A program made the position numbers and the translations under genes. Of a stretch of DNA of 61,789 nucleotides, positions 1 to 61,789 are shown piece after piece. The DNA is taken from the NCBI GenBank assembly GCA_048213135.1, contig PS015055.1, positions 102,027 through 163,815 on the forward strand. The letters run 5' to 3'. Source of the DNA: Reclinomonas americana ATCC 50394. Taxonomy: Eukaryota. The notes beneath the pieces were generated by a model. That model made no database searches. It had not been told where the DNA came from and saw nothing but the letters and a program-made list of their open reading frames with translations. The first letter of the stretch is position 1, and every line of letters begins with the position of its first letter.

Positions 1-246
1 ACCTCCTTCTTCGTCTCGTCGTCTACTACTTACTTATTGTCGCTACTCTCCTCTCTCTCCCGTCTCCTCTCTCTCCTCTCTCTTCTCTCGTCTCCTCTCT
101 CTCTCTCTCTCTCTCTCTCGCTTTGTATGCTTCTCTTCCTCGCTGTGCTCCTCCTCTCACTTGCCATGTCTCCTTTTTCTCGGTCTCTCTCTCTCTCTCT
201 CACTCACCTCAACCTGCCTTCTTCCCTTCCCCTTTCTAATCTGCAG

Positions 247-3200
247 GATGAAGCCGACATGATTGGAGACCACATTGCCATTCTGAGCCAGGGTCAGTTG
301 CGGTGTGCAGGCTCATCGCAGTTCCTCAAGGTTCGAGACGCGCTGGCTTATTTATTTTGCTGGCGTGTCTCTTTTCCGCTCACTTTCCACTCGACAGACT
401 CGATTTGGCATCGGCTACATGCTGAAGCTGGAATGTGCTCCCGACTGCAACCCGAACACAGTCACCGAACTCATTCGGCGGCATGTGCCTTCGACGGAAC
501 GTGTCTCCTATCCGGAAGAGCACGTACTGGCGTACAGACTCGCGCGCTCACAGTTGCGGACCCTCCTTTTCATCACATCTCCGGTGTCGGTGTCTGTGCT
601 CCCACGTGTCTCCCGTTCTCCAACAAGAATGTGTATGCATTTCCATCTCTTCTGTGCGTGCTCCTGCTGCACGTCAAGTTCCTTTCCCTCTCTTTGTGTC
701 GGTCTTCTCCTTGTTGTTCGTTTCTTCTCCATACTGCTGACATCATGTGGAAGTCGCTCTTCTTGGTTCCACGTCTCCTCTTCTGCGCACTCACTTTCTC
801 TCCTCGCCATTTCACAGCCTGTCTTTCTCTTCTTTTTCACTCCTTCTTCTGCTCTCTTCTCTGCACAGCCTGTCCCTTCCCCTCTCATCTCTTTCACCTT
901 TCTTTCTTTGCCCTCTCCTCTCCCATTGCCCAGCCTGTCCCTCTCTTCTCTTCTCTTCCACCTCCCCTCCTCTGCTGTCTCTTCTCCCTTTTCCAACCCA
1001 GCCTTACAGCTTTCTGTCCCTCTTTTCTTCTCTTTGCTTTCTTTCCTACTCTCTCCTCTCCCCTTGCCTGCCCAGTCTGTCCCTCTCTTCTGTTCTCTTC
1101 CACCTCCCCTCCTCTGCTGTTTCCCCTCCCTTTACTTTCTCAGCTTGCCCTATCCCTCTGTTTCTTTCTTCTCTTGCGCTCTCTTCTGATTCACTTCTCA
1201 TTGCCCTTTCTTCTCGACACCAGCTGCGACGCCTTCAGTGCCATGTTCGAGGAGCTCGACCGCTCAATGCGCGACCTGCACGTCCTGGGCTACGGCATCT
1301 CGATGACCACTCTGGAGGAGGTGTTCCTGCGTCTCGTACAAGAGGGCGATGAGTGGGAACAGTCCACAGTTTCGTTGTATCCTTTCTTCCCAAATTACTT
1401 CACCTGACGCTCCATCTCATGCTTTCTGCGCACAGGACCTCGGTCGCACGCTCGACGAGCGACGATTGATGCGCTCTCACAGCCTCACCGGTCACAGTGA
1501 GCACGGTGCCAGCGGAGACATTGAGTTGGGAGGCACCTACGGTTCCTTTTCCACTGGTGTGTGCTTTCGTTTCGTACGGCCCACCTCTGCACTCTTGTTT
1601 CTCACACGGTGGCGCAGAAATGAGCAATCAATCGTTCCTCCGAGTGGACTCCACGCGACCACACTTCCTGCTCCAACTCGGCGGCCTCATGGTCAAACGT
1701 GGCCGCCTGGCGCTGCGCAACAAGCGATTCCTCTTCACCCAGCTGCTGCTGCCACTGCTCTTGTTCCTCCTCGGCGTCCTCTTGCTGGTTCGTTCCTTGT
1801 TGTTGTCCGTCGACTGGCACAACCTATTCACGATTCTTCTTTTCGGCTCTGTGCAGTACTTCCTCACCAGTCCACCGGCCCCCGCCCAGCCACCACTGCC
1901 ACTCACCATCGCCTCGTACGGCCCGTATGCCAATCTCATTGTGCCGTACGCACCGGCCACCGCAGCCGCGGAGAACATCCTCCAGTACTTGCCTGGCTTC
2001 TCGTTGCTGAAATCCACGCCGTCTTTTGCCTCGGACAGTGATCTCGAACAGTATCTGCTCCAGAGCGCCATTCTCAACGGTCTCTACCAGAACACCACAT
2101 TTGGCGGGTACAGCTTCTCGTCGGCGGATCCGCAGGGCCAGATCGCCTTCAACACGTGGTTCTCACCGGCGGCCGTCCACTCCATTCCCATCTGGGTGCA
2201 CTCGATGAACGAGGCCATCTTGCGCTCCACGCCAGGACGGGCACAGTACGCTGTCTTGGCCTCGCTGTGGCCGTTCCCGATTTTCGACTTTGCCAATCTG
2301 AACACGCACGTGTACGCCGGCATCTGCTTCATTTTGGCGTTCTCCATTGCGGCCAGCTCCACGGCAGTGCACGTTGTCAGCGAGCGTCGCTCCAAGGCCA
2401 AGCATTTGCAGCTGTTGGCGGGTGCCGGAAAAGTTGCGGAGGAGGGGGCAGGAATGGGGTATGCCCTTGTGTTTCTTGTCGCCTACTTTCCCCTCAGTTG
2501 TATCTCCATTAGTCACTCTGTTCGATTCTTCCTGCCGTCTCGGTTTCCATTACCCTGTGACTTCCCATTGTTTTGCTTTCAATTCCTTCTCTTTTCCTTC
2601 ATTTCGCCCTTCATTTGGCTTTCTTGTCCCTTCTGTGTCCTTTTCCCTCCCTTGCCTTCTAACCCCTCCCTTCCGTTCATGCAGTTCGTATACTGGCTCG
2701 CCAACCTCCTCTGGGACGTCCTGTGGCAATTGCTCTTCGTCTCCTGCGCTGTGGTTCTGCTTCTCGCGATGCGTCCAAACGAATACGCAAACGCCGGTGC
2801 CTACCTCGGAGCCGGCAACTCACCCGCGGCCCTGGTTCTGCTCTTTCTTGGCCACGCATTCGCGTCCACTGCGCTCACCTACCTACTGTCGCTCGGATTC
2901 CGCGGGCAGACGGCTGCGCAAGGATCGCTGGCCGCCATCTTCTTCTTCTTCGCCTTGTGTCTACTGTCCACCATTACCTCAGTGGGCGCCACACAAGGCC
3001 CGAGCAATCACTCGCTGACGTTCCTTCTCGAGTGGATCTTTGCCAGCCTCTCCAGCACGTACGCCATGACAGTGGTTCGTGAGCATTCCACGCGCGCACA
3101 GGCTGCTTGTCGCTTGCTCCTCATCTGCAAACACTTCGCAGGGCATTCTCAAGTTCGAGGGCTTCCTGTATCTGCGCCCCGATCCACCACACGTTACGCC

Positions 3201-3754
3201 ATGGACATTTGATCAAGGCGTCCTCAACGAGATCGTTCTGCTGTGGGGTCAAGCGGTGCTCTATTTCGCCGTGCTGATGGTGGTCGAGATGCGACAAGAA
3301 CTCTTCCGGTGTATGATGCTTCGGTGTCGATGGTGCTGCTGTTGTTGCTGGCCTCGCGGAAGCCGTATGTCGCGCAGCCGGCGTGTGCTGGTTGCCAATG
3401 GCACTATCTCCGCACAGCCGCTGCTGCCCGGAGCCTCGGCCGCTGCCGGTGCTGCCGCGCCGCCTGAAGGTGCAAAGCCGCCAGTTATTTGGTTGTGCTG
3501 ATTGCTGATTAAGTGTCTGTTTATTCTGCGCAGAAGGTGAGCCAGAGCTGGACGAAGACGTGCTGAATGAGGAGGCACGAGTGGCGCAAATTCTGCAAGT
3601 CAACCACGGCACACCACCAGACGACAACGCAGTGCTGCTGCAGCAGGTCCGCAAGGAGTACAATGCCGGCACCCCACTGGCAAAGGTTTGTGTGCGCTTC
3701 CTTTGTCAACTCTCTTTGTCTGCACGTCTGTTGCGATTAGATCTCCCCAGTACC

Positions 3755-3797
<43 letters not shown>

Positions 3798-6658
3798 CGT
3801 GTGCTTGTGTGCGTGCATGCGTGTGCGTGCATTGAAACCATGATGATGCAGCACTGAGAACGCGTTGTTCTTTTCCTTCTTCCTCATGTCCTCCACATTC
3901 CTATCGTCGTCTTTGTTCTCCAATCTCTTCTGCATCCCTTGCTTCTCCTCCTCTCACTTCCTTCTCCCCTCCTTCCCCTCGTCCAGGTCGCCGTCAATCG
4001 CCTCTCTTTTGCCCTGGAACCGGGAGACTGCTTCGGCATTCTGGGTCGCGGCGGCTGCGGCAAGACGTCTGTCGCGCTAATGCTCACCGCGCAGCTGCGA
4101 GCCACATTCGGTGATGTGTTTGTGGAGGGTCTGGATGCGGCGATCGAACCCCGCGAGTTGCAGCGCAACGTCGGCTATTGTGCACAGCGCGACGCACTGA
4201 TCGAGGATCTGACCGGGCGCGAACACCTCCTGCTGTTCGCGCGCCTCAAGGGCATTCCCACCAACAAAATAGGCATGGTGGTAGACGGCCTCATCAACAT
4301 GATGCGACTCGGCAAGCTGGCCAACCGACGTGTGGCGCGCTACGGCAACGGCATTCGGAGGCGACTGTCGCTGGCGATTGCACTAATGGGCAACCCCTCG
4401 GTGTTGGTCCTCGACGAGGTCACGCGCGGCGTCGACCCATCAACAAGAAGGTCTCCGACGTTGCTGACTCACTCACGTGGCGATGATGATGCCCCTGCTC
4501 ACACGCTCCTGTTGGGCAGATTCATCTGGAACACCATCATTCGAGTTCGCGAGGAGAAGACGATTGTTCTCACGACACACAGCATGGAGGAGGCGGATGC
4601 GCTGTGCACGAGAATTGGAGTGCTGAAGGGAGGAGAGGTGCGTTGTTTTGCGGTGATTGAAGAAGAGGAGAGGACGAAGGAGAGGAGGAGATGTACAGGA
4701 AGAGGAAGAATAGAAGGACGAAGCGCAACAACAAGAAGATCAAAAAATAAGTTGACGAAGGAAGAGGAGGAGAAGCAAACACGCGGGCCACTGGCATCGA
4801 GGAGGGAAGAGAGCAGCGGACCAGAGAAGATCTTCAGGGAAAAGAGGCGTTGAAGACGCGGAAGAGGAAGAAGAAGCAGAAGAGGGAGAAGAAACAGAAG
4901 AGGGAAACAATATCAAAAAACAATAAGAAGAAGAAGAAGAAGAAGGAAGCAGAAGCGGAAGCAAGCAGCAGAACCTACAAGGGACACTGGGTGTGAAGAA
5001 AAGGGAGCAGAGAAGTAGAGAAGAATGAGGAAGCATGCATATGTAGACAGAAAGAGGAACTGATCGCGGTCGCGGCACTCCGAAGCTGAGAGCTTGGAAA
5101 CAGGAAGCATGTTTCGCTCTCTCTTTTCTGTGCTCCTCAACTCGGTCGTCTCTCGCCCCGCCGATATCTATTCTTCTTGTTCTTCACCGCACTCTCGCAG
5201 TCGTTCTTACAGTTGTCCCTGCATCTCTTTGCCTCTCTCCTTATCTCATATCGATATCTTGGCTCATTCTCAGTCGTGCTGATAGTTGTCTCCTGCATTA
5301 ACTTTTCGTTTTCTCTCCACCTGTCATCGATATCTTGACTCCCTTTGTTGTTCCTCACCACGCTCCCACAGTCGTGTTCTTGTGTTTCTCCGCCGATCAC
5401 CGATGTCTTGACCACCTTCTCACGATTGTCTCTGCATTTACTTCTTTTTATCTCCGCGTANNNNNNNNNNNNNNNNNNNNNNNNNNNNNNNNNNNNNNNN
5501 NNNNNNNNNNNNNNNNNNNNNNNNNNNNNNNNNNNNNNNNNNNNNNNNNNNNNNNNNNNNNNNNNNNNNNNNNNNNNNNNNNNNNNNNNNNNNNNNNNNN
5601 NNNNNNNNNNNNNNNNNNNNNNNNNNNNNNNNNNNNNNNNNNNNNNNNNNNNNNNNNNNNNNNNNNNNNNNNNNNNNNNNNNNNNNNNNNNNNNNNNNNN
5701 NNNNNNNNNNNNNNNNNNNNNNNNNNNNNNNNNNNNNNNNNNNNNNNNNNNNNNNNNNNNNNNNNNNNNNNNNNNNNNNNNNNNNNNNNNNNNNNNNNNN
5801 NNNNNNNNNNNNNNNNNNNNNNNNNNNNNNNNNNNNNNNNNNNNNNNNNNNNNNGACTCCTTTGTTGTTCTTCATTTCACTCCCACAGTCGTGTTCTTGT
5901 GTTTCTCTCCGCCGATCATTATTCTGCTCACCTTCTCACGATTGTCTCTGCATTTACTTCTTTTTCTCTCCGCGTGTCTGTGATATCTTGACTCACCTTG
6001 TTGCCCTTCAACACACTCCTGAGCGATTGTCTAATATATTCACTTGTTTTTTCTCTCTCCTTCCCCCTTTATCCCTCCAGATGGTGTGCCTCGGCACCTC
6101 GCAGCACCTGCGCGACCGCTTCAGCACCGGCTATCACATGGAGATCAAGACCATCACACCCGAGTACTCGCCGGCACTGCACGCGTTCATGGACCGTCAG
6201 TTCCCCGACGCGCAGCTGTTGGATGAGCACGGATGCCTGCACACGTTCCAACTGCCTTATGCCGCCCACTCGCTCGCCTCTGTGTTTGGCCTGTTGCAGC
6301 GCAATTCGCAGGCTCTGGGCATCGACGACTACGCGGTGACGCAGCCGACACTGGAGCAAATCTTCATTCTCAAGACTCAGGAGCGCGTGGACCGTGATCC
6401 TGCCACCAATGGTGCGTTGTCTCTACCCCCACTTATCATCACCCTTTCGTTCTTGTTGGTCATTCCTGTCACTTGTTTGCAGACCGCGTCGAGTTGCGAC
6501 CACGGCGCTCCTGCCTGCTCTGCTGCGGCTGCCGGTGCTGTTGTGGCGCCTCGCCGGCTTCATCGGTCGACTCGGTCCGCGAAGTCACCGGCACGGTCAC
6601 CTACACGGACGGGTATGACGAGTACGCAGAATCAGAGACCGAGTACGGTCGCTCCTAA
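247..6658 (+). CDS. ABCA-subfamily full ABC transporter, 3' part (end of NBD1, TMD2, NBD2); multi-exon, 5' end outside window
   Basis: Spliced exons give DEADMIGDHIAILSQGQLRCAGSSQFLK, YGISMTTLEEVFL, ERRSKAKHLQLLAG, GILGRGGCGKT, VGYCAQRDAL, LVLDEVTRGVDP, IVLTTHSMEEADALCTRI, CLGTSQHLRDRF and DYAVTQPTLEQIF, all typical ABCA motifs. Stop TAA ends at 6658. Confidence 0.93.
5335..5985. repeat. Intronic repeat (~125 bp) seen on both sides of a gap in an ABCA intron
   Basis: gactccctttgttgttc...tctccgcgt at ~5337-5460 recurs with few differences at ~5855-5975. It could be a tandem repeat or a contig overlap. Confidence 0.6.
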
Positions 6659-6766
6659 AAAATCGTAATATATAAATTAACAAACCAGCTCATTTGTCTT
6701 TGTGTGTTCTTACAGCTTTATGGGGGTTTCTCCCCTTTTCCCTTATCTCTTTAACATTATGCGCGG

Positions 6767-9700
6767 CTATCGCCCCGACCGCCGCTCCTTGGTCTTCATG
6801 AGCACAAAGCTCTCGCCGTCGGATGTCGCCACAATCGACTTGCCGCGTCGTGCAAACGTGGTCACCTGCGACATCTTGGTCGAGTGCAAGTGGCCACGCG
6901 GCGAAATGCACTCCACCAGACGCGCTGTCTGGTTGAATCCGCGATCCGGGATCGTCGCATCCTCGGCAGAGAGCTGCGGCTTGGTGGTCATCTCGGCACT
7001 GGGGCCGGAACCGGCGCCACGCTGCCGATGGATACCCTGCAGTACCTCGGTGCGCCACTCTCGGGCATCTTGTGAGGCAAAGAGCTCGGTGTCTGAGTTC
7101 TTGTTCTTGCGCTCGTAGAGGAGGCTGACGTCGGGCGTGCGGCGAGTCACGTGAGAGTCGAGTGTGATTTGGTTCGGAATGCGCGCCTGTGACATCCACA
7201 CGCGAAGCAAATGAGTCACTTGAAAGCACTACGTCATGGAGGCGGGCGGGGCGTGACGCAACGCAGAGGTAGTTCATCGGGAGATCTTGTCCCGAGACTC
7301 GCCAAGTGATGCGCTGGCCCTCGCGGAACGACAGCGGAACATTCTGCAGAGACCGTCAAGTTATAAGCCGGAATCATGAAGGGGAGAATCGCTTAGGCAC
7401 ACACACACCTTGTCCTTGGTCTCATTCTGCGTAAACTTTTGCTGCATCCGCCTCCGCACTTTGCGCATCTTTTCGTCAAACTCCACCACGGTCTGGTCGC
7501 GCCGTGAACGCGCGAACGCCACGCCACCGCCCCGATGTGCCACAGCTCGCCACCCTCGCTCAGTGTCGTACTCCAGCTCGTTGTGCGTCTCGAGCGGCGG
7601 GTCGCTCCACTTGGCAAAGAAACCACGCCACTCGTCGGGCCGATCGGTGGCCGAATCAAAGCTGATGGCGCCGCGTGGTCGTTTCTCCGTGACTCCCGAC
7701 TTGGTGAACTCGGGAGGCGACAGGAACGGTCTCCGTGGTGGATCAGCCGACTGCGGTCGTTGACGATCGGCAGGCGAGCCAGCCGACGTCGGTCGTGAGG
7801 GTGAGCGACCGCGCGAGGCCGGTGTCGCCGACGTTGGTCGCTTCTGTGACGACCTGCCTTGCGTGGCCGAGCGACCACGAGCAGAGGACTTGGAGCCCTC
7901 GGCTTCGACTGTACCAGCACCTGAAATGCGGCCCGACACTGCGCGTGAGGAGCCCGGCGTGCGCTCGCTCTCAAGCAGGGCGCTTGCCGGCCGCCCTCGC
8001 TTTGTGGGCGACGTGGACGGTGACGGTGTGCGGGATCCGCCCTTGGCACTGCCTGCGGTGCCGTTCAGACCAATGCTGGAGAGCAGCTCGTGTTGCACTC
8101 GGCGCCACTTCTTCTCAGGCGTCGACATGAACGGAATGGAACTATTTGATGTATGTAGGTGAGTGAGACCAGCAGCGCGCTGTGCAGTGAGAGTGTGCGG
8201 AGTCTGACGCAACGATTGACCGCTCTTTGCGCGTCGTTTCTCCTCCAAAACCTCCAAAGCGTGCGCCATCTCCAACTTTCCACCAACGCCAGCCACTGCC
8301 GCTTCCAGCAGGCGCCCTAGTGCGCCGCCGATAGCGGGTCCGGAGCTGGACTTGGTGGCACTCAAGTGCGGCAGCGAGTCGCCCGAGCTCTCCGACCGCG
8401 CAATCACCGATTCCATGTCGACGCCATCATCATCGTCATCGTCGTCGCCGCCCTGGTCGTCGTTCTCGCCGGCACTTTCGTCTCCGCCGAGTTTCGGACC
8501 TGCGGCAGCAACAGCCGACGATGCGGAAGGAACCGACAGGAGCGGAACAGCAGAGGAGGCTGACAGCGTGGAGGCGGCCACATTGGTCGACGATGCGGGT
8601 GCGGCCGGCGACAGGCTCGACGGTTGTCGGTCATTGGTACCGACCGACTGCAAAGACTGCTGCTGTTGCACAACGACATCGCGATCCGAGGCGGCGCGAA
8701 GTGTCGGGGATACGGAGCGGCCAGTTTCGGATGTCCTCGACACGTCGGGTGCCGAGGAGGCTGCCAGCTGATTGTCGCGGAAACGCAGCGCGCGGCCGAT
8801 AGCGTCAGCCGCCCTTGCAGAAGACGACACGCGCTGAACAGATGGTTCTGGTGAGCGCGGAACCGGCGATTGCGATTGTTGACTTCTATCTCTGCAATAC
8901 AAAAAGAGACGAATTGCCATGAGTACAGCGAAAGCAAAAGAGCTGCTACGCAGAAGAAAACAGACGCAACGATCGTGCTCCCGATCTCGCATCGGGTCTT
9001 GGCGATCCAGAAGCGTCCGACGCGGCGGCCACCGCCAGTACAGGAGCAGACGGCATGTCGTGCGCGGAGGCCGACCGAGAGTGGCCACCTGAACGGCCGC
9101 GCGCATGCGCTGGCTGTGGTGATGCGCCTCGCTTGGTCTGTCGTTGCTGTTGGCGACGGTGTGCGGCACGGAACATGGCGCTGTCGCGCTCATCCGGCGT
9201 CGTTGGTGTTGTGCTGGCACTTCGATTCGTGCCAGGAGTGGCCAGTGCGGCGGCTGTCGCGGCGGCAGTGGTGGTCGCTGTGGTGGTAGTCGTGGTCGTT
9301 GTTGTCGTGTCGTGCTTGCTGCCGTCGACCGACGATGTCGGTCGCAGATGATCGGGCGGTGAGTGCACCGTATCTGCGTAGTACGACGTGCTCTGGTCCT
9401 CCGTGTCCAACATGTCGTCGAGGGGGTCGACCAGGAACGACTTATCGCTGGACTGACGATCCACTCGACTGCGGTAGGCTGCCGTGGGAGGTCGTGGTCT
9501 CCGGTCCATTTGCGGAGAACGACGGTCCACGCCGGGCGCCGAGCTCGGTCTCAAGACAGCCTCGGCGGTGGCGGGAGTCGCCAGCAACATCGAGTGATTG
9601 AGTCGATGCTGTGGTGGCGTGTCGTGGCTCATGGGCGACAGCGTGACATGCGACGGCGCTGCATGCGTCGCCGCGGCAGTCTTGATTTGCGGCGACGTGG

Positions 9701-12700
9701 GCGCTGACATTGCCGCCGCAGCGGCGGTTGAGGGAACCGACAGATTGCTGCTGCCACGCGGTGGCTGCCGCGAGGACGATGTGTTGCGGAGAATGGACGA
9801 CGACAAAAAGTGCATCGACGATGAGGCCGAGTCCTCCAGGCTGTGGAAGCCGCCGCCGCCCCCACTCTCATCCAGGTCGGGCGACGAGGCCAGGGAGAAG
9901 CCGTCCATGTGACCTGCACATAATTCAACGTTGAGTGCTTCATAAGACACTTTCCCCCACGCACACGCGTGATCCATACGCACCGGTATTGTCCATGGAC
10001 GCCGCGTCGTCGCCCGATGGTGGCGCAGTAAAGAGTGCCTTGACGACCTCGGTGTTTGCTTCGACTCGTCGCTCAATTTCTTGCGCCTGTCCATGCGTGC
10101 TCTGCGTGCGCTTGACCGCCGAAAACGGAACGCCCCCGACTGGCGAGCGCAGCTCGTACTTGTCCTTGACTTTCCCCAGTTCCACCACGTCCTGCATGCG
10201 TTGCGTGCGCTCGGTGGTCGGCAAGTAGCGTCCCGACGTGGTGGTGCGCTGCGCTTGCGGCTGTGCCGAGGCCGGACGAATCTGACTGCAGGTGGGCTTG
10301 CGATCACGCAGCCGCTGCAAGTCTTGTCGCACCTGCGAGTGCGGCAAGAGTGGGTGGGTGGGTGGATTCGCAAGGTGGGTGAGGGTGTTTCGGCACCAAC
10401 CTCGTCGTTCAAATCATACGAATCGTCGCGAAGGTCGGCGGAACGTGCGACCTTCATCACCACCTTGATGGGAGTCTGTCGCGCAACAACGCAGAGTGTG
10501 AATGAATAATTGATCAAAAGACTGGCACGCGTGTACGGGTTCGACTCGTGCAACAGCACACACAAAGAGGCAGGCAGACGCAAAGGGCCACAGGGCAGAT
10601 GAAGCGAGCGACATGTTGAAGACAGCAGAGCTCAAGTGTGCGTTCGTTGTAGGGTGGAAGAACGCATCCCCCCAAAGAAAAACCGTTTTTCCTCCTGACT
10701 ACAGCAACGCACCGGAGTCTTCACACTCATCATCACCGACACTGCCGCATCANNNNNNNNNNNNNNNNNNNNNNNNNNNNNNNNNNNNNNNNNNNNNNNN
10801 NNNNNNNNNNNNNNNNNNNNNNNNNNNNNNNNNNNNNNNNNNNNNNNNNNNNNNNNNNNNNNNNNNNNNNNNNNNNNNNNNNNNNNNNNNNNNNNNNNNN
10901 NNNNNNNNNNNNNNNNNNNNNNNNNNNNNNNNNNNNNNNNNNNNNNNNNNNNNNNNNNNNNNNNNNNNNNNNNNNNNNNNNNNNNNNNNNNNNNNNNNNN
11001 NNNNNNNNNNNNNNNNNNNNNNNNNNNNNNNNNNNNNNNNNNNNNNNNNNNNNNNNNNNNNNNNNNNNNNNNNNNNNNNNNNNNNNNNNNNNNNNNNNNN
11101 NNNNNNNNNNNNNNNNNNNNNNNNNNNNNNNNNNNNNNNNNNNNNNNNNNNNNNNNNNNNNNNNNNNNNNNNNNNNNNNNNNNNNNNNNNNNNNNNNNNN
11201 NNNNNNNNNNNNNNNNNNNNNNNNNNNNNNNNNNNNNNNNNNNNNNNNNNNNNNNNNNNNNNNNNNNNNNNNNNNNNNNNNNNNNNNNNNNNNNNNNNNN
11301 NNNNNNNNNNNNNNNNNNNNNNNNNNNNNNNNNNNNNNNNNNNNNNNNNNNNNNNNNNNNNNNNNNNNNNNNNNNNNNNNNNNNNNNNNNNNNNNNNNNN
11401 NNNNNNNNNNNNNNNNNNNNNNNNNNNNNNNNNNNNNNNNNNNNNNNNNNNNNNNNNNNNNNNNNNNNNNNNNNNNNNNNNNNNNNNNNNNNNNNNNNNN
11501 NNNNNNNNNNNNNNNNNNNNNNNNNNNNNNNNNNNNNNNNNNNNNNNNNNNNNNNNNNNNNNNNNNNNNNNNNNNNNNNNNNNNNNNNNNNNNNNNNNNN
11601 NNNNNNNNNNNNNNNNNNNGAGGGAGAGGGAGGCAGCTTTGCTGTCATTCTTTGTCGTATTCACAGCAGAACGGAAGCGACGCTTGAAGGCTTGTGAGTC
11701 AGATCAGGAACGAGTCCGTGGTGAGGGAAGAACGGAGCACGCTGACTTGTCTTGCTCAAAGGGAGAAGCGACACAAGAGTCTCTCACTCGGTGCACGCTG
11801 CTTGGCTCTCTGTTTCGTTCCTTGGGAGACAGAAGACGCACAGACATAAACAGAGACGAGCACAGAGAAGGGAAGAGGGAGAGAGAGAGAACTGTCACTC
11901 GGAACTCCCTGCTTCGCTTTGAAACGCAAGACGCACTGCTCGTTCTTTTCTCTTTCAGAAACGAGCATCACGACAGGAAAGAGCGAGAAATGAGATGAGA
12001 GACGCGCTGGCCATCCTCCTCACTCAGAACACCCTGCTTTGCTCTCTGTTTCGTTCCCTCCAAGACACAAGACACACTACCCTTCCGTTGCTACTCCAGA
12101 AGCAAACACATGGCAAGGGCAGAGAGGAACACAAGAGACGAGAGACGCGCTGGTCATCCCTCCTCCTCCCGCAGACGATCTTCCTCACTCAGAACACCCT
12201 GCTTTGCTCTCTGTTTCGTTCACTCTGCGACCGCCCTTCCTTGGCTCTTCTGAAACAGATGAGAGGCTCGCTGTTCTTTCCCAGAAACACCCCGCTCCAC
12301 TCTCGCTCCTCTCTTCCATGCCCCTCACCTTGGCCTCCTCGGCCAGCTCCTCCGCCGACATGCCCAACAACGTATTAATCGCATTTCCCAGCACCGATGC
12401 TCGACTCGCCGCCGCCGACTTGCTGCTCGTCGCCACAGCCGCAGCCGCCAACGCCGTCGCACTCACCTCCTTCTTCTTATTACTCCCAGCAACAGACGAT
12501 TCATCTTTCCCATCCTGCTCAGCTCCAGATCCCAGCTGCAACAGCGACTTCACACGTCGATGACTGGACGACGACGGCGACGCGGGCTTTTGCCACGCGA
12601 CGCGGACACCGCGCAGGACCACGGGAGGACGCTGCTGGTGCTGATGATCGCCCTCATCGAGCGCCAGCAGTGTCTCCGGGTCATCCAGTAAGTCCGGTCC

Positions 12701-12979
12701 GTAGCGCAGAACTCCCGCGGAGGATGTGCTGCGACGTGTGGAGGCCGAGGTTGCACTGCTGGGGCGTGCGCCTTTGAGAGGCGCAGAGGGTGACGTGGCG
12801 ATGTTGGCTGCTCACACAGAGAGAGTGAGTGACTGCGAGAGTGAGTGTGAGACACACAAGCACGCGCGCGCGTAACAGAGATGTGCGAGAGAGGTGCTGA
12901 GTGGATCGTGCCTCTTCATCTTCTTGGTGTCGTTGGTGGCCAGTGAGGCGGAGCGTGGGCGGGTGCCACGAACCTCCAT
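6767..12979 (-). CDS. Large Ser/Ala/Pro/Arg-rich protein of unknown function, multi-exon; continuity across the 10753-11619 gap is inferred
   Basis: In-frame spliced exons at ~12979-12877 and ~12808-12329, long ORFs 8946..10583 and 7361..9220, and terminal exons 7343-7263 and ~7187-6767. No recognised domain. Confidence 0.55.
11780..12300. repeat. Intronic minisatellite
   Basis: Motif ctcactcagaacaccctgctttgctctctgtttcgttc recurs at ~11785, ~11895, ~12020 and ~12185. Confidence 0.65.
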
Positions 12980-13247
12980 GAGTGGAGAGAGGGTGTTTTG
13001 TGTGCGCACGCGCGACTCCCGCTGCAAGATACAGTACCAACGGCAGGTGTCACTGACATCCATCAATACTGTTCGGTCTTTCGCGGTTCCGAGAATCGTG
13101 CGCCACACAGCATGTTGGCGGTGGAACGGGCACTGCTGCAACGACACGACGCAGCCTTTCGCGAGGAAGATAAAGTCAACGAGAGAAAAAACGCAATTGC
13201 CATCGCGTTTCATTTTCGAATTGCCACTCTTTCCAGCGGCGGTTCAC

Positions 13248-14700
13248 TTACAGCAGCAGAAAGAGGAGCCGTTGCCACCATCTGCACATGGTGGCAGTGT
13301 TAGTGTACGTAATGCGAGGAAAGAATTCTCCATCCCGTGAACGAAACGATTGCTTGACAGGTCCGGTCGAGAGCGGACGACCGTCGCCCAAGTACCGCGC
13401 CATGACAAGTGCCGGATGGAAGCGGAAGCGGATAAAGTAGTAGAACTGAGGTGTGGGATGAGACGGGACCAGCAGCAACAGTATAAGAGTGTGCGTGCGT
13501 GCGCAACTCGATGCTCGTCCATCACGGAGAAACCTAATCTCTCGTAAAACCGGACGGCGGCCTCGTTTCGCTTCTCGGTGTGCAAGTAAATCACTTTGGC
13601 GGCGTACTGATGCGTGCAGTCGGCAATGGCGTTCTCCATTAGCTTGGAGGCTGTTCGGGAAGATTTCCTAAGAAGAGACAGCGACAGGGAGCACCCAAGC
13701 GATGCATGAACCTCTCTCTTTCGCGCAGCATAGAAAAGGCCACTTGCTGCATTCTTACTTTCCGCTTCCCCTCCATCGCTAACGCTGTTCAGAATGCCTC
13801 CCAAAGCTGTCGCTCTTCTTTCATACCTCTCTCTCTCTCTCACTCCTTTTCGTCAGTATTCTGTTGGGTAACTCGCTGCATCCTCACTTCCTTCATCTTT
13901 CCCTTTTCTCACAATCCCTCTTGCCTCATCCGTTCTGCAGTTCTTCAATCACTCTTCCCCCGCCGCACATGCAAGTGCGACGCACTGCGAAACAGCCGCG
14001 ATGCAGCTCCCCTCTCTCTTTCGGCATCTCTATTTCTCTTCCCTCTCAATCCCACTCGCCCGCGATGCCATTTCTTCTCTCTAAATCGTGCTCTACGACA
14101 CCGCCGCGATGGCGCCTCCCCTCATCCCTCTTGTCTATTCTTCCTCTTCTCCCTGTACCCTCTCGACTCACCCGCGATGCCGTCTCTTCTCTTTCTTGCC
14201 ATTTCCCTCTCACTCTCTGACCGCGACTTTCTTGCCCATGCAATATCCCCTCACTCCCTCTTGTCTTTCTCTTCTCGCTTCTCCCTCCCTCGTCCCCGCC
14301 CTTCTGCCACGCAACATATGCCATGCCGACGGAACGGCTGATCCACGCCCAGCATCATGACATAGGCCACCGCGCTAGGTCCACACTCCGGCGCCAACAG
14401 TATACTCTCCTTCTCATCACCACACGAAAAACAATCAGTCGCCCTCGCCCTGACACTCCTCCTTCTCCTTCCTCACCCGCACTCACCGCACGCATCACCC
14501 GCTCAGGCGGCCGCACTCTCGTCAACACAAACCCCACAACGCTCTCCGCAGATGCGTCATACGGCTTCTGCTGCGCAATCCACATGACAAGATCCGGTTC
14601 CGAGCGAAAGATGGAGCGGAAAACACCAGGAGGATACCTGCAGAGACAGAGACACACAAGCAGACACTCAACAACTGGACTTGACAGCTGTGTTCTCTGT

Positions 14701-14768
<68 letters not shown>

Positions 14769-15343
14769 CTACTCTACTCTCTACTACACTACTACTACTA
14801 CTACTACTCTACTCTCTACTACTCTCTCTACTCTCTCTCTCTCTCTCTNNNNNNNNNNNNNNNNNNNNNNNNNNNNNNNNNNNNNNNNNNNNNNNNNNNN
14901 NNNNNNNNNNNNNNNNNNNNNNNNNNNNNNNNNNNNNNNNNNNNNNNNNNNNNNNNNNNNNNNNNNNNNNNNNNNNNNNNNNNNNNNNNNNNNNNNNNNN
15001 NNNNNNNNNNNNNNNNNNNNNNNNNNNNNNNNNNNNNNNNNNNNNNNNNNNNNNNNNNNNNNNNNNNNNNNNNNNNNNNNNNNNNNNNNNNNNNNNNNNN
15101 NNNNNNNNNNNNNNNNNNNNNNNNNNNNNNNNNNNNNNNNNNNNNNNNNNNNNNNNNNNNNNNNNNNNNNNNNNNNNNNNNNNNNNNNNNNNNNNNNNNN
15201 NNNNNNNNNNNNNNNNNNNNNNNNNNNNNNNNNNNNNNNNNNNNNNNNNNNNGTACGACGACGACGACGACGAACGACACAACGACACGACTACACACAA
15301 CTACGTACGTACGTACGTACGACGTCGTCGTCGTTCTCTCGTC

Positions 15344-15392
<49 letters not shown>

Positions 15393-15707
15393 CTCACACA
15401 CACACTCACTCACTCACTCACTCACTCTCACACACTCATTCACTCACTCACTCACTCACTCACTCGCTCACTCTCCCCCTCCCTCTCTCCCTCTCCTTCT
15501 CCCTCTCTCCCTCCTCTCTCTCTCTCACCCTACTGGAAAGAGTCGCCGACTAAGTGAGGCCAAGGCCGGCACCACTTGCTGCCTTTCATGCATGTCCTGC
15601 AGTCGCGTGTATCGTATTCCATCGCCTGCAGCCACCGACGTTGCAGTGTGCAAGCAACGTCGCGAGAGAAGCAGCAGGCCGCACGAGGAAACTCGTCGAA
15701 GGAGCAT
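13248..15707 (-). CDS. GNAT N-acetyltransferase, NAA60-like, with a putative N-terminal mitochondrial presequence
   Basis: Spliced protein reads MLLRRVSS...RRLFPVG|YPPGVF...VVGFVLTR...AYVMMLGVDQPFRRHGI|SSKLM...KVIYLHTEKRNEAAVRFYERLGF..HR|FYYFIR...YLGDGRP. This resembles NAA60 (FPIEY, YILSLGV, IYLHV, FYE, YY, YINGG), and the protein has a hydrophobic C-terminal tail. Confidence 0.8.
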
Positions 15708-15786
15708 TGCAAACACAGAAAAAGGAGAGTAGGACAGAGAAGTGTCCTGTATATCGCGACTGCGAGTTTCTCCGAGTGAGCGAAGC

Positions 15787-18700
15787 ATGGACGCGGCAAC
15801 AGGAGGCGGTGCGTGTGTGCACACCTCTCTCTCCCTCACTCACCCTTTCACTCACACTCACTCTCTCTGTTGTGTGTTTATCATTTTTCGATATCGTTGA
15901 CAGTTGCGCGCGCCTCTCCCTCCCCGCCTGTATCGCCTCCGTCGCCGACTTTGGACGTGTCTGTGCGACAATGGCGACTGCGACCGCTCTCGCCACACAC
16001 ACCTGCCTCGTCGCCTCCTGCTGGCCATGGAGCGCCGAACAATCATCAGCACTCGTCTGGTGAGGAAGACGACGACGACGATGAGTCATCCTCCTCGTCG
16101 CCGGGCATCCGCGAGGAGTACCGTGGAGCGCGTGCTGGTAAGGACGTGCTTACGCCTCCGCGACCGGTGTCGTCGTCCAAGTCGAATCAGCGACTGGCGC
16201 GGCGACTGGCGGCGCTCATGCCGCGACCACTGCGTCCGCCGAGCTCGCCCGCCGCCTATCAGAACAAGAGAGGAGGCGGGTCGCCTGTGCCGGCGGTGGA
16301 GGCCGATGCAGTGTCGCTGGGCTTGGGTAGTGATGCCAGCTTGGCGCCTGTCGTGGCTCCGTTTCCGGGCATCCGACCGGCGACGGTCTTGCACTGGGAT
16401 TTGGGAGACGAGAACGGCGAGGAGGGCGAAGGAGCGGCAGTGGAGGATGTCGTAATGCGGTCGCCGCCGCGTGCTGCTGGGGTGGCGGTGGGCGCGGCGA
16501 AGCACTCGGACAGTGAGGTGTTGTGGCGTCGTGTGTTGGCTGCTTTCGGAGTGCGGCAGCGGCACAAGCAAGACACGGCGGCGGCGGTGCTTGTGGTGGT
16601 GCATTTGGCCATTATGTGGGCGCTGTTCATTATTGCTGTGTACCTGCTGGCACGCCCCACAGTCGCCTATCAGACGCTGCAGGTCACCGGTGAGTTTGGT
16701 TGACGGAATCGGTTTTCTTGTGAGGAATGCTGAGTGGCGTGCGTTGCAGGCTCGGCGGCGTTGCCGCAGACCACCATCATAGAGACGGTATCGATCACGT
16801 CAACACAAGCGGGACGTGCCGCCGAGGTTGTTATTGCCTCGCCGACGCAAGCATCGCTGGGGTTCGACGGAGGTGGCGTGGCGCGTGGTACGGGGTTTCG
16901 GGTCGGCGCCGACAACGCCACCACACTCTCCATCTCCCTTGCCACTGCTCCGCTGCTGCAACTGAAGCCGCGCGCATCATTCAACGCCTTGTCGCTTCCA
17001 CTAGTGTCGCGGAGGTTTGTTGCGAGCCTGCTTACGCGCGCGCTTGATGCGTGAGCATCCACACTTAAATATCGCCTTTCCGCAGACTGCTCCAGCAGGA
17101 CACCTCCGAATCATCGTTCCACATCCTTACAAACTCTGTACTCCTCGGTAACTCCACCTCGAGTGACGTGTACATGACGCGCCTGGAGTCCACGACTGGA
17201 ACTGCCGGACGACTCATCTTGGCTGGACAGTCGGTGCCGGTGAGTCAGTGGTCGACCACGTGCGCAACCCCGTGCATCTGCTCACCTGCCCGCGTCGTGT
17301 ACACAGAGCACCACCGCCGCGACTGGAGGCCGCATACTGCTGGTTGCGGGCGCCGGCAATCCTGGCGGCGACGTCGCCATTCAAGGAGGCTCAGGTGTGC
17401 AGCCGGGCCTGTGTGTGGTGGGCTGTTGTCGAGGCTGATTGTGACAAAAATAATGTTGTCGAGCAGCGCAAACGTCTTCCACGGGCGGCAACGTATTCAT
17501 CGCGGCCGGCAACGCAGGAGAGGCTCCCAACTCATCGGGCCTCGTGCAAGTACACGGCACCAAGTTGCAGATCCGACCGCCGGGCAGGACCAACGAGAGC
17601 GGTGGCAACGGCGAAATTCAGATCGGCACACGTGCAGACCTCGGTGATGTTGCGTGATTAGAGGGCAGTTCTCGGTCAGCGCCGCCTCTCACAGCTCTGA
17701 CATCCTGTCATGCACTGCAGTGGATTACCTTGCGAGCGGATCCGCTTGCGTTCACGCTTCTTGACACGCTGTCGCGCACTATTGTTCGATTTCCCGTCAC
17801 TGGTCCATTCGACTTTGACCGTGAACTGTCGGTGAGGACGCGGCTCGGAGTCACCTCGTCAGCGCCCGGTGGAGCCGCTCTCGTGTACGCCACTTCAAGC
17901 GGTGGCGGTTGCGTCTATTCTTTCCATACATCGTGAGGTGGGCCACGCTGGTGCTTATCAATCCGTGGCACACAGATGGACTCGCACGCATGGTGCTGTC
18001 GGTCGACTCCAACAGTGTGGAGCTGGTTCGTGAGCCTTTGTGAGAGGTTGCTTGATCGCGCATTCTCTTATTGCTTGTTGTGCTGTTTCCTGCGCAGCGG
18101 GTTAGCCAGAGCGCGACAACGGACACCGTCCTGTCCACCTCCAGCTCTAATCTTCGTGTCGTACCGAAGACTGGCTTCTCGACCGTGGTCGACAGCCCAC
18201 TTTTCGTCACTCAGTCTGCGTCGGTGACCGGTCTTGTGACTGGCGGCAGCTTCACTACAGCCGGCACGGCGTCGGTCGCTGGTCTTATTACTGGAGGCAG
18301 CGTGACGACGACCGGCAGCGTGCAGTCGGGCACAGTGAGCTCGTCTGGTTTGATTAGCGGCGGCAGCGTCACGACGGTCGGTAGCATGCAATCTGGCACA
18401 GTGAGCTCATCTGGTTTGATCAGTGGCGGCAGCGTCACGACGGTTGGCTCCGTTCAGTCAGGCACTGTCAGCTCGTCTGGCTTNNNNNNNNNNNNNNNNN
18501 NNNNNNNNNNNNNNNNNNNNNNNNNNNNNNNNNNNNNNNNNNNNNNNNNNNNNNNNNNNNNNNNNNNNNNNNNNNNNNNNNNNNNNNNNNNNNNNNNNNN
18601 NNNNNNNNNNNNNNNNNNNNNNNNNNNNNNNNNNNNNNNNNNNNNNNNNNNNNNNNNNNNNNNNNNNNNNNNNNNNNNNNNNNNNNNNNNNNNNNNNNNN

Positions 18701-21700
18701 NNNNNNNNNNNNNNNNNNNNNNNNNNNNNNNNNNNNNNNNNNNNNNNNNNNNNNNNNNNNNNNNNNNNNNNNNNNNNNNNNNNNNNNNNNNNNNNNNNNN
18801 NNNNNNNNNNNNNNNNNNNNNNNNNNNNNNNNNNNNNNNNNGATCAGCGGTGGCAGTGTGACGACGGTTGGCTCTGTGCAGTCTGGCACTGTGAGCTCGT
18901 CTGGCTTGATCAGCGGCGGCAGTGTGACCACGGTCGGCAGCGTGCAGTCTGGCACTGTATCTTCAAGTGGCTTGATCAGCGGTGGCAGTGTGACGACGGT
19001 TGGCAGCATGCAGTCGGGCACCGTCAGCTCATCTGGGTTGATCAGTGGCGGCAGTGTGACCACGGTCGGCAGCGTGCAGTCTGGCACTGTATCTTCAAGT
19101 GGCTTGATCAGCGGTGGCAGTGTGACGACTNNNNNNNNNNNNNNNNNNNNGTCGGCAGCGTGCAGTCTGGCACAGTGAGCTCTTCTGGCCTGATCAGCGG
19201 TGGCAGTGTGACGACGGTTGGCAGCATGCAATCCGGTACTGTTAGCTCTTCCGGGCTGATCAGTGGCGGCAGTGTGACCACGGTCGGCAGCGTGCAGTCT
19301 GGGACTGTATCTTCTAGCGGCCTGATCAGTGGCGGCAGCGTCACGACAGCCGGCTCGATCGAGAGTCTGACGTTGAGTTCAAGTGGCTTGATCAGCGGTG
19401 GAAGTGTAACTACGGTCGGCAGCGTGCAATCTGGCACTGTTAGTTCGAGTGGCCTGATCAGCGGCGGCAGCGTGACGACGGTTGGAAGTATGCAGTCGGG
19501 CACTGTCAGCTCGTCTGGTTTGATCAGCGGCGGAAGTGTGACGACGGTCGGTAGTGTGCAGTCTGGCACGGTCTCGTCCAGTGGCCTAATCAGCGGCGGC
19601 AGCGTCACGACAGCCGGTTCGATCGAGAGTCTGACTTTGAGCTCATCTGGGCTGATCAGCGGTGGCAGTGTGACCACGGTCGGCAGCGTGCAGTCTGGCA
19701 CTGTTAGCTCGTCTGGTTTGATCAGTGGCGGTAGTGTGACGACGGTCGGTAGTCTGCAGTCTGGCACTGTCAGCTCTTCCGGGTTGATCAGCGGCGGCAG
19801 TGTGACGACGGTTGGCAGCATGCAGTCCGGCACTGTGAGCTCAAGTGGTTTGATCAGTGGTGGAAGTGTGACGACAGCCGGTTCGATCGAGAGCCTGACT
19901 TTGAGCTCTTCCGGGTTGATCAGCGGTGGCAGTGTGACCACGGTCGGCAGCGTGCAGTCTGGCACTGTGTCTTCAAGTGGCTTGATCAGCGGTGGAAGTG
20001 TAACTACGGTCGGTAGCATGCAATCTGGCACTGTTAGTTCGAGTGGCCTGATCAGCGGCGGCAGCGTGACGACGGTTGGAAGTATGCAGTCCGGCACTGT
20101 GAGCTCGTCTGGTTTGATCAGTGGCGGCAGCGTCACGACAGCCGGCTCGATCGAGAGTCTGACGTTGAGCTCAAGTGGCTTAATCAGCGGTGGAAGTGTA
20201 ACTACGGTCGGCAGCATGCAATCTGGCACTATTAGTTCGAGTGGCCTGATCAGCGGCGGCAGCGTGACGACGGTTGGAAGTCTGCAGTCGGGCACTGTTA
20301 GCTCATCTGGGTTGATCAGCGGCGGCAGCGTCACGACAGCCGGTTCGATCGAGAGTCTGACGTTGAGCTCAAGTGGCTTGATCAGTGGCGGCAGTGTGAC
20401 GACGGTCGGTAGTGTGCAGTCGGGCACTATTAGTTCCAGTGGCTTGATCAGCGGCGGAAGTGTGACGACGGTTGGCAGTATGCAGGCTGGCACTGTATCT
20501 TCCAGCGGCCTGATCAGTGGCGGTAGCGTCACGACAGCCGGTACGATTGAGAGTCTGACTTTGAGCTCATCTGGCTTGATCAGCGGCGGTAGTGTGACGA
20601 CTGTTGGCAGCATGCAATCTGGCACTGTCAGCTCGTCTGGGCTGATCAGCGGTGGCAGTGTGACCACGGTCGGTNNNNNNNNNNNNNNNNNNNNNNNNNN
20701 NNNNNNNNNNNNNNNNNNNNNNNNNNNNNNNNNNNNNNNNNNNNNNNNNNNNNNNNNNNNNNNNNNNNNNNNNNNNNNNNNNNNNNNNNNNNNNNNNNNN
20801 NNNNNNNNNNNNNNNNNNNNNNNNNNNNNNNNNNNNNNNNNNNNNNNNNNNNNNNNNNNNNNNNNNNNNNNNNNNNNNNNNNNNNNNNNNNNNNNNNNNN
20901 NNNNNNNNNNNNNNNNNNNNNNNNNNNNNNNNNNNNNNNNNNNNNNNNNNNNNNNNNNNNNNNNNNNNNNNNNNNNNNNNNNNNNNNNNNNNNNNNNNNN
21001 NNNNNNNNNNNNNNNNNNNNNNNNNNNNNNNNNNNNNNNNNNNNNNNNNNNNNNNNNNNNNNNNNNNNNNNNNNNNNNNNNNNNNNNNNNNNNNNNNNNN
21101 NNNNNNNNNNNNNNNNNNNNNNNNNNNNNNNNNNNNNNNNNNNNNNNNNNNNNNNNNNNNNNNNNNNNNNNNNNNNNNNNNNNNNNNNNNNNNNNNNNNN
21201 NNNNNNNNNNNNNNNNNNNNNNNNNNNNNNNNNNNNNNNNNNNNNNNNNNNNNNNNNNNNNNNNNNNNNNNNNNNNNNNNNNNNNNNNNNNNNNNNNGTT
21301 GAGCTCAAGTGGCCTGATCAGCGGCGGGAGCGTGACGACTGTCGGCAGTCTTCAGTCGGGTACCATCAGTTCAAGTGGTTTGATCAGTGGCGGCAGTGTC
21401 ACGACGGTTGGCAGCATGCAGTCTGGCACTGTGTCTTCGAGTGGCCTGATCAGCGGCGGCAGTGTCACGACGGTTGGCAGCATGCAGTCTGGCACTGTGT
21501 CTTCGAGTGGCCTGATCAGCGGCGGGAGTGTGACGACGGTTGGCAGCATGCAATCTGGCACTGTTAGCTCATCTGGGTTGATCAGCGGCGGCAGTGTCAC
21601 GACAGCCGGTTCGATCGAGAGTCTGACGTTGAGCTCGAGTGGCTTGATCAGCGGTGGCAGCGTGACGACGGTCGGCAGTCTTCAGTCGGGCACCATCAGT

Positions 21701-22889
21701 TCATCCGGTCTGATCAGCGGCGGCAGTATCACGACAGCCGGCTCGATTGAGATGGTTTCTGTGAGCACCAGTGGCCTCATTAGCGGTGGTAGCATCACGA
21801 CAGCCGGCACAATTGAGAGTCTGACAGTGAGCTCCAGCGGCCTCATCAGTGGCGGCAGCATCACGACGGCGGGCTCGATTGAGAGTCTCACATTGAGCTC
21901 GAGTGGCCTCATTAGCGGCGGCAGTGTGACGACGGTCGGCAGCCTGCAGTCTGGCACTATCAGCTCAAGTGGCCTGGTCAGTGGTGGTAGCCTGTCGTCG
22001 GCGGGCACCATTGTGTCGTCGAACTTGGTGGGTGCACAGCGTCTGCAGCTGGCCTCGGATGACACTGACCGCACAATGGAGATTTCGTCGGGATTCGCGC
22101 TGCTGCAGTACGTCGAAGGCAGCATGGCGGCAAATGACAGGGTTTGTTCTCTTCTGCTGTTTCTTCTGCGTTGGAGAAAGAAAGCTGACGATGTGTCGTG
22201 TGTGTGTGTTTGGCGACACACAGCTGTATCTCCTCTCCGGGCACGGCGCGTACTCGGAGATCACGCTCAACACGGTTTCGTGACCTCGTCCACCCACAGA
22301 CAACCTGCTGCGCCAATCTTTTCTCACCCCTTGGAGTGTGCGTGTACAATGCAGTCTCCAAGTTCCATGCCGTCGGATGCCGCTCTGAAAACCAATGTGA
22401 AACGCATCGAGGGAGCCCTCGAATCGACGCTGCGTCTGACCGGGCGCACATTCACCTGGAATGAGGTCCGCCATAGTTAGTGTCGTTCCATCAGCATCCC
22501 GCAGCCCACTCACGTTGGTTTGCAGGCCGCGGCATCCCTGGGCTTCGTGCCCGGCACCGAATCCCTCGGTTTCGTCGCACAGGAAATCGAAGAGCACTTG
22601 CCTCTCCTCGTGGAGAGCCGAAGTCGTCCCAATGGACTGGTGAGAACATGAGACAAGCATATCGCATACGCTCTTGGCGTGACACTCACAACTCCTCCTT
22701 GCGCAGACTGTGAAGCAGGTCGCCTACGCCCAACTGGTAGCTGTGCTAGTGGAGGCCATCAAAGAGCAGCAAGTGATCATTGACGACCTACGCAGCCGCC
22801 TGCAGGAGCGCGAGCGCGCAGAATCGTCGATCCTCGATCGACTGACCACAATAGAGCAAGCGCTACGTGCGCTCCGCGAACCGCTCTGA
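15787..22889 (+). CDS. Single-pass membrane protein with a long 22-aa Gly/Ser/Thr repeat shaft and a C-terminal Peptidase_S74 (intramolecular chaperone) domain plus coiled coil
   Basis: ATG 15787 splices in frame to ORF 15813..16703, which has TM AAVLVVVHLAIMWALFIIAVYLLA. The repeat exon spans ~18098-22141. The C-terminus reads PSDAALKTNVKRIEGALESTLRLTGRTFTWNE|...LGFVAQEIEEHLPLLV...|TVKQVAYAQLVAVLVEAIKEQQVIIDDLRSRL, the classic S74 signature. Stop TGA at 22887-22889. Confidence 0.85.
18215..22010 (+). repeat. Coding tandem repeat, 66-bp / 22-aa unit SSSGLISGGSVTTVGS(V/M/L)QSGTV with a variant half TTAGSIESLTL
   Basis: Directly visible. More than 35 sequenced units are interrupted by three gaps, and units differ mostly at synonymous positions. 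Confidence 0.95.
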
Positions 22890-22968
22890 TGAGGAGCAAC
22901 AACACAATGCCGGCCCAGACACAAGAAAATTCCCTAATTTTTATAAAAGCTGTTGTAGTTTAGTTTCA

Positions 22969-25900
22969 TCAACATGTCCGCCACTGCGCAATCCTCCAGT
23001 CAGCCACTGAAAACGATGCAACGAAAACCCACTCAGTCAATAGTGCAACGACGCAACAGTGTGTGTTCCCAGATTTCCGATGCACCGTAGTCAGCACCGA
23101 CAGCAGCATGTGATGGCCGTGTCGGAAGGCCTTGGAGATGCGCTGATGCTCCAACTCGAGCAGGTCGAGACCGGAGCTCGTTCCGTTCTCTGCGTACCGT
23201 GAGACCATTGACTTTCATGCAACACAGCACACAATGCCCTCACCGGCAAGCTCGCGAAACTGCAGTTCTCGCTGCCGCACCTCGACAGCGAGATCCAGAA
23301 TCATGACAATGGTTGTCATGAGGCGAGAGGCCTGCGTGTGGGCAACGGCGATCAGAGATGTGCGTGGACAAACGACGGCTTGTGCGGTGCAGCTCACTTT
23401 TTCTTGCAGGAGGCAGCGATGCCCGATTCGCTTCACATACTCGTCGTGCGCCTGCCGAATCTCATGGAGATTGAGAGTGGAGGCCGTGCTGAGGCGTTCC
23501 TGCAGCTCCAGCCACGACGTCTCCAGCACACGTGACATTACGTAGTCGTGCAGCGTGACGACAAAATGCAGCATCTCTGACCGCAGCAGCTGGAATTTGT
23601 GCACAAGCACGTGTCTCGTGGTTAGCGGATGACACGTGCTGCCCTCCAGCACGTACTGCCAGATCATCGAGTGTGAGCGTGGCGCATTGCACAAACACGC
23701 AAATACACAAGAGGTGCCACGGACCTTGGCCAGCTTCAGCTGCAACAAGAAGGTGAACACGGTGCGATAAATCGACAGCGTGTCGTCGCGAATGACCAAA
23801 TTGAGAGGCCACCCGACCTACACGAGAAGGAGTGAGCATCGTGTGCGAAGAGTAGAATCTGCTCTGTAAACACAATCACCTGAAACTCGATGTGGTACCG
23901 CCGCAGCTTCTTCATCACCGTGTCTGGAATGCCACCAGCTACCGACGGTGCGGCAACTTCTCGCGCATCTCCGTCGGGGACGAGTGGAAGAACTCCAAAA
24001 TGGATGCGCTCCACCATTTCACGTGTGGTCGGACAGCCGCGCAACACCTCACGCAACGACGAGTCTCCCTCCAGTGCGTCCACCCAATCGGGGTCGGCCA
24101 TGAGCTGCAGTCGTGCGCGCAAGCACTCGTGAGCGACGGCTCTCGTACACTGCATACACTGGGAAAAACATGCAACGCAACTCGCTCAAAGACCACTTGG
24201 CAGAATTCGTGCATGACGTCGCCTTGGCCCATGAAGAACACGGCCTTCAGCTCTCGCAGGCGCTGCAGGAGGCCGCATTTCTCAAACAGCAGGCGATTCA
24301 GGTAGGGTGCCACTGTCTGGCACTGGTGCCGAATGTGCGACAACAGCGTGTCACGCAGCAGCACACTGAACGGGATGCGGCTGACCACGGTGGCGTCTGT
24401 TGGAAGAAAAGAAAAAATCGATGGGATGATGTCGACAAAAATGCTTCAGCAAACAACCCTCACTCGCACCATCCGCAGAGAGTGCGACGCGTCGCCGAGG
24501 TGCCAGTATTGCATCCAGAGCCGGAAGTGCGAACACGGGGGCCGAATCGAGAAAGTCGGAATCCACAGAGATGGCATCCATGGCCTCTGCATGCACAGAA
24601 GTGAGTCACATTGTCGCAGCGCATGTGCGTGTGTGCGCCATTTGCTCGCCGCACCAGCCGTGAAAAACGTTCGCGACTCGTCCTCCGACTCGGCGGCCAG
24701 TGCTGACGGCCGCCAATCGTGATCACCAAAGAGATCGTCGGCCGCTGAGAGGACATGCCGTCTGCACAACGCTCAGCCATCAGGGGTCCACCAACAGTAA
24801 TTCTGAATCCATTGACAAACCGTGCTGTTGGAGTCTTGCCAGTCTGCTGCAGTGGTCCGCGACCGCGCTCTGCGACGCGAACAGAGTGGTCAAACAACGC
24901 TGACTTTCACATCAAGGAAGGCGAATAACAGCGGTACGAAACTGACAGCCGTAAAGAATGTGGGTGCGCGCGCAGACACTCGGTGGCCGCACGTCACCGC
25001 AATCGAATCGGCAAACAGCGCGTGCAGTGGCTCACGCCGCAGCAACGTAGAAATGCTGCCGGACGACAGCAACTTGCTCTCCTGAGAAACGAGTCTGTCG
25101 TGAGCGTCGGTGTAGGCAGCGGGGCGATGGTGAGAATGGTTTCGTACCTTCTCAATGTACATGATGAGATTGATGGACTTGCCAGCCAGAAGAATATCTT
25201 GCACCAGTTCACGGAGAAACGACGGCACCAACAGCTCTTCTGCTGGCACAGAAATCGACAAGTATTTGTTAAGCACATCACCACGCACCACGTCAGTTAT
25301 AACCTCACCGTTTCGACGACGACTGTCATCGCTGGGGACCGTGCGTAGACGGAAAGCTGACACGAATCCCTCGTACGACTCCACACGCACGCCAGGTGTC
25401 CTGTGTGCTCGTGAATGACGAGTCTTACAGAGGTGGTCTCCCAGTCGGCATCACACACCGTGCAATCATGAACTCGTCAAAGGCGTCGTTGAGAATGCCC
25501 TCATACAGCCACGAATCCAGCATGTCGAGAAGTGGATTCACGGCATCGCAAAAGAGCTCAACGACCAGACCATATGCATCCGGTGTCAGATTCAGCTGCG
25601 TCTGACACACGTAATTGTACCTGACCCCATGAAACGCATGAGCAGTGAGGGAGACGAAGTGCGTAGACTCCTCAGCAAGCGACCGTCAAGCACGCAACAG
25701 CAACGACAGAATACGGGAGGCACTCGCTGCACGCGACTGATCCGGCTCCAGAGGTCTCACAAACGCGAGGACATCGTGCACCAAGTCGAGTGGTCGAACC
25801 GCCGCGCGAACCTCGTTCTCCACAGCCAGCACTGTGACTCGACGAAGTCCTGTGAAGCGAGCGGCGATGGGCGAACGTGGTTTCTCACAAGTAATCGCCT

Positions 25901-36391: not shown

Positions 36392-38477
36392 TCAGTTGAT
36401 GCCAAAGCGGTGCGCCACGATCACGTCGAACATTTCCTTGTTAGGAATCACAAGGCCTGCATGAAGGATATTCAGAGGCACAATCAAACCGTCTCTCATC
36501 CTCTCTGCACGCAACTCTTGCCGTCCTCGCTGACGGTGAAACCACCAAGATACTGGAAGAAGGTGGCCATGTCGCCAAAGTCGCCACCAAGAACGTCCTC
36601 GCTCGTCATCCGTGCATTCGCTTTCGCCGGCACCGGCGAGAGCAGATGCTGGCTCATGGCCGCCAAAACGTTCTCGTTGAAACGGGTCATCATGTGCAGG
36701 TCTCGCTTGGTAAGAGGAGCTTGCAGGCCCACTGTCATTCGCAAGTGTACAGCAATATCCGGTCGGTCTGCCGTCGTGCACGCATGCTGCAAAAAATAAA
36801 TGAACGGATCGTCAGAAGACAGCTGCGGGAGCTGCTGGAACACAGTGTCGACACACACCGACAAGTACTCTGCAACCTCGCCGCTGCAGTACACCGGGAC
36901 AGCGGCTGTCGATGACCCCACGCCGAAGCGAAAGCCAAAGTTCCTCGCCAAAAACTTCTTGTGCGTCTCCACCTCATCGTCCCTGAAGTTTCTTGACGGC
37001 TTCGAAAAGATGGCGTTGCCGTACATGCGAATTTTGTGCATAGTGTATGCGTTGATGTGCGACAACACGAGATCGAGCTCCTCCGTCGTCACCCCGCACA
37101 TGGTCTGCATCTGCTCGTCGTTCGTCCAGTCTTGCCACAGGCTGTGGGCGAAATGGTCGCCCAAGTCGTTGACCAACAGCGGAGTCCTCCTGCATGCGCA
37201 TACCCAGTGAATGCGCGGACGGCAGGCGACATCGATACACGAGTGCAAAGTAGGCAGGAGCGCACCCGGTGAACATCATAAAGCTGACTGCGCCCTCCTG
37301 GTAGGCGTTCTGAATCGCGGCGAAGAAATCGACAACTCCGGACTCGCGCAGCATCTTCGACGCACGTTCCGCAACACCATCGACACGACAAGCACGCGAC
37401 TCGATCGTGGCCTCCCAGATCTCCCGCTCCACGCGTCTTGTGCACAAGTCATCCAAGCCGTCGATTAGCACGACCAACTGCACATGCATGTGAACCAAAT
37501 GATGACTGATGTGCACATGCGCATCATCAGCCTTACAAAACCTTGCGGTCTACGCGCTTCACGGCGGCGATAATTTCCGAAAACAGCGAGAGCGCATCGA
37601 CATCTTCCTCGGGACACCGCAGTTGAAGCTCTGGGTAGGTCAAGCAAAAGTCGGAGAGGCCGCCGCAAATGGTCGCCGACGCACCCGCCGTCACGTTTTC
37701 GTACAGCGGCTCTGCAAAGTTGACGTGGGGCTTGTCACGGTCGGGAATGCCGATACGCAACACGTAGTGTTGGCACGGAAGGTTGTTGGGGTGCACGTGA
37801 GACATGAAGTCCAGGATTTGGAGATTCTGAGAGAGCAGTCGAATGAACACATTGTTCGCACGCACACGCACAACGCACACATGCAGCTCACCGCAAACAA
37901 ATTCTCGAACGTGCTCGATTTCTCTGACGTCTGACGCGTCGACGGCGCAAGCAAGCGTTCGTGCAGTGCCGACACGGCACTGTTCAACACATCGTGCGGC
38001 TTCGAATCCGTGCATTCCAGGCGCTTGCGATCGTCGTTGGTGAGAGCACCACGAATGTTGTGGTACGTGGCCAGCGTTTCGACAAGCATGCTCTTGCCAA
38101 ACCCGCGTGGACGCCAGAACAGAACAGGCGCCACGCGCTCTGGCTGGAGCCACGGCAAGAGCAGCGCGGATTTGTCCACGTAGCAGTACCAGTCGCGACT
38201 CATGCGGATGCTCTTGAAGGAGAGTGGACACCAGGCGACCAAGAAGCCTGATGAAAAGAACAGTGGGCGGTTGGCCTGTCTCTCTCACTCGTGCCTCTGC
38301 ACATCAACAATCGAGCACAGACCTCCTTCGACCGATGCACGAGTCGACAAGGCTGCGAGTGCGGGGAGCAGAGAGTGTGAAACGACGACAATGATGGGGA
38401 GCGAGTGGGGCGCGCGACTCACACTGACCTCGGCCCACTGCAGTGCGCGTCGCCATCGTGGTGCACGCGCGCAACAT
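36392..38477 (-). CDS. AAA-ATPase-like domain protein (PF09820-type) with putative mitochondrial presequence
   Basis: Motifs SFKSIR...YVDKS...FWRPRGFGKSML (family Walker A, typically RPRRFGKS), LVVLIDGLD, FMMFTGC, MCGVTTEEL, GFRF, FQYLGGFT and LVIPNKEM. Stop at 36392. Confidence 0.78.
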
Positions 38478-38866
38478 TTTGCGTTTGAGAAAGTTTTTAC
38501 ACAAGAAACGTCCGACGGTGTCCTTCGCTCTCACGACTCACAACCGTCGTCCTTTTCCCGACTCAAGATCACAGTCCGCACAGATCTCTCAGCCAGTAAC
38601 CGAGGCAGAATGCCTTCTCCGAGTGAAGGCAACAGAACGCACTCGTCATTGATTTCTCTCCTCTGATCGTCGACGTCTTCACCACTCGCCAGTGATCGCA
38701 CGCTAAATGCGTCTTGTGCTAATCATCAGGAGTAACTGACCCGTGCAGCACCCACGTCCACCTCTCAGTCAATCCCAACAACCTCAACATCCATCACAGT
38801 TGTCGTCCGTCTCACACACATGCATCAGCTCGTCTCCAGTCCATGACCCACACATACAGACACATG

Positions 38867-39371
<505 letters not shown>

Positions 39372-39443
39372 AACGCGACAAAAGCGCCAGACAATCGCTC
39401 GCGGATCATTTGCGCGCGAATTCAAACTAACTGCCACGCTGCG

Positions 39444-42400
39444 ATGTCAGTGGGCCAGGTGTACGACACCGAGTTCGTGGACGAGAATGGGTGCGTCTCT
39501 TCTCTCCCACCCTCTCCCCTCTCCCCTCTCCCCACGTCTCTCACTCTCTCTATCGCTCGCAGCATCACCCGCATCGGCCAGCTCACCGAGATCTGGAACG
39601 CGGACGGTACCAGCGAAGAGCACATCAAAGACAAGGCCGACGGGCTCCTCCTCTGCGTTCGCCTGTACGATGCCAAGGGCAATCATCGTTGCGCATCGAT
39701 CGCACACGATCACAGATGATGAGATCGCTCACCCCTTGATCTTCACACACGCAGACTCGACGCGCTTCTCTCACACTGCCGCGCGTGCTGTCGCTCCCGG
39801 CACCTCAGCAGTCACCGCGCAAGCCGGCTCGTTGGCTCGATCGCGCATGCCACCTGTACCACGATCGTCGTCGCGATCGCTCGCGCGATCGTCCGTGTCC
39901 AACTCACCACTCGCGCCTCGCACATCTTCTTCGTCGTCGTCGGCAACAACGGCCGCGCGACGCTTGCTGAGTCGCGAGCGATCGCGGTCGCCGTCGTCTG
40001 AGGGCGAGCGTGCGCCAGAGTCGAAGCTGGGCAGTGAGATGCGTCGGTTGACTCGCGGCAAGCGGGTGCCGCAATCGACGCCACCACCGACGCCTCCTTC
40101 CTCGGCTCAACAACAACCGGCACAGTCTGGCGCGGTGCAATCATCACGCGATGCGTCGCCGGAGCCGTCCACGAGAATGGCGCGGGAGATGCGGCGAGTG
40201 CGGCAGTCGGGGTCGGCATCGAGCGGCACCGGCGGCATGCCACCACGACCGCAGCGTATGGCGTCGCGCGTGAGCAGCTCGCAGGATGGCGGCGTGGGCG
40301 TGTCGTTTGCGGAGGCAGATGGCGAACCACTGCCATCGACGTTGATGGCGTCGGCCGGGGTGCAGCCGCCCGTCACTATGCAAGATTTGCAAGAGTCGCC
40401 CGTCTCGGTGCCGGCGGCGCCGTCGTCGGTGGGTTCGGCGCGTCGCCTGTCGATTGGCTCGATGGAGCACGTGGAGGCGCACGAACTCACCGATCCCGAC
40501 GCCGCCTCCATGTACGGCTCACAGGGGGGCCTTCGTGCCGACGATCTCGGCGATGGCGGCCCGTCGTTCACGAATCGTAACGTGCCACTCGGCGTCTCGG
40601 CGAATCACCCGTATGCCACCAACTTGACGGTGCGCAATCTGCACCAGCTGCAGGCCACATTCCGTATGTTCGACACGGATTCGTCGGGTCAAATCGATGC
40701 CACGGAGCTGTCGGCTGTCTTCCGTGCGTACGGCATGGACATGTCCCCGGAGGCGGTGCGGTCGCACATTCAGGACTTTGATCGCAATGGCGACGGGCAG
40801 ATTGACTTTGATGAGTTTGTGGCGCTCATGAACGAGACTCTGCAACTCAATCCAGAGACTCTGGTGAGTTTTTCTTCTCTCTCGCCTTCTCTCACTCTCT
40901 CCTCCGTTGATGGTACTCATGGACCGTGCATGCGTGTGCTCCAGGCGCTGCGTCTGGTCCAATTCTTCCACGAGGTCGACACGGATCACAGCGGCTCGCT
41001 CAGCGTCAGTGAAATCCTTTACGCAGTGCGCACTCTCACCGGGCGGCGCGACTGTGTCACCGAACAGGAGGTTGTCGATTTGGTGAAGGCCATGGATGTC
41101 GACGGCTCCAACGAGGTCGATCAGACCGAGTTTGTCGAGTACCTCATGTGTGCCGAGGATCCACTGTCGGCTCGCATTCTCGATGTTGCGCGATTGCGGA
41201 AAGGGGGAAGGAAGTCATGCAGTTGCTGATCGAGTGCTGTTGCGCAGGCGCTTGTGCCGTCGCCAGTGGAGGCCTTGCGTGCCTTCCTCGGCCTCCCGTC
41301 CGGTTACCGCGAGTCGACGCTGGCGTCGCTCGAGTCGCGCTCCATGAACACGCTGGGTGATCTTTTCCGCCCTCGGTTGGACGAGTGTCGCCTGTTTATC
41401 GATACTGCCACTGTGGATTGCACCAGCCGTCAAGTTACGTCCATCGCTGCTGGTGCCAGAATCTTGCGTTATTTTATTGTTGACAAGCTGTGCAGCTGGT
41501 GGAGAATCCCGGAGAGTCGATGCGCTTCTCCATTCTGATGGCGCGTGGCGTGCCCAAGCCCGACGTCAACACACGAGTACTCTCCCGCCGTGCACGCTTG
41601 TGTCTGTACGACGGCGAGCGTTTCCTCGGCAACTGGTGGACTTTGAATGCGCAGTGGAACCCTGATTTGGAGGACGAGTGGTCGTTCAACACCAAGGTTC
41701 TCCTCGTCTTCTTCTGAAGGAAGAGTCCTCGTTCCTCTCTGTCTCATCGTATCACCAGGCGGACGACAACAACCTGCTGCTGCGCATTCCGTACGGCACC
41801 ACGACCAATCGCCTTTACTTGGTCATCGAGCTCACCATTGTCGCTCAACGACTGAAACCGAACCGCGCTAACCAAGCACCGGCGCCGCCGGCAACAGCAG
41901 CAGCAGCGGCGGCAGGGGCTCCACTTGACTTGCCCGACACCTCGACGGCCGCTGGTGAGAGGCGCTGGAGTATGTATGCTCGCCGTGCCACCACTGGTCT
42001 CTCACTGTGCGTGAATGTGCGCAGGAGGTCGTGTGACAGAAATGTGCTGCGGGTTCAGCATGCTGGATCTGGGCACGCCGGGTGAACCCGTGCAGCCAAC
42101 GCAACACACGTTGCGGTTCCTTGGCGGCACCATTGCGAGCCCCATGCCCATTCGACAGCACGAGATCTTGGGTGTGTTTTCTTTTCGAACTTCTCCCTCT
42201 CTGCGACCCATAGCACTCACTGTGCGGTGTGTCAGCGCGGCGTACTGGATTCCGGCGATTCGGCAAGTGGGTCAAGGGCCTGTTCTCTGACACTGTGGTG
42301 AGGCCCGAAATCGATGTTCAGTTGGAGACGCTCTCACTGGCGAGGAGAACAAAGCACCGGTGTGACTTGTCGTCGTTTTACCTCAACCGTTCAAGCAACT

Positions 42401-43270
42401 CTGCTCACTGCCTGCTTGCCAGTACGCTTCCGAGCGCTATGATTGTACCCTACAAGTACCATCGAGCACTGCATGCGTTCCAGGATCTGTGTGCCGAGGT
42501 CGTGCTGCGAAGAGTTTCGTTGAATTGGTTTCTGCCGTGGTCGCGTGAACGCCATGATCTCATCAAGATTGTTTTCTCGCATCGCAGGCACTCGACGATC
42601 CACCGCCTCCCACGCAAGCCAATGCCGTCCTTACATGGTTCCCGTATCTGCTCAACTGTGCCGACATCCGACAGCATCTCATTACACTGCTCGACGAACG
42701 CTACAATTCCACACCGAGATCGCTGAAGGTGCTCTCACTCTCGTCCACAGCCACTGCTGGCTGTTGTCGATTGCGCTCACACAACCAACACAGCAAAAGA
42801 AGCCGTGGCGGATTTCGTGGTTGTCCAAGGGCGTGCACCAGCTGTATCCGCTGCTGCGTTCTATCAAGCTGCCGAAGCGCGACTTGTCGCAGCCGACAGT
42901 GCAGACGGTGATTTTCGCGTCTCCTCGCCAACCTTTTCTTCTTCTTTCTTCTTCTCTCTCGCTGACCGGTGACATGTGTGTGTGTGTGTGCTCACAGGAT
43001 CGACAAAACCTGATCACGGCATTCTGCAGTGTGATGGATCCGCAGGCACCCTACAAGAAGCCACCCATTGGCTTCTCGCCGAACCTTGCGGCGTCTCGCA
43101 GCGCTGCCAATCGCAGTCAGGCGCTGCAGACGGGCGATATCCACATGTTTGAGCCGTTCGATGTGCGCGAAACAGTGTGCCATCTGACTCGCGGCCACAC
43201 GTGGTCGTCGGAGTTGTTCTTGGGCGAAGAGCACTTGAAACGAGCGTCGGCAATGCCGGGCGGCAAGTGA
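39444..43270 (+). CDS. EF-hand (x4) plus nephrocystin-1 (NPHP1) C-terminal homology domain protein
   Basis: EF loops DTDSSGQIDATE, DRNGDGQIDFDE, DTDHSGSLSVSE and DVDGSNEVDQTE. The downstream motifs RVLSRRARLCLYDGERFLGNWWTLNAQW...WSF, LVIEL, EMCCGF, STLPSAMI and FEPFDVRE match NPHP1 ([46 protein letters not shown]). Confidence 0.8.
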
Positions 43271-43772
43271 ATCTGCGACATNNNNNNNNNNNNNNNNNNN
43301 NNNNNNNNNNNNNNNNNNNNNNNNNNNNNNNNNNNNNNNNNNNNNNNNNNNNNNNNNNNNNNNNNNNNNNNNNNNNNNNNNNNNNNNNNNNNNNNNNNNN
43401 NNNNNNNNNNNNNNNNNNNNNNNNNNNNNNNNNNNNNNNNNNNNNNNNNNNNNNNNNNNNNNNNNNNNNNNNNNNNNNNNNNNNNNNNNNNNNNNNNNNN
43501 NNNNNNNNNNNNNNNNNNNNNNNNNNNNNNNNNNNNNNNNNNNNNNNNNNNNNNNNNNNNNNNNNNNNNNNNNNNNNNNNNNNNNNNNNNNNNNNNNNNN
43601 NNNNNNNNNNNNNNNNNNNNNNNNNNNNNNNNNNNNNNNNNNNNNNNNNNNNNNNNNNNNNNNNNNNNNNNNNNNNNNNNNNNNNNNNNNNNNNNNNNNN
43701 NNNNNNNNNNNNNNNNNNNNNNNNNNNNNNNACATACAGTGCAGGAGGTAAAGAAAGGAAACAAAGCACATT

Positions 43773-46700
43773 TCACTCCGCCGATGTGGTGAGCCAGTCC
43801 AGTCGAAGGGCCGGCACACCTTTTATGGGTGGTGGTCGCACGCCGCTGCCACCATCACCAAGGCTGTTCTCGTCGTCGTCGTCGTCGTCGCTGTCATAGT
43901 TATCAAGAATGCCTTCGTCGGCACGTCGCGGCATGGAGTTCGCCGCGCCGTTGGCGGCCGACTTGACGTGATGACCATTGCCTTGATGTGACGCTCGTGG
44001 TGGCTGCGACGGAGGTGGGGGCGGGGGCGGCGGCGGCGGTGGTGCATGCTGCGGGCGAGGTGGTGGCGGAGTAATCGACAAGCTGCCCGGCCGTCCGAAT
44101 TGTGGACTCGGCGAGAAGCGCGAGGAGTCGTCGTCAGCCATGGCGAGACTCATGACCTCCTCCCCGTATCCGGGAGACGGCAAGCGCAGGAACTCGGGGG
44201 AGGCACTTGGCGCGAGGTTTGCCTGCTCCAACATCGATCGCTGCTCGCTGAGCAGCGATGCCAGTGCCTGCAAATCCTCCTCCATTCGTGCAATCACAGT
44301 GGCATGTTCTTGCCGCTGTTGCTCCAATGAGGTCTGCGAAGAGACACCGACAGGAATCTTGAGCCGTTCATCAATGTGCTCCCACGCTCACACCACACGG
44401 CTTCGCACCTCCAATTCAACAATTCGTGCACGCTCTCCAGCCAGTTTGCTCGCCAGCAGACGGATGAGGTGCTGCTGGCTCTGCATGGTGTCGGCCGCCG
44501 TGGCACCACTCGGGCCGCTCTCACTCTCGGGATCCTACACATAATGTCAGTGAGAGGAGGTGATGGGAGAGAGAGAGTGAGACGGGCACGACGCTCACCA
44601 TCAGTTGCCGTGACTGTACAAACGGCAACGACTTGGTCTCCTGTTCGGTCAGCGGCAAATCAAATGCCTCGGTGTCGAGTCTGCAGCAACAATGTGACGC
44701 GGTGAGGAGCGGCAAGCAACATGACCGCAGGAGAAGAGGACTTTGACTCACGGAGACACTGACGGCGATCGGAACAGCTGAATGCGAAGTGTTCTCTCGT
44801 GGCTCTTGTTGGGTGCCTGCAAGCAGCGGCACGGTGAATGTGAGTGTTGTGTTGGGAGACATGCACGCAAAGCAAGCACATGAGCGACTCACCGAGCTGT
44901 CTTCCACACGCACACGCACGTGCGACTGAAATTCCTCGGCTGTCTTGAGGGCCAGCTTCTGCCAGTGTTCCACGTCGGCCTTTAGCTTTTGCACAAGCGC
45001 CGATTCAGTCTCTCCTGCTGGTGCCTGCGCGCCGGCACCACTGATGCTGTTTCTCCTGCTGCTGCTCTTCAACTCCTCCATCTCCACGGTCTTTTGTTGG
45101 TTGACACTTCGCAGGTCGTGATTTTCCGCCGTCAACTCCGCCAACTGCGCCTCCAGCCGCTCACGCGCCCGCCGTTCTTCCTCCACCAGTGCTTGCAATC
45201 GTTGCATGTTGCCCGTCGCGGAGGCAGAGGCCTACGGTGATTGAACGAAAGAGAAGATTAGTAACAGCGAGGAGTGGGATGATCCGTGCTCCGTCCACAT
45301 CCCCACTCATCACCTGATCGCTGTCGGTGCGCATCATGGGTGCCAGACTGCGCACCAGTTCCTCCCGCTGTCTCCGCTCAATGTCAAGCTGCGACTCGAG
45401 TCTCAACAATTGATCAGTCAGCTCGGCATTTGCGTGTACTGCGTCGGGTGGACGAGGTGAGATGACGAGGCAGGAAGAGAAACAAAAGGAAGAGGAGGAG
45501 AACCTTCGCCCTTGTACTGTTCGGTGACTTGCCGCAGGCTCTCTTGCAGCTTGAACATAATGGAGCTGCCTTCGGATTTGAATCTATGAATCGCCTCCTG
45601 TGTAGGTGTGCATACCGTCAGCTCAGCGGTCCAAGCGCGCACTGCGACGCGGACAAGGAACGCACCTGCGCTCGTTTCCGCTCCGCCTGCTCACTGCTCA
45701 CTCGGTGATCCATCTCGTGCACCAGTTGATGCATTTGTGCTGCATTCCATCGGTGATCAGCAAGCGACGATGCGAAGAATGAAAGCTCACCGTCACACAC
45801 GCACCTTCTCGCTTCAGACGACTCTCGCGCTCCTCCTTCCTTCTCCGCAGCAACTCCTTCAGGCTGCCCAGCAGCGTGTTGCTCTCCTTCCGATGCAGCG
45901 AGGCCATGGCGGCGAGTTCTTCGTCGACGGCACGAACGGCACGAAGACGCTCCACAAACGCGTGGGCGAATACCACATCCTCCTGTTCCAATTCCGCAAG
46001 CAGCTGCGCCACGGTGCCTTCTCCATCCTCTGACACGGACGGCAGCGCCGCCGCCGCAGCCGCCGCCGAAAGGCCACCGACCGGAGTCTCGGACAAACGG
46101 TGGGGGGTGACGGTTCGTGATGACGCGCGGGACGTGGCCTTGCCGGGACTTGGCGTACGCGGAGGTCGCCGCACGGGCGATCTCGACGAATTCGACAACC
46201 ATGGCTTGCTATAGGAGCGCGATCGCGGAGACCGCGACGCCGCATTCGACGTTGGTGTGCTGGCAGCAGCGCCATTCGCGCCCTGCCCACTGTAACCCTT
46301 GCCACGCTTGGGCGGCAGCGGCGCAGGAGGTGGTGGTGGTATGGAGCTACCGCCACTCGAGGAAGGCGGAAGAGGAGTCCCATTGGCGGCCGCCATGACA
46401 CCGGCCGACGACAGAAACGCACTAAACTCCTGCAACTCGTTCAGCAACGAGTCGGCGTCGCTCAATCCCAAACCACTATCCATCGACGCCGGCCGCCGCT
46501 GCGTTTCGGCGACCGACAGGGACGAGGAGGGCATGGTGGAGACGGCGCCGCCGCCGCTAACCGCCGTGATAATGGCTCCGTATTGAGAGGGCGACGACTG
46601 GAAGTGCAGCGGAGAGCCCTGTAATGAGGCCGACGATACTCCCAGCGGCGACGGGTGTCGTTGTCGCTGTACCACCGACTGGTACGGCTGCGTGCGGGCA

Positions 46701-49151
46701 CTGTAGGACGACACTGCGTTCGCCGCCGCCATTTGCCGCGGTGACAGCTGCTGCGGCGGACCAGGTGATGCCTGTTTCGACAAGCGCAGCTCGTATTCCA
46801 GCTCACGTTCCCGCTGCTCCAGCACCGTCGGCATGCTGGCTCCCAACTGGTACTGATGATGATCATACGCCGAGCCGTTCCACGCCTGCACTCCAGGCGA
46901 TGGCATCGTGGCGGACAGCGCACCAAGGGAGAGTGCAGGTACGACGGGTGACGCGGCAGCACTCATGGGAGCGACTGGCGGTGACGCAGTTCGTGCGGCC
47001 AGGCGCGCACGAATGATATCCCGCGGCGACTGCAGTGGTCTGTTCAACTCACTCGCAGTGGTCTCGGCCGGCGACGACATGACCACGGGGTAGATGCCGA
47101 CGGAGGAACCACCCGCAAAAGGAATCGGAGACACCAGGCCGACCGTGTATGGTGACGGTGCGACAGAGGCGGTGGCGGTGGTGGCGGTGGTGGCGGTGGT
47201 GGGAAGGATGGCAGGTGAGGTGCCACGACGAGAGGAGACGATTGGGGAGGCGGAGGCGTCTGTGTAACGTAGGAAAGGGAGTGAGTGAGAGGAGAGGGAG
47301 GGAAGGGTCGAGGGCGGCAGAGAACAGATGGAAGGAATGAGGAAGAGTGAGGGAGAGAGCGATCTCCCTGAGATCTGAAGCGAACAATCAATGCAGTCAT
47401 CCTGAAACAGCGCCTCAGACGATGGTGAGAGAGAGGTGAGTGCGGACTAGAACACACAGGAAAGACAAAGAGCGATGGAAGGCACGAAGAAGTGGGAGGA
47501 AGAACAATCTCTATCAGTTGCGAAACGAACGGCCAAGTTGGACGGTCATGCGAGACAGCGACAAGTAAATAGTGAGCAGAGAGGAGAGACAAAGGGCGAA
47601 CAAGAACGCCCGGATGAAAAATGCGAGGAATGAGGACGAGGGAGGGGAAGAGAGATCGACCAAGTCGACGAGCGAGAGAGAGAGAGAGAGAGAGAGGTGG
47701 AGGGAGTGAGAGCGTAGAGGAGGAGAGAACGGAAGAACAGTAGTGACGAGGAACGAAAAGGGAAAGGGTAGTTTGGTAGGAAGGGAAGGTGGGTCGTGGT
47801 CGTTANNNNNNNNNNNNNNNNNNNNNNNNNNNNNNNNNNNNNNNNNNNNNNNNNNNNNNNNNNNNNNNNNNNNNNNNNNNNNNNNNNNNNNNNNNNNNNN
47901 NNNNNNNNNNNNNNNNNNNNNNNNNNNNNNNNNNNNNNNNNNNNNNNNNNNNNNNNNNNNNNNNNNNNNNNNNNNNNNNNNNNNNNNNNNNNNNNNNNNN
48001 NNNNNNNNNNNNNNNNNNNNNNNNNNNNNNNNNNNNNNNNNNNNNNNNNNNNNNNNNNNNNNNNNNNNNNNNNNNNNNNNNNNNNNNNNNNNNNNNNNNN
48101 NNNNNNNNNNNNNNNNNNNNNNNNNNNNNNNNNNNNNNNNNNNNNNNNNNNNNNNNNNNNNNNNNNNNNNNNNCCGGAGTAAAAGTAAAAAGTAGGACGG
48201 GAAAGGAAGTAGGAAGGGAACGGGAAGGGGGAAGGGGAAGGAGAAGAGTACCGAACAGTACGACGAGACGAGAGAGAGAGAGAGAGAGAGAGGTGAGGGA
48301 GTGAGAGCTGAGAGGAGAGACGAAGGAACATAGTGCAGGCAAAGAAAAGGGGATTTGTGAGGAAGTGGGAGGAAGAGCGATCTCCATCAGTTGCGAATCG
48401 AACAGCCAAGTTGGACGGTCATGAGACAGCGACCCGAAGACAGTGAGAGAGTGCGAGAGATGAGAGGAAGAGAACAAAGGGCAGGGAGAACAACACAGAG
48501 GGAAGAGAGAGGACAAGAATGACCGATACGATTGACAGCACAAGAGTGAGACAGCACAGACCACTACTCTCACTTCCTCTCCACCAATCACCTCACGCCC
48601 CCCGCCACTCACCAACACCCGCAATCGACGCCCTCTGCTGCTCCCACGCCGGTCCCTGTCGCATCACCGGCACATCGGCCCACATCGACTCTGCCGGTGT
48701 TGTTGAGCGACTGCCGGCACCCGACAGCGATCCTCCATTGATCACAGCAGGCGCGTCGTGCACGTGACCAGAACCTCCATTGGCGACTGTGATAGGAGAG
48801 TGAGAGAGGGCCCTCATTTTGAAAAAGTGCTCGAACATCATTCAATGCTTGATTGTGTGAGAGTGTGAGAGTGATGGGGAGAGAGAGTGAGAGAGAGTGA
48901 GAGTGCGTGTGTGTGTGCGTTAGTTTGAGAGTGTGTGCGTGAGTGTGAGAGTGTGCGTCAGCGTGCAACTTACTGTATCTCACTCTCACTCTCTCTTTCT
49001 CACTTCTCTCTCTCTCCTTCTCTCTCTCACTCTCACACTCCACCCCCCACACACACACTCACACAGAACACACACCTTCCTGTGAGCGCAGAGATTGCGC
49101 AAGTGCCAACAGTCGTCTCTTGCGCTCCTCAAACGAAGGAGTCGCGCTCAT
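43773..49151 (-). CDS. Large low-complexity / coiled-coil / proline-rich protein of unknown function
   Basis: MSATPSFEERKRRLL... splices through exons at ~48.8 kb, 47.1-45.8 kb and 45.6-43.8 kb. Heptad-rich segments include LQALVEEERRARERLEAQLAELTAEN, and there are poly-Pro tracts. Confidence 0.6.
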
Positions 49152-49424
49152 CACCGCGCACTCTCTCACTCACTCTCACACACTCTCACACTGTAGCACA
49201 CTCAACAGCACGATGACACAATGACTTCGTTCAAAGGGAGCGACCCAACGGACAGAGCGAGTGCTGTCCGCTACTGTCCCTCGTCCCAAAACTTCTATCT
49301 CTCTTTCCCTCCCACTCACAGATCGCACTGCACCGTGTCCAACACGTGCACACCCGGCAACCAATCAAGAGAACGCCCCCCTTGCTGCTGCATATTAACT
49401 CTTTTCGCGCGCTTTTTTTCTCGG

Positions 49425-49587
49425 ATGCTGGATCGTCGGCCACCACCACGACGCGTGTTCTTTGTGCTTGTGCTGCTCGCCGTGTGCCTCTTGTGGTTCG
49501 CGAACAATGTGCGCATGAGGTGGAGTGAAGCCAATGTGGCCAAGGAAGAGAGTGGTGAGTGGAGCACAGGGAAGGAGTGATCCATTT

Positions 49588-49674
<87 letters not shown>

Positions 49675-51005
49675 CCCTCACACTCTCACTTACTCGCTCA
49701 CTCAGTGCTGGAGTCTCTTGATCGCATGCTGTCGCAGTTTCCCGTTGGTCAGCCGCTGCTTATCACTGACGCCAGGTGCTGCTGTGATCGCCCCCCCTCC
49801 CTCTCTCTCTCTCTGTCGACTGAGCCATCACTCATGCTGTTTGCATTACCAGTGGCGGCTTTGGCGATTTCGTGGACAACTGGTCAGCGAACCTGCTCAC
49901 TCTGTCTGAGCAATTACCAGTCCCTTTCTCACACATAGAGAGCAGGATGTGCAGCTTGTTGCGACACGGACTGCATGAGCGATTCGGAGTGGTGATGATG
50001 GTGTGGAGTGCGCAGTTTGCACGCGATCTGCACGCCATGTACGCGGTGCCTGGACGCGTGGCGGTCTTCTATCATGCGGATACACTGACGCTTGATCCGT
50101 ACAAGTCGTTCCGCTTTGGCAGCGATGAGTACATGCGCGCGAATAAGGCGCGGCAACCGTTGTTGCTGCATGTGGTGCGTTTTTCCTGCGTTGTCTTGTT
50201 TTTCCGACGTCTTTCTCTGCTGACGGCGATGTGCCAGCTGAAGCGCGGCTATCCCATCTTCCACACCGATGCCGACATTACGTTCATGCGTCCGTTTGGC
50301 GACTTCCCCTCGTTTGAGCAGTGCGATATCACGTGGGGTGTCGACGATCCGTACGATGTGCAGACTTTGGCTGATGTGCAGTTTCCGGTGGAACGGCGGC
50401 CACGTTGCGTTGTCATTTGCGCGCGTCTCTTGCTTTCTTTTCCTGTCCTCTTTCGATGAGGGAAGGCTCTCTTGTCGCCATGCTGGTTGACGTGTTTTGC
50501 AGCCTCGAACTGCATGTCACTGTTTCTCTCTTGGTTCACGTCTGGGAGTGTCGTGTCATTATACCTGCCGTCTTGTTCTCGCCCGCACACCTCACTCTCT
50601 GTACGCTGCTTCCTTCGCCACGCCGCATGCTTCTTGCCTCGCGCGACCTGTCTCATAGCTTCCTTCACGAGCACACTCATGTGCCAGTGTGCTCCCGAGC
50701 CACTTTCCACACCGTTGGATTTCTTTCTCCCTCTCTGTCTCTCTGCTCTCGTGCCCCTTTCCACACCTGCATGTCTTGTGCCTTTCACCGTTTTCCTCTC
50801 CTTTTTGCTGTGCCTCTGCTTTTCTCTCTCTCTCTCTCTTTGTGCTCTCGTGCCCCTTTCCACACCTGCATGTCTTGCGCTATTCGTCATCTCTGCATCT
50901 CCGTTTGGATTTCTTTCTCCCTCTCTGTCTCTCTGCTCTCGTGCCCCTTTCCACACTTGCATGTCTTGTGTCTTTCACCGTTGTCCTCTCCTTTTTCTCC
51001 CTCTG

Positions 51006-51036
<31 letters not shown>

Positions 51037-52061
51037 TTGTGCTCTCGTGCCCCTTTCCACACCTGCATGTCTTGCGCTTTTCGTCATCTCTGCATCTCCG
51101 TTTGGATTTCTTTCTCCTTCTCCGTCTCTCTGCTCTCGTGCCACTTTCCACCCTGGTGACCTTGCGCCTTTCACCGTTTTCCTCTCCTTGTGCTCTCTCT
51201 CTCTCTCTCTCTCTCTTTCGCTGAACTTTCGTGCCCCTTTCCACACCTGCAAACCTTGTGCCTCTCGTTCACATTCTCCTTCTCCCTTTCCCTCTCCCTC
51301 TCCCTCCTCCTTCTCCCTCTCTCCCTCCCTCCTCCCTCCTCCCTCCTCCCTCCTCCCTCCTCCCTCTCTCCCTCTCCACCCACCCTCAGGCATGTTCACC
51401 TGCGGCGAATGGTTTGCGGCCGCCAACCCTCGCACCGAGGCGTTCATGGAGCGGTGGGTGCAGATGAACAGCGAAGACCCCGAAAACGATCAGCTTGTCG
51501 CACAACGTTGCGCGCGACAAGAGTTTGTGTGCCGTGGGTGGTGTGGCACGATGCTGACCACATGTCACCGCAGGGCTGTTGGCCGTCTCCGAGTATCGCG
51601 GCATGGCCACCATGGAGGCGGTGGGCGAGCTGGAGGCGTTCCGCGCCAAGCACGAGGCACAAGCGGCCTTGTACACAGAGCGCAGCGCAACGGCGTTGCG
51701 TGTGTGCGCCTTGAATCCCATTCCGTTCCCCAGCGGGTGGTTCGTGTTCCACAACCCGGAAGCCGTTGCGTGTGCTCTTTTGCCATGCTCCCTCTCGCTG
51801 CCGGTCACTCACGCACTCGCACAGTACGCCAAGTACTCCTCAGAGTGGCATGATACCGCGTTTGTGCACTGGAACTTTATGAGCTCGCACGACGAGAAGA
51901 AGGAGGCCATTCGCCGCATGGTGAGCGCATGAGAACGCAGTGGCTTGTTGTGCGTTGTCTCACGAGTCTCGGTGCAGTACATGAAAGACGGCTGGCTGAT
52001 CGAGTCGCAGCCCGAGGAATGCGTGCGCCTTCGCACCGGGCTGAAGCGTGCAAGTCGCTGA
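49425..52061 (+). CDS. Nucleotide-diphospho-sugar transferase (GT77-like), type II membrane protein; 3' end approximate
   Basis: N-terminal TM VFFVLVLLAVCLLWF, DxD motif LKRGYPIFHTDADITFMRPF, then MFTCGEWFA, ENDQ, ALNPIPFPSG and FVHWNF...KK. Confidence 0.82.
50690..51260. repeat. Intronic minisatellite (~95-bp alternating subunits) in the GT77 gene
   Basis: ctctcgtgcccctttccacacctgcatgtcttg recurs at ~50745, 50845, 50935, 51040, 51130 and 51230. Confidence 0.8.
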
Positions 52062-52229
52062 CCACTGTTGATCGCTGGCTGCAGGCCGCATCAGTCGCGG
52101 TCCATCGACTTGCTGCCATGAGGGGCAACACACGCCGATATCGAGATATCGCTCGCGACGACGAACGAAAATCCGCAGATTCTCTCCAGTTTTTCACCAA
52201 GTGAGTGAAAAGCGAAAGAGCGTGAGAGC

Positions 52230-54078
52230 ATGTCTGTGCACGGCCACTGTGATGTTGGATTTGCGCCCGTGCGCGCTGTGATGGAGGAGCTGCTGAGCAG
52301 TGGCACAGATGTGATTGCTCGTGTCCGCTGTCTGAGTTGCTCTGTTTTCTTCTCACTGTGGATGCAGTGTGGACTCGCCGTGTGTGTGATGCAACACGGG
52401 AAAGTCGTGCTCGACTTGTGGGGCGGTCACACCGACGAGGCAAAGGAGCGTGAGTGGAGCGAGGACACGATTGTGAATGTGTTCTCCACTGGCAAGGTGA
52501 GAGAGAGAGAGAGAGGAGAAGAGGAAAGGGGGAAACAGGTACATGACGTCAGTGCTGCATTTCTCCGCTTTTGCACTTTTCTCACTCTCCGTCTTTCCTC
52601 TGTCGCTCTCGTTTGTGTGCACACTTTGCGCTGTGTGGCCGCACGCAGCGCGTCGTGGAATGAGTGCAGACGAGTGCATTGGTGTCGTATGTACGAATCG
52701 TGATCCGCAACGAAGCAATCAACCTTTTCTGAACACAGGGCGTCACTGCACTCCTTGCGGGGATCATGATGGACAAGGACTACTTGTCGTTTGACACGCC
52801 AGTGGAGGAGCTGTGGCCCGAGTATTGCCGCGTGAGTCGCCTCTAACGTGGACAAGCCTTTCTTGCTACGGAGCTCATTGTGATTGCAGAACGGCAAGGA
52901 AGGCACGCTCCTCCGCCACTTCCTCACGCATCGCTCGGGAAGTGCTGCGCTGGACAAGGTGCCGCCGGCTGGAGCCGCCTATGAGTGGGACAACTTGGTG
53001 CATTTGCTGGAGGAGTCGGTGAGAGATACGAGCGAGTGGGCTGCTGAGATGTGTCTTTCGAGGCCTAATATCCTTGCGACACCGCAGGAGGCGTGCTGGG
53101 AGCCGGGTAGCAAGCAGGGCTACCACGCGCTGACGTTCGGGCATCTCGTTGGCGAGATGCTCATTCGCGCCTACCATCGCCGCCATCCCGATCGCCCGCG
53201 TCCCACCTTCAGCGCACTGCTGGAGGAGTTCTTGGTGGCTCCACTCGGATGCACCGGCCAGATTTTCTGCGGAGTCCCCGAGTCGGAGATGGCGCGTGTT
53301 GCCGCCCTCACCCCCCTGGATCCGTGAGTCCACCCTACCCGCCTCCTTTTGTGTGACACCCTTTCCACGATTGACCAAAACCACGCAGGACCAAAATGCC
53401 GCCCGAGGTGGTCCACGACCCGTTGTTCCCCATGGTGGCCAAGCTGATGGATCCCACATCATTCACCTTCAAGGCCATCTACGGCTCGCTCAGTGATTTC
53501 ACTGATCCGCAAGCGCCCAACTCGTCGGCCTGGCGCAAGGCACCCATCCCGGCGGCCAACATGCACACGCATGCCCGCACTCTGGCGCGCCTGTACAGCC
53601 CATTCGCCAACAGTGGCGTTGATATTGGTTTGTGCTCTCATGCCTCCCTTTGTGGCTGCCGCTTACACGCAGCTGTGATGCAGGTGACGGAAACACGGGT
53701 GAGCGCATCGTGTCGGCAGAGACGCTGGAGACCATGTCGAGCGTGCTCACGGATTCTGATTCCGACGAGACACTGGTGTTCCCGGCATCGTTTTCCATGG
53801 GCTTTATGGCGCGTTGCCTCTTCAACTTTGCCATTCCCTACGAGGAGCACCTGTCGGCCTTTGGTCACAACGGCATGGGTAAGTCACTCTGGCAAACACT
53901 GTTCACTTGCAAGAGTGACTGAGCCGGTGGCGCAGGTGGCTCTATTGCCTTTGCGGAACCGGAGCACCACCTCAGCTGCGCGTTTGTCATGAACCGCATG
54001 AACGGCTTTGGCGGCACTCGCAGCACCCAGGCGCGCATTCTGCAAGCTGTTTACGACTCGCTGAAGTCGAGCGAGTGA
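52230..54078 (+). CDS. Beta-lactamase-family serine hydrolase (family VIII esterase type), copy 1, 7 introns
   Basis: Motifs VVLDLWGG, NVFSTGK (SxxK), FLTHRSG, WEPGSKQGYHALTFG and FGHNGMGGSIAFAEPE. Confidence 0.9.
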
Positions 54079-54202
54079 GTGCTGGAGCAGAGCGGAGAGA
54101 GAATGGCAAGGCAGAAGGTTACAATGAGTGAATGTACGTACCACTTGCAAGTCCTCCAGTCCTCCTCCTTGTTGTTTTCGTTATTGTCACTGAAGAGAGA
54201 GC

Positions 54203-56372
<2,170 letters not shown>

Positions 56373-56611
56373 CAGGCGGAGGAGGAAGAGTTGTCTCGAT
56401 CAATTGCAAGTCAGTGTATATAACTCAGTGAAGGATCGAGGCAGTTTGTGTTGCACAACTTGCACAGAACCATGTGGTGCGGTAGATTTGGGTTCTGTAT
56501 CTTGCGTGCGGCGTTGAGAGGAAGAGAGTTGGTGCTGCGATAGGACAACGAATGCCCTGCTGGTTGCCATTGCAAGGAAGCACTCCCTTACGCAACACCC
56601 TTTGTGTGCCT

Positions 56612-57847
<1,236 letters not shown>

Positions 57848-58098
57848 CGATACACCACCGATAAAAAATATTCCGATAGACGGACATGAGAACGTTTCGT
57901 GCTTGGTATGAACCCTCCGTTTACCATATCTCGATAACCCTCCATTTACCATATTTCGATAATATGACAAATGCCCACAAGCCCTTGTCGCACACCGCCA
58001 GATGCTTGCGGCACGGAAGCAGCGAAGATGCATCGACGTCGAAGCGCGTGGACAAGTCCTTCACTTGATTGTTTCAGTTGTCGAGGGGAGAGCAGGGC

Positions 58099-58381
58099 AT
58101 GTCTGTATACGTACACGGCCACTGTGATGCTGCGTTTGCGCCAGTGCGCGCTGTGATGGAGGAGCTGCTGAGCAGTGGGAAAGAGGTGATTGATTGTTGT
58201 TCTGCTCACTCACTCACTCAGTCATACATGAGCTTGTCTCACTGTGGAGGCAGTGTGGACTCGCCGTGTGTGTGATGCAACACGGGAAAGTGATGCTCGA
58301 CTTGTGGGGTGGTCATACGGACGCGACGAAGGAGCAGGGGTGGAGTGAAGACACGATTGTGAATGTGTTTTCCACTGGCAA

Positions 58382-58480
<99 letters not shown>

Positions 58481-60092
58481 TAGTAGTACGTAGTACGTAC
58501 GTACGTAGTACGTACGTACGTAGTACGTACGTACGNNNNNNNNNNNNNNNNNNNNGAGAGAGAGAGAGATGGAGGAGAGTCTGCAGGTTGTTCGTATTTT
58601 TCCGACGTCGCTCATTTCCTTCCGTCACTCGTTCTCTGCCTCCCGTCAGTCGCTTTCTTTCATGTGCATCCGTTGCATTCGGAGCACACGAGTGCACAAT
58701 GTTCTAGACAGTCAAGTTTTATTCTGAATGCATGCGCAGGGTTTGACTGCAATCCTTGCCGGGATCATGGTCGACAAGGGCTACTTGTCGTTCGACACGC
58801 CAGTGGAGGAGCTGTGGCCCGAGTACTGCCGCGTGAGTCGCCTCTGTCGTGGACAAGCCTTTCTTGCTGCGAAGCTCACTGTGAATGCAGAACGGCAAGG
58901 AAGGCACGCTCTTCCGCCACTTACTCACGCATCGCTCCGGAAGTGCTGCGCTCGACAAGCCACCAGCACCCGGAATCGTCTACGATTGGGACGCTCTCGT
59001 GCATTTGCTGGAGGAGTCGGTGAGTGCATCATTGATGCGCATGCTGCAAAGTTGTGTCGTCATCTACCCGTGAATGCGCCGCAGGAGGCATGTTGGGAAC
59101 CCGGCAGCAAGCAGGGATATCACGCAGTGACACTGGGACATCTCGTGGGCGAGATGCTCATTCGCGCCTACCATCGCCGCCATCCCGATCGCCCCCGTCC
59201 CACATTCAGCGCACTGCTGGAGGAGTTCTTGGTAGCTCCACTCGGATGCACCGGCCAGATATTCTGTGGAGTCCCCGAGTCGGAGATGGCGCGCATCGCC
59301 ACCCTCATCCCCTTGGATCCGTGAGTCGTCCGTGGCAGCGTGCCCAAGTCGTCTGTAAAAAGCACTCACACTGGTGGCAGAGCCGACGTGCCAGCCGATG
59401 TGGCCATCGATCCAGTGTTCCCCATGTTGGCCAAGCTCTACGATCCCACATCCTTCACCATCAAGGCAATCTACGGCAGCCTCCCCGACCTCGCCAACCC
59501 GCAGGTGCGAAACACGCCGGAGTGGCGCAAGGCCAGTATTCCCTCGGTCAACATGCACACACACGCTCGTGGCCTGGCGCGCCTGTACAGCCCGTGTGCG
59601 AATGGTGGTGTTGATGTTGGTTCGTCCTTCGCCTGCCTGCTCGATCCTTTTTTTGGTGACTGCAGCTTATATACAGCGACAGGTGACGGAAACACGGGCG
59701 AGCGCGTCGTGTCGGCGGAGACACTGGAGGTCATGACCAGTGAGCACTCGGAGGCGGTGTCGGACGAGACACTGGTGTTCTCGGCATCGTTCTCCATGGG
59801 CTTCATGTTGAAGAATCTGTTCAATGGTGGCGTCTCATACGCAGAGCATGCGCGTGTGTTTGGCCACAACGGAACAGGTGAGTGTGCTTGGGCGACGACG
59901 ACTGCATTGCCAGTGACTTGACCTGAACACGCCACATGTACAGGCGGCTCCGTGGCCTTTGCGGATCCAGAACACCACATCAGCTGTGCATACGTAATGA
60001 ACCGAATGAATGGACTCGGCGGCGCTCGCAGCTGCCCCGCACGCATTGTGCAGGCTGTCTACGATTCGCTGAAGACGAGTGACTCCCAATGA
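58099..60092 (+). CDS. Beta-lactamase-family serine hydrolase, copy 3
   Basis: Motifs STGK, LLTHRSG, GYHAVTLG and FGHNGTGG, with the same 7 intron positions as copy 1. Confidence 0.9.
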
Positions 60093-60278
60093 AACAATCA
60101 ATCTGACATGCTTGTTGCGCACGGTGTCCCTGTACTCCTGACAGAAGAAGATGACAGTCACAACGCACTGAAAGGGCGTACAGATTTGCCAAGAGAAATG
60201 GAAAGGAAGAAAGGAAAATTCTTGTGTGGGGTGAGAAAGAAACGGGGGAAAGCATCGCTTGCTGTGTGCGCGGTGCTA

Positions 60279-60564
60279 TTACTCGCGCTTGTGACCCGGT
60301 GGCGGCGGCAAATTGCCCTCCGTGATCTCGCGCAGCAGACGCTCGCGCTCGCGGTTCTTGATGATGTTCTCCACGCGGCGCATCTCACCGGCCAGCATCT
60401 CGCCGATCTGCGAGGGGAGTTTGATGTGAGACGGGGAGGTGGAGGGAGGAGAAGGAGAAGGAAGTGGAGGAGGAGACGTGGAAGAAGAACAAGAAGAAGG
60501 AAAGGAGGAGGAGGCGAAGAGGAGGAAGAAGAAAAGAACAACAATAACAAAACAACAACAGCAG

Positions 60565-60596
<32 letters not shown>

Positions 60597-61789
60597 GCGA
60601 CAACAATAGCGACAACAAAAACAAAAGAAGAAGTAGAAGAAGAAGAAGAACAAGAACAAGAAGAAGAACAAGAAGAACAAGAACAAGAAGACGGGAAATA
60701 CGATAAACAACAAACAACATGACCAAAAGAGAAGAAACGCCACTTGAGAAAGCCGTTTGAGAAGCAGACACACCAAAAGGGAGGGCGATCACGTGCTCAA
60801 CATCCCCTTTCCCTTGTTTCACCCCTTTCCCTTTTTCGCCCTTTCCCTTTTTCACCCTTTCCCTTATGTGNNNNNNNNNNNNNNNNNNNNNNNNNNNNNN
60901 NNNNNNNNNNNNNNNNNNNNNNNNNNNNNNNNNNNNNNNNNNNNNNNNNNNNNNNNNNNNNNNNNNNNNNNNNNNNNNNNNNNNNNNNNNNNNNNNNNNN
61001 NNNNNNNNNNNNNNNNNNNNNNNNNNNNNNNNNNNNNNNNNNNNNNNNNNNNNNNNNNNNNNNNNNNNNNNNNNNNNNNNNNNNNNNNNNNNNNNNNNNN
61101 NNNNNNNNNNNNNNNNNNNNNNNNNNNNNNNNNNNNNNNNNNNNNNNNNNNNNNNNNNNNNNNNNNNNNNNNNNNNNNNNNNNNNNNNNNNNNNNNNNNN
61201 NNNNNNNNNNNNNNNNNNNNNNNNNNNNNNNNNNNNNNNNNNNNNNNNNNNNNNNNNNNNNNNNNNNNNNNNNNNNNNNNNNNNNNNNNNNNNNNNNNNN
61301 NNNNNNNNNNNNNNNNNNNNNNNNNNNNNNNNNNNNNNNNNNNNNNNNNNNNNNNNNNNNNNNNNNNNNNNNNNNNNNNNNNNNNNNNNNNNNNNNNNNN
61401 NNNNNNNNNNNNNNNNNNNNCCCCTCATCCTCACCTTCGGCAACGAGAACTGCTCCACGATATCGCGGCGCGCGTGCTGTCCAATAGTGTGGCACAGCTC
61501 ATGATCGTTGTAGACCTTGCGCATGGACTGACGGAGGAACGCCGTGTCGGGCTCGGCCCAGAAAGAACGCGCGGCCGACTCCTCGAACGAGCGACCACTC
61601 GGCTGCACCATGTTCACCACCGGAATGGGGAAGCCGTTGTGCTGATTCAGGAACTGTTTGGTCGCGCTGGTGAGACAAACGACCATCCAAGAACCAATGG
61701 GAAAACATCACCGCGCAATTACCTCCGTTGGACCGCTCCAATCGGTGGCCATGGTGGGCAGTGCCATGGCCATGGCTTCCATGACCGGC
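60279..61789 (-). CDS. Glycosyltransferase family 4 (GT-B), 3' part
   Basis: PVMEAMAMALPTMATDWSGPTE|FLNQHNGFPIPV...WAEPD..LRQSMRKVY...G..ARRDIVEQFSLPK|IGEML. Confidence 0.82.

What the first reader, a model, noticed from the sequence alone, without database searches (positions are those of the whole stretch)
15787..22889. Intron-containing eukaryotic gene for a membrane-anchored, phage-fibre-like protein with a self-cleaving S74 chaperone
Seen: a disordered N-terminus, one TM helix, GGxVxIxAG-type segments, over 800 aa of beta-strand-like repeats, then an S74 domain and coiled coil, with about 11 spliceosomal introns. Established: S74/ICA domains trimerise and fold triple beta-helical phage tail spikes, then autocleave through a Ser-Lys dyad; the known eukaryotic example is MYRF. 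Here SDAALK keeps the Ser and Lys but lacks the usual Arg of SDxRLK. Inference: a domesticated viral or bacterial fibre forming a long trimeric cell-surface filament (adhesion, prey capture, flagellar hair or extrusome).
Basis: partly seen in the sequence, partly recalled or inferred. Interest (0 to 1): 0.75.

Follow-up and report, generated by a model that had tools for sequence, protein, structure and literature searches.

The report
Protist fibre with phage self-cleaving chaperone
An intron-split nuclear gene of a single-celled eukaryote carries a membrane anchor, about 50 short repeats and the self-cleaving folding domain of phage tail fibres; it is one of roughly two dozen such genes in the genome and likely makes a three-chained surface fibre that is predicted to be cut at both ends as it matures.

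Summary
Confirmed. A 13-exon model (12 GT-AG introns) gives a type II membrane protein of about 2,100 aa: disordered tail, TM helix, a 300-aa juxtamembrane module, about 50 22-aa Gly/Ser/Thr repeats, a short tip, Pfam S74 (exon 11, 27.7 bits, cut-off 22) and a coiled coil. The second haplotype keeps every splice site; pN/pS is about 0.13. Neighbours are ordinary host genes. S74 matches lie on 45 non-bacterial contigs, mostly in pairs. Not seen in earlier notes: nine paralogues share the TM (His in 9 of 9) and the module; 8 of 9 carry R-x-L/I-L/F in a loop about 100 aa past the TM, a site-1-protease-type motif, and the genome encodes that protease. The fibre may therefore be cut from its anchor as well as from its chaperone. 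Tips vary, and two members end without S74, as in Bdellovibrio MAT adhesins. The missing Arg in SDAALK matters little. No RNA, structure or donor was obtained. The scan noted this family before on other pieces of this genome and in another protist genome; my searches found no paper on it.

The parts
15787..15808 (+). Exon 1, start ATG
   Evidence: kept in the second haplotype
15904..16689 (+). Exon 2: Pro/Ser/acidic disordered N-terminal tail, basic stretch, TM helix
   Evidence: no N-glycosylation sequon before the TM, four after it
16578..16652 (+). TM helix aa 233-257 with an intramembrane His (16602-16604) followed five residues later by Trp; His present in 9 of 9 family members examined
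16750..17014 (+). Exon 3: first beta-rich part of the juxtamembrane module
   Evidence: weak matches to paralogues on C24/C173 and C141/C516; alignment
17010..17092 (+). RRLL-QQ motif (aa 357-362), split by phase-2 intron 3; predicted site-1 protease site
   Evidence: R-x-[LI]-[LF] at the same place in 8 of 9 members
17086..18025 (+). Exons 4-8 (17086-17239, 17307-17394, 17467-17648, 17721-17907, 17976-18025): conserved juxtamembrane module with GGxxxxxAG segments
   Evidence: exons 6 and 7 abut exactly on a single exon of paralogues C13 and C24; 19 matches in the genome
18098..22141 (+). Exon 9: neck, repeat shaft and start of the tip; 1,013 aa sequenced, three N gaps (18484-18841, 19131-19150, 20675-21297)
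18218..21981 (+). 66-nt (22-aa) tandem repeat, consensus GLISGGSVTTVGSMQSGTVSSS; 40 units sequenced, about 50-55 with the gaps
   Evidence: 37 of 37 core units differ in DNA while only 12 protein variants occur
22224..22274 (+). Exon 10: 17 aa of the tip
   Evidence: a similar short exon precedes S74 in paralogue C139
22355..22465 (+). Exon 11: predicted P|S autocleavage site and SDAALK Ser-Lys motif at 22373, first half of S74
   Evidence: PF13884 27.7 bits
22526..22639 (+). Exon 12: second half of S74 (GFVAQE)
   Evidence: PF13884 profile 40-57, E 0.18; same intron positions in paralogues C18, C139, C640
22707..22889 (+). Exon 13: C-terminal coiled coil of the chaperone, stop codon

Best explanation
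This is an intron-split host gene under purifying selection that likely encodes the precursor of a long three-chained beta fibre, predicted to be folded by its C-terminal S74 chaperone and then cut at both ends. Shown by sequence and calls: the exon structure, TM, juxtamembrane module, repeat shaft, S74 with its Ser and Lys, a family of roughly two dozen S74 genes, and the conserved RxL motif. Inferred steps: (1) the chain enters the ER as a type II protein, tail in the cytosol; (2) three S74 coiled coils meet and zip the shaft into a triple beta fibre from the far end, as in phage spikes; (3) S74 cuts itself off at P|SDAALK and exposes a tip of about 70 aa; (4) Golgi site-1 protease cuts after RRLL, which frees the fibre or leaves it held non-covalently on the membrane stub; (5) the mature, uncharged, possibly O-glycosylated fibre (my estimate 40-110 nm, depending on the fold) is displayed outside the cell. 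The role I favour is adhesion to bacterial prey or surfaces, by a repertoire with a constant base and varied shafts and tips. Odds: trimeric fibre with autocleavage about 0.75, cleavage at RRLL about 0.55, adhesion as main role about 0.45.
For: Gene model and Pfam hit. Haplotype comparison: 31 synonymous changes in 688 sites, 11 non-synonymous in 1,820, ratio about 0.13; protein-identical repeats differ at 37-50% of synonymous sites. Basic residues before the TM and sequons only after it. Host neighbours: ABCA transporter, GNAT, gamma-tubulin complex subunit, SHMT. 61 S74 matches in the assembly, 4 on the two megabase bacterial contigs, the rest on 45 contigs. Paralogue C13 has TM, the same module, a fibre-like body and an S74 over 18 kb. 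Paralogue C54 has TM, module and nearly the same 22-aa repeat. The window's S74 groups with four host copies (SH-aLRT 99) that share its first S74 intron and have GGS-type repeats. RxL motif: Arg 8 of 8, Leu/Ile 8 of 8, following Gln 7 of 8 in an alignment of 29% mean identity; C23 and C162 carry two such motifs around a low-complexity spacer. MBTPS1 exons lie on C482. RRLL and RRIL are S1P motifs (PMC2685025, passages). The host S74 profile matches a phage long-tail-fibre chaperone (6f45) and MYRF (7dc3). Bdellovibrio MAT fibres have a conserved N-terminal beta domain, 13 S74 and 8 non-S74 tips, and act in prey recognition (PMC10769870, passages).
Against: No transcript or peptide evidence. 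The join across the first N gap is scaffolded in both haplotypes. The ninth member (C294/C301) lacks the strict motif and has only RATL there. Two further R-x-[LI]-[LF] strings (aa 400, 418) occur in the window's model, so the pattern alone is not rare; the eight motifs share ancestry and are not independent. The tip has no Pfam lectin or adhesin domain, which fits a structural fibre as well as an adhesin. Several S74 loci (C121/C12, C22/C761) show no fibre-like frame upstream, so not all S74 genes belong to this design. The organism's lineage and feeding were not established here.
Confidence: 0.5

Rival explanations
1. Same maturation, but the fibres are structural: secreted filaments of a lorica, its spines, a stalk, a cyst envelope or a surface hair coat, with shaft length setting filament length.
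For: Uncharged Ser/Thr/Gly shaft and small tip without a known binding domain; predicted release from the membrane; RXL motifs are noted as possible cleavage sites in diatom wall proteins (PMC9650480, passages); earlier scan notes call the organism a probable jakobid, and two jakobid genera have a lorica, one with spines (PMC4772810, passages).
Against: The lineage could not be confirmed; a structural coat does not obviously need varied tips; several jakobids have no lorica.
Confidence: 0.3
2. The fibre stays covalently anchored by its TM helix as a permanent surface filament or sensor; RRLL is not cut, and the cytosolic tail couples it to the cytoskeleton or to signalling.
For: TM His conserved in 9 of 9; long Pro-rich cytosolic tails in all members seen; one member lacks the strict motif.
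Against: The motif is the best conserved stretch of a loop of very variable length, and is doubled in two members; S1P is encoded.
Confidence: 0.12
3. The gene is a leftover of an integrated virus (polinton-like or giant virus fibre) rather than a working host gene, or serves as a decoy against such viruses.
Against: 12 introns, some shared with paralogues; purifying selection; host neighbours; no viral relative of the module in IMG/VR by pattern search; the RNA-polymerase beta matches were intron-split or bacterial.
Confidence: 0.05
4. The 5' exons and the repeat/S74 exons are two genes joined by scaffolding across a repeat gap.
For: N gaps early in the repeat in both haplotypes; C54 and C139 show that assemblies break in these repeats.
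Against: The same repeat lies on both sides of each gap; both haplotypes give the same order and flanks; C13 joins the same module to S74 with no gap seen in its fibre-like frames.
Confidence: 0.03

Closest known systems
Bdellovibrio bacteriovorus MAT (mosaic adhesive trimer) fibres, S74 subgroup, e.g. Bd3182 (PMC10769870; passages read)
   Same: Cellular, not viral; a family of about 20; conserved beta-rich N-terminal domain, long fibre, SDxxxK S74 end in some members and other tips in the rest.
   Different: Here eukaryotic and spliced, with a cytosolic tail and TM helix instead of a signal peptide, an RxL motif, and a different repeat. No homology outside S74 was tested or shown. It works like MAT by analogy and is not filed as a member.
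Phage and polinton-like-virus tail fibres with a C-terminal Peptidase_S74/ICA domain (PF13884; PDB 6f45, 3gud, 8jov; PMC12220804 passages)
   Same: Repeat shaft followed by a Ser-Lys chaperone and coiled coil at the C-terminus.
   Different: No capsid- or baseplate-binding N-terminus; membrane-inserted precursor; intron-rich host locus.
MYRF / Dictyostelium MrfA (PMC3742443 passages; PMC8326128 section 7; PDB 7dc3)
   Same: Eukaryotic nuclear gene, type II membrane protein, ICA domain with Ser and Lys five residues apart.
   Different: In MYRF the ICA is cytosolic, lies before the TM and frees a DNA-binding trimer. Here it lies at the far luminal C-terminus behind about 1,700 aa of fibre; no Pfam DNA-binding domain was hit in exon 2.
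Site-1 protease (SKI-1/MBTPS1) substrates with RRLL/RRIL-type sites (PMC2685025 passages) and diatom RXL proteins (PMC9650480 passages)
   Same: Luminal R-x-L/I-L/F motif in a loop of a membrane-bound precursor.
   Different: No cut is shown here; the substrate class (S74 fibre) was not found described for S1P in my searches.

Membership tests
Peptidase_S74 / ICA-bearing fibre | PF13884 match above the curated cut-off | tested here: met
   exon 11 alone 27.7 bits against 22; 35.4 bits across the intron
Peptidase_S74 / ICA-bearing fibre | Ser-Lys dyad, SDxxxK | tested here: met
   SDAALK in both haplotypes
Peptidase_S74 / ICA-bearing fibre | C-terminal position with a following coiled coil, behind a beta-rich shaft | tested here: met
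   coiled coil judged from sequence and weak coil-family hits
Peptidase_S74 / ICA-bearing fibre | Homotrimer with a triple beta-helix or similar shaft | tested here: inconclusive
   no usable model was obtained (see Tried and rejected)
Peptidase_S74 / ICA-bearing fibre | Autocleavage before the Ser | not testable with these tools
   needs expression or proteomics
Bdellovibrio MAT | Signal peptide followed by the conserved MAT N-terminal beta domain | tested here: not met
   230-aa disordered tail then a TM helix; the module found no database relative
Bdellovibrio MAT | Multigene family with S74 and non-S74 tips | tested here: met
   module with S74 in window, C13, C301/C294 and perhaps C162; other ends in C24 and C141
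Bdellovibrio MAT | Binding to prey surface glycans | not testable with these tools
   needs binding assays
MYRF/MrfA | Ndt80-type DNA-binding domain before a cytosolic ICA, TM after it | tested here: not met
   order is TM, fibre, ICA; no such Pfam hit in the 12 exon frames scanned
Endogenous viral element | Intron-poor gene among viral core genes | tested here: not met
   12 introns; Pfam hits among 105 flanking frames (of 250 found) were all cellular families
S1P substrate | Luminal R-x-hydrophobic-L/F motif and an S1P in the organism | tested here: met
S1P substrate | Demonstrated cleavage by S1P | not testable with these tools
   needs N-terminal sequencing or inhibitor test

The most novel reading that the evidence does not exclude
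A bacteria-eating protist has turned phage-type self-chaperoning fibres into a repertoire of about two dozen host surface fibres, built on a shared membrane base, matured by two cuts (host site-1 protease at the base, S74 at the tip) and fitted with swappable tips: a eukaryotic counterpart of the Bdellovibrio prey-recognition fibres that would make prey choice in flagellates testable gene by gene.
Probability: 0.3. Interest if true: 0.85.

Novelty: new variant of a known kind. Interest (0 to 1): 0.62.

Why it matters
In print, as far as five searches showed (open-access library only), the S74 chaperone in eukaryotic host genes is known from the MYRF transcription factors, and S74 fibres from phages, polinton-like viruses and predatory bacteria. 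A spliced, selected, expanded host family that uses it in its original fibre-building role, routed through the secretory pathway with a second host-protease site, would be a new way for a eukaryotic cell to build surface filaments. It would give molecular candidates for prey capture or for extracellular structures in flagellates, for which few proteins are known (my own knowledge). The parts are all known kinds and the family has been noted repeatedly by this scan, which limits the score.

Tried and rejected
RNA: no sequencing run was listed for 15700-18400, which is no evidence either way; read laying was therefore not used. Trimer prediction of the last 199 aa of exon 9, three copies, no alignment: no verdict, score 0.00. 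AlphaFold2 of the 110-aa module exon of paralogue C13 with a 5-row alignment: mean pLDDT 45.7, mostly strands; of a 200-aa S74 stretch of paralogue C159 without alignment: 52.8; both too weak, so no fold search was run. Relatives of the juxtamembrane module: none in the 5.8-billion set with exon 3 or the alignment, both limited to proteins up to 2,000 aa; none in viral or metagenome contigs by exact patterns; Atlas hits at 0.90-0.91 with low recognition, leads only. Donor: the S74 tree (88 rows: 17 host, the 70 best-scoring of 168 database domains, 1 from a bacterial contig; 110 columns) left 48 of 81 inner branches open; one host clade is not rejected (AU p 0.597) and not shown. The 10 best hits of the profile search carried no informative names; of those I read, many look like bacterial secreted proteins, which is a judgement by eye. 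Lineage: no eukaryotic SSU rRNA, mt-tmRNA or mitochondrial RNA polymerase match was found in the assembly, so the jakobid label of earlier notes is untested. NCLDV capsid search: no match, with no positive control. In one search the C141 row was in the wrong frame; the counts quoted come from the corrected. Rejected: the missing Arg as a sign of a dead enzyme; a MYRF orthologue; a bacterial contaminant. Supplements of the papers were not read.
Full report
Observation. The region 15787-22889 splices into 13 exons through 12 GT-AG introns of 60-95 nt. The model reads 706 aa without a stop up to the first N gap and 433 aa from the last gap to the stop. With the gaps at face value the protein is about 2,080 aa. 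Its order is: a Pro/Ser/acidic tail of about 230 aa, a TM helix (aa 233-257), a beta-rich module of about 300 aa with GGxxxxxAG segments, a 22-aa repeat (40 units sequenced), a tip of about 70 aa, S74 and a coiled coil. Pfam PF13884 matches exon 11 above its cut-off and exon 12 weakly, in the right order. Six of the 12 donors begin GTT, a class that earlier notes report as common in this genome (not checked by me beyond this gene).

The gene is real and selected. A second copy on contig C152 is 94-96% identical with the same flanks, so I read it as the other haplotype. It keeps all 12 splice dinucleotide pairs and has 43 repeats in one 983-codon frame without a stop. Outside the repeats the two copies differ at 31 of 688 synonymous and 11 of 1,820 non-synonymous sites (ratio about 0.13); introns differ at 21 of 861 positions. 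All 37 core repeat units differ in DNA though they encode only 12 peptides, and protein-identical units differ at 37-50% of synonymous sites. Exons 6 and 7 abut exactly on a single exon of two paralogues, and the introns inside S74 recur in paralogues. Pfam hits among 105 flanking frames (the longer ones of 250) were an ABCA transporter, a GNAT, a gamma-tubulin complex subunit, SHMT, an AAA-like ATPase and beta-lactamase-family proteins: a host chromosome, not a viral island. The weak point is that both haplotypes have an N gap after the first few repeats, so continuity is scaffolded, and no RNA run was listed.

The family. PF13884 gives 61 matches in the assembly. Four lie on C1 and C2, which carry a 16S rRNA and an intronless RNA-polymerase beta gene and are bacterial. 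The others lie on 45 contigs, mostly in near-identical pairs, so roughly two dozen genes (my estimate). Many follow very long Gly/Ser/Thr/Val-rich frames, over 20 kb in C18, C110, C159 and C595, but C121/C12 and C22/C761 show none. The juxtamembrane module gives 19 matches on 18 contigs, and exon 3 added C141/C516. I examined nine members: window, C13, C24, C54, C283, C23, C141, C162 and C294/C301. All nine have a disordered tail and a TM helix with a His followed five residues later by Trp or Tyr. The ends differ: S74 in the window, C13 and C301/C294, and 57 kb downstream in C162 (one gene not shown); a short beta-rich end in C24; a domain starting KNFSIDHP in C141, which has no Pfam match but resembles a frame on bacterial C1. 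C54 runs into a gap; I found no S74 within about 30 kb of C283 and C23 and did not locate their ends. The window's S74 groups with C18, C595, C139 and C640 (SH-aLRT 99).

The RxL motif. About 100 aa past the TM, in a loop of very variable length, eight members read RRLL (window, C23), RSLL (C24, C283), RRLF (C13, C141), RKLF (C54) or RRIL (C162), seven of them followed by Gln; mean identity of the aligned stretch is 29%. In six of the eight a phase-2 intron splits the motif. C23 and C162 have two motifs around a low-complexity spacer, like a propeptide. C294 has only RATL. RRLL and RRIL are site-1 protease recognition motifs (PMC2685025, passages), and exons of MBTPS1 lie on C482. Two other strings of the same pattern occur at aa 400 and 418 of the window's model, inside GGxxxxxAG strands, so position and conservation, not the pattern, carry the argument. 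Basic residues before the TM and four sequons only after it fit a luminal position. A word search of earlier notes found none that holds all of S74, fibre, RRLL and site protease cleavage.

The catalytic site. Ser and Lys are the strictly conserved dyad (PMC3742443, passages). In MYRF, S587A and K592A block cleavage, while R590A, by numbering the Arg of SDxR, does not block it fully; the assisting Arg of endoNF lies upstream in the stalk (PMC8326128, section 7). Among database hits 145 of 166 motifs have Arg at that place and 21 do not; among host copies 14 of 17 do. SDAALK is therefore probably active, perhaps less precise.

Mechanism. I infer a type II precursor whose S74 domains trimerise and fold the shaft, then cut themselves off, and whose base is cut by S1P in the Golgi. 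The repeat reads as four short strands of 5-6 aa with one inward hydrophobic residue each (by eye); for 50-55 units I estimate 40-110 nm from recalled strand spacings. No model confirmed the fold. The role is open. The family layout parallels Bdellovibrio MAT fibres (21 members, conserved N-terminal domain, 13 S74 and 8 other tips; PMC10769870, passages), so I favour adhesion to prey or surfaces. A structural role (lorica, spines, cyst, hairs) is the main rival, more so if the organism is a jakobid as earlier notes suggest; I could not confirm that.

Origin and novelty. S74 is very widespread (102,738 representatives at E 0.001) and common in polinton-like viruses (PMC12220804, passages). The tree resolves no donor, and one host origin is neither rejected nor shown. 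The module has no relative in the collections I could search, with the limits given above. Five literature searches (listings and abstract starts) showed no paper on host-encoded S74 fibres in protists. The scan itself has noted the family before: 21 notes hold the words, 8 were shown, 7 of them from this genome and 1 from another. Verdict: a new variant of a known kind; observation confirmed, interpretation partly supported, with the shared base, varied tips and predicted second cut as this report's additions.

Noticed in passing
G000 C141 about 56,000-56,500 (L063:6586-7133) and its pair C515: A family member ends in a KNFSIDHP-type domain instead of S74; no Pfam match, but 53% identical over 43 aa to a frame on bacterial contig C1. 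Possibly a second kind of fibre-end chaperone (recalled motif, not tested).
   Followed up: partly
G000 C121:103900-106597, C12:13043-15717, C761:896-3626, C22:69831: S74 domains in tandem pairs about 2.5 kb apart with no fibre-like frame upstream; they fall in a separate host clade (SH-aLRT 99). Small S74 proteins or micro-exon genes?
   Followed up: partly
G000 C162:25686-83220: Juxtamembrane module and S74 on the same strand 57 kb apart with fibre-like stretches and gaps between; possibly one giant gene.
   Followed up: partly
G000 C159 and C595 (L070, L072): A second group of TM-anchored S74 fibres with a different base (VGVGTSNP-like and GFSFxxDxDTG-like motifs); C159 also has RRLF and RQLQ strings around an acidic spacer.
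   Followed up: partly
window 31508-35561: SHMT gene pieces: two 93%-identical copies of the 3' part on the plus strand and the 5' part on the minus strand, between N gaps; probably an assembly artefact or local inversion.
   Followed up: no
window 52209-60079: Two or more beta-lactamase-family (PF00144) gene copies, 76% identical, with shorter repeats between them.
   Followed up: no
G000 C1 and C2: Megabase bacterial contigs (16S rRNA on C1, RNA polymerase beta on C2) with four S74 genes of their own; the one placed in the tree did not group with host copies.
   Followed up: partly
window 17015-22354 (introns 3, 6-10): Six of the 12 introns begin GTT rather than GTR.
   Followed up: no
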